A DNA stretch of 64,000 bases, from assembly GCA_965225855.1 (NCBI GenBank), contig CBDDCK010000004.1, forward strand, positions 96,001 through 160,000. The letters are read 5' to 3'. The number at the start of each line of letters is the position of its first letter. Within the stretch, counting starts at the first letter, position 1. Source of the DNA: Spirochaetia bacterium. Its GTDB lineage: Bacteria > Spirochaetota > Spirochaetia > SP-2023. This document shows, one piece after another, positions 1-64,000 of the stretch. Below the pieces are notes generated by a model. That model did not search any database, was not told where the DNA came from, and was given only the letters and a program-made list of their open reading frames with translations. A program made the position numbers and the translations under genes.

Positions 1-1
1 T

Positions 2-1456
2 GAAATTGGAGATGAACCTGATCAAAAAAAATCTTTTTGGCGCAATGAAACACGGCTTAGTAACAGGCTAGGAACTTTAGGACGGGTCTTTCGCACAACA
101 AGTCTAACCAATATGGATAATCGCTTAAACCTACGTACATTAGGTTTATTCCTTGAACTTGACCTTGAAGCCAGTTTGTCTTTGTTGTATCTTAGCCTAG
201 AGGGAATAGAACGTAAGGCTTTCAATTTAGTACTCAATTTTTATAGTAAAGCCAGTAATGACCAAGCGAGTAACCCACATGTATCAAATTCCATACCACC
301 AGAATTGGCATATTTTTCTTTTGGTTTCCACCAACTTTACGCTAGCATTTTTGCAAATTTAGGGCAGGGTTCTAATACGGATATTGAATTGAGTATAGGT
401 AGACAACCCTATTCTCAAGGAGTCTCTATCTACTTTAATCCATTAAATTACTTAGATGACAGTGGTTCTTTTTTTGAAGCGAAAAACAATTGGCAATTGT
501 TGCTTGGTTTATCTTTGCCCAGTTTTGCTCTGCGCTTGCGCTATATGCCTGTATTGCGCTTCCATAAAGATTCGCCCCTGCAGGCCAATATTTTAGATGC
601 AAATGAACATAATTATAGTACTTGGGAATACACCTTTTCATTTTTAGAAAGCCGTAACCGTAGGCAATTATTATCTTTAGAAGCAAGTTTATTTCTGGGA
701 CAAAGCAACTGGCAGCTAGTAGGCTATGCTGTAGAAAAACTCTTTTATGATTGGAGTGAAGGTTTTTATCTGGCTATAGGGGCCAGCGGCCTACTACCTT
801 TTAGCATTCGCACGCAATATTTCCAAATCTATGCCGAAGGCCTACTAGGTAATGGCATTAGCAAATTAGGGAAGCTAAATAAAAATAATATGCTGGCCTT
901 AGGTTACAGTTTTAAAAAAAACAGAAAGTCGTTTCCCCGTTATTCATGGCAAAATGCTGATGTCGATCAATTACAATTTCGTGGTTTGCTGGGTCTGCAG
1001 TGGACTCCGCTGGCAAATTTTGATATTTATGGAGAATACCGCTATGACGGTAGTGCATTGCATGTCCAACAATTACTGCGCCTTTTGCGTGGGTTGAAAG
1101 ATTATAATGAAGACCGAAATAATCCACTTCAAGGGTTGTTTTGGCAAGGGATGATTGAACGAAAATCATTTGCCAAGCCGTTTTCTTTAACCCAGCATGT
1201 TGTCGCTCTAGCAGCTACTTTGCGTAACATCGCAGATTATTTGGATTTACAGTTTAGCTATTTTCTTTCATTGCCAGATATTTCCAGCTCTTTACACTTA
1301 AAAGCCAGTTTATATTTGTTTGATCGAGAATTGCAATTGTATGCCCAAAACCGTTGGTATTTGCCCAGCCCTCTAGCCAATTTTAGGAATTCAGGTGCTT
1401 TTGGCAACGTACCATACTTAGTTGATATAGAATTGGGTCTAGAATTGCAACGCTAA
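2..1456 (+). CDS. Hypothetical protein, possible outer-membrane beta-barrel; 5'-truncated by window edge
   Basis: The frame of ORF 113..1456 is open back to position 2. It has alternating aromatic/hydrophobic strands and the C-terminus LVDIELGLELQR. Confidence 0.55.
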   Translation, partial: EIGDEPDQKKSFWRNETRLSNRLGTLGRVFRTTSLTNMDNRLNLRTLGLFLELDLEASLSLLYLSLEGIERKAFNLVLNFYSKASNDQASNPHVSNSIPPELAYFSFGFHQLYASIFANLGQGSNTDIELSIGRQPYSQGVSIYFNPLNYLDDSGSFFEAKNNWQLLLGLSLPSFALRLRYMPVLRFHKDSPLQANILDANEHNYSTWEYTFSFLESRNRRQLLSLEASLFLGQSNWQLVGYAVEKLFYDWSEGFYLAIGASGLLPFSIRTQYFQIYAEGLLGNGISKLGKLNKNNMLALGYSFKKNRKSFPRYSWQNADVDQLQFRGLLGLQWTPLANFDIYGEYRYDGSALHVQQLLRLLRGLKDYNEDRNNPLQGLFWQGMIERKSFAKPFSLTQHVVALAATLRNIADYLDLQFSYFLSLPDISSSLHLKASLYLFDRELQLYAQNRWYLPSPLANFRNSGAFGNVPYLVDIELGLELQR

Positions 1457-1554
1457 AGATATAAGGTCTATAATATTTATACACAAAATTCTAGCAAGTC
1501 GCTAAAATCAAAGTAGCTAAAGAGCCCTTTACTTTTTAGCTATATCGTTTTAGC

Positions 1555-2547
1555 GTGCGAGAAGCTGTGAAAACAAAAATTATCTACAACCCCAAAAGTG
1601 GTAAACGCAAATTACAGCCAAAAATGAGTTATGTGGTTGAACAGCTTAGTGCCGCAGGCTATAACAATGTGGAAGTCTATCCCACTAAGACCGCTGGTGA
1701 TGCTTGTGAAGCGGCTTGTGTAGCCTGTGCCAACGGTTTTGACTTACTTATTGCTGTAGGCGGAGATGGTACTGTCAGTGAAGTGGTCAATGGTTTGTAT
1801 TTACAACGTGGTAAAGAAAATGGAAATTCTACCAAAATACCGATTCTCGGCTATATTCCTTCAGGAACTTCTAATGACTTTGCTTCAGCTCTGCGTATTC
1901 CCAATGATCTTCGTAAAGCAGTAAAAGTCATTACCGAAGGGCATTGTGCTCAAATTGATATTGGCAGTGTAAACCAACAACGCAGCTTTAACTATATTTT
2001 GGCCGCGGGAGCTTTCACTCGATTAACATATACCACTCCCCACCACTTAAAACGGCTTTTGGGGGTTTGGGCTTACCTTAAAGATATTTTGTGCGAACTC
2101 CCGCTGATTAGCAAGCCCTTTCGGCTGCGATTGACCATTGATGGCCAAGAAATCTCTGGAGAGTATGTAATTGCTTTGATTATCAATTCCCCAAATTTTG
2201 CTGGTATGCGCAAAGTGGTGCCAAATTCTTGTATGGATGATGGTTTTTTCGACATTTTGCTATTGCCTAAAAGTAACCCTAAAGTTTTTTTTTCAGCTTT
2301 ACGAGGTATGGCGTTGGGCGTAGATGAAAGCATTCAGGAATCAGGTATTTTATATTTGCAAGGGAAACAAATTCTAATCGAAAGCGAAAAACGCTTGGAT
2401 TGGAATATTGATGGCGAATTGAAAGGTAGCGATCATTCGCTTGAAGGCAGAAGTCTAATGGCAATAGAATGCCAACAAAAATGTTTGAAAATTATGGTGC
2501 CGTCAATGGCTATGCATAAAGTTTTATTTAATCAAAATATTGGATAA
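1555..2547 (+). CDS. Diacylglycerol/lipid kinase family protein (YegS/DgkB-like)
   Basis: IIYNPKSG, AVGGDGTVSEVVNG, IPSGTSNDFA and NIDGE motifs. Confidence 0.9.
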   Translation: MREAVKTKIIYNPKSGKRKLQPKMSYVVEQLSAAGYNNVEVYPTKTAGDACEAACVACANGFDLLIAVGGDGTVSEVVNGLYLQRGKENGNSTKIPILGYIPSGTSNDFASALRIPNDLRKAVKVITEGHCAQIDIGSVNQQRSFNYILAAGAFTRLTYTTPHHLKRLLGVWAYLKDILCELPLISKPFRLRLTIDGQEISGEYVIALIINSPNFAGMRKVVPNSCMDDGFFDILLLPKSNPKVFFSALRGMALGVDESIQESGILYLQGKQILIESEKRLDWNIDGELKGSDHSLEGRSLMAIECQQKCLKIMVPSMAMHKVLFNQNIG

Positions 2548-3123
2548 GTCTGGGCAAGATTAACAAATAGCAAGCACAAACTGTATCATGAGCAAAATAG
2601 CCAATAATTTGCCAACTTAAACATTCTGATTGCAATATATGGAATCCTAATATAATGTTTCGTCCCCATATAAATTAAACATAGCACTAACTCTTACTAA
2701 CACTACTATTTATATCTGATTAAGCCTATTCTATACCTCTTACTAAAGCTAGTCTGAATTTCAAACTAGCATTACTTGCAAGTCGTAACACAAAATGAAT
2801 AAGCACCTTCGCTGTACAAAGATATTTTAATAACTTCATATTTAATAGACATAACAAAATTCTTATGATAATTATTTTTACTACCTTAAATTAAAGTAAG
2901 TACGCGATTATTTAGAGATACCTGAAAAGCATCAAGAGTAAATGAGTTTAAACCCAACATAAATTTTACTCTATTTTTATTGGGTAATTCTACATTACAA
3001 AACGGAAATGGTAAAAATTCAACAATACCTCTTTTCATTTATGCAGCAAATCAGATAATAGTTTTGTTTTATATATTAAAAGCAAATCCGCTGCTAGCCT
3101 TTGCTTATGAATGAGATTACTAA

Positions 3124-5685
3124 ATGGCAAATACCCCCATACAGTATGGCACTATCATTAAAACAACACCATTTACCGATATAGAACTACCACACCACCG
3201 GGAATATCAGAAAAAAATATCCGCAGACGATATTAATAAGCGTTTTGCCAAAATTGAAGAGATGCTTGTAGACTTGCAAGCCTTGAGCCTTGATATCCAA
3301 AAACAACAAAATGCAACAATCCAAAATTATATAGAACAGCATGCAATTGTTCAAAATATGGCAGAGAAAAATAGCCACAATGACCAAAACCACCAGCAGT
3401 TATTTTCTATCCTAGAGATTCTAAATGAGGACATTCAATTTCTAAAAGAAAACATGAGCTCAATGCAGTATTCTTTAGAGCAAATGGAGACCCAATGGGA
3501 TCAATGGGAAACATTCATTAAAGATTTGGAATACAACCAACAAACGCAATTGCAGCAAGTACAAGTCGTTCAGCCTTACGAAGAACGTATAGATCCAGAC
3601 CAAGGCGAAACGATAACTAAAGATTCTAAAGCCAACACAACCGAAATGGCTCATAATAGAATTGATGATATGGAACGGTTGTTACAGCTTGAAGAAAATA
3701 TCCACAATGAATTAAAGCAACCTATTACTGAAACTTCCTTGCAAACAGAAAAAGCAGAAAAGAAACACTCAAATCCTTATGATGGCTGGTCTAGTTCAGA
3801 ACCCGAACAAGCAGTTTTAGGGTTAGGCAACCGTGATATAGACTCTACCGAAGAAGAGATACACAAAGAAAGTAATTTCTTCTCAAATGAACTTGAAGAA
3901 AATATAGAGTCGATCATTTTGGAAGAAGATCGCTCTCTTGGCAAAGGCTTTGAAACTTTATTTGATAATGAAACTGTAGATGATTTGTATAATGATAATG
4001 TCGAAAGTGATGAGAACGATACTCAAGATTCTGAAAACCTAGAGCAACTTCTTGAGGAAGGGCTGGACGATGATTCTCTTTTTAGAAATACAGAAGATAT
4101 TCCCAATAATAGTGATGATCTTAACATGGATTCTAAAGAGTTGAAGAGCACCTTTGATGGTGAAGCGTTGAATAACGCAGAATGGGATTTATTGGAATCG
4201 GAAAAAAATGCCCATGCAGATGGGAAGGCGGATAAAAATACCAATGATTTGCCAGAAGATAGCTTTATCTTTCTTGCTGAACTAGAAAAGAATCTAGTGG
4301 TTGAAGGCGCAGAAATAAACCCAATAGTTGAAAATGACATGAATAATAATTTTCATGAAGAATTAGAATTGAGTATTAATTCGGAAGCCATTGATTTTAT
4401 TTTTGACGAGTCCTATCCAGAAACGCCAGAAAATATTAATAGTACAATCACAGATATTTTGGCTGATTGGCAAAATATGCAAGAACAGCCAACAGAGCCA
4501 AACACGAGGCCGAACAGCAATATTGATTATCAACAAGAAAAAGACAAACAAGCTCTGAATCGTTTTCAAGTGGAAACACAAAAAAGTGGAAATGAGGATT
4601 TTGGTGATGAAGAAATATCAGAAGATGAATTTATTACGTTTGACTTAGACCACCCTGCTAATGAGACCTTCAGTGTTATTTCCGGCACCCAGTCCAAAGA
4701 ATCGGAAGGCTCAAATCTTCTCGATAAACAGGTAGAGCTAGATGATGGAGTTGTAGAGCAAACCATAACAAATAGTCCAAATAATTCGATGCAAAATTCT
4801 TGGCCAGGGACATTGTCTAATCTGGAAACTGAAAAACAAGAGAATATTGAGGCCCTCGATATTGATGAAATGATTTCCAATTTAGACGATGGGCAAGATT
4901 CTCTTGTACTATCTTATACTCAAAAATCATTTCCAAAGTTGCCTCAAGAGCCAAAAAAACCGCAAAAGCAGCCAACCAATCAACAGCTAAATGAGGCTTC
5001 GACCTATCTGGATAATAAGCAAAATTTGACCGATCAAGCTTTTGAAATTCTAAATGAGCAACAACTCACCCCTTCGGCTCAGAATGAACAGCTTGATAAT
5101 GAAATTTCCCAGCTTTTGATAGAATTGGGAAACCCAGAAAGTTCGGATAGCTCTTCATTAAAAAATGGCGATAACAATAACCAACATCCTGAAAGCTCAC
5201 TTCAATACTTGGAAATCCCAACTGATCCTCTTGAAGTTCCCAAAAGCCCTAATACAGATTATTTAGAAGAACCAGAATTGCTCAAGAGTTACAGAGAGCA
5301 AGCTCTACAAATAGAACCCAATTCTAGTCCAATAAAAGATATACCCCACTTTGCCATCTCGCCAAGTACAGAACTTTTATGTAATCAACTTGCTGTTCAT
5401 TCGAGTTTTATCAATGTCCCAGATGATCTATTTGAATCTATTCCAAAGCAAATTGAAAATCCAATTGAAGCAGATAATTCCAATATCATTATTTCTGAAG
5501 AAAATCTATTCCAAACTTTCGATGATGACGATGAAATAGCTGAAATTATCCAAGTCGATAATATTGAAAAAGATGAAGGCATTCCTGTATTAAATCTTGA
5601 TTTAAGTACTATTGAAAACGATTTTTTATTAGATGATGAGTATGATGATAGTGATATTCAAATTACAGAAAAGGAAGAAATATAA
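3124..5685 (+). CDS. Very acidic, low-complexity hypothetical protein with N-terminal coiled coil
   Basis: 853-aa ORF rich in D/E/N; its stop codon abuts the next ATG. Confidence 0.75.
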   Translation: MANTPIQYGTIIKTTPFTDIELPHHREYQKKISADDINKRFAKIEEMLVDLQALSLDIQKQQNATIQNYIEQHAIVQNMAEKNSHNDQNHQQLFSILEILNEDIQFLKENMSSMQYSLEQMETQWDQWETFIKDLEYNQQTQLQQVQVVQPYEERIDPDQGETITKDSKANTTEMAHNRIDDMERLLQLEENIHNELKQPITETSLQTEKAEKKHSNPYDGWSSSEPEQAVLGLGNRDIDSTEEEIHKESNFFSNELEENIESIILEEDRSLGKGFETLFDNETVDDLYNDNVESDENDTQDSENLEQLLEEGLDDDSLFRNTEDIPNNSDDLNMDSKELKSTFDGEALNNAEWDLLESEKNAHADGKADKNTNDLPEDSFIFLAELEKNLVVEGAEINPIVENDMNNNFHEELELSINSEAIDFIFDESYPETPENINSTITDILADWQNMQEQPTEPNTRPNSNIDYQQEKDKQALNRFQVETQKSGNEDFGDEEISEDEFITFDLDHPANETFSVISGTQSKESEGSNLLDKQVELDDGVVEQTITNSPNNSMQNSWPGTLSNLETEKQENIEALDIDEMISNLDDGQDSLVLSYTQKSFPKLPQEPKKPQKQPTNQQLNEASTYLDNKQNLTDQAFEILNEQQLTPSAQNEQLDNEISQLLIELGNPESSDSSSLKNGDNNNQHPESSLQYLEIPTDPLEVPKSPNTDYLEEPELLKSYREQALQIEPNSSPIKDIPHFAISPSTELLCNQLAVHSSFINVPDDLFESIPKQIENPIEADNSNIIISEENLFQTFDDDDEIAEIIQVDNIEKDEGIPVLNLDLSTIENDFLLDDEYDDSDIQITEKEEI

Positions 5686-6906
5686 ATGGAAATAAATAGC
5701 GATTATTTAATTATTGGTGCTGGAATTGCTGGTCTAACCGCTGCTACAACTATTCGCAGTTTGGATAAAGCTGCCACTATCACTTTGATAAATGGCGAAT
5801 ATCACTCACCATATAAGCGCACAGCTCTTAGTAAATACCTTGCTAGCGGATTTGCGCCCGGCGACTTTACTTTAGCAACAAAAGAAGATTTGCAGAAATC
5901 CTACAATATACACTTGCTGGAAGACATAATTAAACAAATCGATTATGAACAAAAGCTAGCGATAGCTGGGCATTGCCAATATGGCTATCGTTATTTAATT
6001 CTTGCCACTGGAGCTAAGTACGAATTGCCAGCAGGGCTTCAACACCCAAAAATCAAATTCTACCATAACAAACAAGAGACCTTGGCCTTGCAAGAACAAC
6101 TTAAAGGATTACCAAATATAGCTATACTCGGTGGTGGAGTTCAAGGTATTGAAACTTGCTATGAATTGCTCAAATTGAGCAAAAATATCTGTTTAATCGA
6201 TCCACATGAAACCCCCCTTGCCCGATTTTCCTTCCCTTATATTAGCGCATATTTAAAACAAGACCTTGAAGATAGAGGCGTACAATGCCATTGGAACCAG
6301 CGAATTTGTAATTATACAGATTCTATTCTCAATGAATTTGAATTGACAGTCTGTTGTTTTGGAACAATACCAGTAACAGAACTATTTCCAAAAGACGCTC
6401 TGTTGCAGGATAACTTACTTATTGCACCGGGTGTTTTTGTCTGTGGTGATAACCTTGTATATTCTGGCCCAAATGCAGATTTAAATACAAATCGCTGTAC
6501 GCTCTGGCACGAAGCAATGGACTTAGGCCAATTAGCCGGCCAAAATGCAGTAAGACTTGCACAGGGAACGGCTATAGAAAATCTAACCAAAATGAATCGT
6601 AAAGTTTATCGCACGAAGATTGGCATCATAGATAAAATTTTATTTTTGGGTGCTCCCATCTTTCTGGCAGGAAAAGATAATCTTTACAGTGAAAAACATT
6701 TTCTCTTGTCCAATTCAGATTATTACCAGTTAATCATCGACCAACAAGACAAACTCATTGGAGCTTCCCTTCTCTGTGAAAATCGCGACTTACTCCAGCC
6801 TTTACAGCAAGCAATTTGGGAAAATCTCGAGTATGGACAAGCTTGTTCCATTTTAGACATTCCACAAAGCAGTGAGTTTGACGGTTTGTTCCCAAATTCA
6901 AAATAG
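5686..6906 (+). CDS. FAD-dependent pyridine-nucleotide oxidoreductase (NADH:rubredoxin/NirB-N-like)
   Basis: IIGAGIAG, LILATGA, ILGGGVQGIE and VFVCGD motifs. Confidence 0.85.
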   Translation: MEINSDYLIIGAGIAGLTAATTIRSLDKAATITLINGEYHSPYKRTALSKYLASGFAPGDFTLATKEDLQKSYNIHLLEDIIKQIDYEQKLAIAGHCQYGYRYLILATGAKYELPAGLQHPKIKFYHNKQETLALQEQLKGLPNIAILGGGVQGIETCYELLKLSKNICLIDPHETPLARFSFPYISAYLKQDLEDRGVQCHWNQRICNYTDSILNEFELTVCCFGTIPVTELFPKDALLQDNLLIAPGVFVCGDNLVYSGPNADLNTNRCTLWHEAMDLGQLAGQNAVRLAQGTAIENLTKMNRKVYRTKIGIIDKILFLGAPIFLAGKDNLYSEKHFLLSNSDYYQLIIDQQDKLIGASLLCENRDLLQPLQQAIWENLEYGQACSILDIPQSSEFDGLFPNSK

Positions 6907-6964
6907 AAAAAATAGAGTTTGTTTGGAAAATCTTGGAAGATATTTTAATTGAAAAGGAGTATAT

Positions 6965-7534
6965 ATGAAATGTTCTATATTTATTGCTACCAGTGCAGAT
7001 GGTTATATTGCAACACAGGATGGAAGTATTGATTGGCTCTATACAGCAGGGAATCCAGAAATTGAAATGGGGCCAGTAGAAATGGGCTTCACAGATTTTA
7101 TTGCATCTGTAGATTGTATGATTATGGGGCGCAAATGCATGGATATGATTGCCAGTATGAATTTAAGCCGAGAACAATGGCCTTATGGAGATATACCTGT
7201 TTTTGTGTTGAGCAATTCCATTTCAGAAGCCCCTCTCAATTTGCGTGATAAAGTGGAAATTTATTCAGGGCCTATCCCAGATTTATTAGAACGATTAAAT
7301 AATAAAGGTTATCAACACGCCTACATTGACGGTGGGGCAACTATTACAGCTTTCTTAAATTTGAAACTTATAAATCAAATGACAATCACCAAAGTGCCCG
7401 TACTCTTAGGTGAAGGGATTCCACTTTTTGGCAAAATTAATAGTAATATCAAACTTGAAGAATCAAAAGCAAAGGCATTCCCCAACGACTTTATTCAAAT
7501 TCAATACCGAGTAAAATACCAAGAATCAACATAG
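6965..7534 (+). CDS. Dihydrofolate reductase family / RibD C-terminal domain protein
   Basis: IATSADGYIA, IMGRK, YIDGG and VPVLLGEGIPLF motifs; AAGGAG RBS. Confidence 0.9.
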   Translation: MKCSIFIATSADGYIATQDGSIDWLYTAGNPEIEMGPVEMGFTDFIASVDCMIMGRKCMDMIASMNLSREQWPYGDIPVFVLSNSISEAPLNLRDKVEIYSGPIPDLLERLNNKGYQHAYIDGGATITAFLNLKLINQMTITKVPVLLGEGIPLFGKINSNIKLEESKAKAFPNDFIQIQYRVKYQEST

Positions 7535-7581
7535 ATACGAGCTTCATCGTAAAATTTTTTGCTTCTATAGTTCTACAAAAA

Positions 7582-8241
7582 ATGAAGATAAGCAAATTGC
7601 TTATTGGCATTACAGGTAAAAGCTGTGCTGGTAAAGATTTTGTCTGCACAATTTTAAAAAATTGGGGCTACAATGAGCTCAATTTGGATAAAATTGGACA
7701 CAAGGCACTACAACAAAAACAAGAGATTGTTCTTCAAACTTTTCCCGAAATAACAAACGCACAAAAAAATATTGATCGCAAAAAATTGGCGGATTTAGTC
7801 TTTCGCAAAAAGGCAGCATTGCATAAGCTAGAGGCCATACTGCATCCATATATGAGAGAGCTTGTACTAGAAGAGCTCAACAAACTTGTTTATACAAACT
7901 ATATCGTATCAGGGGAACATACGGTGGATTACTCATCAAGCGATTATAAATTGATTTTAAATGCTGCTGTTTTGGAAAAATTAGGGCTTTTGCCTCTTTG
8001 CGAGCTAGTTCTGTGGGTAGAGGCTCCTTTATGGATTCGTGCCTGGCGAGCTCAAAATCGCGACAATATCGGCTTCTACAAATTTTTATATCGAAATTGG
8101 GCCCAACGCAATCTAAAGAAACCATTTCAGCATAATAATATATACTGTATCACCAACAATAAAATCCGCCCCCAAAATGCACAGTCCGATATTCTTCAGC
8201 AATTGATACGAGTTCCCCAGCTTGCATTGGAAGTTAGGTAA
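7582..8241 (+). CDS. coaE: Dephospho-CoA kinase
   Basis: IGITGKSCAGKD P-loop, IDRKKLADLVF, LEAILHP. Confidence 0.85.
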   Translation: MKISKLLIGITGKSCAGKDFVCTILKNWGYNELNLDKIGHKALQQKQEIVLQTFPEITNAQKNIDRKKLADLVFRKKAALHKLEAILHPYMRELVLEELNKLVYTNYIVSGEHTVDYSSSDYKLILNAAVLEKLGLLPLCELVLWVEAPLWIRAWRAQNRDNIGFYKFLYRNWAQRNLKKPFQHNNIYCITNNKIRPQNAQSDILQQLIRVPQLALEVR

Positions 8242-8246
8242 TTATC

Positions 8247-9131
8247 ATGAAAGTATCGCAAGAGCGCTCTTTTTCAGCCCACAGTACCGCACCATACCAT
8301 GGAAATTCTCTGCAAGAGCAAAACCAGACAAAACAGCCCTTTTTCGATACCCCTAATATAGCTGAGTCATTGAATGATTATGATTCCACGTTATCTAATT
8401 CGGCAGAATATGATGAGCTTGCGAGAGACTACGATTCTTTTCAAAACCAACAAATTGGACAAGATAGAGGTTGTTATCAAGTTGTTATCGTTTTTCTGTT
8501 ATTGCTGATGTCGCTTCTGATTATGGCTATTGTTTATCAATTATTTTTTCGCCCCCGGCCTACTACACCAAAAATACTCGGTATAGAAACAAAAGCGCTC
8601 GAAGAATCATCGGCAATACCAGCTAAAGGAGATATGGAGCAAGAAAAACGAGAGCTAAAATTAGAATCCGAAGGGATAGCACAAAGTAAAGAACAAACAG
8701 AGCAAAAACAGCCTGTAGAGCAAACAACAAGAAAAAATTTAGATACGCTTTCCAAGTCATCGCCGATAAGCAGCATAACGCCCAGAGGCGAAGAAATACG
8801 CCCTGTGTCTAATTCTAAAACCTTTGTTTCTACAAAGAAAAAGCTTCCAGACAATAATGAACAATTATTGCTGAGTAAAATTGGTGGTATCGGCTATTGG
8901 ATACAAGTTGGGGCGTTTTCTTCTTTAAAAAATGCCAATAAAACGAAACAGCTGCTGACCCAAAATTATTTAGAGTCTGTCATTCAAGAAAGCAAAAATG
9001 AGACTAGAAAAATTTACCGAGTTCGTGTAGGTTTATACACTAGCAAAGAAGAGGCTGAAAGAATACTACGCCAAGTAAAAAACATTGATAAAATTTTTGC
9101 GAAAAGCATTATCATTCATATAGAAGTATAA
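8247..9131 (+). CDS. SPOR domain-containing membrane protein
   Basis: Single TM segment; C-terminal YWIQVGAFSS...YRVRVG. Confidence 0.85.
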   Translation: MKVSQERSFSAHSTAPYHGNSLQEQNQTKQPFFDTPNIAESLNDYDSTLSNSAEYDELARDYDSFQNQQIGQDRGCYQVVIVFLLLLMSLLIMAIVYQLFFRPRPTTPKILGIETKALEESSAIPAKGDMEQEKRELKLESEGIAQSKEQTEQKQPVEQTTRKNLDTLSKSSPISSITPRGEEIRPVSNSKTFVSTKKKLPDNNEQLLLSKIGGIGYWIQVGAFSSLKNANKTKQLLTQNYLESVIQESKNETRKIYRVRVGLYTSKEEAERILRQVKNIDKIFAKSIIIHIEV

Positions 9132-9188
9132 TCTATTATTTAAGTTTTTGCTAGGAGAGAGGATCACTCAAGTCTGAGAAGGTATATC

Positions 9189-11120
9189 ATGAGAAATTCA
9201 AACATAAAGATTTTTACAATGTTTATTTATTTATTGCTGGTAATTTTAATCATTGGCTCTGTCAGTTTTTTAGTTGTTCAGAGGGTGCAAGTAGCCAAAC
9301 AAGCGCAAGCCTATGCAGAGCAAATTGTTGATCGTATCAATAACAGCTATGTAGCAAATGGCAGCTTTACGGTTAATACTTTTACTCGAGACATCAAAGA
9401 TGCGATGCAATCTTTTAGTGATTTGATTAAAGTTATCACTATAGTTGATAGTGAAGATATAATGCAAAATCGCTTTCGTCTGGATAGCATTGACCCCGAG
9501 CAAGACAACAATCCCAATTGGCAAAATGAATTAGAATATAGCTATAATCCATTTCTCTACGAAGAGAAAAGTTACCCTTTATATCTTCCGGGCCAGGTAA
9601 ATGCCAACATCAATATATTGTATCAGCGTTTGCCAATTCAGTTGATTAAAGATGTGTTACAATTTGATACGATTGTAATTCTTGCCCTGCTAATTTTAAG
9701 TTTTCTGACCTTCCTCTTTATCCCCAAGCGCGATCCAGCCGAAACAGCTTGGGCTTTAAAGTCTGTTAATGAAGAAGATGAGCTATATCATGAAATAGAC
9801 AATATCATTGAAGAAAATGATATACAGCAAATAATTGGGGAAAAAACAGATAAAGAGCAAAAACAGTTAGGCGAACAAGATGAACTACCAGAATCTTGGC
9901 ATTCCCATGATTTACCGGAAAACAGCTGGGGCGAAGAAAGTGAAGAAAAAAATGCAAAAACAGTAGAGCCTGAGGAAGATGAATTTGCTCACCTTCTTGG
10001 TTCCAATCAGCTCAATAGCGATATTGTCCATATAGAATCGAATGATGATCGCTGGGGAGATCAAGATAGTGAAAAAACCTCGAAAGATATAGATACCTTC
10101 TTAGAAAATGAGAAAGTAGACCTAAGTTTTAATGATGATTCTATTGCTGAACAAGAGATACAGCAAAGTTCTATCCAAGATATTGATGACTATATTGCTT
10201 CTCAACCTGCACTGCCTGATGAGTTTGTAGAAAAGGAAGCAGAAGAGTTTGATATTCCAAGTGCAGAAAACACAGAAGCAATAACCACTGAAGAAGAGCA
10301 TGAATTAGGCGATTTGTTAGACAATGAATTTCCAGACCTTGAGACCAGCAGTTTTCTGGGGCTAAATGATGAGTTTGTCAATGTGGACAGAATGGAAGCA
10401 ACCGAAAATGAGCAAGAATTTGAGGAATTAGATTTTGGTGATGAATTAGTCGATGATTTAGATGAAGGCTTAGGTGATGACGCGCTAGAAGCTATCGAAG
10501 ATCAGCTTGATGCAAATATATTCTCTCAATTGATGGCTGCGGAATCTGTAGCAGCAACAGAACTGGCTGAAGAAAATGCAGATGATATGGAAATTATAGA
10601 AGATACCGCAAGTCCAGAGCAAACAGACGAACCACTAAATGATGAAGATACACCTCAACCTATGACAGAAGAGCGCAGGCAAGAAGTTTTATCTTGGCTA
10701 GAGAATTTTCTTGAGGATCAAAAAGCAAACTTCGCAGAGAATGATACGCCTGAGCTTTCGGTGGCTTTATTGGAAACCGACAAAACTGATGTTGAAATTG
10801 TGCGGGCTTCACTCGAACAAGATTTAGCCTTGAAAGCATCGATATTACCCAATGATAATGGTATGTCGATTGTTCTTCCCTGTAAAAATATTCAATATGG
10901 TATTGAAGAACTACAAAATGCAGCCGGTAGATTGCCATTTTCTTATCTCAAAAATCTAAAGATGGGAATCACAGGAGTTAGTGCAGTCCGTAGTAATGTA
11001 GAGCCAGCAATAGTTTTAGCCGAAATGGAATATGCTTTAGCGAACAGCGATCAAGATAATAATATCAGCATCTTTGATGCTAACGATCAAGTTTTCAATC
11101 AACAATTTGAAAATGTTTAA
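9189..11120 (+). CDS. Two-TM membrane protein with acidic linker and probable degenerate GGDEF-like C-terminal domain
   Basis: Two TM segments and a long D/E-rich region. The C-terminus LSVALLETD...SIVLP...MGITG...LAEMEYALA resembles the GGDEF fold but lacks the signature. Confidence 0.6.
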   Translation: MRNSNIKIFTMFIYLLLVILIIGSVSFLVVQRVQVAKQAQAYAEQIVDRINNSYVANGSFTVNTFTRDIKDAMQSFSDLIKVITIVDSEDIMQNRFRLDSIDPEQDNNPNWQNELEYSYNPFLYEEKSYPLYLPGQVNANINILYQRLPIQLIKDVLQFDTIVILALLILSFLTFLFIPKRDPAETAWALKSVNEEDELYHEIDNIIEENDIQQIIGEKTDKEQKQLGEQDELPESWHSHDLPENSWGEESEEKNAKTVEPEEDEFAHLLGSNQLNSDIVHIESNDDRWGDQDSEKTSKDIDTFLENEKVDLSFNDDSIAEQEIQQSSIQDIDDYIASQPALPDEFVEKEAEEFDIPSAENTEAITTEEEHELGDLLDNEFPDLETSSFLGLNDEFVNVDRMEATENEQEFEELDFGDELVDDLDEGLGDDALEAIEDQLDANIFSQLMAAESVAATELAEENADDMEIIEDTASPEQTDEPLNDEDTPQPMTEERRQEVLSWLENFLEDQKANFAENDTPELSVALLETDKTDVEIVRASLEQDLALKASILPNDNGMSIVLPCKNIQYGIEELQNAAGRLPFSYLKNLKMGITGVSAVRSNVEPAIVLAEMEYALANSDQDNNISIFDANDQVFNQQFENV

Positions 11121-11122
11121 CA

Positions 11123-11565
11123 AAATATTTGCCTGAATGCGAATATAACTTTTCCAACAAATACCCTTATGAAGATTTATTGGACGGTAAAAAACTCAAT
11201 TTTAACTGGAATCAAGAAGTACCAATGAAATTACGTTCTTTAATAGAGGCTATGCTCAACAGTGATTATAAAGAATGTCCTAATACTTAATGATAAGTGA
11301 TGCATTTGCTTATGCGTGTTATGCGTGCGGTGAAAAACTAATTTCTTTAGGCAAAAAAGAATTTAAAAGAATTTGTAAGGGAATTAAATGTATTGATAGC
11401 CGAAATTTATTTAAACGATTTTTTGTAAAAGATTCATCTAACTGTTATGTACTTACTGCTGATTCCCCTACCAAGTTTGAGCTTAGCAAGATATTAAGAG
11501 ACTGGGATATTGATAATGAACAATTAAACACTATAAAAAAAATTAATGACGTAAAACTCGATTAA
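11123..11565 (+). pseudogene. Possible Ser/Thr kinase C-terminal remnant, frameshifted into small ORF 11290..11565
   Basis: Startless frame 11123-11290 reads ...YPYE...VPMKLRSLIEAMLNSDYKECP, resembling kinase subdomains X-XI; AT-rich. Confidence 0.35.
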
Positions 11566-11918
11566 ACAAGATAATATAGAAATAAAATTTAAAGAATTTT
11601 GATACGATCGGAATGTTTTTTTGAAGACGATAAACTTAGCCCTAAGGTTGACACAAGCTCCCTAAAAGGAAATTTAACAAAAGACAAATCAAATAGAAAA
11701 AAATACAATCTAAATGGTTTTTACGAAAATTCATAGGTTGTCAGACTTTTTCAAAATCATCCCCCGTTTTTAGCAAGTCTTTTTGAATCCAATAATAATT
11801 AAAATAGTGAAATTGGCTGCTGGGATATTGAGTTGAGGGCTTGCCAAACTGTTGAGGAGGAAAGCCTGACACAACCCTTTGATTTTTTCAGCTTGCCTTT
11901 TTCGCTAAAAAGCAATGA

Positions 11919-12806
11919 TCACAAAATGATTTCAGCATGGCGGGCAGCGTGGCACTGCAAGTTCACCGCTACAGGTAATGAAGCAATATGGCACGGTGCC
12001 ACATTGACTTTTACGCCAATAGCACTAGTTTGGCCTCCCAAGCCCATAGGGCCAACGCCACAATTGAGAATCTGCTGTAATAAACTATCTTCCAGCTCTG
12101 CAGCTATCCGATCCTTGCTGTGGTCATTGAGTGGGCGCAGCAAAGCTTGTTTTGCCAACTCGGCACAACGTTCAAAATTCCCACCGATGCCAACCCCAAC
12201 AATTAAAGGCGGGCAAGGTTTTCCACCACCTTGCGTTACCGTTTTCAAGACATATCGGCATATATCCTCACTACTTGCCGATGGTGAAAACATTTTCAAT
12301 CGGCTCATATTCTCGCTGCCGGCCCCTTTGGGTGCTAGCATAATATGGACTTTATCACCCGCAATTATTTCAGTATGGAACACCGCAGGGGTATTGTCCC
12401 CTGTATTGACGCGAGCAAGCGGATGCTTAACTACAGATTTACGCAAAAAACCTTTGCTATATCCAGAGCGAATACCATTATGGATTGCTTCATAAGGGTC
12501 TGAAAGAAAATGCACGTTGCGACCGATTTTTAAATAAACCACTTGCAACCCTGTGTCCTGACATAAGGGGATACGCTCTTCTTGAGCCAATGCGCTGTTA
12601 TCTAGAATTTGTTGTAAAATTTCTTTGGCTAGAGCTGATGTTTCCTGTTTTAAGCCAGCCTCCAAATTGCTTTGCACTTCCTTGGGTAATTCGATACAAG
12701 CATGTTGTACAGCTTCTTCTACAGCATCTTCTAATAACTTGCAGTCAAAAAAACGTATATCTGGTCTAGTAGTTTTGCTCGAAATATCTATATTTTGTAA
12801 TGGCAT
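11919..12806 (-). CDS. Fe-S class I fumarate hydratase / L(+)-tartrate dehydratase, alpha subunit
   Basis: PLCQDTG, KGAGSEN, KPCPP, VGVGIGG and CHIASLPVAVNLQCHAAR motifs. Start moved to ATG 12806, with AGGAG RBS at 12812-12816. Confidence 0.92.
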   Translation of the reverse strand: MPLQNIDISSKTTRPDIRFFDCKLLEDAVEEAVQHACIELPKEVQSNLEAGLKQETSALAKEILQQILDNSALAQEERIPLCQDTGLQVVYLKIGRNVHFLSDPYEAIHNGIRSGYSKGFLRKSVVKHPLARVNTGDNTPAVFHTEIIAGDKVHIMLAPKGAGSENMSRLKMFSPSASSEDICRYVLKTVTQGGGKPCPPLIVGVGIGGNFERCAELAKQALLRPLNDHSKDRIAAELEDSLLQQILNCGVGPMGLGGQTSAIGVKVNVAPCHIASLPVAVNLQCHAARHAEIIL

Positions 12807-13154
12807 GTGGGCTCCTATAAAATAAAATTTTTGCTCATTATATAGCTCTCTTGAATACTGACCACCGTTAGCAAACCATAAATAAGGAAAGTAATACAAG
12901 TACCAACTAAAAAAATACTTTCCAATCCAGCTCCAATATTGCATGCAGACTATAAACAAATGAAATTTTGCATAATTTAAGATAAACCGCTAGGGACCTT
13001 GCTTGTACGATAGATATTCCTTAAGCTAGCCGCAATTATATTTTGGTGGCGACTGTGAAGACCTTGGCTTAACGAAGCCAAAAGATTTTGGAGTTTTCTT
13101 AACAAAAAATAATAAAACTTAAAATCACTTTCGTTTTTATTAAAGGTTGTATGA

Positions 13155-13703
13155 ATGGGAGATATGAGAGGCACGACTATAGTCGGAGTAAAATATAATG
13201 GCATGGTGGCCTTAGCTGGAGATGGCCAAGTAACTTTTAGTGAATCCATTATGCTGAAAAGCAATGCTCGCAAAGTTCGGCAAATTGCAGGGGGCAAAGC
13301 ACTGTGCGGTTTTGCAGGTTCGACTGCAGATGCTTTTACCTTGGAAGAACGCTTTGAAGCCAAACTTAAAGAATTTAATGATTTGACCCGCGCTGCGGTA
13401 GAATTGGCACGCGAATGGCGTATGGACAAAGCTCTAAGAAATTTAGATGCTATGCTACTTTGCGCTGACCCCCAACGCATTCTGTTGATCTCGGGCCGCG
13501 GAGATGTGATAGAGCCAGAACACAACGTAATTGCTATTGGTTCTGGCGGAGGTTATGCTTTTGCCGCAGCACGTGGCCTTCTTTCGGCAACAGAACAAAA
13601 TAATAACAATATGGGCGCTGGAGAAATTGCGCGCAAAGCATTGGAAATTGCAGCAGATATTTGCGTTTTTACCAACCAGCATATTATTGTAGAAACTATT
13701 TAA
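13155..13703 (+). CDS. hslV: ATP-dependent protease subunit HslV
   Basis: RGTTIVGV (catalytic Thr), [24 protein letters not shown]. Confidence 0.97.
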
Positions 13704-13735
13704 GTCTAAAAAAGACGGAATCTCAAGGAATTTTT

Positions 13736-15295
13736 ATGGCAAAGAACAGCAGAAAAAAAGAATTGAATATAGATGAGCTAACTCCGCAAGAATTAGTTCA
13801 AGAATTAGATCGCTATATTGTTGGCCAAGCTGCAGCCAAAAAAACAGTAGCAATTGCTTTGCGCAATCGAGTGCGCCGCAGCTTGTTGGACAAAGATTTG
13901 CAACGCGACATTACCCCAAAAAATATCATCATGATTGGCTCAACAGGGGTCGGGAAAACAGAAATTGCCCGTAGGCTATCGCAGTTATCTGGGGCCCCAT
14001 TTATTAAAGTGGAAGCCACAAAATACACCGAGGTTGGCTATGTTGGGCGCGATGTAGAATCTATGGTGCGGGACTTGATGAGGGCAGCGGTGAGCAGTGT
14101 TCGCAAGGAAATGCAAGAAGACGTTGATTCGTTGGCCCAATATTCTGCCGAAGAACAATTGTTGGATTTACTATTACCTAGCAATAACAAATCCAATAGT
14201 GCCAGTAATACGAAGACCGATGATGCAGAGCAAACTCACAGCCCAGAAAACCAAAGGAATCGCAAAAGTCGAGTAAACAAGGAAGAACAGGACAGTTTAT
14301 TTCCTGTTGAAGAAAATCAGATAGAAAAGAAAATAGCTGAGCCAGTTGTGCAAGAAGAGTCCAATAATCGCCCTGAACAAAAAGTGCGCGAAAAACTCCG
14401 CGATATGCTACACAGCGGCCAATTGGACGAGCGTATGGTCGAACTCCCAAACGAAAATGCCAGCCATGGCATGAATTTTGTCAGCAGTGCCAATGTAGAG
14501 ATTTTTACCAATATGCCAGAAGAGTTGGGCAATTTAGGTGAAAATCTACAAGAAGCGTTTAGCAATTTTATAGGACATAAACGCAATCGTTATCGGAAAG
14601 TGCCGGTCAAAAAAGCCCAAGAGATTTTGCTGCAAGAACATCGCGAAAAATTGGTTGATGAAGAAGCAGCAATAGATTTAGCCCGTAATCGTGTAGAAAA
14701 CCGCGGTATCATTTTTATTGATGAGATTGATAAAATTGCTGTGCGTGAAGGGCGTAGCCGAGGGGGTAGTGGCGAAGTTTCTCGCGAGGGCGTACAACGC
14801 GATATCCTGCCGATTGTGGAAGGTTCTCAAATCCGTACACGCTACGGTATGATAGATACAACTCATATTTTATTTATCGCTGCCGGTGCTTTTAATTTAA
14901 GCAAGCCATCGGATTTAATTCCCGAATTACAGGGCCGTTTCCCGTTGCGTGTCGAACTGGAATCCCTTACTGCCGAATCGCTCGAAGCTATTTTAAGCAC
15001 TCCAAAGAATTCACTAGTTTTTCAATATACCAAGCTTCTAGCAACAGAAAATGTAACTTTAAATTTTGAACCAAATGCATTGAAAAAAATTGCCAGCATC
15101 GCCTCGGAAGTCAACGCCAATACTGAAGACATCGGTGCTAGGCGGCTGCATACTGTATTAGAAACATTGCTCGAAGATATTTCATTTCATGCCAGTGATT
15201 GCGTTGGGCAAACAATAACCATTGATGAGGATTTTGTTAGCGATAAATTACGCGATATTGCAACTGATCAAGACCTATCACGCTATATTTTATAA
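13736..15295 (+). CDS. hslU: ATP-dependent protease ATPase subunit HslU
   Basis: GSTGVGKTEIARR, EATKYTEVGYVGRDVESM, FIDEIDKI, ELQGRFP and IGARRL motifs; ATG 13736 preferred as start. Confidence 0.97.
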   Translation: MAKNSRKKELNIDELTPQELVQELDRYIVGQAAAKKTVAIALRNRVRRSLLDKDLQRDITPKNIIMIGSTGVGKTEIARRLSQLSGAPFIKVEATKYTEVGYVGRDVESMVRDLMRAAVSSVRKEMQEDVDSLAQYSAEEQLLDLLLPSNNKSNSASNTKTDDAEQTHSPENQRNRKSRVNKEEQDSLFPVEENQIEKKIAEPVVQEESNNRPEQKVREKLRDMLHSGQLDERMVELPNENASHGMNFVSSANVEIFTNMPEELGNLGENLQEAFSNFIGHKRNRYRKVPVKKAQEILLQEHREKLVDEEAAIDLARNRVENRGIIFIDEIDKIAVREGRSRGGSGEVSREGVQRDILPIVEGSQIRTRYGMIDTTHILFIAAGAFNLSKPSDLIPELQGRFPLRVELESLTAESLEAILSTPKNSLVFQYTKLLATENVTLNFEPNALKKIASIASEVNANTEDIGARRLHTVLETLLEDISFHASDCVGQTITIDEDFVSDKLRDIATDQDLSRYIL

Positions 15296-15344
15296 TTCCA
15301 ATCAAGAGCGGCTGGAATCGCTTCGTATTCAGTCGCTCTTGATT

Positions 15345-16328
15345 TTATTGTGCTTGCGGATACATTCCCAATTTTTCCAATAATACTTTATCGCTATTGG
15401 TATTTTGATTATCCGTAGTGAGCAATTTATCCCCATAAAAAATAGAGTTTGCTCCAGCGTAAAAGCAAAGGGCCTGCATTTCTTCCGACATACGGGTGCG
15501 CCCTGCGGATAAGCGAATACGGGAAGCTGGCATCATAATTTTCGCTACGGCAATCGTGCGAATAAAATCAAAAGGATCGACACGAGCTTCTAAATTTAGA
15601 GCACTGGGGGTGCCTTCTACAGGGACTAACATATTGATCGGCACGGATTGTGGATGAGGTTCTAAAGCAGCTAAAGTACAGAGCATAGATGCTCTATCAG
15701 CTACTTTTTCACCCAAGCCAATAATTCCGCCGGTGCATACTTTTACCTCATGTTTTTGCAAACCCTTTAAGGTTTCAATGCGATCTTCATAACAACGGGT
15801 ACTCACGACTTTACTATAATATTCTTTAGACGTATCGACATTATGGTTGTAGTAATCCAAGCCAGCTTCTTTGAGCTCCTTTATTTGGGATTCGCTAAGC
15901 ATTCCCAACGTCATACAAGTTTCCAAACCTAATTCTTTCACACTACGCAAAATTTCGATCAATCGAGGCATATCGCTGTCATCAGGGCTGCGCCAAGCGG
16001 CACCCATACAAAAACGTCCGGCTCCTTGTTCTTTAGCTATTTTGGCCGCTTTTCTCACAGCTCCCACATCGAGTAGACCACTTTCTTCCACTCCACCACT
16101 GTGGTGAGAGCTTTGCGAACAGTAGCTACAATCTTCACTGCAACCACCACTTTTAATATTTAACAAAGTCGAAAGTTGTATTTCGTTGGGGTCAAAAAAT
16201 TGGCAATGCAGTGAATGCGCCCAATGGAGCAATTCCATAAAAGGCCTCTCAAACAAAGCATGGGCTTCGTCTTTGCTCCAATCATAGCGCAGGGTGTCTT
16301 CTATCAAGTTTTCTGCAACATCAATCAT
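15345..16328 (-). CDS. bioB: Biotin synthase
   Basis: Radical-SAM motif CSEDCSYC, RFCMGAAW, YNHNVDTS, SVPINML, RLSAGR; AGGAG RBS. Confidence 0.96.
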   Translation of the reverse strand: MIDVAENLIEDTLRYDWSKDEAHALFERPFMELLHWAHSLHCQFFDPNEIQLSTLLNIKSGGCSEDCSYCSQSSHHSGGVEESGLLDVGAVRKAAKIAKEQGAGRFCMGAAWRSPDDSDMPRLIEILRSVKELGLETCMTLGMLSESQIKELKEAGLDYYNHNVDTSKEYYSKVVSTRCYEDRIETLKGLQKHEVKVCTGGIIGLGEKVADRASMLCTLAALEPHPQSVPINMLVPVEGTPSALNLEARVDPFDFIRTIAVAKIMMPASRIRLSAGRTRMSEEMQALCFYAGANSIFYGDKLLTTDNQNTNSDKVLLEKLGMYPQAQ

Positions 16329-16339
16329 AGCTATCTCCT

Positions 16340-17341
16340 GTTTTTTGGTTTGATATTAGCCCATTGTGCGTTGGTACAAAACAGACCAATCAAAATGGAC
16401 ATGGTTAGGGTGGTTAGATGGAAGGCAATTCGCCTAACGATAAAGTCTTTCAAGGCAAGATAAACTTCTGCGTTATTATCAAAAAAAATAATGCTTATGC
16501 AATATCCATCGACAGATAAACACAGATTTTCGTAAGTATCACAAAAATCGCTCCAAGCTGATTACCAAACTTAATAAAAGAATCACATTCCTTCACAGTC
16601 AAGATCACGAATTTCTTTGTAAAGAAAACGGCCTTTACCGAGCATACTGTGAAGAATCAAAATCATTGGAACGCTACTTTTTGCCTTGGTTCCATAAACA
16701 AACCAACATACATTCTGCAAAGAGTAAAAATATTTTTACACTACAACGCCCCCGTATTGTACTGACAAACAAAGCATGTGTCTGTAGTTTGCTCTGCGGT
16801 AAGTGCTAGATTTGACTATTTCTTTCAGCGTTATTCGCTGTGTATCTCTATATTACAAGTTCTGTAGTATGCTATGGCTTTACGGTTTCACACCAGTTTA
16901 TTTGTTATGCAGTTTAGATGAATGGCAAACTATCTCTTTTAGCAACACGGCTGGCGGAGCAAGTAAGTTTCCCTTAGGTTTCCCTTCTTCAAACTCAACT
17001 TTTGAAGACTCTAAACACCAAGAAATAAAGTCCGGCAACTCAAATAACTTATAGTAAGGCAAACCAGTGACGGCAAACAGCCCCTCTTGCTTACTGCCTA
17101 AAAACCAAAGATGCTGTAATTTTTGCTGAACTTGGTTATTTAATCCGGCTAAAAAATCGCTAGCAAATCGCTCTTGGTGGGTAAACCCATAACTACAAAA
17201 TTGCTGGTAATAAAGTGGCGTTATGAAGTCTTTGCTAAACTCTTCCCAAAAGACCTTTCAAGCAGAAACATTCATTTGCTCCCTAAATTCAGCAAATTTT
17301 ACTAAATTCTCCCGTGTAATTGAACGCTTTTCCATGAACAT
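16340..17341 (-). pseudogene. Heavily degraded unidentified gene upstream of bioB
   Basis: ATG at 17341 opens MFMEKRSITRENLVKFAEFREQMNVSA*KVFWEEF...; long protein-like stretches are broken by stops and frameshifts. Confidence 0.35.
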
Positions 17342-17653
17342 GACTCTTCTACTCGCACTCTAATATAAATGAACTATAAAGCAAAGCCATCTATTCTAGC
17401 CTGCTAAAATAAAATGGATAATCAAAAACCATCTACAAGTTAGACCCGACTATAACACAGAACAAACTAAATGATCGTTGATATTTTAATTGTATTTAAC
17501 CTATACACATATCAGTTATCGGTGATACACAACCCAATTTAAACTATATTTACTCTGAATATCGGCGATAATTTTTCAAATTGCTATTGAGTATAACACA
17601 ACATTCTTTTTGAAGCCTCAATCAAAAGAAATCGATCTTTAAGATGCCTATAT

Positions 17654-20600
17654 TTATGAAGCCGATGGCAACATTTCCAATATCAATTCGACTTCACCAA
17701 CACTCAATTGCGTTGCCCGAGCAATTTCACTACTACTCCATTTTTTACTATGCAGCTGGACAACGGTATTGCGCACATCACTGTCCATCTTACTTCCATT
17801 ATTCACACCCAGAGAACCTCGTTCATTCGGGCGGTTTTTGCGTACAATCGTTTCAACCGTGTGCAAGTTACTTTGTATATTTTCTGACAATTCCAGCATA
17901 CGAGTTTCGGTTTTAGCGATCCATTCGCGCATTTTATCGATCCCCTGACTGTCTGCATGTAACTCGTTAATAGCTTGTTGCATCTCTTGTAGTTCATCTT
18001 GAGTGCTGTGTAACTGTTGCTGCTGCTGTTCTAATTCTTGCTCTAATCCTTTTGCCTTGCCAAAACCCAATTCTAAAGGTTGCAGCTGTTTCTGCATTAC
18101 TTCTATCTTTTGTTCCAAGTCACTCAGATTATCATTATAGCTATGAAGTAAGGAAGCAGCTTCCAATAATTGCTCTTTGCGCTGATCAAGCAATTCCAGT
18201 AAATCACTGCTTTCATTGTATAAATATTCTAGTTTGTCCAAATGGCTTTGATACGATGACATCTTTTGCTGTTGCTGTTCTAAGCTTTCACGCTGTTGAT
18301 ACAGGCTTCCAGACAATTCTAGCACTTGTTCCATCTGCTGTTCCATATCACTTAGTTCATTGCGCCGAGCTAATAAAGTTGCTAGCTGTTCTGAAGTTTT
18401 TTGCCCAATTTGGCTATTTTCATTCAGCGTACTTTGTAACTGCGATATATCTTTTTCCAGTTCACGAAGTAAGTATTCTTTTTCTGCCAATGCTTGCAAA
18501 TTCTCTTGTAATTTTAAACTATCTGGCAAAGCCTTGCGTACATTCGCTAAATTATTCTCTGAAGTATGAATAATTTTATTCAAATCATCGACATCTTTAC
18601 GCATATGGGCCAAGTCATCACGCAGAGCCTTACGTTCATCAGAATTTAATTGGTGCAATTCACGGGTATTCGATAAAATATCTTCATAAAACTGACGGTA
18701 GTTTTCTTCCATTTCCTGTTTCAAAAGCTCAGAACGCTGTCCCACATTTCTTGTCAAATTCTGGCTTAAATTTTCTATAGATGCTTCTTGTTGTTCACTT
18801 AAATTTTGTAAATGTTTTAATTCATCAATTACTCGTTCTCTCTCTCGCTCCATTTTACCCTGTAAGTGTTTATGCAAGTTTTCAAATTCCTTACGCTGTT
18901 TTAACATTTCCTCTTGAGAGGCCAATTGTTGTTCTTGCCAGAATTCATTTCGCTTGTGCTGAGCCTCTTGCGCAGCTTTTGCTTGTTGAGCATTTTGTTC
19001 TGCCAAAAATTTCTTGTGCCATTGCTCCAATTGAGAAATTAAATTCTCTTCCTGTTTTTCTTTTAAATTTTTGCTAAATTCAATGAGACTTTTACTTAAA
19101 GCCTCTTTTTGTTCTTCAAAAGATTCAACAAAATTTTTGCTCCATTGCTCCAAAGCCTTATACTTTTGTTCTAACTTGCTATCAAAATCCTTCTGATATT
19201 CTTTTAATAAATCATTACTTTTCTGGTCGCACTCCAGCAAACCTTGCTGATGTAGTATCGCCTGATCTTGAGCACTTTGTTCAACTTGAGCTAACTGGTA
19301 ACCGATATTACTGCGCAATTCAGTAATAGAATATTCAATCTCTTTGCGCAACTCCACCGTATGATCGGATAAATTTTTATTTAAAGAATCCATGCGTTCA
19401 TTGGCATCTTGCTCAAATTCTTGCAACTGTCCTAACACCTTAGTTTGCTCAACATGCGTTTCTTCGATACGGGCCTGTTGCTCTTTTTGCTCATGTTTAA
19501 ATTGCTCTAATAGCGTATCAAACTCTTCTTTTGCATTGGAAAAATTTTGAGTCAAAGTTTCCCATAATTTATCTTTTTCTTGCTGTGTTAGAGCTAATTC
19601 ATTTTCTAAAGTCTGTTGTTTCGTTTGTATCAATTTTTTCTGAGCAATAAAATGTGTCTCACTTTCCTTCCCCAAAATTTCAAAATGCTCTAGCCAACTT
19701 TTTAAACGCTGTTGTATCTTTTCTTGTACTTCACTTTCAAATTTTGCACCTAAAGATTCCAAAGCCTCAAGCTGTTTGACACGAATTTGTTCCATTTCCT
19801 GCCTCTGCTCTTCCAAACGGGCTTGCCAATTCTGTTGTTGCTGTCTTTGTTCTTCATATTGGCTGGACAACTGGGTTGTAACCAGTTCTTTATTTTCTGC
19901 CAAATCTTTACGATTATCACTCAGCCAATCCTCCCAAACTTGATTTTGTTGTTCCCGAGCATTTTTCTGTTCGCTCAAAAAAGATTGAAGTTCTTTGCGG
20001 TTTCGTACCAACTCCAGTTGAGTATCCTGATGCGATTGAACCTCCCTACGCCCTTCATCTAGTCGCTCCTGCCAACATTCTAAAAAATTGCGCTGCCTCT
20101 GATGATATTCTTCCAGAGCTTCTTCTTGTTCATGCCAAATTTTATCGAGGTGTTCCAACGCTTCCTGACGCTGCTCTACTCTACGCTGTAGTCCCTCCTC
20201 TGAATTTTGGCCTACCTGTTCCAATCGCTCATGCCAATGTTTATCAGCCACATTTAAGTTTTCAGAAAAACGCTCGTGCAATTTTTGCAGCTTTTCATAA
20301 GCTTTTTGCTGATCTTCTTCCATTGAGCCATGGAGTTCTTGCTTTCGCTCTGCAATTTCATCGTAAATAGTTTCAAATTCATCACGGGCATTATCTTGAA
20401 AATTTTTCAAATAATTTTCTTGACGCTGCAGCATTTTTTGCTCTGCAAGCTTAACATTTTTCTTAACAATACCAACTTCAGCCTCTGCCGAAACTTTAGC
20501 ACTGCGCAGGTATTGCAATATTTGTTTTTGCTCTAAATCCCTTTTTTTCTGTAAATTACTGGCATTTCTCAAAGCTTGTTGCAGACGATTCCAATTTTGT

Positions 20601-22306
20601 AAACTACCATTAATTAACTCTTGATGTTTTACTTCTTTATCCTGCTGCTCCCGAGCTTGCTGCTGCAAATCATCTTTCAATTTACGATAAGCTTCTTGCT
20701 CTTTTTCCAGCCCTTCTAGCCTTTTCTCTTCCTCTTCGCGATAACGATGTTGTTCAGCCCGCTGTAATTTTTTTAACTCATGTAGATCATTTTCCGTCTT
20801 TTCAATATTTAAAGCTAATTGTCCCGTAATTTCTTTCCATTGATTATCGATTTTCTCACTATCATGCAATGCTATACGCAAATTGCCATCTAAGACCGTA
20901 TATTTTTGTTCGGCCCTTTGTAACATTCCATCAAGTTTACACGCATACTCTTCGACTTGAAGCAAATTCCCTGCTAAACGGGCTTCCCTACGGCGGTATT
21001 CATCTTGTTCATCTGCCGAGTTACAATCGTCTAACAATTTTGTTAATTTTTCTTTAAGGCCAGCATCTTTTTGAAAAAGTTGTAACAATTGCTCTCGGCA
21101 CTCTTGCGCAATTGCAGCTATTTCACTCTCCTCACCCAGCAAATGGGATTTGTTCAAACCTTGAAAACAAGGATTTACTAAGTTTAAACTCCAAAACAAA
21201 CTAATACCTTTGTCCCAAAAAGCATCAACTTTTTCTTGATCTTCTGGAAAAACTTCACGCAAAACACTGACAAAAGCCCTTTGTAGTTGGCGAATATGCA
21301 ATCCACCACTACAGGCGTGGCCATTGACAAAGCTTTGAACCAAACGCTGATTATATAGGCCACTATCATTAATCTGCCATTCAGCCAAATGAGTAAAACT
21401 CAACTGCCATCTTTCACCCTTTAGATTGCAAGGCTGGTAAAGATAATTTAATTTTCTCCATTGCGGTAGAGTTTTAAATAAATCTCCTATACTTTTTTGT
21501 CTAATGATATGGCTTTGATTTAAATGAATTTCCAAACCCGGATATAAAGCAGCAATTTTACACAATACGTCAAACAATTGTGGAATTCGTATCGATTGTT
21601 TACCAAAAATTTCAGAATCAGGCGTAAAACGAATAAAAGTACCATTTTCCTTATCACATCGGCCACGGCGATCCCTTACAACACGCCCTCCGGAACTTTC
21701 TATTTCAGCAAATTTATGTTCTTGATACGATCGCAGCAAAAAACGACTGCTCAAAGCATTGACTAATTTTAAACCTAAACCACTAAGGCCTTCACAAAAT
21801 TGAATTTCCACACTATTATTTTTTGAGTTTTGCCCTAATTTTTGAATTTTTGTACGCAACTGCGTATGCGGAATGCCCCGCCCATAATCACGAATCGTAA
21901 TGGTTTCAGAACTACAAAGCACGTCAATAATCTTGCCTTGTCCTTTGCTGTATCCTTGAAGGTATTCATCAATACTATTATTGAGCAATTCTTTAAATAG
22001 CACGGTAACACCACTATGCCATGTTTTTTGGTTGCCCAAATTATAACGCAAATTTTGGCTCCCAGGCATATCCGTAATAGAAGTATATAAGTAGTTAGGA
22101 TAATGCTGGCGCAAATGCTCAATAATAGAGCTAGGCCTATTAGCTCTTACGCTGTGGATACCCGATTTAGACACAGCTGCCGTGGAAGCTGGGCTGGAAA
22201 CAGAAGAAGTTTCTGTTTTTAGTGGCACTTTCGGCACTAAAGCTAAAGGGGGCATGACAAAATCCCTACCATGTTCAACGGAAGTATTATCAGAGAGGTC
22301 TTTCAT
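17654..22306 (-). CDS. Fusion of a ParE/GyrB-like GHKL ATPase + transducer with a SpiroCoCo-like long coiled coil and C-terminal HTH-like tail
   Basis: KELLNNSIDE, IRDYGRGIP, GLSGLGLKLVNALS, GTFIRFTPDSEIF and SFVNG..GGLH motifs; then ~1100 aa of heptad-rich E/Q/K/L sequence; ends VVQLHSKKWSSSEIARATQLSVGEVELILEM. Confidence 0.8.
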   Translation of the reverse strand: MKDLSDNTSVEHGRDFVMPPLALVPKVPLKTETSSVSSPASTAAVSKSGIHSVRANRPSSIIEHLRQHYPNYLYTSITDMPGSQNLRYNLGNQKTWHSGVTVLFKELLNNSIDEYLQGYSKGQGKIIDVLCSSETITIRDYGRGIPHTQLRTKIQKLGQNSKNNSVEIQFCEGLSGLGLKLVNALSSRFLLRSYQEHKFAEIESSGGRVVRDRRGRCDKENGTFIRFTPDSEIFGKQSIRIPQLFDVLCKIAALYPGLEIHLNQSHIIRQKSIGDLFKTLPQWRKLNYLYQPCNLKGERWQLSFTHLAEWQINDSGLYNQRLVQSFVNGHACSGGLHIRQLQRAFVSVLREVFPEDQEKVDAFWDKGISLFWSLNLVNPCFQGLNKSHLLGEESEIAAIAQECREQLLQLFQKDAGLKEKLTKLLDDCNSADEQDEYRRREARLAGNLLQVEEYACKLDGMLQRAEQKYTVLDGNLRIALHDSEKIDNQWKEITGQLALNIEKTENDLHELKKLQRAEQHRYREEEEKRLEGLEKEQEAYRKLKDDLQQQAREQQDKEVKHQELINGSLQNWNRLQQALRNASNLQKKRDLEQKQILQYLRSAKVSAEAEVGIVKKNVKLAEQKMLQRQENYLKNFQDNARDEFETIYDEIAERKQELHGSMEEDQQKAYEKLQKLHERFSENLNVADKHWHERLEQVGQNSEEGLQRRVEQRQEALEHLDKIWHEQEEALEEYHQRQRNFLECWQERLDEGRREVQSHQDTQLELVRNRKELQSFLSEQKNAREQQNQVWEDWLSDNRKDLAENKELVTTQLSSQYEEQRQQQQNWQARLEEQRQEMEQIRVKQLEALESLGAKFESEVQEKIQQRLKSWLEHFEILGKESETHFIAQKKLIQTKQQTLENELALTQQEKDKLWETLTQNFSNAKEEFDTLLEQFKHEQKEQQARIEETHVEQTKVLGQLQEFEQDANERMDSLNKNLSDHTVELRKEIEYSITELRSNIGYQLAQVEQSAQDQAILHQQGLLECDQKSNDLLKEYQKDFDSKLEQKYKALEQWSKNFVESFEEQKEALSKSLIEFSKNLKEKQEENLISQLEQWHKKFLAEQNAQQAKAAQEAQHKRNEFWQEQQLASQEEMLKQRKEFENLHKHLQGKMERERERVIDELKHLQNLSEQQEASIENLSQNLTRNVGQRSELLKQEMEENYRQFYEDILSNTRELHQLNSDERKALRDDLAHMRKDVDDLNKIIHTSENNLANVRKALPDSLKLQENLQALAEKEYLLRELEKDISQLQSTLNENSQIGQKTSEQLATLLARRNELSDMEQQMEQVLELSGSLYQQRESLEQQQQKMSSYQSHLDKLEYLYNESSDLLELLDQRKEQLLEAASLLHSYNDNLSDLEQKIEVMQKQLQPLELGFGKAKGLEQELEQQQQQLHSTQDELQEMQQAINELHADSQGIDKMREWIAKTETRMLELSENIQSNLHTVETIVRKNRPNERGSLGVNNGSKMDSDVRNTVVQLHSKKWSSSEIARATQLSVGEVELILEMLPSAS

Positions 22307-22550
22307 TGTATACTCATCTATTTTAAGAATTAATTGGAAAAATTATCAGGTTGTCTACACAAATTGAATTTAACGAACATCCAGACAAATTTGGCAGATT
22401 GTAAAGGAAAACGCAATAAATGTCATAAAAATTTAAATTGTAGCCAGAAAATAATCAAAAACTTCATAATAAAAACCTTGGCATAATTTTAAATAATAAT
22501 AACTCGGTATTTTTGGAATTCTATTTCATTTACAATTTTTCAATAGATAC

Positions 22551-22579
22551 TTGTCAAAAAATATCAAAAACATTATATT
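22551..22579 (+). promoter_or_regulatory. Sigma70-type promoter of the liv operon
   Basis: TTGTCA-N17-TATATT; GGAGG RBS at 22641. Confidence 0.55.
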
Positions 22580-22654
22580 GGTTTCCTTTGAATTGTTTAC
22601 AAAGTTATATACTTTTAGAAACAATTATAATTAAAAAACTGGAGGATTCCATTG

Positions 22655-23869
22655 ATGAAGTATTTACCTAACATTGCAATATTTGCGATGAGTTTGCTAT
22701 CTATTTTTACCAATGTTGCTTGTACTCAAAATGCCAAGCCTAAAAAAATAACAATTGGTTTTATCGGGTCAATGACTGGTGATTATGCCAATTATGGCCA
22801 ATTGCAAAGTAAAGCATTGCAGCTAGCTCTCGATGATTTTAATAAAAATGAAGGTGGTATCGCAGACGCTGCTGTTGAGTTAATAATTGAAGATTCTCAG
22901 GGTAAAGTAGAAAAAGGAAGTATTGCAGCGCAAAAGTTGATCAATGTTGATAAAATTAGTGGTTTAGTTGGCCCTGTTTTTTCTGGTGTAGCTATTGGCA
23001 TAGCTCCTGATTTTCAAAATGCCAAAGTCCCCGTTATTTCTGGTTCTGCAACGACTCCTGACCTAACTGAAATTGGCGATTATATTTTCCGTACAGTCCC
23101 CAGTGATGGCTTGCAGTCTGCAGTTTTAGGCCCTTATATCGCACAAGAACTAGGATATATGACTATGTCTATTATATTTACCAATAATGATTACAGCCAA
23201 TCCCTTGCTGAAAGTGTAACCAAAACTTATGAAAAAACGGGCGGGAAAGTGTTACTAAGCCTTGGTGCTCCTGAAGGTACCAAAGATTTTCGTACCCAAT
23301 TGGCCCAGATTAAAGACATTAAACCGGAAGCCATTTTTCTGCCCAACTATGTTGCCGAATGCGCACAAATCATAAAACAAATGGATGAAATTGGTTTGGA
23401 CATTCCCATTATCAGTGCCGATGGTTTTTCTAATACAGAAATCCATAGCCTGATTGGAAAATTGGCAAACGGTGTTATTTTTTCGGCAAGCCCAAGTAAT
23501 GAATCGGAAAAAGCAATTTCTTTTAGGACAGCCTATAATGCGGAATTTGGTGTCGATCCCGATGACTTTAGTACCAATATTTACGATGCGACAACAATTT
23601 TATTGCGAGCAATGAAAGCTAGTTACAATGAACAAAATAAGATGATTGATGCCGAGGCTTTACGCCTGAACATTCAAAATACCAAGAATTTTGCAGGGGT
23701 ATCGGGTAACATTGAATTTGCTGTTAATGGTGATGTCAAGAAAGGAATTGCAATCAAATCGGTTATTGGAGGCAAATTTGAAACTATAGGCTTATACACG
23801 GTAGAGTCGGGCCAATTGCAGCAATTACATACAGATACTTCATCTGCAAATATACATTCAAAAGATTGA
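22655..23869 (+). CDS. livK: Branched-chain amino acid ABC transporter substrate-binding lipoprotein
   Basis: Lipoprotein signal (NVAC), IGFIGSMTG, YIFRTVPSD, DFRTQL. Confidence 0.88.
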   Translation: MKYLPNIAIFAMSLLSIFTNVACTQNAKPKKITIGFIGSMTGDYANYGQLQSKALQLALDDFNKNEGGIADAAVELIIEDSQGKVEKGSIAAQKLINVDKISGLVGPVFSGVAIGIAPDFQNAKVPVISGSATTPDLTEIGDYIFRTVPSDGLQSAVLGPYIAQELGYMTMSIIFTNNDYSQSLAESVTKTYEKTGGKVLLSLGAPEGTKDFRTQLAQIKDIKPEAIFLPNYVAECAQIIKQMDEIGLDIPIISADGFSNTEIHSLIGKLANGVIFSASPSNESEKAISFRTAYNAEFGVDPDDFSTNIYDATTILLRAMKASYNEQNKMIDAEALRLNIQNTKNFAGVSGNIEFAVNGDVKKGIAIKSVIGGKFETIGLYTVESGQLQQLHTDTSSANIHSKD

Positions 23870-23945
23870 AAGTGCCATAAGCTTAATCATTTATGGATCG
23901 GGAAGAGTCTATAAATCTTTGCATTTTTGAGTTCAATACAATTTT

Positions 23946-24863
23946 ATGCTTCTATTACAATTCACTATCAACGGCTTGTCTATAGGTGCTATTTATGCCC
24001 TAATTGCTTTGGGCTACACAATAGTCTATGGCATTCTACAATTTATCAATTTCGCACACGGCGGTATCATGATGATTGGCACATACACTGGCCTTAGCGT
24101 ATATATGTATTTATTGCCGCTTGCTGATGGAAGTATTTTAGTACAAATATGGTACTGTCTAATAGCCATTTTCATTGCAATGTTGAGTAGTTCTTTACTT
24201 GGCTATTGTATTGAGCTGTTAGCTTATCGCCCTTTGCGCAATTCGTTGCGTCTAGCACCGCTACTTTCTGCTGTTGGAATGTCCATACTTTTGGAGAATA
24301 TTGCAGCATTGGTTTGGGGTACACGCAATCGTAGTTTTCCAACGCCATACCCAAATACGGCTTTGCCGCTGTTTGAATATGGTGGAAAAACTTTGATTAT
24401 TTCAACTCACGATCTAATCGTGCTCATATTGAGTATTATTGTTTTGGCTTTCACCTACTTTCTCACCCAGAAGACACGCTGGGGAAAAAGTTTGCGTGCC
24501 ACATGTATGGACAACAAAGCTGCCACTTTAATGGGAATTCCCGTCAACAGAGTAATCTCTTCTGCATTTATCCTAGGTAGTTTACTTGCTGCGTTAGCGG
24601 GCTGCTTTGCTGCAATGTCTTTTACCGCCTATCCTACAATGGGAACACTCTGGGGACTAAAAGCTTTTATCGCTGCCGTTCTTGGTGGAATAGGCAGCTT
24701 ACCCGGTGCGTTATTAGGAGGCTTATTTTTAGGGCTTCTCGATTCCTTAGGTCAAGCATTTTTGGGAGGTTACAAAGATGTACTGGCTTTTAGTATCCTT
24801 TTGCTTGTACTTATTTTTAAACCAAGTGGTCTTTTAGGGAAGAACATTCGGGAGAAAATTTAA
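23946..24863 (+). CDS. livH: BCAA ABC transporter permease
   Basis: GAIYALIALGYTIVYGILQFINFAHG, KAFIAAVLGGIGS. Confidence 0.93.
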   Translation: MLLLQFTINGLSIGAIYALIALGYTIVYGILQFINFAHGGIMMIGTYTGLSVYMYLLPLADGSILVQIWYCLIAIFIAMLSSSLLGYCIELLAYRPLRNSLRLAPLLSAVGMSILLENIAALVWGTRNRSFPTPYPNTALPLFEYGGKTLIISTHDLIVLILSIIVLAFTYFLTQKTRWGKSLRATCMDNKAATLMGIPVNRVISSAFILGSLLAALAGCFAAMSFTAYPTMGTLWGLKAFIAAVLGGIGSLPGALLGGLFLGLLDSLGQAFLGGYKDVLAFSILLLVLIFKPSGLLGKNIREKI

Positions 24864-24866
24864 TTT

Positions 24867-25790
24867 ATGTACTATTATCTACTGCTAATTTTTACGTATG
24901 TTGCCATATATTTTATTTTAAGTGCTAGTCTCAATTTGGTCGTTGGTTTTACGGGGCAGCTCTCACTAGGGCATGCAGCTTTTTTGGCCATTGGTGCTTA
25001 TGGAGTTGGTATTTTTACCAGTTTTTTATATCAATTTTCATTTTGGTTGTTTTGGCTACTTTCAGCTCTGCTGGCCGCTTTTATCGCATTTTTAATGGGT
25101 ATTCCCATTTTAAGGCTCAAAGGAGATTACCTTGCGATTGGCACTTTAGGGCTTGGAGAGGTCGTGCGTGCGATAATCCAAAATTGGGATAGCGTAACGC
25201 GTGGGCCTAGAGGAATTACGGGCATAAAAGGGCCTCAATTCGGTGCGAGCTACTTGCGAGATAATATGCTGTTATATGCTTTATTTGCTTGGATAGTGGC
25301 CATTGCTATCTATTTTTTCTGCCGTCATTTAGTCCGCACCCGATTGGGCCGAGCAATGGAGGCTATCCGAGAAGACGAAATTGCTGCTAGTTCCGTAGGG
25401 ATCAACCCGATGCATTATAAATTATTAGCCTTTTCGTTGTCTGGTTTTTTTGCCGCCCTTGCCGGGGGCTTGTGGGCCGCACGTTTTGGCACCATTACAG
25501 AATCTATCAGTAATTTTGAATACTCGGTATTATTTCTTTCTATGGTCGTACTGGGAGGAATGGGCAACCTCTGGGGTTCATTACTTGGCTCTGTGCTCAT
25601 AACTTTTTTTGATTTTGCACCACAGATGTTTGGTTTAACCAGTATAATTCCTCCCGAAATCAATCGCATTTTCTATGGCTTGTTATTGGTAATCATGATG
25701 ATTCATCGCCCCCAAGGTTTTCTCGGTCGCTCTAAACCAAAATTTATTTACAACCACAATCCTATTGTCGAAACAAGACCCAAAGACTAA
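24867..25790 (+). CDS. livM: BCAA ABC transporter permease
   Basis: SLNLVVGFTGQLSLGHAAF, LRLKGDYLAIGTLGLGE, AIREDEIAA. Confidence 0.93.
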   Translation: MYYYLLLIFTYVAIYFILSASLNLVVGFTGQLSLGHAAFLAIGAYGVGIFTSFLYQFSFWLFWLLSALLAAFIAFLMGIPILRLKGDYLAIGTLGLGEVVRAIIQNWDSVTRGPRGITGIKGPQFGASYLRDNMLLYALFAWIVAIAIYFFCRHLVRTRLGRAMEAIREDEIAASSVGINPMHYKLLAFSLSGFFAALAGGLWAARFGTITESISNFEYSVLFLSMVVLGGMGNLWGSLLGSVLITFFDFAPQMFGLTSIIPPEINRIFYGLLLVIMMIHRPQGFLGRSKPKFIYNHNPIVETRPKD

Positions 25791-25800
25791 GGTCGTCATT

Positions 25801-26604
25801 ATGGAAATTTTGTTGGAAGTACAAGATATATGCCGTTCCTATGGCGGAGTAAAAGCTCTACAAAACGTCAATATCCAAATACCATGTGGCAAAATAATCG
25901 GTTTAATAGGCCCAAACGGAGCTGGTAAAACAACGCTATTCAACCTAACTACCGGTATGGACCAACCTAATAGTGGGCAAATATTTTTTTCTGGCAACCA
26001 TACTCTAAACAATAAAGCCCCATACCAAATTTCACGCTTGGGAATAGCTCGTACTTTCCAAAATATCCGCTTATTTAAAGAGCTAACCGTTCTGGAAAAT
26101 GTAATGCTGGGAATGCACTATCAGCAAGGGAATCAATATAATAAAGGGAATCGCTTTATACATGCATTGCGTTCATTGCTGCAACACCGAGAATTAGAAG
26201 ATGATTTAATCAAAAACTGTATTTATTGGCTAAATTTTTTTCAACTAGAATCTTATAAAGAAGAACAAGCCGATAGTCTGCCTTATGGTAAACAACGCGA
26301 GCTAGAAATAGCTAGAGCTTTAGCTAGTAAACCTCGGTTATTGTTTCTCGACGAACCAGCAGCAGGTATGAATCCCAGTGAAACTCAAGAATTGACACAA
26401 AATATTCAGCGTATCAGCGACTTGGGTATCACTGTTGTATTGATTGAACACGATATGCATTTGGTAATGCAAATTTGTCAAAATATAATTGTATTACACC
26501 AAGGCCAAAAAATTGCAGAAGGTAACCCTCAAGAAATTCGCAATAATCCTACTGTGATTGAAGCGTATTTGGGCGACAGTGCCACACAGGAAACGCCATG
26601 CTAA
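25801..26604 (+). CDS. livG: BCAA ABC transporter ATP-binding protein
   Basis: GPNGAGKT, ARTFQNIRLF, LPYGKQRELEIARAL, LDEPAAG; ATG 25801. Confidence 0.93.
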   Translation: MEILLEVQDICRSYGGVKALQNVNIQIPCGKIIGLIGPNGAGKTTLFNLTTGMDQPNSGQIFFSGNHTLNNKAPYQISRLGIARTFQNIRLFKELTVLENVMLGMHYQQGNQYNKGNRFIHALRSLLQHRELEDDLIKNCIYWLNFFQLESYKEEQADSLPYGKQRELEIARALASKPRLLFLDEPAAGMNPSETQELTQNIQRISDLGITVVLIEHDMHLVMQICQNIIVLHQGQKIAEGNPQEIRNNPTVIEAYLGDSATQETPC

Positions 26605-27308
26605 AAATAGAAAACATCAATGTTTTTTACGGCTCAATTCAAGCGCTGTATTCATTAAATTTGGAAGTACCACAAGGCAAAATAGTAAGCCTAGTAGGAG
26701 CAAATGGTGCTGGTAAAAGCACACTGCTCAATAGTATTGCAGGTTTACAACAACCTCGGAGCGGTTCTATCAGTTGGTGTGATCAAATCATTTATGCAGA
26801 CAATCGCAAATTAGAGCCACATTTAATTGTTAAACATGGGATAGCCTTGGCTCCCGAAGGTCGGCGGATTTTTGCTGGCCTAAGCGTCCAAGACAATCTG
26901 GAAATGGGAGGCTATAGTATTACGGATAAGCATCTTTTCCAACAGCGTTTAGCGAATCAGTACAAATTATTCCCCCGTTTAGCCGAACGCAGTAGCCAAC
27001 GCGCTGGCTCACTATCTGGAGGCGAACAACAAATGTTGTGCATTGCCCGCGCTTTGATGAGCCAACCTCAACTCTTGTTGCTCGATGAACCAAGTTTAGG
27101 TTTAGCTCCTTTAATTGTTGAAAATATTATCCAAACTATTGTTCGTATTAATCGTGAGCAACAAATAACGGTGCTACTGGTTGAACAAAATGTCCGTTTG
27201 GCTCTACAAAATTCACAGTATGCCTACGTCTTAGAAAATGGGCATATTAGCTTAGAAGGTAGTGACTTATTGCAAGACCCTCGTGTAATTCAAGCTTATC
27301 TAGGCTAA
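26598..27308 (+). CDS. livF: BCAA ABC transporter ATP-binding protein
   Basis: GANGAGKS, PEGRRIF, LSGGEQQM, LDEPSLGLAP. Confidence 0.94.
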   Translation: MLKIENINVFYGSIQALYSLNLEVPQGKIVSLVGANGAGKSTLLNSIAGLQQPRSGSISWCDQIIYADNRKLEPHLIVKHGIALAPEGRRIFAGLSVQDNLEMGGYSITDKHLFQQRLANQYKLFPRLAERSSQRAGSLSGGEQQMLCIARALMSQPQLLLLDEPSLGLAPLIVENIIQTIVRINREQQITVLLVEQNVRLALQNSQYAYVLENGHISLEGSDLLQDPRVIQAYLG

Positions 27309-27332
27309 TCAATTCAATAAATTTAAAAAATT

Positions 27333-27690
27333 TCAAAGCAAATAATCAGCCTGATACACCCGCTCTAATGCCAGCTTCAAATTATTTTGACAATCCAAAA
27401 GTTGCTGGTCATTAGCCCACATTTCTATGACAAAAGGTGTTTCAAAATCTCAAAATATTGAATAAAATTTACTTCGCCTTCTCCAATTACTAAATCGCGG
27501 AATTGACCAGAAAAATCGTCTTGTACGGCTTTGGTATCTTTGATGTGTAAGGCGATAATTTCATGAATACCCGCTTTCAGATTTTTTCTATATTATTATT
27601 CCAGGCAAATAGGTTTCCCATATCAGGATAAACTTTAAGTTGGGAGAAGAAATTATTTGCTGATCCGGAACATGATAACTGAATGGGATA
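27333..27690 (-). pseudogene. ulaE: L-ribulose-5-phosphate 3-epimerase remnant (3' half only)
   Basis: Three frameshifted pieces: VYPDMGNLFAWNNNIEK / IIALHIKDTKAVQDDFSGQFRDLVIGEGEVNF / PFVIEMW, matching UlaE/SgbU motifs. Confidence 0.8.
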
Positions 27691-27864
27691 AGACGCGATA
27701 ACTCGGGATTTTTTTGGGATAAATGGAAGGTAAAAATTGGCTTACTTTCCAAAATAAAAAGGTAAAAAAATTTTTGTTTTTCGGCCTATGGGCCATTGTC
27801 GGCAGTAATTGGGCAACAATATGGCATCAAGTATCAAAATATCATGGTAACGGGCCACGGTCTC

Positions 27865-27930
27865 AAAAAGCTAGTAAGGTTTCTGAAAAAAGCTAGTAAG
27901 GTTTTGACTGAAAACCTTACTAGCTTTTTT
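27865..27930. repeat. 22-bp-period direct repeat plus perfect 20-bp inverted repeat
   Basis: AAAAAGCTAGTAAGGTTT at 27865 and 27887; arms 27886-27905 and 27911-27930 with loop GACTG. Confidence 0.9.
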
Positions 27931-28127
27931 GATTGGCAACCTGGGGATTTTCCAACAAACCCGATCAACACTGTATGGCCAAAGTTGTTTGCTTGAAGAG
28001 CCCCAGCTAAATACCCAGAAGAGCCGCAACTAAATACCCAGAAGCCCATATAGCCAAAGCTAAAGTGCCCAAACATAAAAAAACACACAAAAAACACAAA
28101 AAAACTTACAAAAAGCTTATATAGACC

Positions 28128-28154
28128 TTGACTCAATTCCCCCCCTAACACAAT
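28128..28154 (+). promoter_or_regulatory. Putative promoter of lipoprotein copy 1 with C7 tract in the spacer
   Basis: TTGACT-caatt-C7-taa-CACAAT (15-bp spacer); same layout upstream of copy 2. Confidence 0.4.
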
Positions 28155-28217
28155 AGGGCTCTATGCACTAGCCCGTATGGGTTGGTTAATCTTTATCCAT
28201 TTTTGGAGGTATTGCTT

Positions 28218-30356
28218 ATGTATAAGCTCAAACTACTTTTATTGCCTGTAGCATTGCTACTGGCCTTTATGGCCTTTGCCTGCGCACCACCCGATGACGA
28301 TGATCGATCTTCTGGGCCGACTATCAATAACGCCATCTACGACTTTGCTACGGCTATCTTAACTGTACAAGGTACTCACTTAGGTGGTGCGCAACAAGCG
28401 CAAATCCAAACCATCACGGTAGGAAGCCGAACAAATGGTGTAGCCTTAAGTTCCTATACTGCAGATGACCCAGCCACTGGGCCAGATAGTCGCAGTCTTG
28501 CAAAAGGTAAGTACCGTATTAAAAGCGATGGCACAGCGCTTTGGCTGAAACTTACCGATGACGATAAAGCTACTCTTGAGGCCAAGGTGGGTAGCGATGG
28601 TCTAAAAAAAGGGTTGCTTACTAGCACTGGTGCTTGGGCGGGTTTAAATACAGCCAAAGACTTGGAAGTTAGTAATGTACCCGAAAATAAGCAGTCTAAA
28701 GTATCCGATGACAATCAGCCATCTAAGCAAACTGAAGACGAACAAGCTGAAGAAGTCGAACAAACTGAAGAAGACGAACAAGACGAACAAACCGAAGAGC
28801 AGTCGCCTAAGCAACCTAAAGACGAACAAGACGAAGAAGAGTCGCCTAAGCAACCTAAAGACGAACAAGTCGAACAAGCTGAAGAAGAGTCGCCTAAAGC
28901 TGCAATTACCCGTGCAACCTACGATGTTGGCACGGCGCTGTTAACCTTGCAAGGTACTGACTTAGGTAGTGCAACCCAAGCGCAAATCCAAACTATCACG
29001 GTAGATGGCCTAGCCTTAAATTCCTATTCTCCAGATGACGATGCTACTGGGCTAAATAGTCGTGGTCTGGCAAAAGGTAAGTACCGCATGCATAGCGCTG
29101 GCACAGCGCTTTGGCTTTACCTTACCGATACCGATAAAACTACTCTGAATGGCAAGGACGGTATGGATACCAATGGTCTAAAAAAAGGGTTGCTTAGCGT
29201 TGGCTCTGGTGCTTGGGCGGGTTTAAATACAGCCAAAGCCTTGGCCGTTAGTGGAAACCCACCCGCAATTACCCGTGCAACCTATGATGTAAATACGGGT
29301 AAATTAGTGATTACAGGTACTAATTTACCGTCAACAGTGTATGATGGCTGGGACTTTAGCAAATTGAGGTTTGTCGCAGGTAATGGTCGTAAGAGTGCCC
29401 CATTATTACGGCACCACCCATATCCAGAAAACTTCGCCATAGGTTCTGCAGGAAGTGCAACAAGCTTAACGATTACTTTAGGGGGTAGTGAAAAAAGGAA
29501 AGCCGATGCTATATTGGTTAACGATGGTGATAGTGATGCTAATGGTCAATACAACCTGGAAGCAGCAGCAGGATTTGCAGGTGGTAGCGCTGGAGACACA
29601 ACCAATCCTATTACCGTTAGTGGGTATACAGCCAGAATCACCAGAGCAACCTACGATGCTAATACAGGCCAGTTAGTGATTGTAGGTTACAATTTACCGA
29701 AAACAGTTGCAGACTGGGACTTTAGCAAATTGACGCTTGTATCCGGTGATGGTAAGAAGAGATACACATTACCCCGGCACTCAACCACAGGTGCAAACAC
29801 AGCCACAGGTTCTCGTGCAAGTAGAGTCAGCTTAACGATTACTTTAAGCGGTACTGTAAAAGCGGAAGCCAATAAGATACTGGTTAAGAATGGTGATAGT
29901 GATGATAATGGTGCATACAACCTGGAAGCAGCAGCAGAATTTGCAGGTGGTAGGGCTGAAGACACAAGCAACCCGATTACCGTTAGTGGCTACGTAAGCT
30001 TGCTCAACACCGTATCATATATAACTCATAGAAGCGTGTTAAATATTAGTGGTAGCAGGTTACCGACAGCAGTTGCAGAGTGGGACTTTAGCAAATTGAC
30101 GCTTGTATCCGGTGATGGTAAGAAGAGATACACATTACCCCGGCACTCAACTACAGGTGCAAACAAAGCCACAGGTTCTCGTGCAAGTGCAACAAGCTTA
30201 AATATTACTTTAAGCGGTATTGTAAAAGCCAAAGTCGAGGCTATACTGGTTAAGTCTGGTTTTGGTGATGCTAATGGTGCATACAACCTGGAAGCAGCAG
30301 CAGAATTTGTACCTGGTAGCGCAGAAGACCTAACCACTAGTATATTCAAGTTATAA
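28218..30356 (+). CDS. Surface lipoprotein with repeated beta-rich (Ig-like) domains, copy 1 (A-linker-A-B-B-B)
   Basis: GGAGG RBS; signal MYKLKLLLLPVALLLAFMAFA-C; repeats ITRATYD..TG.LVITG.NLP..WDFSKL..YNLEAAA; E/Q/P-rich linker. Confidence 0.85.
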   Translation: MYKLKLLLLPVALLLAFMAFACAPPDDDDRSSGPTINNAIYDFATAILTVQGTHLGGAQQAQIQTITVGSRTNGVALSSYTADDPATGPDSRSLAKGKYRIKSDGTALWLKLTDDDKATLEAKVGSDGLKKGLLTSTGAWAGLNTAKDLEVSNVPENKQSKVSDDNQPSKQTEDEQAEEVEQTEEDEQDEQTEEQSPKQPKDEQDEEESPKQPKDEQVEQAEEESPKAAITRATYDVGTALLTLQGTDLGSATQAQIQTITVDGLALNSYSPDDDATGLNSRGLAKGKYRMHSAGTALWLYLTDTDKTTLNGKDGMDTNGLKKGLLSVGSGAWAGLNTAKALAVSGNPPAITRATYDVNTGKLVITGTNLPSTVYDGWDFSKLRFVAGNGRKSAPLLRHHPYPENFAIGSAGSATSLTITLGGSEKRKADAILVNDGDSDANGQYNLEAAAGFAGGSAGDTTNPITVSGYTARITRATYDANTGQLVIVGYNLPKTVADWDFSKLTLVSGDGKKRYTLPRHSTTGANTATGSRASRVSLTITLSGTVKAEANKILVKNGDSDDNGAYNLEAAAEFAGGRAEDTSNPITVSGYVSLLNTVSYITHRSVLNISGSRLPTAVAEWDFSKLTLVSGDGKKRYTLPRHSTTGANKATGSRASATSLNITLSGIVKAKVEAILVKSGFGDANGAYNLEAAAEFVPGSAEDLTTSIFKL
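28730..28898 (+). repeat. Imperfect coding tandem repeats (EQ.EE.SPKQPKD) in lipoprotein copy 1 linker
   Basis: Recurrent GACGAACAAG and AGTCGCCTAAGCAACCTAAAGACGAACAAG units. Confidence 0.85.
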
Positions 30357-30443
30357 GTTGGTAAGTAGGGTTTGGTTGTTGCAACGCTTGCATTGGCCAA
30401 TAGCAGCCTTGGTAAATTTTTTATCGTGGTTGGTTTTATCAAA

Positions 30444-30584
30444 TTATAGCCTTGGTATGGAGAAAATACCAAGGCTATAAATTTTTTTATTAAGGCTGTA
30501 AATTTTTTTGTCAAGGCTGTAAATTTTTTTATTAAGGCTGCTTTTGCCAATTATAGCCTTGGTATGGAGAAAATAGCAAGGCTG
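30444..30584. repeat. Perfect 15-bp hairpin, 21-bp tandem array, then a second degenerate hairpin copy
   Basis: TTATAGCCTTGGTAT-ggagaaa-ATACCAAGGCTATAA (30444-30480); AAGGCTRTAAATTTTTTTRTY units at 30471, 30492, 30513 and partial at 30534; hairpin repeated from 30551. Confidence 0.9.
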
Positions 30585-30649
30585 GTACAACCAAGCTAAA
30601 AGGCAAAACCCTGCTAATTAATGGCCTTGATTGGTGATTGTAAATAAAC

Positions 30650-30669
30650 TGATTGATCATTTATAATCA
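30650..30669. promoter_or_regulatory. Putative UlaR-type operator
   Basis: TGATT-N10-AATCA palindrome (TGATTGATCATTTATAATCA) just upstream of the ulaG remnant. Confidence 0.45.
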
Positions 30670-30717
30670 TCACGTTATAGTTGATTATAACTTTTTATAA
30701 ATTTAGGGATTTATACT

Positions 30718-30860
30718 ATGAATATCCAACAACTTAATAAAGAGAAGTGGCTCAATGCAGTTTTTCTGGAATGGGGCACTTTTGCTATAGGGAATGCGAA
30801 TAATCTTGATTGACTTGTGGACGCAGACAGGTAAACGAATGCGTAAAAATCGTATTTAGC
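30718..30860 (+). pseudogene. ulaG: L-ascorbate-6-phosphate lactonase N-terminal remnant
   Basis: MNIQQLNKEKWLNAVFLEWGTF, then frameshifted ILIDLWTQTGKR, resembling the UlaG N-terminus (…WILSTFPEWGSW…VDFWCGTGK). Confidence 0.7.
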
Positions 30861-30920
30861 ATAGATACGGATTTACCATACACAGCGATATTGTAAAATA
30901 GCTCTAAACTTTCAAGATAG

Positions 30921-31631
30921 GTGGAAAATATGGATTTTTCGGAACTGAAGGAACAAGTATACCAAGCGAATATGGGTATCCAAGCCAATGCTTTGGCGCG
31001 TTTAACTTGGGGCAATATTAGTCAGGTAGACCGTAGCTTGGGGGTGTTTGTAATTAAGCCCAGTGGTGTGCCTTATGAACAGCTCCAAGCGCAGAATATG
31101 GTGGTGGTTTCTTTAGAAACAGGTTTGCCGCTGGAAACCCAAACTTTGAAACCTTCTTCCGATACGTCAACCCATTTGGAATTGTACCGCGCTTTTACAG
31201 AGCTGGGAGGCATTTGCCATACCCATTCTCCCTTTTCCTGTGCTTGGGCCCAGGCTCAGCGCGAAATTCCCATATTGGGAACTACCCATGCCGATTATAC
31301 GGTGCAAAATATTCCTTGCACCGCTGTAATGAGTGATGCTGCTATCCAAGGCGATTATGAAGTAGAAACAGGTCGCCAGATTATTGAGCGCATGCAAAAA
31401 TTTAAGCCGACAGAACTTGAAATGATTTTAGTTGCCTGCCATGGTCCTTTTACTTGGGGTAAAAATGGCTTTAAGGCTTTGGAAAATGCAATAGTTCTGG
31501 AAGAAATAGCTAAAATGGCTTTTTATACCGTCCATCTGAATCCACAAGTTTGCGAGCTAAAAGATAGCTTAAAGCATAAACATTACTATCGTAAACACGG
31601 TGCAGGGGCCTATTACGGCCAAAATAGCTAA
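30921..31631 (+). CDS. araD: L-ribulose-5-phosphate 4-epimerase (AraD/UlaF family)
   Basis: TWGNISQ, IKPSGVPY, PSSDTSTH, HTHS, GTTHAD, HGPFTWG, HYYRKHGAGAYYGQ. Confidence 0.95.
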   Translation: MENMDFSELKEQVYQANMGIQANALARLTWGNISQVDRSLGVFVIKPSGVPYEQLQAQNMVVVSLETGLPLETQTLKPSSDTSTHLELYRAFTELGGICHTHSPFSCAWAQAQREIPILGTTHADYTVQNIPCTAVMSDAAIQGDYEVETGRQIIERMQKFKPTELEMILVACHGPFTWGKNGFKALENAIVLEEIAKMAFYTVHLNPQVCELKDSLKHKHYYRKHGAGAYYGQNS

Positions 31632-31644
31632 GAATAGCTAAGCG

Positions 31645-31697
31645 TTACGGCAGTTTATATGTGGGGTGCTATTTAGGGCCTGTATAAACTGCTGTAA
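31645..31697 (+). terminator. Long hairpin after araD, possible terminator
   Basis: TTACGGCAGTTTATA ... TATAAACTGCTGTAA, 15-bp arms with one G-U pair. Confidence 0.5.
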
Positions 31698-32033
31698 TTA
31701 TCCTCGTTTTTATATTCCTTCTTGATTTTAAAAAAGGCCTCTGAGTATCCTATGGCAGACAACACTAAAGCGACCTTTTAGGAAATACGCTAGTACTCAA
31801 GCAAAACGCCATTGCCCAAGTCCAAGCTAAAGCGGACTGGTAACAAGATTCGCACGTAAATGTTGTAAATAGTAACCTACATAGTTTTTATTGAATATTG
31901 CTCTTGTGGGGTTCTGATTACCTAGGTTTGATTATTTTACTTAGCCCTACCCAAGAGAATAGCACGCATTTATGCTACCATGTAGACCAATCAGACATAT
32001 TTGGGTAAAACTATCGCTATGATGGAGTCTATC

Positions 32034-33068
32034 ATGCGTTTTAGTCTATTGCTTTGTGTGTTGCTTGTATTGGTCTCTTGTACTTATAAGCCCCTAATTT
32101 CTGTACCTTTGAACCCCGAGCAAAGCTTGCTCTTTGCCGAATTTAAAAGGCCCGGGCTCTACGGCTCCCAAGTAGAAACTTATGTGGCAACACCAGCTCC
32201 ATTTGCTCTATTGGTTACAGAGCTTAGTTACCGATTGTGGTACAAAGTGTTTCTCTGGGCAGAAAAAGAACGCGGTTATGTATTTAACAATGCAGGTGCA
32301 GAAGGCAGCCGAGGGAATCAAGGTGCCCCACCCAAAGAAATCCCAGACCAAGACGTCTGGGAAACCACAGTACAGGGTGTAAAAGCTAAAGACGTTGGCC
32401 TTCTTTCTAAAAGTGCACAATACCGCAAGAAATATCCTTTACAAATTGGGCAGCCGGTTAGCCAAGTAAGCTGGGGTGATGCTGTGATTTGGTGCAACGC
32501 CTTGAGTGAATATTTAAGCTTTTCTACCGAAAACCAGCGAGAACCTGTATACCGAAACTTAGATGGGGGAATCTTGCGCTCTGCAGATGTAGCCAATAAA
32601 GGGCAATTACAGCGCAAATCCAGAGCTAACGGTTTTCGTCTGCCCACTGAAGGAGAGTGGGAATTGGCAAGCCGCTGGCTAAATGGCCAGCAATGGCTTG
32701 CAGGGGATTGGGCTGCTGGAGCTTTTGGAGACTTTTCTTCACTCAAAGCAACACACCAAGTAGCGTGGTATGGTGGTAACAGTGGTGGTAACAGTTGGCC
32801 GGTAGCCAGCCGCAAGCCAACTGCTGTAGGCCTTTACGATATGAGTGGCAACTTGGCCGAATGGGTCGAAGACATTTTTCAACCCACGCCAGAAAGCCTA
32901 TTAAACTTAATGCAAAGACCTAAGTCCCCTTCTTTGCCTTTCCGTACGATCAAAGGAGGGGCATATCTGTCTCCGCCCAGAGAGTTACAAGTTGCAGGCC
33001 GCTTACCGGCCTTGCCAGAACAAGCCCATAAAAGTATTGGTTTACGCCTAGCTTTCTGGCTAGAATAA
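32034..33068 (+). CDS. Formylglycine-generating enzyme (SUMF1/FGE-sulfatase) domain lipoprotein
   Basis: Signal ...VLVS-C; PVSQVSWGDA..WCN, FRLPTEGEWE, GLYDMSGNLAEW, IGLRL. Confidence 0.88.
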   Translation: MRFSLLLCVLLVLVSCTYKPLISVPLNPEQSLLFAEFKRPGLYGSQVETYVATPAPFALLVTELSYRLWYKVFLWAEKERGYVFNNAGAEGSRGNQGAPPKEIPDQDVWETTVQGVKAKDVGLLSKSAQYRKKYPLQIGQPVSQVSWGDAVIWCNALSEYLSFSTENQREPVYRNLDGGILRSADVANKGQLQRKSRANGFRLPTEGEWELASRWLNGQQWLAGDWAAGAFGDFSSLKATHQVAWYGGNSGGNSWPVASRKPTAVGLYDMSGNLAEWVEDIFQPTPESLLNLMQRPKSPSLPFRTIKGGAYLSPPRELQVAGRLPALPEQAHKSIGLRLAFWLE

Positions 33069-33157
33069 AAAGGTAAGACCAATCATGCCTTATTGCATAT
33101 TTTGAGCAGATTCAATACATTCAGTCCCAGTTATAATGATTTTTAGGGGAATGAAGT

Positions 33158-34177
33158 TTGTTGAAACCAATTAAAGTACTCTCTTTGGACAACAATATTG
33201 GTAATACTATTTTATATGGTTGTTTATTGTCTTTATGCCTATTGTTATTCAGCAGTGCCGGACAAAGCGAAACTTTGTCCTATAGTGAGCATCAAGGCTA
33301 TAGCCTATCCGATATAAATGCAGGCTACATTATTGGCAAAGCCTTAGTACAAGCTTATCCTCAATTAATCGAAGGCCCCATTTGGGAAGAAGACCAAAAA
33401 CAAAATGAGGGGGACTGGGTATTTTATGTACGTGGTAAAAAATTCTTTTGGGTTTCGGGGAGGCTCCTCGATGCTAAGGCGAAAGCAGAGCCCAATTATT
33501 TAGACAAATATAGCCCCTACCGTTTTTATGATTACCCCGATCATTTGCCAGCCCAACCGGGTACGCGCTATGGTTTTCGCAGTAGTCTTTCTTTCAGTGA
33601 TGAGCAACCGTGGCAAGGCTTGCGCAATCTAAGCAGTAGCAGAGGGGTTCGCAACATGGAATTTTTCCACAGTTTGCTGGATGTTTGGAAACGTACAGAT
33701 ATGAAACGCAATGTAATAGAAATCAGTTTTCTGGGCTGTAGCTCCAAAGTGCATCACTTATTAGTTCCGGCATTGAAGCGTATTAATCAAAATCTACATC
33801 AAGCACGCAAAAAAGATAAAAAGCTCGATCGCTTTCTCAATGATTTACGCAGCGCTAGCTCTTACGTTTGGCGCAACGTTGCCGGGACACAAACTTTAAG
33901 TTCACACAGTTATGGAATTGCAATTGATCTAATCCCCAAGCGTTGGCGAGGAGACCCTTATTGGTTGTGGGTAAAAAGAAAAGGGTTAGATTGGCAAAAT
34001 TACCCTTATGAAAAACGGTGGCAAGTTCCCGATGTGGTGGTAAAAGCTTTTGAACAGGAAGGGTTTATTTGGGGCGGTAAATGGTATCGTTTTGATACGA
34101 TGCATTTTGAATATCATCCAGAATTGCGTTTGCTAAAACCGTATTTTCGCAGTTTATTTGGCATAGAGGGTGGCTAA
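33158..34177 (+). CDS. M15 family metallopeptidase (cell-wall peptidase)
   Basis: WRNVAGT..LSSHSYGIAID, GFIWGGKW..FDTMHFEY. Confidence 0.88.
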   Translation: MLKPIKVLSLDNNIGNTILYGCLLSLCLLLFSSAGQSETLSYSEHQGYSLSDINAGYIIGKALVQAYPQLIEGPIWEEDQKQNEGDWVFYVRGKKFFWVSGRLLDAKAKAEPNYLDKYSPYRFYDYPDHLPAQPGTRYGFRSSLSFSDEQPWQGLRNLSSSRGVRNMEFFHSLLDVWKRTDMKRNVIEISFLGCSSKVHHLLVPALKRINQNLHQARKKDKKLDRFLNDLRSASSYVWRNVAGTQTLSSHSYGIAIDLIPKRWRGDPYWLWVKRKGLDWQNYPYEKRWQVPDVVVKAFEQEGFIWGGKWYRFDTMHFEYHPELRLLKPYFRSLFGIEGG

Positions 34178-34265
34178 ACAAATTCTTAATAAATATTGTG
34201 TTCTTTACACTCTAGCCGGTTTTATTATAATCGGCCAACAAATCTTTTCCAAGGTACTATTGATT

Positions 34266-35432
34266 ATGCAGAGAATTCATTATGAACAGGAAGCTCTCCG
34301 AGAAATTGTAGCGAATTTCCATATATATGGGGAATTTGTCGAAGCAAAACTTATGGGACCGGGCAATATTAACTATACGCTTTTATTGACTATGGACCAA
34401 GGTGGTTGCCATGTCCGCTATGTTTTGCAGTGTATTAACGATCAAGTATTTTCCCAGCCTCGCCAGTTGATGGAGAATTATGTTCGTATTACGCAACACT
34501 TGTACCAGAAGTATAAAGAACAGGGAGCTTTAGATATTTCTAGGCGTTGTATTCAGTTACTCTATACTTGGCCCGATAATCAGCAGGGTCGGCAACCTTA
34601 TTTTATTGATGACGATGGCCACCTTTGGCGTTGCTACACGCTGATTGAACGCGTGCTCTCTTTAGAAAAGGTAACGCGCATCCAGCATGCCAGAGCAGCA
34701 GCAGCAGCTTTTGCGCGTTTTCAAAAAGACCTTATCGATTTGCCCAGTGGTTTGGATTTACATTTGACTATTCCTCGTTTTCACGATATTCGCCTACGCT
34801 ACAAGCAGTTTGAAGATGCTATAGAGAAAGACCTATTCCAGCGGGTAGATGAAGCTCAATTAGAGATGGCGTTCTATTATAAACGCAAGGAAGCTTATTG
34901 TGTTCTGGAGAATATGTTTGAAAAAGAGGTTTTGCCTCGGCGCGTTTGCCATAATGACACAAAGATCAGCAATATCTTACTAGATGAGCACAGTGGTGAA
35001 GGGGTTGCCGTGATTGATTTGGATACCGTTATGCCGGGTACTATTCTCTATGATTTTGGTGATTTGGGCCGAACATCGCTTAGCAACTCCAGAGAAGATG
35101 AAACAGATATTCAGCATATCCATGCTCGCATGGGATATTTTGAGGCAATGGTAGAGGGCTTTTTACAAGAATGGAGTAATTCTCTTAGTGATATTGAAGT
35201 AGGGCTGTTAGCATTTGCACCCCGTGTGATGACATTGTTAATTGGCTTACGATTTCTCACTGATTATTTGAATGGTGATATTTATTTTAAGACTCATAGT
35301 GCGAAACATAATTTAGAGCGCACGCGGGCCCACATGGCCTTGGTTGAGTCTATGGAAAAACAGGAAGATTCTATGAACCAAATTGTAGTCAATGTTATTG
35401 ATAGGTTGCATTTAAAGTATGTAAAATTTTGA
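34266..35432 (+). CDS. Aminoglycoside-phosphotransferase-fold kinase (N-acetylhexosamine kinase-like)
   Basis: GNINYT, HNDTKISNIL, VIDLDTVMPG..LYDFGD, RFLTDYLNGDIYFK; start uncertain (ORF begins at 34170). Confidence 0.85.
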   Translation: MQRIHYEQEALREIVANFHIYGEFVEAKLMGPGNINYTLLLTMDQGGCHVRYVLQCINDQVFSQPRQLMENYVRITQHLYQKYKEQGALDISRRCIQLLYTWPDNQQGRQPYFIDDDGHLWRCYTLIERVLSLEKVTRIQHARAAAAAFARFQKDLIDLPSGLDLHLTIPRFHDIRLRYKQFEDAIEKDLFQRVDEAQLEMAFYYKRKEAYCVLENMFEKEVLPRRVCHNDTKISNILLDEHSGEGVAVIDLDTVMPGTILYDFGDLGRTSLSNSREDETDIQHIHARMGYFEAMVEGFLQEWSNSLSDIEVGLLAFAPRVMTLLIGLRFLTDYLNGDIYFKTHSAKHNLERTRAHMALVESMEKQEDSMNQIVVNVIDRLHLKYVKF

Positions 35433-35593
35433 GTTGGTTTTTAAGAGGTTTTCTTCTACTACAAACAATTCCATTTTCTCAAAGATTGATCTTGCAATAG
35501 GATAGCAAGTAGTTATGCCATAAATTTTACAAAGGCTGCAGCAACGGCTTACTTTGCGTTGGGTGGCTATAAGTTATTTTGTTTTTCTATAGT

Positions 35594-35905
35594 TCCATAG
35601 TTATGGATTAGGTAAGTCGATAACTATGGACTAGGTCGGTCGATAGTTGTGAAATAGGTTGTTTCTCAATATTGAATACAGGGCAACTCATTAATTAGCC
35701 AATCGTTAGCAAACAAATAGTTGCCCACAAAAAAAGCAAGCAACCGTACGTTTTACATCAATTTAAGCAGGTCCAAGATACCAATAACTAGATCAAAACT
35801 TGTTCCCATAAACCATTGCATAGCTTCAAAGTGTTCATCTACTTGTTCAAAACGCTTGTCCATTTGTTGTATAAAGTTTTTTAGCAGTTCCCTTTAATTT
35901 TTAAT
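35594..35905. repeat. Left copy of ~300-bp direct repeat (palindromic module + Bdr-like 3' end); right copy at ~38872-39350
   Basis: Shared TCCATAGTTAT..GTCGATARCTATGGACTAGGTCGG, TAGGTTGTTTCTCAATATTGAATACAG and TTACATCAATTTAAGCA. Confidence 0.85.
35753..35905 (-). pseudogene. Truncated Bdr/DUF1640-like gene, paralog of 39032..39568
   Basis: *RELLKNFIQQMDKRFEQVDEHFEAMQWFMGTSFDLVIGILDLLKLM*. Confidence 0.85.
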
Positions 35906-36043
35906 CGTTTCGGACTGTAGTTTTTCCAATAGAGTTCGAGAAAAAATAATTTTTTACTGATCTTATCATGGCGAGCATGAATAAACTTTAGCTATTGTTG
36001 CTGACTTTTTATAATAATAAAGTACAAGGGCTTATAGGGGTTT

Positions 36044-36691
36044 ATGGCAGAAAAATTAATAAAAAGTAGGGAGCGTGTTCGTAACCATGCAGAAGTTTAC
36101 ACCGCAAAGCGTGAAATTAATGCGATGCTGGATTTAGTAAAACAAGAAACAGAATGTATTGATTCCCGATTTTTAGAGCCAGCTTGCGGTAATGGCAATT
36201 TTTTAGTAGCGATTTTGCAAAGAAAAATCGCAGTGATTACCAAAAAGTATAGCAACAATCAAATGGAATTTGAGCGACATAGTATTATTGCCATTGGCAG
36301 CATTTATGGAGTGGATATATTGCAAGACAATGTAAAGGAATGCCGCAGACGCTTGCTGAATATTTTTATAAAAGTATATCGTAAACACTTTAAACATAAA
36401 CCACAATGCATAGATACGATTGCCTACATTTTAAGTAAAAATATCTTATGGGGTGATGCCTTAACATTGAAAACAGTCTGTGGCAAACAAGAATTTATTC
36501 GCTTTGCGGAATGGGTTAGTGTCAATGGTACTATGATAAAACGCCGCGATTACCGCCTAGATAAATTGTTAGAACATCGTTCGTTTAGTGGACAAACTTT
36601 ATTTTCAGATACGGGGAAACAGGACGATATTGCACCGGTATTACAAGACTACCCGCTGACTCATTATCTGGAATTAAATCAATATGAATAA
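36044..36691 (+). CDS. DNA methyltransferase-like subunit (SAM-binding), first gene of an R-M cassette
   Basis: EVYT, FLEPACGNGNFL, IYGVDI, NILWGDAL; no NPPY motif visible. Confidence 0.8.
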   Translation: MAEKLIKSRERVRNHAEVYTAKREINAMLDLVKQETECIDSRFLEPACGNGNFLVAILQRKIAVITKKYSNNQMEFERHSIIAIGSIYGVDILQDNVKECRRRLLNIFIKVYRKHFKHKPQCIDTIAYILSKNILWGDALTLKTVCGKQEFIRFAEWVSVNGTMIKRRDYRLDKLLEHRSFSGQTLFSDTGKQDDIAPVLQDYPLTHYLELNQYE

Positions 36692-38220
36692 ACTAGATAA
36701 CATAAACTACAACCCAGATATATTGAACCGTCTTGCGAATTTAAGCAATGATGAAGTTTTTACCCCAGCAAAAATTGCCAACCAAATATTAGATATGTTG
36801 CCTGATCAAATCTGAGAAGATGAAACCATAACTTTTTTAGACCCTTGCACCAAATCGGGGATATTTTTGCGAGAAATTGTAAAACGCTTAGTTGTTGGCT
36901 TAGGTAAAAAGCTTCCTAATTTAGAAGATAGAGTAACCCATAATATTACAAAATCAAGTTTTTGGTATAGCCATAACCCAACTTACTGGATTTTTAGCAC
37001 GCAGAACCGTGTATTGTGCTAAAAAAGCCGATTCTAAATTATCTATAGTTCCTTTTAATAATCAGCAAGGTAATATTCTATTTAATAGAATATTACACAG
37101 TTGGAATCAACATGGGGAATGCAACTATTGCGGTGCCAGTCAAAAACAATATTATCGAGGTGATGACTTAGAAACCCACGCATACGAATTTATTCATACA
37201 GAAAAACCAGAAAAATTATTTACAGACGCAAAAGGAAAACCAATGAAATTTGATGTAATTATAGGAAACCCGCCATATCAAATGAATGATGGGGGAGCGC
37301 AAGCATCTGCTAAGCCTTTATACCATAAATTTATTCAGCAGGCGAAAAAACTAAAGCCTAGATATTTATCTATGATTATTCCTGCGCGTTGGTACGCTGG
37401 GGGTAAAGGGCTAGACGAATTCAGGGATCAAATGTTGAATGATACTTCTATTAAAACATTAGTGGATTTTCCCAAGGCGTCCGATTGCTTTAACGGCGTG
37501 GAAATTAAAGGGGGCGTGTGTTATTTCCTGTGGGATAGGGATAACCCAAGTGATAAATGCGAAGTAATAACAGTAAGTAGCAATGGCGAAAAATCAAGAA
37601 TGCAAAGACCCTTATTATCCCATGGAATGGATACCTTTATTCGTTTCAATGAATCTGTATCTATTTACGATAAAGTGAAAAAATTAGGAGAACAATCTTT
37701 TGCCGATTATGTGAGTTATCGTAAACCTTTTGGGTTACCTACTACATATCGTGGAAAAGCAGAATCAGCAGAAAATCCAATTAAGATTTATACGACTAAA
37801 TCCACAGGGTATGTAAATAATGATGATATAGAAAAAAATCATCATTGGGTGGATACCTATAAGGTCTACACTCCTATGGCTGCTGCGGGGGGTGGAGAAT
37901 TCCCTAATGATATTTTAGGAAAACCTATCTTAGGATTACCCAATACCTGTTGTTCTGAAACCTATTTGGTTGTTGGTCCTTTTGAAAACCAACAAACGGC
38001 TAAAAATGTTCAGTCCTATATGGCAACAAAGTTTTTCAGATTTTTAGTTATGCTAAAGAAAATATCACAGCACGCATCACAAAAAGTATACGAGTGTGTG
38101 CCAATGCAAGATTTTAATGAAGTTTGGATTGATGAAAAATTATATCAAAAATATGCTCTAAACGAAGAAGAAATAAATTTTATAGAATCAATGATAAAGC
38201 CTATACCGATAAAGCTGTAG
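36684..38220 (+). pseudogene. Eco57I-like N6-adenine methyltransferase, disrupted
   Basis: MNKLDNINYNPDIL..SNDEVFTP; in-frame TGA at 36813-36815; FLDPCTKSGIFL; frameshift near 36945; then FDVIIGNPPYQ in ORF 37009..38220. Confidence 0.88.
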
Positions 38221-38244
38221 ATCAATATTTAAGAAAAGAAGGAT

Positions 38245-38790
38245 TTGCCAACCCTAATGGGGAATGGTTTGAATGTTGCGTTCAAGATGTAAAACGGGTG
38301 ATAATATCTATTCGTGATAATAAAGAATGTTCTCCCGAGAGAATTTATGATTTTTCTATGAGGCCAGAACAGCAACAAGCCGTTGAAAAAACCATACAAT
38401 TCTTCCAAGCATCGGAACAAGAAATTCCGCATTTTTTGTGGAATGCCAAAATGCGTTTTGGTAAAAATTTACCGCGTACCAACTAGCTCAAAACATGGGT
38501 TGGACAAAAATTTTAGTTTTAACATCTAAGCCTGCGGTACAAAGTTCGTGGCGCGAAAACTGATTAACCCATAAAGATTTTGAAGGTTGGCAATTTATAT
38601 CTAAAGTAAGAGCTAATTATAAAGAAATTGATAAAGGCAAACCTTTTGTTTGGTTTGCATCATTTCAAGACGTATTGGGCAAAAATAAAGCAGGGGGCAT
38701 AAAGATTAATAACCAAGATATTGACGCAATAGATTGGGATTGTGTAATATTTGATCAATATCATTTTGGGGCGTGGCGTGAAAAATTCAA
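38245..38790 (+). pseudogene. Restriction endonuclease/helicase remnant (GIY-YIG/T5orf172-like end + SF2 helicase start)
   Basis: GEWFEC, FSMRPEQQQAV, FLWNAKMRFGK (Walker A), WDCVIFDQYHFGAWR (DExH-like); several frameshifts and truncated at both ends. Confidence 0.8.
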
Positions 38791-38871
38791 CACCCCCTTG
38801 AATACTAAATATGGACCTCAATATATGTAAAACCAACCCAAAGGCCACACGCAAAAAACATAATAAGTAAT

Positions 38872-38940
38872 TCCATAGTTATAGATTGTACAAGTCGATA
38901 GCTATGGACTAGGTCGGCCCATAGTTATCGACTAGGTTGT
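38872..38940. repeat. CCATAGTTATCGAC-family palindromic module (three units)
   Basis: TCCATAGTTATAGA-ttgtacaa-GTCGATAGCTATGGA-ctaggtcggc-CCATAGTTATCGAC. Confidence 0.85.
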
Positions 38941-38960
38941 TTCTCAATATTGAATACAGT

Positions 38961-39002
38961 GCAACCCACTACCAAGAGGGTAGTGGAATATTAGCCATAG
39001 TT
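38961..39002. repeat. 42-bp module duplicated at 39763-39804 (1 mismatch)
   Basis: GCAACCCACTACCAAG(A/C)GGGTAGTGGAATATTAGCCATAGTT. Confidence 0.9.
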
Positions 39003-39031
39003 ATCCACAAAAATTCAAGCAAGGCTTGGGC

Positions 39032-39568
39032 TTACATCAATTTAAGCAAGCCCAAGATACCAATAACTAGGCCAATGCCTGTTCCTATAAACCATTGCAA
39101 CATCAAAAACCTTTTATCCACTTGTTCAAAGCGTTTGTCCATGTTTTGTTGCATAGCTTCAAAGCGTTTGTCCATGTTTTGTTGCATAGCCTCAAAGCGC
39201 TTGTCGACTTGTTCAAAGCGCTTATCAATACTTTGCTGCATAGCTTCAAAGCGCTTGTCGACTTGTTCAAAGCGCTTGTCGACTTGCTCAAAGCGCTTGT
39301 CCATTTGCTGCATAAAGGTTTTAAGCACTTCTTGGTTTTGTTGCAGCAGCTCTCTTTGGTGCTTGAGCTCTTCTTCCACACGCACCATGCGTTCCAGTAG
39401 TTCGGGCCCATAATTGGGCCTTTCGACTTTGGCGGGTGCTGGCAATGGTTGCTGCGCCAATTGGTCTTGTAGCTGGCGCTGCACTTCCTTAGCTAAATTT
39501 TCTTTTAGTAGGTTTTCGATTAAGTCTTGTATCAAAGCTTGGTCATGGTGTTCGGCTAAATTATTCAT
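39032..39568 (-). CDS. Bdr/DUF1640-like coiled-coil repeat protein with C-terminal TM anchor
   Basis: DKRFEQV (21 bp) and DKRFEAMQQNM (33 bp) repeats; C-terminal WFIGTGIGLVIGILGLL. Confidence 0.85.
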   Translation of the reverse strand: MNNLAEHHDQALIQDLIENLLKENLAKEVQRQLQDQLAQQPLPAPAKVERPNYGPELLERMVRVEEELKHQRELLQQNQEVLKTFMQQMDKRFEQVDKRFEQVDKRFEAMQQSIDKRFEQVDKRFEAMQQNMDKRFEAMQQNMDKRFEQVDKRFLMLQWFIGTGIGLVIGILGLLKLM

Positions 39569-39574
39569 TATCCC

Positions 39575-39603
39575 AATATAGCCTAAAGTGTAAACAAAGT
39601 CAA
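39575..39603 (-). promoter_or_regulatory. Sigma70 promoter, predicted leaderless transcript
   Basis: TTGACT-N17-TATATT-gggata-ATG. Confidence 0.6.
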
Positions 39604-39719
39604 GAGCTTAGCCGAAACTTTTGCTAAAAAAGTCAACGCAATGGTTTGGTTGTACCAAGCCCAAAACAAAAGGAAAATAAGGTAGTAGATTGTAAAAGCT
39701 AGAATCCCATAACAGGAAT

Positions 39720-39792
39720 TATTCCACTACCAATAGGGTAGTACCAATAAACCAATATGGTAGCAACCCACTACCAAGCGGGTAGTGGAATA
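39720..39792. repeat. Three 22-bp units bounded by a 12-bp inverted repeat
   Basis: ATTCCACTACCAATAGGGTAGT / ACCAATAAACCAATATGGTAGC / AACCCACTACCAAGCGGGTAGT; TATTCCACTACC...GGTAGTGGAATA. Confidence 0.75.
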
Positions 39793-39923
39793 TTAGCCAT
39801 AGTTGCCTAACAAAAAGGCAAGCAAAGCTTGGTCTAAAGCCCAAACCTTGCTTGCCCACTAAGCCTATTCTCTAAGAGCTAACAATAGGCCAACCAAGCG
39901 TTGCTTACCGAAACAACAAAACC

Positions 39924-41735
39924 TTATTTACTAGCCCCTGTAACTACAATACTATTGGTTGTGTCTGCTGGACTACCAGTTACAAATCCTGCTGCTGCTT
40001 CAAGGTTGTATGCACCATTATCATCACGAACACCATTCTTAACCAGTATGGTATTAGCTTCCGCTTTTACAGTACCGCTTAAAGTAATATCTAAGCCTGT
40101 TGCACGTGCACGAGAACCTGTGGCTGTGTTTTCACCTGTAGTTGAATGCTTAGGTAATAGGTATTTCTTCTTACCATTACCGGATACAAGCGTCAATTTG
40201 CTAAAGTCCCACTCTGCAACTGTTTCCGGTAAATTCCTACCAGAAATCTGTAACACACCTGTATTAGCAAAGTAGGCTACGATGTTGAGATAGCTTTTGT
40301 AGCCGCTAACGGTAATAGGGTTGCTTGTGTCTGCTACCCTACCACCTGCAAATCCTGCTGCTGCTTCCAGGTTGTATCCACCATTATTATCACTTTCACC
40401 ATTCTTAACCAGTATGGCATTGGCTTTCTCGATTTCAGTACCTTTTAAAGTAATCGTTAAGCTTGTTGCACTTGCTGCAGAACCTTTGGCAAAGTTTTTA
40501 GTTGAAGCTGGGTTGTGCGGTAATAATGGGGCACTCTTACGACCATTACCGGATACAAACCTCAATTTGCTAAAGTCCCAGACTGCAACTGTTGTTGGTA
40601 AATTAGTACCTGTAATCACTAACACGGCTGTACCAGAATCGTAGGTTGCATGGGTAATTGCGGGTACACTAACAGCCAAGTCTTTGGCTGTATCTAAGCC
40701 CGCCCAAGCACCAGTGCCAACGCTAAGCAACCCTTTTTTTAGACCATCCTTATCCATACCGGGCTTGGCCTCAAGAGTAGTTTTATCGTCATCGGTAAGG
40801 TAAAGCCAAATGGCTGTGCCATCGCTGTTCAGGCGGTACTTACCTTCTGCAAGACCGCTACTATCTGGCCCAGTGGGTTTAGCATCTGCAGCATAGGAAT
40901 TTAAGACTACGCCAGCTACCTTGATGGTCTGGATTTGGGCTTGGGTCGCACTACCTAATTGAGTACCTTGTACGGTTAACAGAACCGTGCCAATATTGTA
41001 GGTTGCACCGGTAATTGCAGCTTGTTCAGTTTGCTTAGGCGACTGCTGTTCGGCTTGTTCGTTTTGCTTAGGCGACTGCTGTTCGACTTGTTCGTTTTGC
41101 TTAGGCGACTGCTGTTCGACTTGTTCGTTTTGCTTAGGCGACTGCTCTTCGGCTTGTTCGGCTTCGGGTAGTTTACGCGACTCCTCTTCAGCTTGTTCGA
41201 CTTGTTCAGCTTCTTCAGTTTGCTTAGATGGCTGATTGTCATCGGATACTTTAGACTGCTTATTTTCGGGTACATTACTAACGTCCAAGTCTTTAGGTGT
41301 ATTTAAACCCGCCCAAGCACCAGAGCTAACGCTAAGCAAGCCTTTTTTTAGACCATTGCTACCCACCTTGGCCTGAAGAACAGCTTTATGTTGATCGGTA
41401 AGTCTAAGCCAAAGCGCTGTGCCATCGTTTGCAATACGGTACTTACCTTTTGCAAGACCGTTACTATCTGGCCCAGTGGCTGGGTCATCTGCAGTATAGG
41501 AACTGAAGGCTACACCATTTGTTCGGCTTCCTACCCTGATAGTTTGGATTTGCGCTTCTGTAGGACTTAAGTCAGTACCTTGTAAAGTTAGTAGCGCCGT
41601 GCCAACATCGTAGATGGCGTTATTGATAGTCGGCCCAGAAGATGGCGCATCATCGTCATCGGGTGGGGCGCAGGCCAAGGCCATAAAGGCCAGTAGCCAG
41701 GCTACTGGCAATAAAAGTAGTTTGAGCTTATACAT
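39924..41735 (-). CDS. Surface lipoprotein with repeated beta-rich domains, copy 2 (A-linker-A-B-B)
   Basis: Close paralog of 28218..30356 with the same RBS; signal MYKLKLLLLPVAWLLAFMALA-C. Confidence 0.85.
   Translation of the reverse strand: MYKLKLLLLPVAWLLAFMALACAPPDDDDAPSSGPTINNAIYDVGTALLTLQGTDLSPTEAQIQTIRVGSRTNGVAFSSYTADDPATGPDSNGLAKGKYRIANDGTALWLRLTDQHKAVLQAKVGSNGLKKGLLSVSSGAWAGLNTPKDLDVSNVPENKQSKVSDDNQPSKQTEEAEQVEQAEEESRKLPEAEQAEEQSPKQNEQVEQQSPKQNEQVEQQSPKQNEQAEQQSPKQTEQAAITGATYNIGTVLLTVQGTQLGSATQAQIQTIKVAGVVLNSYAADAKPTGPDSSGLAEGKYRLNSDGTAIWLYLTDDDKTTLEAKPGMDKDGLKKGLLSVGTGAWAGLDTAKDLAVSVPAITHATYDSGTAVLVITGTNLPTTVAVWDFSKLRFVSGNGRKSAPLLPHNPASTKNFAKGSAASATSLTITLKGTEIEKANAILVKNGESDNNGGYNLEAAAGFAGGRVADTSNPITVSGYKSYLNIVAYFANTGVLQISGRNLPETVAEWDFSKLTLVSGNGKKKYLLPKHSTTGENTATGSRARATGLDITLSGTVKAEANTILVKNGVRDDNGAYNLEAAAGFVTGSPADTTNSIVVTGASK
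41021..41160 (-). repeat. 33-bp coding tandem repeat, about 4 copies (EQQSPKQNEQV)
   Basis: TTGCTTAGGCGACTGCT at 41031, 41064, 41097 and 41130. Confidence 0.9.
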
Positions 41736-41988
41736 AAGCAATACCTCCAAAAATGGATAAAGATTGGCCAACCCATACGGGCTAGTGTACAGTGCCCCAT
41801 TTTGCTAGGGGGGGTGTTGCGTCAAGGCCTATATAAGATTTTTGCAAACTTTTTTTGTGCTTTTTTTATGTTTGGGCACTTTTTTTGTGTGTTAGTGTTG
41901 TTTTTTAGTGTTGTAAGGTGGTTAAAAATCCATGCCAATCCATTTGCATTCCATATTATTGTAATCTATGAACCATCAAAGCAACCAA

Positions 41989-42050
41989 TCCATAGTTATA
42001 GACGCAACAAGTCGATAACTATGGACCGACCTAGTCTATAATTGTTACTT
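41989..42050. repeat. CCATAGTTATCGAC-family palindromic module
   Basis: TCCATAGTTATAGAC-gcaacaa-GTCGATAACTATGGA-ccgacctag; the last spacer is the reverse complement of ctaggtcgg in the other copies. Confidence 0.85.
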
Positions 42051-42099
42051 TTCAAAAGTACATAATTAGGGCATGGTTTGGTTTTTGTTGTGAAGGTTT

Positions 42100-42127
42100 G
42101 GGGGGGTGGGGTGGTTGGTGGTTGGGG
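42100..42127 (+). other. G-rich potential G-quadruplex
   Basis: GGGGGGGTGGGGTGGTTGGTGGTTGGGG. Confidence 0.55.
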
Positions 42128-42338
42128 CTTTTTGTTTTATTTTTGATGATTAGTTTTGGAATTATATTGATCGTATTGATCTATCCCACTGAAAATAGCG
42201 ATTCGTTTTTATATCCATATAGCCATAGCAGAGCGTTTTAAGTCTAAATTATTTTGCCTGTAAAAACTTTATTGCTAAAGCAATTATCAATACAATAGCA
42301 AGGCTAGCCAAACATCATTGTAGAGGAGATAAAACAAC

Positions 42339-44159
42339 ATGAAATCCATGGTAGAGAAGGCTTTGCACCATAGTATAGGCCAAGTAGCTAAAGAGAACGG
42401 CTTGCCACTCACCGGTGAACAACTGGAGACCATCTGTGGCCAATTGCATTTAGAAAAGCCTCCCAAACCCGAGCTAGGGGACTGGGCCTGTCCATGCTTT
42501 CCATTAGCCAAAGTTTTGCGCCAAGCCCCACCTAAGTTGGCAGAAGCTCTAGCCCAACAGCTACAACAGCAGCTAGCAGATTGGCAAATAGAGCATGCGG
42601 GAGCTTATGTAAACTTCCGCATGCCGCGCGCTGCCGTGGCCCAAAGGGTAATGCAGCAAATAGCCTCGCCAGACTTTGGCCGCAACGAGGCCCTAAAAGG
42701 CCATAAGATTATGGTGGAGTTTTCTAGCCCTAATACCAATAAACCCTTGCACTTGGGCCACCTGCGCAACAATGCCTTGGGGGAATCCATTAGCCGTATA
42801 CTAGCTGCCAGTGGTGCCCAGCTCAATAAAGTCAATATCATCAACGATAGGGGCGTGCATATTTGTAAGTCTATGCTGGCATACCAGCGCTTTGGTTGCA
42901 AGAATGGGGTTTGGCAAACGCCCGACAATAGCCAAACCAAAGGCGATCATTTGGTAGGCAACTACTATGTACGCTTTAATGATTGGTGTCAAGAGGCAAG
43001 AGCAAGTGCAGAGCAAGACCCGGAACAAGACCCAGAGCAATTGGCCATGGCCATGCTAAAAGCCTGGGAAGAGGGCGACCCCAATGTGCGAGAGCTATGG
43101 CACAAGATGAACCAATGGGTTTTGGACGGCATTCGTCAAACCTACCAGCGCTGCGATATAACCTTTGACCGCTTGTACTTTGAGCACGAGACCTACAAAC
43201 TAGGCAAAGAGCTAGTTGCTGAAGGGCTAGAGCGCGGTATCTTTATGCGGCGCGAAGATGGGGCAGTCTATATAGACCTTCGCCACTATAAGCTAGACCA
43301 AAAGGTGGTGCAACGCAGCGATGGCACGGCCGTCTACATTACGCAGGACTTAGGCACAGCTGTGGCGCGGCATCAAGACTTTCCTTTTGATAGCCAAATT
43401 TATGTCGTGGGCAATGAGCAAGACTATCATTTTAAGGTGTTGTTCCTAATTCTAAAGCAGTTTGGCTACCCTTGGGCGTCCAAGCTATACCACCTTTCCT
43501 ATGGTATGGTGGTGCTGCCCGATGGCAAAATGAAATCCCGCGAGGGCACGGTAGTCGATGCCGATGTCTTGCTGGACCAATTGGAAGAGTTGGCTTTGGA
43601 AGGCTTGCGCGAGCGCGAGCGTCTTGAAACCCAAGAGTGTGGGCAAAGTGTAGCCCGTAAGATAGCTTTAGCCGCGTTGCACTACTACCTATTGCAGTTC
43701 AATCCACAGCGCGATATTTCCTTTAACCCAAAAGAATCTTTGGCCTTTACAGGCAATACCGGTCCCTATTTGCAGTATGTTGGTGCACGGATTTACTCTA
43801 TCCTGCGCAAAGCGGAGGTTGGCCCTGAATTAAACTGCAAAGCCCTTGCCAACTACAGCATGCAAGCTTGGCAAGCATTGACTGGTGAGCAAAGCGATGG
43901 AGCTGAATGGCAACTACTGAAACAATTGCAAAACTACCCTAACGCCGTTTGCTTGGCAGCTATGGAACGCAACCCTTCCCATGTAATCAAAGCCCTTGCT
44001 GAAATAGCCCGGTGTTTTAGCCGTTTTTACCACGATGTAGCCATTTTAGGCAGTGAAGAACCATTGCTTAGCCTCCGTTTGGACTTATGCCGAGCGACCC
44101 TACATGTACTGCAAGCTGGCATGAGACTGTGTGTGATACCATTTCTGGAAACAATGTAG
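42339..44159 (+). CDS. argS: Arginine--tRNA ligase
   Basis: VEFSSPNTNKPLHLGHLRN (HIGH-like), GKMKSREG, GNTGPYLQY, C-terminal LETM. Confidence 0.97.
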   Translation: MKSMVEKALHHSIGQVAKENGLPLTGEQLETICGQLHLEKPPKPELGDWACPCFPLAKVLRQAPPKLAEALAQQLQQQLADWQIEHAGAYVNFRMPRAAVAQRVMQQIASPDFGRNEALKGHKIMVEFSSPNTNKPLHLGHLRNNALGESISRILAASGAQLNKVNIINDRGVHICKSMLAYQRFGCKNGVWQTPDNSQTKGDHLVGNYYVRFNDWCQEARASAEQDPEQDPEQLAMAMLKAWEEGDPNVRELWHKMNQWVLDGIRQTYQRCDITFDRLYFEHETYKLGKELVAEGLERGIFMRREDGAVYIDLRHYKLDQKVVQRSDGTAVYITQDLGTAVARHQDFPFDSQIYVVGNEQDYHFKVLFLILKQFGYPWASKLYHLSYGMVVLPDGKMKSREGTVVDADVLLDQLEELALEGLRERERLETQECGQSVARKIALAALHYYLLQFNPQRDISFNPKESLAFTGNTGPYLQYVGARIYSILRKAEVGPELNCKALANYSMQAWQALTGEQSDGAEWQLLKQLQNYPNAVCLAAMERNPSHVIKALAEIARCFSRFYHDVAILGSEEPLLSLRLDLCRATLHVLQAGMRLCVIPFLETM

Positions 44160-44289
44160 AGCCTTGATAGTCCAAATTATCGCTATTGATAATACAAGTT
44201 GGCCTAAATAGCCGTGTTGACCTTTGATTGGGCTTTGGCAATCTTAGCCGAATCAAAGATAAACATTCTAAACCACTAGCTAGTATGAC

Positions 44290-44966
44290 TAGCTGAAGGA
44301 CATAGCAATTGAGTTACGCCCGTAATCGGATTACTCATAGCTGGGCAGGAGAATATCTTGAGCAACGATGGGAGTATTTCTAGTCGATTGATCAGAAACG
44401 ACAACTTTTGACTCTAAGGGCCGAATACAAAAGCAGGTAGCTAGTCTGAGCAAGGGCGGTAGTACTACCACTAGATATACGTATCAGGGCAGTGGCCCTG
44501 CAATAGCTGCCTTGGTCTTACATCAAGTACATGACTTTAGGTGGATTGCAATTTGATGTGATGGGCAAAACGAACGGTGGTATAGATACCGTATACAAGT
44601 GGTAAGAGCAAGGAGGCAAAGATGTTTTGCTAGTAGATTACAGCTACCAAAGGCAGGTCTAGTTACTACAGCACTATACAGAAAACGACCTATGATTCTA
44701 AAGTTAGAATGACAAGGTATGTAGAGTATTTGATTATCAGTACTTCTGCAGTAAAGACTACATTGATAAGCAGCATTCTCGGTGGTAGCTATAACGGCAA
44801 AGATCAATCTGTAACGATCCAAGAAAACAATACCTATACCTATGATGATGAAAGATTAGCAAGCTTAGCCGATTTTATTTGGGCTAACCAGGTTTGGTTT
44901 GATACCCCCTTGCTTGCTTGTTGGGTTTACCCATTAGTTAGGTTGATCATCAAGCTACAGTTTTAG
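44290..44966 (+). pseudogene. Degraded YD/RHS-repeat-like gene fragment
   Basis: Frameshifted pieces FDSKGRIQKQ..TTRYTY, YDSKVRMTRYVE and NTYTYDDERL. Confidence 0.4.
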
Positions 44967-45242
44967 GTTATAGTATCTGTACAATGTATTCTACTAGAGC
45001 TACAAGAGAAAATATTCTAGGTCGTCAAGAAACTTACTGGCTAGCCTAGAATGGGTTTTAGTTTAGAAAGTAGTAAAGTAACAAATAAGCTTGATTCAAT
45101 ATTGATAGTACTTAGAGAATCTATTAGGGTGGGGGCTATAATTCCTCTTTTGGGCTTTTTTGTGATCAAGGTTTTTAGGGCTATTTACCAAGTTCTCGAT
45201 AACTGCTAAGCTACGCACACCAATAAAGAACGAGGCAAAACT

Positions 45243-46856
45243 ATGGCAGATAAATTTATTTTCGTTACGGGTGGTGTTTGTTCCAGCCTAGGTAAGGGCA
45301 TTGCAGCAGCATCGATTGGAACATTACTGGAAGCTCATGGTTACAGTGTTTCGATGATAAAGGTTGACCCATATATCAATGTGGACGCTGGTACGATGAG
45401 CCCCTTTCAACACGGTGAAGTATTTGTAACCGAAGATGGGGCTGAAACGGACTTGGACTTGGGCAATTATTCTCGCTTTACCAATGCCAAATTGAGTGGC
45501 CTAAATTCCATCACCACGGGCCAAATCTACCAAGAGGTAATCCAAAAGGAACGCAAGGGCGAGTACTTGGGTAAATGCGTGCAAGTGATACCCCACATTA
45601 CCGATGAAATCCGCCAGCGCATTTACCTAGGCAGTGCACAGGCAGAGATTGCAATTGTGGAAATCGGTGGCACCGTTGGTGATATTGAGTCTATCCCATT
45701 CTTAGAAGGTTGCCGCCAGATCATCTTGCAAAAGGGTCATACCAATGCTATGACGGTACACCTAACATTGGTGCCCGAGGTTAGCGGTGAGTTGAAGACC
45801 AAGCTAACCCAACACGCAGTTAAAGAAAGCCTAGCTATTGGCTTGCAGCCCGATGTTCTATTGTGCCGTTGCCCCGAACCTTTAGATAGCAATACCAAGC
45901 GAAAGATTGCCCACTTTACTAACATTCAAGAAGGTGCGGTGATTTCTGCCCACAATGAGGCTACGCATATTTACCGCATTCCCCTAAACTACCGTGCGGA
46001 GAAGCTCGACCAATTAGTCGTTCGGCACTTACAGCTACAACCAACGCCCCTTGATTTAAGCGCTTGGGAGAAGCTCGATCAAAATTACCATCAAGCCAAA
46101 GAAACTATCACCATTGCAATGGTGGGTAAATATATAGAGCTGCCAGATACCTATAAGTCTATCGACGAAGCTTTAATCCATGCAGGGCTTAGCCAAAAGC
46201 TGCGGGTAAACATTTGCAAGATTGATGCTGAGCAACTCGAGAGAAGCCAGCTCAACCTCAAAGAGCTCTTTGCCGGTGTGGCCGGTATTTTAGTGCCAGG
46301 GGGCTTTGGCCATCGCGGAATCGAGGGTATGATCGAAGCTGTGCGCTACGCCCGCGAGCAAAAGCTAGCGTTCTTTGGCATCTGCTTGGGCATGCAAGTG
46401 ATGGTAATCGAGTTTGCCCGCAACATGCTGGGCCTAGCTAAAGCTAACAGCACTGAATTTATCGAAAATTGTTCAGAGCCAGTGGTCAGCCTGCTAGAAG
46501 AACAAGGCCGAGTGGATATTATGGGGGCTTCCATGCGCTTGGGGCTTTCTACAATGGAGCTGAAGCCAAACAGCCTATTTGCCAAAGCTTATGGAGCTAC
46601 CAAAGCCAAAGAAGTACACCGCCACCGCTACGAGATAAACAATAGTTATTTAAAAGACTTAGAAGCTGCTGGCCTTACGATAAGTGCCAGCTATTCAGCA
46701 CAAAATCTAGTAGAAGGCTGCGAATGGGAGGGCCACCCTTTTGGTTTGGGCACTCAAGCCCACCCGGAGTTTCATTCACAGCCGGTGGGCGCCCACCCCT
46801 TATTTTGCGCCTTTATCCAAGCCAGCGCAATTTGCTCTTCAATCTATAATGCATAA
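45243..46856 (+). CDS. pyrG: CTP synthase
   Basis: FVTGGVCSSLGKG, DPYINVDAGTMSPFQHGEVFV, GICLGMQ, HRHRYE, QAHPEF. Confidence 0.98.
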   Translation: MADKFIFVTGGVCSSLGKGIAAASIGTLLEAHGYSVSMIKVDPYINVDAGTMSPFQHGEVFVTEDGAETDLDLGNYSRFTNAKLSGLNSITTGQIYQEVIQKERKGEYLGKCVQVIPHITDEIRQRIYLGSAQAEIAIVEIGGTVGDIESIPFLEGCRQIILQKGHTNAMTVHLTLVPEVSGELKTKLTQHAVKESLAIGLQPDVLLCRCPEPLDSNTKRKIAHFTNIQEGAVISAHNEATHIYRIPLNYRAEKLDQLVVRHLQLQPTPLDLSAWEKLDQNYHQAKETITIAMVGKYIELPDTYKSIDEALIHAGLSQKLRVNICKIDAEQLERSQLNLKELFAGVAGILVPGGFGHRGIEGMIEAVRYAREQKLAFFGICLGMQVMVIEFARNMLGLAKANSTEFIENCSEPVVSLLEEQGRVDIMGASMRLGLSTMELKPNSLFAKAYGATKAKEVHRHRYEINNSYLKDLEAAGLTISASYSAQNLVEGCEWEGHPFGLGTQAHPEFHSQPVGAHPLFCAFIQASAICSSIYNA

Positions 46857-46934
46857 GAGGATACAGCTTTTCTGTTAAAGTTTCTCAAAAAAAGCTTTGC
46901 ATCTTCACTAGACGTGCTGTAGTATGATGGGCCT

Positions 46935-48455
46935 ATGACAAAGCTCCGAATACTTCTAGTTACTCCAGAAATTAGTTTTATTCCCCGAAATATGGGCAAA
47001 ATATCTTCGATTTTAGAAGTGAAAGGCGGGGGGCTAGCAGACATCAGCAGTGCGCTAGTAGAAGCGTTGTTTAAACGTGATATGGATATTCATGTGGCTA
47101 TCCCGCACTATCGCCGCATATTTAAGCGCGACCCTCAAGCTATGAGTGCCGGCGATATGCGATTTTATTATCTATACTACTCTGCTACACAGAAAGGACA
47201 TAAGGCTAGGGTCCATTTTGCAGAAGACCGTTGCTTTTATTATCAAGACCAAGTTTATGATGAGCGCAGTGGTTCTGTTTTAAATTTTGCGCTTGCATTC
47301 CAGCGCGAAACAATGAACCATATTATTCGCAAAGTTTGCCCTGATATAGTCCATTGTAATGACTGGACAACGGGATTAATTCCGGCCTTTACCCGCCGTT
47401 TAGATATACGTAGTTTATTTACAGTACATAATATTTACACTGAAAGAGCAACTCTTGCTCACATTGAAGACAGAGGTATTGATGCTCCATTGTTTTGGCA
47501 AAACTTGTTTTACATGAGAGCACCCTATAGTTATGAAGAAAGCCGCTCGATAAATGCAGTTGATTTGCTTTGTTCTGGTATTTATTCGGCCACTCGTATC
47601 AATACAGTGTCCCAAGGGTTTCTCCGTGAAGTGGTAGACGGTTTCCACGATGTGCCGCCCAATATTCGCCATGAAATACAGCAAAAATATCGTCATGGAT
47701 ACGCCCATAGCATTTTAAACGCTCCCGATCCAAGTTATAATCCAAGTACCGATAATGCTTTAGGGAGCTATAACTACACTGCCGATGACAATGTAATAAG
47801 CAAAAAATCTTTACTCAAGTGTGATATTCAAAAAGAGTATGGCCTGAAGATTGATGCAGGTGCGCCATTATTTTTTTGGCCCTCTCGGTTGGACCCAGCA
47901 CAAAAAGGCTGTGAATTGCTTGCAGATATGTTTTATCATTTTATAGATACCTATCGCAAACAGAATGTCCAGATTTTTATTGTAGCCGATGGGTCCTATT
48001 TTGGGGTATTCCACGATATTATTCATTCTCACAAAATATTTCAAAATGCTGTACTTTGCAATTTTGATGGCAATTTATCCCGCAGACTCTATGCGGCAAG
48101 TGATTATATTTTTATGCCTTCACGATATGAACCTTGCGGTATGGCACAGATGATTGCTCAATTGTATGGCTCTTTACCTGTTGTAATGGGCACGGGTGGT
48201 TTGCGCGATACCGTGGAACACCTGAACCCAGAAGGCGAACTGGATAAAGGTAATGGTTTTCGTTTTGAAAATTATAGTACAGCGGGGCTTTGGTGGGCGA
48301 GTAGCCAAGCTTTACAATTTCACGCTTTGCCAAAAGCCAAGCGTTTGCCGGTAGTTCAGCGCACGATGAGCCAAGCACAGCACAAATACAATATTGAAAC
48401 TGTCGCCGATCAATATTTGGAGCTTTATGAAAAATTGGGCAGAACCCGATTGTAA
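46935..48455 (+). CDS. glgA: Glycogen/starch synthase (GT5)
   Basis: KGGGLAD, HCNDWTTG, FTVHN, RLDPAQKG, MPSRYEPCG, TGGLRDTV. Confidence 0.9.
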   Translation: MTKLRILLVTPEISFIPRNMGKISSILEVKGGGLADISSALVEALFKRDMDIHVAIPHYRRIFKRDPQAMSAGDMRFYYLYYSATQKGHKARVHFAEDRCFYYQDQVYDERSGSVLNFALAFQRETMNHIIRKVCPDIVHCNDWTTGLIPAFTRRLDIRSLFTVHNIYTERATLAHIEDRGIDAPLFWQNLFYMRAPYSYEESRSINAVDLLCSGIYSATRINTVSQGFLREVVDGFHDVPPNIRHEIQQKYRHGYAHSILNAPDPSYNPSTDNALGSYNYTADDNVISKKSLLKCDIQKEYGLKIDAGAPLFFWPSRLDPAQKGCELLADMFYHFIDTYRKQNVQIFIVADGSYFGVFHDIIHSHKIFQNAVLCNFDGNLSRRLYAASDYIFMPSRYEPCGMAQMIAQLYGSLPVVMGTGGLRDTVEHLNPEGELDKGNGFRFENYSTAGLWWASSQALQFHALPKAKRLPVVQRTMSQAQHKYNIETVADQYLELYEKLGRTRL

Positions 48456-50514
48456 TATTCAATCGCCAAAGGTATCTCCTGTGCAACCTTTGCTAGATGA
48501 CCCATACTTACAGCATTTTAGACCACAAATCGAAAAATGGCAGCTACATATTGAAGCCAAAGAAAAGGAATTGTGTAAAGACAGTGGCAGTTTAACCAAC
48601 TTTGCTTTAGGGCATTTGTTCTTTGGTTTACAACGGGAACATAAAAATACAAACGATAATATTTGGGTTCTACGGGAATGGGGCCCCAATGCAGTGGAAA
48701 TGTATTTATACGGCGATGCCACCGATTGGCAATTGTTACCAGAATATCGTTTTGAAAAAATTGACGAGGCCCAAGGAATTTGGCAGCTGCGTTTGTATGA
48801 ACAAAATGGCAAAACAGATGGTGTGGCAAGCTTCGAGCGGGGGCAGTACTTTGCTCTGTGGCTACGCTGGCAAGGTGGAGACCAAGGAGCGGGGGAAGGT
48901 CGCCGCTTGCCATCTTATGTGAAGCGTGTTGTTCAAGACCCTGTAACTAAAATATTTAGTGCTCAGTTTTCCCTAGAAGAATATCAATTCACTCAACCTA
49001 GGCCTAATAATAATACAGGATTTTATCCCATTATTTATGAAGCCCATGTGGGTATGGCTCAAGAATACGATAATATTGGCAGTTACCACCAATTCACTCA
49101 CCACATACTCCCCTATATAGCTCGCTTAGGTTACAACACGGTTCAATTAATGGGGATTCAAGAACATCCATATTATGGTTCTTTTGGCTATCATGTAGCC
49201 AATCCTTTTGCTGTTTCTTCCCGTTTTGGCACACAAAATGAATTTAAAGCGTTGGTTGATGAAGCCCACCGTCTTGGCTTGCGGATTATTATTGACTTGG
49301 TACATTCACACCATGTGCGCAATGAAGAAGAAGGTTTGGGCTATTTTGCCGGGCAGCGTAGCCAATATTTTTACCCCGGTGGACGGGGTGAACACGAACA
49401 ATGGAATAGTTATGTCTACGACTATGGCAAAAATGAAGTAATCCACTACTTGTTGTCCAATCTCCAGTTCTGGCTCTCTGAATATAATATTGATGGTTTT
49501 CGTTTTGATGGCGTAACCAGTATGCTCTATGAGCATCGTGGAATGGGCTGTGCTTTTGCCCGTTATGATGATTATTTTAATGGTGCTGTGGACAACAATG
49601 CCTTAGTCTATTTAGCTTTAGCCAACCGTTTAATCCACGAATTGCACCCAGAGGCTATCAGCTTAGCAGAAGATGTCAGTGGCCTACCCGGTTTGGCTTC
49701 TCCTGATTTAGTTGGTTTTAACTATCGCTTAGCGATGGGTGTTACCGACTACTGGTTTAAATTACTCGATATTGCCGATGAAAACTGGAATATGTTTGCT
49801 CTCTGGCATGAACTATCTCAAGGGCGAAACGATGAACGCACAGTTAGTTATGTGGAAAGCCACGATCAGGCCTTGGTGGGTGGCAAAAGTTTTATTTTTA
49901 CAATGATTGACAGTGATATGTACTGGCATATGGATGCAGCACACCGTACACTGCGTGTCGATCGAGGCCTAGCTTTGCATAAAATGGCTCGCTTAATAAC
50001 CTTGGCTAGTGCCCGCCATGGCTACTTAAACTTTATGGGCAATGAATTTGGACACCCAGAATGGATCGATTTTCCACGGGAAGGCAATGACTGGAGTTAT
50101 AATCATTCGCGTCGCTTGTGGAGCTTGGCTTTTCGTGAAGATTTATTGTTTAAGGGTTTACGTTTATTTGAAGAAGATATGCAAGCTTTATTCACTCAAG
50201 AAGCTATCATGAATCATACAATAGATTGGTTGCACCTCTACGATCATGATAAAATTATCTGTTTCCGCAGGGGAACTTTGCTCTTTGTATTTAATTTCCA
50301 CCCAACCCAGTTTTTTACAGATTACCGCATACCGGCACCCGGTACAAAAAATATTTCTAAATATACAATTGCTTTGTGCAGCGATTCTCCCTCTTATTCT
50401 GGTTTTGGCTTGGTTGCTGAACAGCAAATGCATTTTGTACAGCAAGATCAAAATGGTAGCTTTATTCAAGTATATCTTCCACCGAGAGTGGCTTTGGTAT
50501 TGAAGCTAAGTTGA
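48427..50514 (+). CDS. glgB: 1,4-alpha-glucan branching enzyme (GH13)
   Basis: IYEAHVGMA, EHPYYGSFGYHV, DLVHSH, GFRFDGVTSMLY, AEDVSG, YVESHDQALVG, LNFMGNEFGHPEWIDFPR; start uncertain. Confidence 0.93.
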   Translation: MKNWAEPDCNIQSPKVSPVQPLLDDPYLQHFRPQIEKWQLHIEAKEKELCKDSGSLTNFALGHLFFGLQREHKNTNDNIWVLREWGPNAVEMYLYGDATDWQLLPEYRFEKIDEAQGIWQLRLYEQNGKTDGVASFERGQYFALWLRWQGGDQGAGEGRRLPSYVKRVVQDPVTKIFSAQFSLEEYQFTQPRPNNNTGFYPIIYEAHVGMAQEYDNIGSYHQFTHHILPYIARLGYNTVQLMGIQEHPYYGSFGYHVANPFAVSSRFGTQNEFKALVDEAHRLGLRIIIDLVHSHHVRNEEEGLGYFAGQRSQYFYPGGRGEHEQWNSYVYDYGKNEVIHYLLSNLQFWLSEYNIDGFRFDGVTSMLYEHRGMGCAFARYDDYFNGAVDNNALVYLALANRLIHELHPEAISLAEDVSGLPGLASPDLVGFNYRLAMGVTDYWFKLLDIADENWNMFALWHELSQGRNDERTVSYVESHDQALVGGKSFIFTMIDSDMYWHMDAAHRTLRVDRGLALHKMARLITLASARHGYLNFMGNEFGHPEWIDFPREGNDWSYNHSRRLWSLAFREDLLFKGLRLFEEDMQALFTQEAIMNHTIDWLHLYDHDKIICFRRGTLLFVFNFHPTQFFTDYRIPAPGTKNISKYTIALCSDSPSYSGFGLVAEQQMHFVQQDQNGSFIQVYLPPRVALVLKLS

Positions 50515-50544
50515 TTGATAGATAATTTGATAGAATCGGACAAT

Positions 50545-50574
50545 AAAAAAAGAGCAGGTTACCTGCTCTTTTTT
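50545..50574. terminator. Bidirectional intrinsic terminator between glgB and tRNA-Leu
   Basis: A7-GAGCAGG-tta-CCTGCTC-T6. Confidence 0.85.
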
Positions 50575-50576
50575 GT

Positions 50577-50659
50577 TGCCTAGAAAAGGACTCGAACCTT
50601 CACGGGGTTGCCCCCACTAGTCCCTGAAACTAGCGTGTCTACCATTCCACCACCTAGGC
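50577..50659 (-). tRNA. tRNA-Leu (anticodon CAG), CCA not encoded
   Basis: GCCTAGGTGGTGGAATGGTAGACACG CTAGT-TTCAGGG-ACTAG, long variable arm GGGGCAACCCC, GGTTCGAGTCC, acceptor stem pairs. Confidence 0.95.
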
Positions 50660-50673
50660 TAATGCACGGCGTG

Positions 50674-50702
50674 AGCTTAATGAGATTGCCCTATCTTGTC
50701 AA
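50674..50702 (-). promoter_or_regulatory. tRNA promoter
   Basis: TTGACA-N17-TAAGCT. Confidence 0.65.
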
Positions 50703-50806
50703 TTCACATTCATCTTTATATTCAAATCCATGTTTCATTGAAAAACATACAAATCAATCGAGTAAAACAACATTGCCTCCGATAACAAAACCAAAAAGGA
50801 AAAGCG

Positions 50807-52036
50807 ATGTTGTTAAGAATTATTGCATTGACCACCATTATTTTTAGTTTATTTTCGTGCGCCCCAGATGAAGGCAATCAGACAGTATACAAACCACAAA
50901 AGGACTCTAAGGATGTTGAACCTCAAAAAGAACTACAAAAGGACTCTAAGGATGTTGAACCTCAAAAAGAACCACAAAAGGACTCTAAGAATGGTGAACC
51001 TCAAAAAGAACTACAGAAAAATCCTATATTAATCCACTTTGTCGGTAACAGCCTCACCTACAACCACAATATTCCGGGGAAATTCTTGGATATTATCAAA
51101 AAGCAGAAAATAGTTTCGTCAGATAGTAAGGTAAACCGCACTCTTAGGGGTGCAACGAATTTGAAATCCCTTTTTAAAGAGTTTGCGGTAAAGCAAATTT
51201 TGCAGCCTTCTCAATACATAAGCCTACAAGAGCAAAGTAGTGGCGTGCGTATACAAGAAACATTCGACACGATAGGAATGTACCAAAACCTGGCCAAACT
51301 CACAGGGGCGCAAATCATTTATTATGCGATATGGTCTTCATCGAGCCCAGGCAAACCCCAATGTGATTACAAGCTTGTGTCTGGCGAAGATGAACAATTT
51401 ATCCAAAATCATAAACTGCTTTATGCTCCCGTAGGGGCTGCTTTTGAACAAGCCTGTAAAAATGATATAAGCGAACGATTGACACCTAGATCTGATCATC
51501 ATGCCATGCGTGCAGGTGCGTACACGGCTGCGCTTACATTTGTTCGAGTGATATTCCCCAAAGCCTTTCCGCTTGTGGCCCCACCCACCTTTGGTATTTC
51601 CACTGCCGATGCGGCTAAAATACAACAAGCCGTACTAAAGGCTTTGCCTGACTCACCTGAAATTACCGCTATCCCCGCAAAAGACCCCTGGGCTACCGCA
51701 ACTCGCCTTGAGCCAGAAAACAATACAACACATACAATTACAGCTTGCCGTGCCAACCTATTTACGATTGCAGGAATCAATAATCCCCGCAAGCTGCGCA
51801 TACAAGCCGAAGCGGGTAATTATCTAAATGAAACCGGTGCGGGCTATGTACAGAACAAGTTTTTTACAGCGTTTCGCAAAAGTGGAGCTATGATAAAGAA
51901 CGACTATCCATATAACGATTACCGCCATTTCCTCTTTAGCCATGATTCAACAGACGCACACTTTATTTTTACACCCAACCAAACCCAAGAAAACTGCAGG
52001 GAACAAGATTTCACTATCACCATTTCTCTACCGTAG
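50807..52036 (+). CDS. Lipoprotein with SGNH/GDSL-like hydrolase domain
   Basis: Signal ...SLFS-C; HFVGNSLTYNHNIP, SLQEQS, APVGAAF, SDHHAMRAGAY. Confidence 0.7.
   Translation: MLLRIIALTTIIFSLFSCAPDEGNQTVYKPQKDSKDVEPQKELQKDSKDVEPQKEPQKDSKNGEPQKELQKNPILIHFVGNSLTYNHNIPGKFLDIIKKQKIVSSDSKVNRTLRGATNLKSLFKEFAVKQILQPSQYISLQEQSSGVRIQETFDTIGMYQNLAKLTGAQIIYYAIWSSSSPGKPQCDYKLVSGEDEQFIQNHKLLYAPVGAAFEQACKNDISERLTPRSDHHAMRAGAYTAALTFVRVIFPKAFPLVAPPTFGISTADAAKIQQAVLKALPDSPEITAIPAKDPWATATRLEPENNTTHTITACRANLFTIAGINNPRKLRIQAEAGNYLNETGAGYVQNKFFTAFRKSGAMIKNDYPYNDYRHFLFSHDSTDAHFIFTPNQTQENCREQDFTITISLP
50897..51013 (+). repeat. 39-bp coding tandem repeat x3 (QKDSKDVEPQKEL)
   Basis: CAAAAGGACTCTAAG at 50897, 50936 and 50975. 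Confidence 0.92.
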
Positions 52037-52037
52037 G

Positions 52038-52757
52038 CTACTGCACGGTAAAGGTTACATCGTAGGGAATCTTTTTTAAGGTTTTGCCCACTTTATTACT
52101 GCCACTGGCATAAGTGCGCACTTCCAGCCGATACTGGCCACTAGATAGGGAAGAGGGTGCTAAATAAGCTAACTCGGAAGGGATATTATTGATTTTGCCA
52201 GAAAATTTATATTCTGTACCATCGCTGGCAATCGCATAAAGCCCTTCTTTATCATCGCTTGGATTGGCAGCCACTATCTTAATGTTACGGCCTAAAACCT
52301 TTACTGGCCCGTTGGGGCTTAAATACTTATCAAAGGTTTCGGTCAATATATCTTCTACCCGCACAATCTTAGCTTCATTGCCAGAGCTATATACCTTTTG
52401 CACTTCCACTTCATCAAGCAAATCTTTCAACGGTTTATTGGCATTCATGTTGATAGCCAATTTATTTTCCGCAGGGTTAAAGTTGCTACTAATATCGTCA
52501 AAGCTACCCTTAATATCTAAATGGAGGGTAAAAGTACCCGTATTTAAGCCAGAACCGTTTTTAATAATCTCGCCCAGTACTTCATCAAGGCAAGTAAGTG
52601 CGGCCTCAATATCGGTCTTGGTTAGTGTTGTGCCTCGGTTGACCATCATTTCCACCAGACGCTCGCGGTTGAGAATGTCCTGCTGTACCACGCAGGCGTG
52701 GTAGCCTTTAGGGTTGGCCCCTAGTTGATTTTTCAATAGTTCATATTGTAATGCCAT
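52038..52757 (-). CDS. HU-like DNA-binding domain + DUF4469 (Ig-like) protein
   Basis: RGTTLTKTDIEAAL..LDIKGSF N-terminal domain; GRNIKI..NNIPSEL..LSSGQYRLEVRT C-terminal domain. Confidence 0.8.
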   Translation of the reverse strand: MALQYELLKNQLGANPKGYHACVVQQDILNRERLVEMMVNRGTTLTKTDIEAALTCLDEVLGEIIKNGSGLNTGTFTLHLDIKGSFDDISSNFNPAENKLAINMNANKPLKDLLDEVEVQKVYSSGNEAKIVRVEDILTETFDKYLSPNGPVKVLGRNIKIVAANPSDDKEGLYAIASDGTEYKFSGKINNIPSELAYLAPSSLSSGQYRLEVRTYASGSNKVGKTLKKIPYDVTFTVQ

Positions 52758-52845
52758 AGTTACCTCTGGCCAATATTAAAGTACAGGTACAAAATTTGTC
52801 AATACTTTTTCATTAGGCATAGTCTAATTAACTACTCTGCAAAAG

Positions 52846-52930
52846 TAATAGGTATGGACTGCTTCGGCCCATACCTATTACCTAGGTGCGTCCATACCTA
52901 TCGACTTATTTGGGCGATGCCTATCGGCTT
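52846..52930. repeat. Diverged CCATAcCTATCGAC module array upstream of the DUF4469 gene
   Basis: TAATAGGTATGG-actgcttcggc-CCATACCTATTA, then TCCATACCTATCGAC and CGATGCCTATCGGC at ~23-bp spacing. Confidence 0.7.
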
Positions 52931-53111
52931 GCCAAAGTATCCATATAGAAACACTTTTGGCTACTTGTATGAAAGAAAATTGTCGCCATCAGGGTTTGAA
53001 TATCAGCATTTGTATAGCGCAAGTTGGCACGGGTATATATTGCTTTGCGATTCTGAAACCATAGAAAATGGCAAAAATCAAGCCAAACCGAATATATAAA
53101 TAAACTTGTAC

Positions 53112-53140
53112 CTGACAAAGCATTCTGCATTTGCTACAAT
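53112..53140 (+). promoter_or_regulatory. asnS promoter
   Basis: CTGACA-N17-TACAAT with TG extended -10; AGGAG RBS. Confidence 0.55.
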
Positions 53141-53177
53141 AGTGCCCCAATATAAGATATAGAGGAGTCAAAACACT

Positions 53178-54590
53178 ATGAGCCATCATTCTTTTACTAT
53201 GCCCCTAACGGTAAAACAATTGCTTTCCACTCCAGTCGAGCAAGTTGGTAACCAGGAAGTTACCCTGTGTGCTTGGGTGCGCAGCCGCCGAGACTCCAAG
53301 AATATTAGCTTTTTAAACGTGAATGATGGCTCTTGTGTCAGCGGTATCCAAGTAGTTGTGGACGATTCTTGCCGCAATGAAACATTTGCCCAAATCGAAA
53401 ACGGGGCTTCGGTGCGGCTCAAGGGTACGCTGGTCCCAAGCCAGGGCGCAGGCCAAGCTGTGGAAATCCAAGCCCGCCATATCGAATTATTGGGTGCTGC
53501 TGCCGAGTACCCATTGCAGAAAAAACGCCATACCTTTGAGTTCTTGCGTGAAATCAGCCATTTGCGCAGCCGCAGTAACAGTATTGGTGCGGTAATGCGG
53601 GTGCGCAACCGCCTAAGTATGCTAATACACGAGTTTTTCCAGCAGCATGGTTTTTACTATATCCACACACCGATTATCACCGTTTCCGATGCCGAGGGTG
53701 CTGGGGAGCTGTTTCAAGTAGAATCGACTGCCTATTTAGGCAGTGAAACCACTGCCGAACCGCAGAAGACGCGGCAACATTTCTTTGGCCAAAGTGCCTA
53801 TTTAACGGTATCGGGCCAACTGGAGGGAGAGGTATACGCCCATTCGCACAGCCGTATTTACACCTTTGGGCCCACTTTCCGCGCCGAACAATCCAATACC
53901 GCTCGCCATCTAGCGGAGTTTTGGATGATTGAGCCCGAAGTTGCGTTTTTAGAGCTGGAGGGTTTAATGGAGTTGGCCGAGGCGTTTGTCCGCTACTTAA
54001 TTGCGGGTACGCTAGAGCATTGTGCCGAAGAACTGGAGTTGCTGAATAAATGGATCGAGCCCGGCTTGCTGGATTCCCTCAATAGCGTGGTGCAAAGTGA
54101 ACGGTTTGTCCGTGTTAGCTACACGGAAGCGATTGCACTGCTGCAAGATGCTGTAGCCAAGGGCAAGAAATTTGAATACCGTGTTGCGTGGCAAGATGGC
54201 CTGCAAACCGAACACGAACGCTGGCTAACCGAAGAGCACTACCAACAACCGGCCATTGTCTACGACTACCCGGCAGAAGGCAAAGCATTTTACATGAAGC
54301 AAAACACAGATGGCAGAACGGTGCGCGGAATGGATTTACTGGTACCGAGGCTGGGTGAGATTATCGGCGGCTCTCAACGCGAAGACAACTACGAAAAATT
54401 ACATGCTCGCATGCTAGCAAATGATATGGAAATAGAACGCTATCAATGGTATTTGGACTTGCGCCGTTTTGGTGGCACAGCCCATAGTGGCTTTGGTCTT
54501 GGCTTTGAGCGTATGCTACAGTACCTTACCGGTATGAAGAATATTCGCGATGTGATTCCGTTTCCGCGTGCTATGGGGCAAGCATTTTAA
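53178..54590 (+). CDS. asnS: Asparagine--tRNA ligase
   Basis: WVRSRR..NDGS, YPLQKKRH, YLTVSGQL, GPTFRAEQSNTARHLAEFWMIEPE, GEIIGGSQRE, GFGLGFER. Confidence 0.97.
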   Translation: MSHHSFTMPLTVKQLLSTPVEQVGNQEVTLCAWVRSRRDSKNISFLNVNDGSCVSGIQVVVDDSCRNETFAQIENGASVRLKGTLVPSQGAGQAVEIQARHIELLGAAAEYPLQKKRHTFEFLREISHLRSRSNSIGAVMRVRNRLSMLIHEFFQQHGFYYIHTPIITVSDAEGAGELFQVESTAYLGSETTAEPQKTRQHFFGQSAYLTVSGQLEGEVYAHSHSRIYTFGPTFRAEQSNTARHLAEFWMIEPEVAFLELEGLMELAEAFVRYLIAGTLEHCAEELELLNKWIEPGLLDSLNSVVQSERFVRVSYTEAIALLQDAVAKGKKFEYRVAWQDGLQTEHERWLTEEHYQQPAIVYDYPAEGKAFYMKQNTDGRTVRGMDLLVPRLGEIIGGSQREDNYEKLHARMLANDMEIERYQWYLDLRRFGGTAHSGFGLGFERMLQYLTGMKNIRDVIPFPRAMGQAF

Positions 54591-54604
54591 AGGGGCAATA
54601 TTTC

Positions 54605-54642
54605 TTTAGGCGTGTTTACTAAAAGGCACGCCTAAAATTTTT
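54605..54642. terminator. Hairpin between convergent asnS and 54659..55123
   Basis: TTTAGGCGTG ... CACGCCTAAA followed by ATTTTT. Confidence 0.7.
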
Positions 54643-54658
54643 GCGAAATCAAATTCTT

Positions 54659-55123
54659 TTAATTATTTTCTCTAACTAGAGGTGGCTGCGTTTCCTGCAA
54701 CATCTGCTTTCGGGCTAATAGCGCTTCCTTTAAATTGTCCACTATGTGTAAAAAACTGTAGGGAACCCAACCCCTCATCTGTTTATCATTGACAGAAAAG
54801 CTAGTGTTTGTATCTTTTTCATTGAGCTCCCATATAATAAAAGCCCACATCGTATGATCATCTTCTAGGTTTTTTTCAATACGCTGAATTTCAACAATAT
54901 GGCCAAAACGCACCATGCCCAGCAGATCGCTTATCTGCGAGCCAGCAAGGGATTGATGCACTTTAATATAAGGCATATTGACAACAGCCCATTGCTTTTT
55001 AGAAAAAAGGGGCGTTTCATCTAAATCAATGGCCAGGCTGCGCTGTGCCACAGAACAACCTGTAATCAAGAAAAAAAATGCCAACAAATAAAAAATTTTG
55101 GCAATACAATGGCTATTCATCAA
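54659..55123 (-). CDS. Hypothetical lipoprotein, SH3-like
   Basis: Signal ...LITG-C; WAVVNMPY...RGWVP. Confidence 0.6.
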   Translation of the reverse strand: MMNSHCIAKIFYLLAFFFLITGCSVAQRSLAIDLDETPLFSKKQWAVVNMPYIKVHQSLAGSQISDLLGMVRFGHIVEIQRIEKNLEDDHTMWAFIIWELNEKDTNTSFSVNDKQMRGWVPYSFLHIVDNLKEALLARKQMLQETQPPLVRENN

Positions 55124-55135
55124 ATAGACAATTTC

Positions 55136-55960
55136 TTAAATAGAAGGAAAATAAAAATAACTATGCTGCACTAATTCAAAATTCGCCACAACACGAAAAT
55201 CTGGATATCGCGCTAACACAAATTGCTGGGCTTTCTTCTGAGTTTTAGAATCCCCAATAATTCCTTCCATTAAGATATTCTTTTCAGCTTCATCAAAAGA
55301 AATTTTTAATAAATCTATGAACAACTTTTCTTCAAAAAGCAATTCCATATACAACTCTTCTGCCTGAATCAAATTCTGTAACTGCAGCTTACGTGCTTGA
55401 ATCCGCTCTTCTGGGAAATGGGTATGCAACGCCGCTTCCAAAATATTGCGAAAATTATTCGCACTAATATTGAGTATTAAATCATAGCATGATTCATCAT
55501 TCCAGTCAGCGTCAAAAAAGAAACGATGGAAACCAATACGCTCACGCTCACGCTTGTGAATTAATGCACGAGCTTCATGTTGACTAATCTGCTGTTCTGA
55601 AGCTATCAAGCTAGAGCGATAGTCTTCTGGAGCAATCAACTTAATTTTCATAATAGCAGGAGTCTGTGCGAGAATAAAACTAGCACCATGCCCATAGATA
55701 ACCCCTTCATCTTGTAGGGCAAAACGGTAAACGCAAAGGCGCAAAAAAGATAAATAATAATCTTTGTGTATTCCCCACAAATCACGAAATTTCGGGCTAT
55801 GTTCGCCAAAGTGATCGAGCAAATGCTCACTACTGGATTTAAATTTTAACTGTTCCAAGTTTAAAGCATCTGAATCCAGTATAGGAAAATTATGCTGTTT
55901 TAGATCTGCCAAAATGTGGCTAAAATCAATGCCACCCTGTCGGGATAAAGTATAAATCAT
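55136..55960 (-). CDS. Cytidylate kinase-like family protein
   Basis: TLSRQGG, VIYGHGASFIL, KLIAPEDYR, YDLILN. Confidence 0.75.
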   Translation of the reverse strand: MIYTLSRQGGIDFSHILADLKQHNFPILDSDALNLEQLKFKSSSEHLLDHFGEHSPKFRDLWGIHKDYYLSFLRLCVYRFALQDEGVIYGHGASFILAQTPAIMKIKLIAPEDYRSSLIASEQQISQHEARALIHKRERERIGFHRFFFDADWNDESCYDLILNISANNFRNILEAALHTHFPEERIQARKLQLQNLIQAEELYMELLFEEKLFIDLLKISFDEAEKNILMEGIIGDSKTQKKAQQFVLARYPDFRVVANFELVQHSYFYFPSI

Positions 55961-55990
55961 AAATATTTTATTCTCCTATAAAAAATACAT

Positions 55991-57970
55991 TTAAGTCCTT
56001 TGTATTAAACGGTATAAATCTCGTTGACTCAAACTATACCACAATGGGCGACCATGAGGACAACGCTCAAATTTTTTGGAAAATAGTTCTCGCAATAATT
56101 CATTAGCACTAAGTTCATCAAGTATATCGCCTTTTTTAATGGCTTTACGGCAAGAAAGATGGGCAAAAAGCTCCCGTTTTAAATCTTCTGCTTCGCTGGC
56201 ACCGTGTAACACCAACTGAAGTAATTCTGCTTTCAAATCAGCAACCGATGGAGGCAAACTCGTGATACGCCAATTTTGGCCTTGAATTTTTTCTAACCGA
56301 ATCCCAATTTGAGATAAAGCTTGACTCCGTTGGCGCAGCAATTCATTACTTTGTTCTACATCTTCCAATTCCAACTCAATCGGAACCAACAAAGGTTGCT
56401 GCTGCAACATTTCCTGCTTCAGTGTTTCATAAAGGAGGCGTTCGTGGCTAGCATGCTGATCGACAATCAACAAATAATGAACACCATTGATTATCCTCTC
56501 CACTAGAAGGAATACCTCAAATAGCTGGCCAAAATAGCGAAAATCAGCCTCTTTAGGCTGTGGAATTTGCCAATCCGCATTATTTTCATGCAGGACATGC
56601 TCACCAAAATACTCCATATGTTCTGGATTCCATTGTATATCGCGAGCCGAAAAATTCCCGTAAGAAACTCCAGACGAACGAGTAGCCCTATGGTTGGAAT
56701 TTTTTTGCTCAAAAGAAAACAAAGGGCCAGCAGGTATAACTGAAGGAATATTTAAAGAAACTTCTACAGGGAAAGAATTTCTTCCTTCAGAACGCTTTGT
56801 TTCTCCTATTACGAAATTTTCTTCTTTTGGCCCTAACTTTGCCTCCGTCTCTATGAATCCTTTGCCATGGACAACTTCATCAACTTCTACAAACCCTGAA
56901 GTAACTTCTGCGTTTTCAGTAAGGCTAGATTCTACATTGCTATCGGCTAAGTTAGCACCACCAGCAAGCTTGCCATATTCTCTACAGAAACTTCGTAGTG
57001 TTTGGCGGATACTCGCTTGTAGCAAAGATAAGTTTCGCAAACGAGCCTCCCGTTTTGCCGGATGAATATTAAAATCCACACGATCTGGGGCAATATCCAT
57101 AAAACAAAAGCAAATGGGAAATAGCCCACCAGCTAAATAACCATCGAAACCAATGCGTACCGCTTGCTGCAATGAGGGCTCTACAATCGGGCGTTGGTTA
57201 ATATAAAATGGCATACGCTTTCGATCGCGGCGATAAATTGCAGGTGATGCAACAAAAATCTGTAGAGAAAACTGCTCGGCCTGCTCTTCCAAAGCAAACA
57301 ATTGCTCTACCACTAAATCGCTATATATTTGGCAAATACGCTCTGGAATGGTGCAAGGTGCCAGAGAAATTTCCATTTTTCCATGGTTATACAAACGAAA
57401 ATGTATATGCGAAAACGCCAAAGCTTTTTCTTGAAATACCGCTTTACAACTAGTCAATTCTGCTCGATTGCTTTTGAGAAATTTGCGCCTCGCCGGAAAA
57501 GAATAAAATAATTCACGCACTTCCACTTGCGTACCACTCTGCCCTGCTGAAGCCTTTTCCAAACTTTGAAATAAGCTGTCGGCAACCTTTAATTCATAAC
57601 TAGAAAATCCTTCTGCCAATTGTTGTGTGCTAGTAATACGCAATTTACTACAGGCTGCAATCGAACCCAAAGCCTCACCGCGAAAGCCTAAGCTGCAAAG
57701 TTTTAATAAATCATTTGTTTCACGAATTTTTGATGTGGCATGAGGTAAATAACAAAGCTCCAAATCTTCACGACTCATACCCAAACCATCATCACAAACG
57801 CGTATTAACTGTAGACCGCCTTCTTCCAAATAGAGCGAAATTTGAGTTGCGCCAGAATCAATGGCATTATCGAGTAATTCCCGCACCACAGCAGAAGGGC
57901 GCTCTACAACTTCTCCCGCAGCTATTTTTGCTGCAACTTGGGGTTTTAAAATGACAATATTTGGCCACAT
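55991..57970 (-). CDS. mutL: DNA mismatch repair endonuclease MutL
   Basis: IAAGEVVERP, ELLDNAIDSGA, HATSKI, LGFRGEAL, DFNIHPAK, DQHASHER, SCRKAIK, CPHGRP. Confidence 0.97.
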   Translation of the reverse strand: MWPNIVILKPQVAAKIAAGEVVERPSAVVRELLDNAIDSGATQISLYLEEGGLQLIRVCDDGLGMSREDLELCYLPHATSKIRETNDLLKLCSLGFRGEALGSIAACSKLRITSTQQLAEGFSSYELKVADSLFQSLEKASAGQSGTQVEVRELFYSFPARRKFLKSNRAELTSCKAVFQEKALAFSHIHFRLYNHGKMEISLAPCTIPERICQIYSDLVVEQLFALEEQAEQFSLQIFVASPAIYRRDRKRMPFYINQRPIVEPSLQQAVRIGFDGYLAGGLFPICFCFMDIAPDRVDFNIHPAKREARLRNLSLLQASIRQTLRSFCREYGKLAGGANLADSNVESSLTENAEVTSGFVEVDEVVHGKGFIETEAKLGPKEENFVIGETKRSEGRNSFPVEVSLNIPSVIPAGPLFSFEQKNSNHRATRSSGVSYGNFSARDIQWNPEHMEYFGEHVLHENNADWQIPQPKEADFRYFGQLFEVFLLVERIINGVHYLLIVDQHASHERLLYETLKQEMLQQQPLLVPIELELEDVEQSNELLRQRSQALSQIGIRLEKIQGQNWRITSLPPSVADLKAELLQLVLHGASEAEDLKRELFAHLSCRKAIKKGDILDELSANELLRELFSKKFERCPHGRPLWYSLSQRDLYRLIQRT

Positions 57971-58022
57971 CCCATGTACCTCCCATATACTTAATCAATA
58001 CATTTAGTCCTTTTTATTTACA

Positions 58023-58676
58023 TTATCTTGAATCGCTGCTAGCTTTTGTCGCCTCGTTTTTGTTGTTATTCACTGCCGATGCGCTCTCACCTCCACTGAC
58101 CCAAAGCTCTAAAACTAAGGGCATAGTCAAGGGAGTCCCCACTTTCGGCTTTTGGGCCAAGACAGTACCTATTGCCACATTCGGTTGTAGAACATGATGA
58201 ACCTTGCCTATTTGCAAACTTTGAGAAATATATTTAAAACGATTGACATCGTTTTGAATACGATACAATTTTTGATTAATATAGTTGGGCACTTTATCTA
58301 CTAAATTACCCTTGCTAATCGTGAGCAAAACTTTGCGGCCAATAACCACCTTAGCACCAGCTGCAGGTATTTGATGCAAAATAGTGCCCGCATCACCAAT
58401 ACTGTTAGAAATTTTTAACAGCACTTTAGGAACAAGATGCTTTTCTTGTAATTCAATTAAAGCGTTTACTAACGGTTCTCCCTCAACTTGGGGAACAATC
58501 ACAACTTCTTTTTTGTGCACGGAAAGAAAAAATACAATAGCAACGGTAAATAACAACAAAGCTAGGCATAGCACGATAAAGCCAAAACCTGCCCAGAAGA
58601 TAGAATCACCATTGACAGAGGCAAGTCCCCGCACATTCGCTTCCCCATTATTAGAACGGTGATTTACTGATGCCAT
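58023..58676 (-). CDS. PASTA domain-containing membrane protein
   Basis: One TM segment, then VPQVEG..GTILHQIPAAG..V.LTISKG and VPNYI..GTVLAQKP. Confidence 0.85.
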   Translation of the reverse strand: MASVNHRSNNGEANVRGLASVNGDSIFWAGFGFIVLCLALLLFTVAIVFFLSVHKKEVVIVPQVEGEPLVNALIELQEKHLVPKVLLKISNSIGDAGTILHQIPAAGAKVVIGRKVLLTISKGNLVDKVPNYINQKLYRIQNDVNRFKYISQSLQIGKVHHVLQPNVAIGTVLAQKPKVGTPLTMPLVLELWVSGGESASAVNNNKNEATKASSDSR

Positions 58677-58929
58677 GTAACCTCTTTAAATCCCCGAAGG
58701 ATTTTCGGAGAATAAATATGTTCATATATGCTTTGCCCCAGAAAGACCAACATAAGCACCCCACTATAACAAGAATCGAAAAACGGTCTAGGCCTTGCTA
58801 GACCAAGATGAGCGAAAACGTAAATATTATGGGCCTTAAATATTCCTTTATACTTTGGTTTTTACTTTAATAAAATATTTAATAACTTTGAATTACAGCT
58901 TGACCATAGCTTGACCATATACAGGAGAT

Positions 58930-59733
58930 ATGATGTTGCTAGCATTTGATGTAGGAAATAGTAATGTAAAAATTGGGCTGTTGGAAAAGATAGGACAAGC
59001 TCCAACAAAAATTTATGATAAAATCCGCATTAGCTCGCAATTGCAGCGTACAGCAGATGAATATCATTTATTTACCGAACAGTTTCTAAAAAAAAATCAA
59101 TGCAACTGGGAAAAATTAGAAGGTGTTATTATTAGCAGTGTCGTACCGCTGATAACCGGTGAACTGAGTATTTTTCTCGAAAAGTGTGCCCATAAGCCTT
59201 ACCTAATTTTGGGGCCCGGTGTTAAAACTGGGTTAAAAATCTGTACTGATCACCCCCACGAATTGGGAGCAGACTTGGTTGCCAATGCAGCAGGAGCCTA
59301 TCATCTAAGCCATGGTAGACCTTGTATTGCCATCGCCTTTGGAACGGCTACCACCTTTACAGTCGTCAATCAACAAGGAGAACTTTTGGGAGTAGCTATT
59401 GCCCCTGGTATCGAAACAGCCCTAACTTCGCTAGTAAAAAACGCAGCACTACTGCGCCAAGTCAAACTAGAAATGCCACGCTCTGCTGTAGGTCGCAATA
59501 CCCAAGAAGCCATCAGGGCTGGCCTTATTTTGGGAAACTTAGGAACCATCGAATATTTAATTGAGCAACAATTTTCCGAATTAAATGACGATAATGTAAA
59601 AATATATAGCACTGGATTCTTTGGCAAATTTTATCAGAAACACAGCCAATACTTAAAAAAATTTGGTGAATTCCAAGAAAACCTACTATTTCTGGGCTTG
59701 CAAGAAATTTGGTCGAAAAATTTATCTACATAG
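58930..59733 (+). CDS. coaX: Type III pantothenate kinase
   Basis: LAFDVGNSNVKIG, ISSVVP, ELGADL, FGTATTF, IAPG, VGRNT. Confidence 0.9.
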   Translation: MMLLAFDVGNSNVKIGLLEKIGQAPTKIYDKIRISSQLQRTADEYHLFTEQFLKKNQCNWEKLEGVIISSVVPLITGELSIFLEKCAHKPYLILGPGVKTGLKICTDHPHELGADLVANAAGAYHLSHGRPCIAIAFGTATTFTVVNQQGELLGVAIAPGIETALTSLVKNAALLRQVKLEMPRSAVGRNTQEAIRAGLILGNLGTIEYLIEQQFSELNDDNVKIYSTGFFGKFYQKHSQYLKKFGEFQENLLFLGLQEIWSKNLST

Positions 59734-59741
59734 AGTAGCTT

Positions 59742-60476
59742 TTACTTATAAAAAAAATGATTTTTCATAAATTGCAAATTGGTGCGCATGTACAAATAAG
59801 AAAAACTTAAAAACAAAGTATAAATTAAACTAAATTGCAAATTTAGTTTAATATGTAGCAAAACGGTAACGGCCTTTTGCATTAAAATATCTGGATTCAG
59901 TAAAATATCCCAACTGTTTAAACGCTCAAACCGCCCAATGATAACTCCATATGAAGACAAAAATAACAGACCAAAAATTAGAGCTTCCCGATGCCAGCGG
60001 CGCAATTGTTTTTGCATCATCATACAATCAATGGCTAAAAGAGTGTGGCAACCCAAAAATAAACCTAATACACTACAATGTAAAAAGAAAATCAGATCAA
60101 ACCAAACCAAAGCATTCGGTTCTTGAAAATTATCGTACCAACTTTGGCCGTTGGAAATTAAGTGAATTAAATCTGTAAAAATGTAAAAAGAATTAGGTAA
60201 AAAAAAGAATAAACTTAAAGCAAGCAATGGCCATAAAACAAAGCGTTTTAAAAAAGGCATATAGGGTAAATATCGTTTGGACTTACTAGGATAGCTCAAC
60301 ACAAACGCAAGTACCAAAACCAATATGTAGGGTACCCAAGCTAAAAACAAATTCCATAACAGAAAAGTATATGTATCGCGGCCAACTTTATAGTAACGGA
60401 ATAACAACATTACAGCAGCTATAAAACTCGCCATAGCAAAACGAAATGTACTACTGCAAAAATATTTTTCTATCAT
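59742..60476 (-). CDS. DUF1361 family membrane protein
   Basis: FLLWNLFLAWVP, FLPNSFYIFTDLIHL, GRFERLNSWDI. Confidence 0.85.
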   Translation of the reverse strand: MIEKYFCSSTFRFAMASFIAAVMLLFRYYKVGRDTYTFLLWNLFLAWVPYILVLVLAFVLSYPSKSKRYLPYMPFLKRFVLWPLLALSLFFFLPNSFYIFTDLIHLISNGQSWYDNFQEPNALVWFDLIFFLHCSVLGLFLGCHTLLAIDCMMMQKQLRRWHREALIFGLLFLSSYGVIIGRFERLNSWDILLNPDILMQKAVTVLLHIKLNLQFSLIYTLFLSFSYLYMRTNLQFMKNHFFYK

Positions 60477-60512
60477 TAAAAAATACCTAGCAATAAAGCC
60501 AACAGAAATATT

Positions 60513-61763
60513 TTAATTTTTACGCCACTGAATTTGGCGATAGTCGATAAAGCCAAGAGCCTTGCGAATAGGGACCGCATCGCCAAATTGATCAAACAAT
60601 TTGCCGTAAAAAAAGCCATAAAGACGTTGCGTCTGTGTCAAAGGAAATACTTGTTTAGAAGCATTATTCACGCTAAAAGGCTGAAAACTCAAGTACAAAT
60701 GTTTTCCTGCTGCAATTTTCCACTCTAAATCAGGTAATAAATTACTATTCTTATCCAACAATCTGGATTGTTTTATCCTTTGTTTACTACTTTTTATCTG
60801 CTCTGAACGACTAAAGGTCGGTATAATGCGCGGTAAACGGTAGCGGATTTTCTGCTCAACCCAAATCGCACTTTCGCTACTGCAACTGTCATGCCCCATC
60901 ATCAGTAAAGCCCCAGCCATCCTTTGAGTTTTTAGTTCCCCCACAGTTTGAGAATTAAACTTCTGTAAAACAATCTGTTGTTGTAAATCAAAAAAATTCG
61001 ACTCTTCGCCTACTTCATATTCTTCAATCGAAATTTCATTAACCAAGTCTGTAGCGAAAGCCGAAGTTTTGCTAGGGACAGGTGTTTCAAATTTTTGCTC
61101 ATCAACAGCATGCTGCCAAAATTGGCAACGAAGCTCTTTTGTTATAGCAGGAAAATGCCCCCCTATCCATTCATAACTCATATTAAAATTAGCTGCCAAA
61201 TCTGGCTGTTGCGAATAATGATTGCCATCTAAAATCAATTCAATACTACTACAATTTAGCATTGCATGCTTTTCGTTAAAGCTCCAATTATCAAAATCAA
61301 ATGGATTTACATTGCGTAAAGGCTTACGCTCAGTGCGATGAATATGGCTAACAAAATGAATATAATAATGATCAAAATAAGAAAAATGGAAGTAAAGAAA
61401 GCCAGGCCCATCACACTGGATATGGAGTTCTAACCCCAAACTGCGCCCTTGAATTTCATATTTTTCCGGAGAGCCTTCCCAAACAAATTGCTTACGTGCC
61501 AATGTCCAGGATTTCTCCAAGTAGACATCATACTTTAAATCATAACCAATTAGCAGAATGCGCAAAGTTTCATTACTTTTTAGCAGCTCAATTTCAGCTT
61601 GAAGTTTAGGCGTAAAAATATTTATCCGTAGACAAGAACGCAGTAAAGCATAAAATTTTCTACTAGATAAATTGATACTATCTTGGTAATTTTGAATATT
61701 CCAATCTAGGCCTTCATCATAAGAACCGTAGTTAATTTCATTTAAAGGAGATATCAGTTTCAT
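60513..61763 (-). CDS. Hypothetical protein (weakly DUF2804-like)
   Basis: 416-aa ORF with AGGA RBS; C-terminal QRLYGFFYGKL...LGFID. Confidence 0.55.
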   Translation of the reverse strand: MKLISPLNEINYGSYDEGLDWNIQNYQDSINLSSRKFYALLRSCLRINIFTPKLQAEIELLKSNETLRILLIGYDLKYDVYLEKSWTLARKQFVWEGSPEKYEIQGRSLGLELHIQCDGPGFLYFHFSYFDHYYIHFVSHIHRTERKPLRNVNPFDFDNWSFNEKHAMLNCSSIELILDGNHYSQQPDLAANFNMSYEWIGGHFPAITKELRCQFWQHAVDEQKFETPVPSKTSAFATDLVNEISIEEYEVGEESNFFDLQQQIVLQKFNSQTVGELKTQRMAGALLMMGHDSCSSESAIWVEQKIRYRLPRIIPTFSRSEQIKSSKQRIKQSRLLDKNSNLLPDLEWKIAAGKHLYLSFQPFSVNNASKQVFPLTQTQRLYGFFYGKLFDQFGDAVPIRKALGFIDYRQIQWRKN

Positions 61764-62039
61764 GAAGTCCTTTTGGCCAACCGAAAAACCTACAATGGTT
61801 GGCTTTATTTTTCTCTCTCATTTCACAAATAGAAAATTGTAAGAGATGGGAATTATGTAATGCCCAGAATAACAAAGTTCAATCCAATACAGCAAGCAAA
61901 GTCTGTTAAATTTCTCCTTTATAGCCATTTCACAAAGATTTTTATACAAAATCAATGTTACTTTACTTGACCAACATATAAAACTGGTTAAAATAAAATG
62001 GTTTGGGAAAGGTTTTAGACCTTCTATTCCTGGGGGGAA

Positions 62040-62744
62040 ATGTTTAAAATCGTAAAGCTCACGGAGCAGATATGTTTATTGCTCTGTCTCTATCTTATAT
62101 CGTACAATGTTATTATGTTTATCTGGGACAGTCATGGTTTAGTTTCCTACCGTAAATTATTGCAAGCCCAGCAAACGATGAATGGCCAATACGAAAAGCT
62201 AGAAAAACATCAGCGTGAATTGTTGGCACTCGCAAAACATATCCGCAGTGATCCTAAATACATTACCATAGAAGCTCGCGGGTTAGGCTACTACCAGAAG
62301 GAGGACCGATTGATTTTAATCAATACTTGGACGCAAGCGCAGCCAGCTCCCTCCCCTGGCGAACAATTGACACTAGATAAAAAAATAATGGAGGCCAATA
62401 CCCCTAGCGGTATCTGGCTTTATGCATTATTTTTTACAGCATGCCTTTGGCTTATTGTTCGCCTCCTATACTTCGGCCAGCCAGATCGGATTCCCAGAGG
62501 ATTCAACTTGAATCGAAGAGGCAAATTGCCTAAAGAGAAATTTCCCAAAATACGGTATGCCAAAACAGTCCGCCAAAGTAGAAAAGCTAGGCGATTGTCA
62601 AATAGCCAGCCGGAAAATCCCGAAAATATTAAAGATTTATATCCCAAAGAAATTAAGCAAATATATAATGAAAGCCCTTTAGATTCTATATACTATAGAG
62701 CAGATATTTGGGGACGTAGAACTCTAGCCCCTCATTCTGAATAA
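62040..62744 (+). CDS. Septum formation initiator (FtsB/DivIC) family protein
   Basis: TM segment, GLVSY coiled coil, SDPKYITIEARGLGY; second TM and basic tail. Confidence 0.7.
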   Translation: MFKIVKLTEQICLLLCLYLISYNVIMFIWDSHGLVSYRKLLQAQQTMNGQYEKLEKHQRELLALAKHIRSDPKYITIEARGLGYYQKEDRLILINTWTQAQPAPSPGEQLTLDKKIMEANTPSGIWLYALFFTACLWLIVRLLYFGQPDRIPRGFNLNRRGKLPKEKFPKIRYAKTVRQSRKARRLSNSQPENPENIKDLYPKEIKQIYNESPLDSIYYRADIWGRRTLAPHSE

Positions 62745-62880
62745 TAGAATAATTCTGTATGAGCTTAGAAGGGGTTGTACTTCGCTTTACCTGAATTAAT
62801 AAGGAGTGTGAGAAGCCAAAGGCGCCAGAGTTTAACCCAATTTTGTTAAAGGCCTGTGCCTAAAGGCTCTCTAATCTGGT

Positions 62881-64000
62881 ATGACACAAATACCCAAAAC
62901 AATCCCAGCTATGGCTCAAGGTAGTTTAGCCCAATCCGAACTCTATTTATTGCAGCAAAGCTACCTAGAAAATTACCAGAATGGCCCCCGATTCTCGGGT
63001 TCATTCCCCATTTTAGCAGATTACGGCTGTCCATCTAAGCTAAAGTACAGCTTGTTCGATGCCCCTTTGATAAACCCTTTGGGTGTTCCAGCAGGCCCCC
63101 TGCTAAATTCCAAATGGGTCCAGTTCTATTTGAAGTTTGGCTTTGCCGTACCTACCTATAAGACTGTGCGCAGTATTGCCAAAGAGACCGCCCCCTATCC
63201 TCATTGTGCCTATATCGCAATGCCTACAACTCAAACTGCATTAGCGCTTGGGCAAGCTTTGCCTGAATTGCAAAGCTCTAGCAATGCACCCAATAGCTCT
63301 CAACCGCTAAGCATTGCAAATTCTTTTGGCGTTCCTAGTGTGGCCCCCGAGGTTTGGATGGCAGATGTCGAGCTAGCCAATTCTTACTGCTGTGATGGCC
63401 AATTGTTAATCGTCTCTATCATTGGCACAGAAGGGGCGCAGGGGCGCAACCTACGGAAAGACTTTGGCTACACGGCCGCTCTGGCTTGTGAGGCTGATGC
63501 CAAGGTGATTGAGGCCAATCTTTCCTGCCCAAACCTAAGCGGAAACCAACGCAATCGCGTTGCAGGTATGTTATATATCGATGCTGAAAATGCGTGCTGT
63601 ATCGCTAAGGAGATTCGGCAAGCTATTGGCAAGCATAAACCTTTGTTGTTGAAGATTGGCTACTTGGAGCCAGAACAGTTAAAAGCTTTTGTGGCAGCCA
63701 CTAGGCCCTATGTCGATGGTTATACGGCTATCAATACCTTGCGTGCCAATGTTCGGCAGTCCGATGGAACATTGGCCTTTCCGAGCCGCCTAAAAGTAGG
63801 TATCAGCGGTTATGCTATCCGCCATTTTGCGCGGAATGTTACCCTTAACTTAGAAGTATTGCGCCAACAACGACAAGACGATTTCGCTATAGTGAGCGTT
63901 GGCGGTGTCAACAGTGCCGAAGACTTAGAACAACGCCTACAAGATGGCGCCAACCTCGCTATGAGTGCCACCGCTGCCATGTGGGATCCTTATTTAGCTC
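62881..64000 (+). CDS. Dihydroorotate dehydrogenase-like FMN TIM-barrel protein, 3'-truncated by window (absent from ORF track)
   Basis: Open frame from ATG 62881: NPLGVPAGPLLNSKW, TYKTVRS, NSFGVPS, IEANLSCPN, LLKIG, AINT, GISG, SVGGV. Confidence 0.8.
   Translation, partial: MTQIPKTIPAMAQGSLAQSELYLLQQSYLENYQNGPRFSGSFPILADYGCPSKLKYSLFDAPLINPLGVPAGPLLNSKWVQFYLKFGFAVPTYKTVRSIAKETAPYPHCAYIAMPTTQTALALGQALPELQSSSNAPNSSQPLSIANSFGVPSVAPEVWMADVELANSYCCDGQLLIVSIIGTEGAQGRNLRKDFGYTAALACEADAKVIEANLSCPNLSGNQRNRVAGMLYIDAENACCIAKEIRQAIGKHKPLLLKIGYLEPEQLKAFVAATRPYVDGYTAINTLRANVRQSDGTLAFPSRLKVGISGYAIRHFARNVTLNLEVLRQQRQDDFAIVSVGGVNSAEDLEQRLQDGANLAMSATAAMWDPYLA

Follow-up and report, generated by a model that had tools for sequence, protein, structure and literature searches.

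A ParE-type ATPase head joined to a SpiroCoCo rod in a single-frame gene of one spirochaete genus

In the window (the whole stretch of 64,000 nucleotides of Spirochaetia DNA analysed here), one gene joins a ParE-type GHKL ATPase and transducer (aa ~56-430) to a helical rod of ~800 aa and a SpiroCoCo_C domain, and the TOPRIM domain is gone. The fusion is real and conserved, its head is under purifying selection, and among the genomes searched it is restricted to one genus. We read it, with a probability of roughly 0.4, as a neofunctionalised fusion of duplicated genes encoding a soluble, nucleotide-switched coiled-coil tether with a predicted pole or flagellar docking tail. The gene is laid out as follows (ParE residues in E. 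coli numbering).

17654..22306, minus strand: fusion gene, 1550 aa, one stop-free frame, stand-alone
22142..22306, minus strand: aa 1-55, variable Pro/Ser-rich leader replacing the ParE N-terminal strap (Y5, I10 and L13 absent)
21602..22141, minus strand: aa 56-235, GHKL (Bergerat) ATPase domain (motifs, Pfam/NCBIfam, AlphaFold2, Foldseek)
21017..21601, minus strand: aa 236-430, ParE-type transducer (S5 fold), K386 (=K337) kept, Q335 lost (L384)
18626..21016, minus strand: aa 431-1227, acidic, proline-free helical/coiled-coil rod, beginning where ParE would enter TOPRIM
17678..18625, minus strand: aa 1228-1543, SpiroCoCo_C domain (NF047515), 133.7 bits, cut-off 125
17672..17794, minus strand: aa ~1505-1545, terminal HTH-like motif of DUF6115/DUF2802 type (K-W-x14-E-x2-L), family scores below cut-off

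Distribution and reality of the junction

The motifs that the sequence-only reading had listed as collinear with ParE/GyrB were all found, i.e., IEHLR (62-66), KELLNNSIDE (with E106), DYGRGIP, GLSGLGLKLVNALS, GTFIRFTPD, SFVNG..GGLH and NPCFQGLNK, and the absence of TOPRIM was corroborated (no Pfam Toprim match; EGxSA and DxDxDG motifs in 0/10 fusion proteins). The protein cannot cut DNA or pass strands. What we take from sequence to be a bioB-like gene lies 1.3 kb downstream, and upstream lie divergent genes that are presumably of the liv-type ABC kind; the neighbours in genomes G001-G003 differ, so that there is no conserved gene neighbourhood. Scans for promoters and terminators at the gene stayed at chance level (16 vs. 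17.7 and 6 vs. 4.0, respectively).

A junction query (aa 341-540) was recovered from 4/401 genomes of the class, all in one genus (4/4 of its genomes, 0/397 others), in stop-free frames of 1562-1646 codons and at 54-56% identity over the query. Proteins with the fusion formed 10 clusters at 46-100% identity; among the four genomes, the rod was 53-60% and the leader (aa 1-55) 17-34% identical. In the head, pN was 0.16-0.23 vs. a pS of 0.61 to saturated, and dN/dS was 0.07-0.20 in the 3/12 comparisons with computable dS. Among 7999 scored candidates, none was a short form consisting of the head alone (269-858 aa, E ≤ 1e-45), and a related-locus search of the genome contigs found no relative. The architecture is hence rare rather than already common, and no description of it was found in the literature, in agreement with the earlier statement that it was not recognised as described.

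The exact DNA is present in runs from only 2 studies, and the best match, run X1 (31-kb contig spanning the gene, 0 differences), may be the source of the sequence; both would be compatible with a chimera created in assembly or a neutral fusion remnant limited to one strain. At ~21000, where lack of read support had been named as a refutation, the junction is crossed by the X1 contig and by two contigs of run X2 from the same sample, of which one has no differences and the other is a variant (67 differences in 20792-21229); runs X4 and X5 held short pieces only, and no RNA data sets containing the fusion DNA were listed. The same junction in four genomes and ten clusters, together with a pN far below pS, refutes an unselected remnant of a single strain and leaves this explanation with a negligible probability.

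The ATPase head and its origin

Pfam HATPase_c matched above its cut-off at aa 102-230, NCBIfam parE_Gneg matched far below its cut-off at aa 102-395 (E 6.5e-21), and Pfam DNA_gyraseB gave no match at E ≤ 0.1 in the fusion protein. The N, G1 and G2 boxes of GHKL ATPases are present by Pfam, alignment, AlphaFold2 and Foldseek. The AlphaFold2 head model reached a pLDDT of 90.4 with a 78-row alignment (53.8, a poor model, with 7 rows), and since those 78 rows are mostly ParE-type, it leans to the ParE fold. By Foldseek, it resembles GyrB/ParE ATPase fragments in GHKL and transducer fold (TM ~0.74), and an ESM Atlas search with the head returned GyrB-like clusters only.

In the 1550-aa protein, the head residues are E106 (=E42), N110 (=N46), D140 (=D73), R143, K162 (=K103), G173/G176/G178 and T223. 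E42, N46, D49, E50, D73, R76, G77, K103, G114, G117 and G119 were kept in 11/11 homologues (lid glycines included), the switch lysine K337 in 10/11 (R in one), and P79 in just 6/11, whereas Y5, I10 and L13 of the N-strap, Y109 and Q335 were gone in all 11. Of the ATP-lid GGK(F/Y), earlier called degenerate, the glycines and the aromatic are lost, but the lysine (K162, E. coli K103) persists in 11/11; the transducer retains its fold and the Lys of the QTK loop (10/11), with Gln and Thr gone in 11/11. Y5 and I10 of the strap occurred in 0/11 fusion homologues vs. 12/12 ParEs, and 0/10 strap columns were invariant in fusions vs. 8/10 in ParE. Invariant columns made up 12/22 of the ATP site vs. 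86/321 in the rest of the head (Fisher p = 0.012, for kin that are not independent); 43/120 ParE-invariant columns were altered in every fusion, and 34 new invariant residues were fusion-specific, many of them aromatic or Cys.

The catalytic Glu, Mg-binding Asn, adenine Asp, lid glycines and S5 lysine of GHL clamp ATPases were all found in the head. Excerpts of the literature describe GHL proteins as molecular clamps (PMC1616964) and the transducer lysine as a mark of active GHKL+S5 ATPases (PMC2292703). Retention of the nucleotide-site residues in 11 homologues makes ATP binding by the head likely. The strap of type II topoisomerases contributes to finishing the ATP site of the partner subunit, according to the available part of PMC9592559, and its loss may leave hydrolysis and gating weak or abolish them. 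The nucleotide-gated dimerisation put forward in the sequence-only reading would likewise have to work without this strap, on which the type IIA dimer is built.

These losses (strap, Y109 and Q335 in 11/11), a head stem branch of 2.5-2.8 changes per site and the new aromatic or Cys residues favour a pseudo-ATPase scaffold, in which the head would bind nucleotide structurally or serve as a fixed cap for protein contacts, and would neither cycle through hydrolysis nor gate. Meiotic TopoVIB-like proteins, whose GHKL is degenerate, offer a parallel. We nevertheless regard such a scaffold as somewhat unlikely, as the catalytic Glu (11/11) and gamma-phosphate lysine (10/11) are kept without an obvious folding role while their neighbours vary, and the ATP-site columns are over-conserved.

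The proposed ParE-type origin of the head is supported by the parE_Gneg match, by residues of the spirochaete ParE type (EH[IL]R, DYGRG, K at E. coli position 121, SFVNG), and by the nearest heads, which are ParE-type and not MORC/paraMORC/SMCHD1 (one profile used in this search has 1195 positions, i.e., reaches beyond the head alone). The best non-fusion matches to the fusion were spirochaete ParEs of ~600 aa at 29-33% identity, and the head shares 26-29% identity with its own ParE/GyrB heads. Unlike ParE/GyrB, the fusion has neither TOPRIM/tail nor N-strap, carries an added 1100-aa rod, and has an altered RxRxGMYIG and a QTK reduced to xxK; a large insertion in all 4 own-genus ParEs is absent from its head. 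In a tree of 56 rows the head was unplaced; with 25 rows dropped, chiefly long branches, the resulting 31-row tree put it inside a ParE clade (SH-aLRT 100). AU tests on the 31 rows rejected no sister (own-genus ParE p 0.56, spirochaete ParE 0.52, GyrB 0.34), so the trees could not fix the donor, and the tail tree joins long branches and gives no date for the duplication. Separate intact parE and gyrB genes, as anticipated, were found in genome G000 alongside intact parC and gyrA and a second, TM-anchored SpiroCoCo; because all of these are kept, the fusion is an added, repurposed copy.

A topoisomerase accessory or decoy, with a rod-positioned head that would contact the cell's own ParE/ParC or GyrB or soak up a GyrB/ParE-directed inhibitor, is in keeping with the whole 43-kDa ATPase fold being retained and with the binding of Toprim inserts, QnrB1 and MfpA to gyrase GHKL surfaces (available part of PMC11626157). 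It appears improbable given that the identity to the own ParE/GyrB heads is only 26-29%, that TOPRIM, the contact to the A subunit, is absent, and that the gene is unlinked to topoisomerase genes.

Rod, lost membrane anchor and tail

No Pro occurs from 431 to 1260, and helical hydrophobic periodicity was detected in 10/11 100-aa windows over 431-1530 (shuffle p < 0.05), at 3.5 in some windows and 3.6-3.67 in others. The ~1100 aa of coiled coil claimed earlier thus stand as a long helical rod in an uninterrupted frame, but not as one uniform heptad coil. Net charge is +7 in the head and -44 in the rod (aa 431-1225). SpiroCoCo_C scored above its cut-off of 125 bits in 7/7 full-length members scanned (126.9-141.5 bits) and was not matched in the truncated member P0009; SpiroCoCo_N (NF047514) had no match in the fusion proteins scanned. 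The fusion shares with SpiroCoCo proteins (NF047514/NF047515) the C-terminal domain above cut-off, the long rod and the terminal motif; unlike them, it has an ATPase head in place of SpiroCoCo_N and the TM helix. An N-terminal hydrophobic helix was present in 14/14 complete ordinary SpiroCoCo proteins (KD19 2.2-2.8) and, as helix or TM, in 0/8 fusions (max KD19 1.56), i.e., the ATPase head took the place of the SpiroCoCo membrane anchor.

The fusion is an additional copy and does not occupy the standard SpiroCoCo position, which lies after what is presumably a HAD-like hydrolase gene and is held by an 893-895-aa paralogue in G001-G003. SpiroCoCo was found above cut-off in 33/41 spirochaete genomes searched, and a literature search turned up neither experimental work nor any other publication on a SpiroCoCo protein. 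A row of a published table labels TPANIC_0408, which we assume to be a SpiroCoCo, "ATPase".

Family scores of the tail were all below cut-off (DUF6115 E 1.7e-4, DUF2802 E 0.11, HTH families E 0.002-0.17). The HTH-like tail of the sequence-only reading retains these weak HTH-family scores, but the best matches are DUF6115/DUF2802, and a DNA-binding HTH is weakened. A profile of 7 short flagellar-operon proteins matched the fusion tail (E 0.0017, among 10595 frames); the same motif ends short membrane proteins encoded after flhF-flhG, the FipA position, and also ends membrane-anchored SpiroCoCo rods, and an ESM Atlas search with the tail returned unnamed spirochaete clusters only. FipA (DUF2802) binds the flagellar GTPase FlhF, and Vibrio FipA needs G110 for this binding (PMC11620751); FlhF is encoded in G000. 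FipA G110/E126/L129 correspond to the G/E+16/L+19 spacing that is invariant in the 7 short spirochaete proteins after flhF-flhG, of which the fusion tails keep E+16 and L+19 (8/8) and have K or N at the glycine (Gly 0/8). FipA is moreover a membrane protein of 163 aa, about a tenth the length of the soluble, TM-free fusion. As the tail resembles DUF2802/DUF6115, whose studied member binds FlhF, DNA binding by the tail is doubtful.

A chromosome organiser of the SMC/MORC/SMCHD1 kind would place a tail HTH on DNA, and ATP-dependent dimerisation of its heads would loop or compact the DNA. The head derives from a DNA enzyme, the tail has its weak HTH-family scores, and eukaryotic GHKL+S5/coiled-coil fusions are proposed to loop chromosomes (available part of PMC2292703). 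Yet the same tail sits on membrane-anchored rods and short flagellar-operon membrane proteins, its characterised relative binds protein, and the rod is acidic with no hinge-model match, which makes such an organiser unlikely. The SMC/MORC-like architecture proposed earlier turned out to be an analogy only: SMC and Rad50 models gave coiled-coil-level scores (19.6 and 27.1 bits vs. cut-offs of 567 and 1087), their ABC ATPase head and hinge/zinc hook are not found in the fusion, and the head is ParE-like, not MORC-like. SMCHD1/MORC/paraMORC, MutL and Hsp90, as far as the accessible text of PMC2292703 covers them, resemble the fusion in an N-terminal GHKL+S5 with a conserved S5 basic residue and in the long, probably dimerising region that follows. 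Unlike these proteins, the fusion derives, by a separate origin, from a type IIA topoisomerase and is devoid of an SMC hinge, nuclease and restriction-modification neighbourhood.

Proposed tether and its meaning

For the preferred tether, one parent would be a spirochaete-type parE, contributing its ATPase and transducer half, and the other the gene of the conserved spirochaete SpiroCoCo protein, contributing the C-terminal part; from the sequence we infer a mechanism of dimer, ATP cycle and docking. Two rods would pair in parallel as a coiled coil, reaching at most ~160 nm when fully extended (0.15 nm per residue), and hold their two heads side by side; they would thereby substitute for the topoisomerase core and the missing N-strap, a role that C-terminal dimerisation plays in clamps of the MutL/Hsp90/MORC type. 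The heads would take up ATP-Mg, and slow hydrolysis through E106 and K386 would switch their hold on a cargo; DNA is the most plausible cargo, as for the ParE clamp. The DUF2802/DUF6115-like end would dock on a protein that belongs to the machinery of the pole or flagellar base, and the ATPase head in place of the ancestral rod's membrane anchor would yield a soluble, nucleotide-switched tether. A bolder form, which we think rather unlikely, would be a bacterial GHKL motor of independent evolutionary origin, with the topoisomerase IV ATPase exapted as an ATP-gated DNA clamp on a ~160-nm coiled-coil stalk, with the tail docked at a flagellar or pole landmark and the chromosome actively coupled to the pole.

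In the fusion, the ATPase module of a type IIA topoisomerase has been exapted for work outside topoisomerase function; with its catalytic residues retained and its dimer strap shed, it amounts to a natural experiment on the requirements of a GHKL switch. It has arrived independently at a design like that of MORC/SMCHD1, GHKL combined with coiled coil, and also offers a handle on the giant SpiroCoCo protein, on which the literature search found no study. With the membrane anchor exchanged for an ATPase and a tail like that of FipA, a role at pole or chromosome becomes directly testable; if the clamp-on-stalk form were true, all SpiroCoCo proteins would by implication be elongated pole tethers of the FipA kind.

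Architecture and reality of the fusion gene

The fusion is encoded in one frame on the minus strand, and further genes of interest lie on either side.

Features of the window
17654–22306, minus strand: fusion gene, stop-free frame, 1550 aa
9189–11120, plus strand: membrane protein of 643 aa whose cytoplasmic region is long and acidic
28182–30356, plus strand: lipoprotein-like ORF of 724 aa containing internal repeats and a Q/E-rich acidic linker
37009–38220, plus strand: gene with an Eco57I-type DNA methylase domain

Residues 102–395 matched the ParE model TIGR01055 (E = 6.5e-21), residues 1228–1543 scored above the cut-off of SpiroCoCo_C (SpiroCoCo is a spirochaete coiled-coil family), and a Pfam scan of the protein returned HATPase_c and no Toprim, which bears out the ParE-type head, SpiroCoCo-type end and missing TOPRIM in a single frame of the sequence-only reading. 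Searched by sequence against the PDB, the head matched 58 entries under the names GyrB, ParE or phage topoisomerase II, with the best match spanning GHKL and transducer, and its AlphaFold2 model (pLDDT 90.4; 78-row alignment) compared with GyrB/ParE 43-kDa fragments at TM ~0.74. The rod is proline-free (431 to 1260), and helical periodicity was significant in 10 of 11 windows.

With the head as query, 65–66% identical matches were found in frames of 1599–1646 codons in all three other genomes of the genus, and only frames of ordinary ParE/GyrB length or fragments in 37 genomes of other genera. When the query spanned the junction, 4 of the 401 genomes searched, a sample of the class, gave a match, all of this genus. 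Searching 5.8 billion proteins yielded 10 clusters (46–100% identity) followed by ordinary topoisomerases; only three fusions occurred among 1.84 billion representatives, the score dropping from >1300 to 171 bits at the next match. Among the 147 other listed matches, 29 were scanned for domains: 17 had a Toprim match, one was a different fusion, to ankyrin repeats (P0144), and 11 had no Toprim match; eight of these 11 were read and resemble frameshifted, truncated, divergent or intein-bearing ParE/GyrB, this rod being present in none of the eight. P0144 (768 aa; ParE-type GHKL and transducer, no Toprim, catalytic Glu and lid motif present) is unrelated to the SpiroCoCo fusion and, represented by one record, may have arisen during assembly.

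Contigs of sequencing runs X1 and X2 of one sample crossed the junction, a variant strain included. Across the four genomes of the genus, head pN was 0.16–0.23 while synonymous sites were saturated or nearly so, head dN/dS, where computable, was 0.07–0.20 (ParE, 0.06–0.08), and identity was higher in the head (64–76%) than in the rod (53–60%). The junction is thus supported by assembled reads, the gene is under purifying selection and not strain-specific, and the architecture is rare, which settles doubts that the sequence-only reading had itself raised. We regard the gene as a real, selected, repurposed ParE–SpiroCoCo fusion (probability about 0.97); an artefact is exceedingly improbable given a junction kept in all these genomes, clusters and contigs.

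The 1.3 kb downstream of the gene (window 16329–17653) held no ORF of at least 85 aa, and no second copy was found in the genome; two open minus-strand stretches separated by a stop may represent a decayed gene. No significant Pfam match was obtained for the 724-aa ORF and none for the 643-aa protein, which may resemble polar landmark proteins.

Parental genes and the ATPase head

As had been anticipated, the source genome (G000) encodes ParE (690 aa) and GyrB (642 aa) as full proteins separate from the fusion, each carrying TOPRIM motifs. Two A subunits, in which the HPHGD and AxRY motifs are present, are also encoded; parE is not linked to parC. Each of the four genomes has two SpiroCoCo_C matches above cut-off (a ~895-aa protein and the fusion), and the fusion is an extra copy of both parents. 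A topoisomerase accessory or decoy, acting beside these intact enzymes, is quite improbable. The N-terminal hydrophobic helix of all 14 complete ordinary SpiroCoCo proteins is absent from all eight fusions, so the ATPase occupies the former place of the membrane anchor. Gene neighbours of the fusion differ in each genome of the genus. SpiroCoCo frames elsewhere reach 4425 and 2304 codons (G007:C1:76044–76982 and G031:C1:525071–526003), and rod length ranges about fivefold across spirochaetes.

Diagnostic residues and a 31-row tree point to a ParE-type head donor; in this tree the fusion-head stem measured 2.5 changes per site, and every donor candidate survived the AU tests. In all four genus ParEs (L001:6352–8424, L019:4074–6398, L020:4298–6484, L021:3332–5449) the GHKL domain contains an acidic insertion that varies in sequence and spans about 45–70 aa. 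The fusion head is without it and hence either branched off before the insertion arose, has since lost it, or has another source.

Eleven head homologues were surveyed in E. coli GyrB numbering. All retain E42, N46, D49, E50, D73, R76, G77, K103, G114, G117, G119 and G164, whereas all are missing Y5, I10, L13, Y109, Q335 and T336; K337 was retained in 10, T165 in nine and P79 in six. Invariant columns made up 12/22 of the ATP site and 86/321 of the rest of the head (p 0.012), a difference inflated by kinship of the sequences. According to PMC9592559, human TOP2B uses the equivalent Glu as its catalytic base, type II enzymes conserve the switch lysine absolutely, and the ATP site of the partner subunit is completed by the N-terminal strap. 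Taken with these roles, the pattern of kept and lost residues makes ATP binding likely, slow hydrolysis probable by a lesser degree, and a canonical strap-swapped head dimer in its usual form unlikely. A non-cycling pseudo-ATPase scaffold is a somewhat unlikely alternative.

The tail motif and FipA-position proteins

For the C-terminal 70 residues of the fusion and of five ordinary SpiroCoCo proteins, the top-scoring families were DUF6115 and DUF2802, mostly under cut-off; several HTH families scored more weakly. Short frames with the SpiroCoCo end alone exist in the spirochaete genomes searched; all seven fetched encode a 152–169-aa TM-coil protein directly after the flhF–flhG block (a family scan, at L065 only, confirmed FlhA, FlhF, a MinD-like FlhG and FliA).

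Short genes with the SpiroCoCo end
L064:5583–6080, TM-coil protein
L065:6758–7252, TM-coil protein
L066:6083–6541, TM-coil protein
L067:4212–4685, TM-coil protein
L068:5384–5863, TM-coil protein
L069:5583–6068, TM-coil protein
L070:5914–6423, TM-coil protein
G000:C5:187490–188326, short DUF6115/DUF2802-like frame

At E ≤ 0.01 the seven TM-coil proteins matched DUF6115 (7/7) and DUF2802 (6/7), and G, E+16 and L+19 are invariant among them. A profile built from the seven, searched against G000, picked out the tails of the TM-SpiroCoCo protein (E 4e-6) and of the fusion (E 0.0017), as well as a 279-aa frame. In PMC11620751, Vibrio FipA, which binds the flagellar GTPase FlhF, has the same operon position and a TM-coil-DUF2802 layout, requires G110 and L129 for FlhF binding, and is stated to be lacking in spirochaetes. 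The seven proteins have the same G/E/L spacing and are candidate FipA equivalents. Fusion tails share E and L with FipA (8/8), but have K or N in place of its glycine; their partner may no longer be FlhF.

Because of the DUF6115/DUF2802 likeness and the FipA-position proteins, protein docking is a more plausible role for the fusion tail than DNA binding through an HTH. The HTH-like tail of the sequence-only reading thus loses weight as a DNA-binding element, and an HTH-based chromosome organiser, which would draw on the weak HTH-family scores, is unlikely. SwrB (bioRxiv 10.1101/2021.04.30.442225) is a possible further lead on the motif.

In the membrane-anchored SpiroCoCo paralogue (L003:8077–10758; orthologues L041–L043), the terminal motif has diverged, with E+16 changed to Ala in three of four; the fusion tail, unlike it, retains the family consensus AKTETR...GEVELILE, hinting that the two may have split roles.

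Relation to known systems

Lacking both TOPRIM and strap, the fusion is not a member of ParE/GyrB, and membership of SMC, MORC and FipA was likewise rejected. It shares half of the SpiroCoCo architecture and would work like a GHL clamp, as described in PMC1616964 and PMC2292703. The full-text literature searched, with few subscription papers in it, contained no description of the fusion or of SpiroCoCo. As a tentative mechanism, we favour a soluble coiled-coil dimer whose nucleotide-switched heads would grip cargo, probably DNA, while the tail would dock at the pole or flagellar machinery. Both parts of the fusion are already known and GHKL-plus-coil designs exist elsewhere; it is the origin of the fusion that is unusual.
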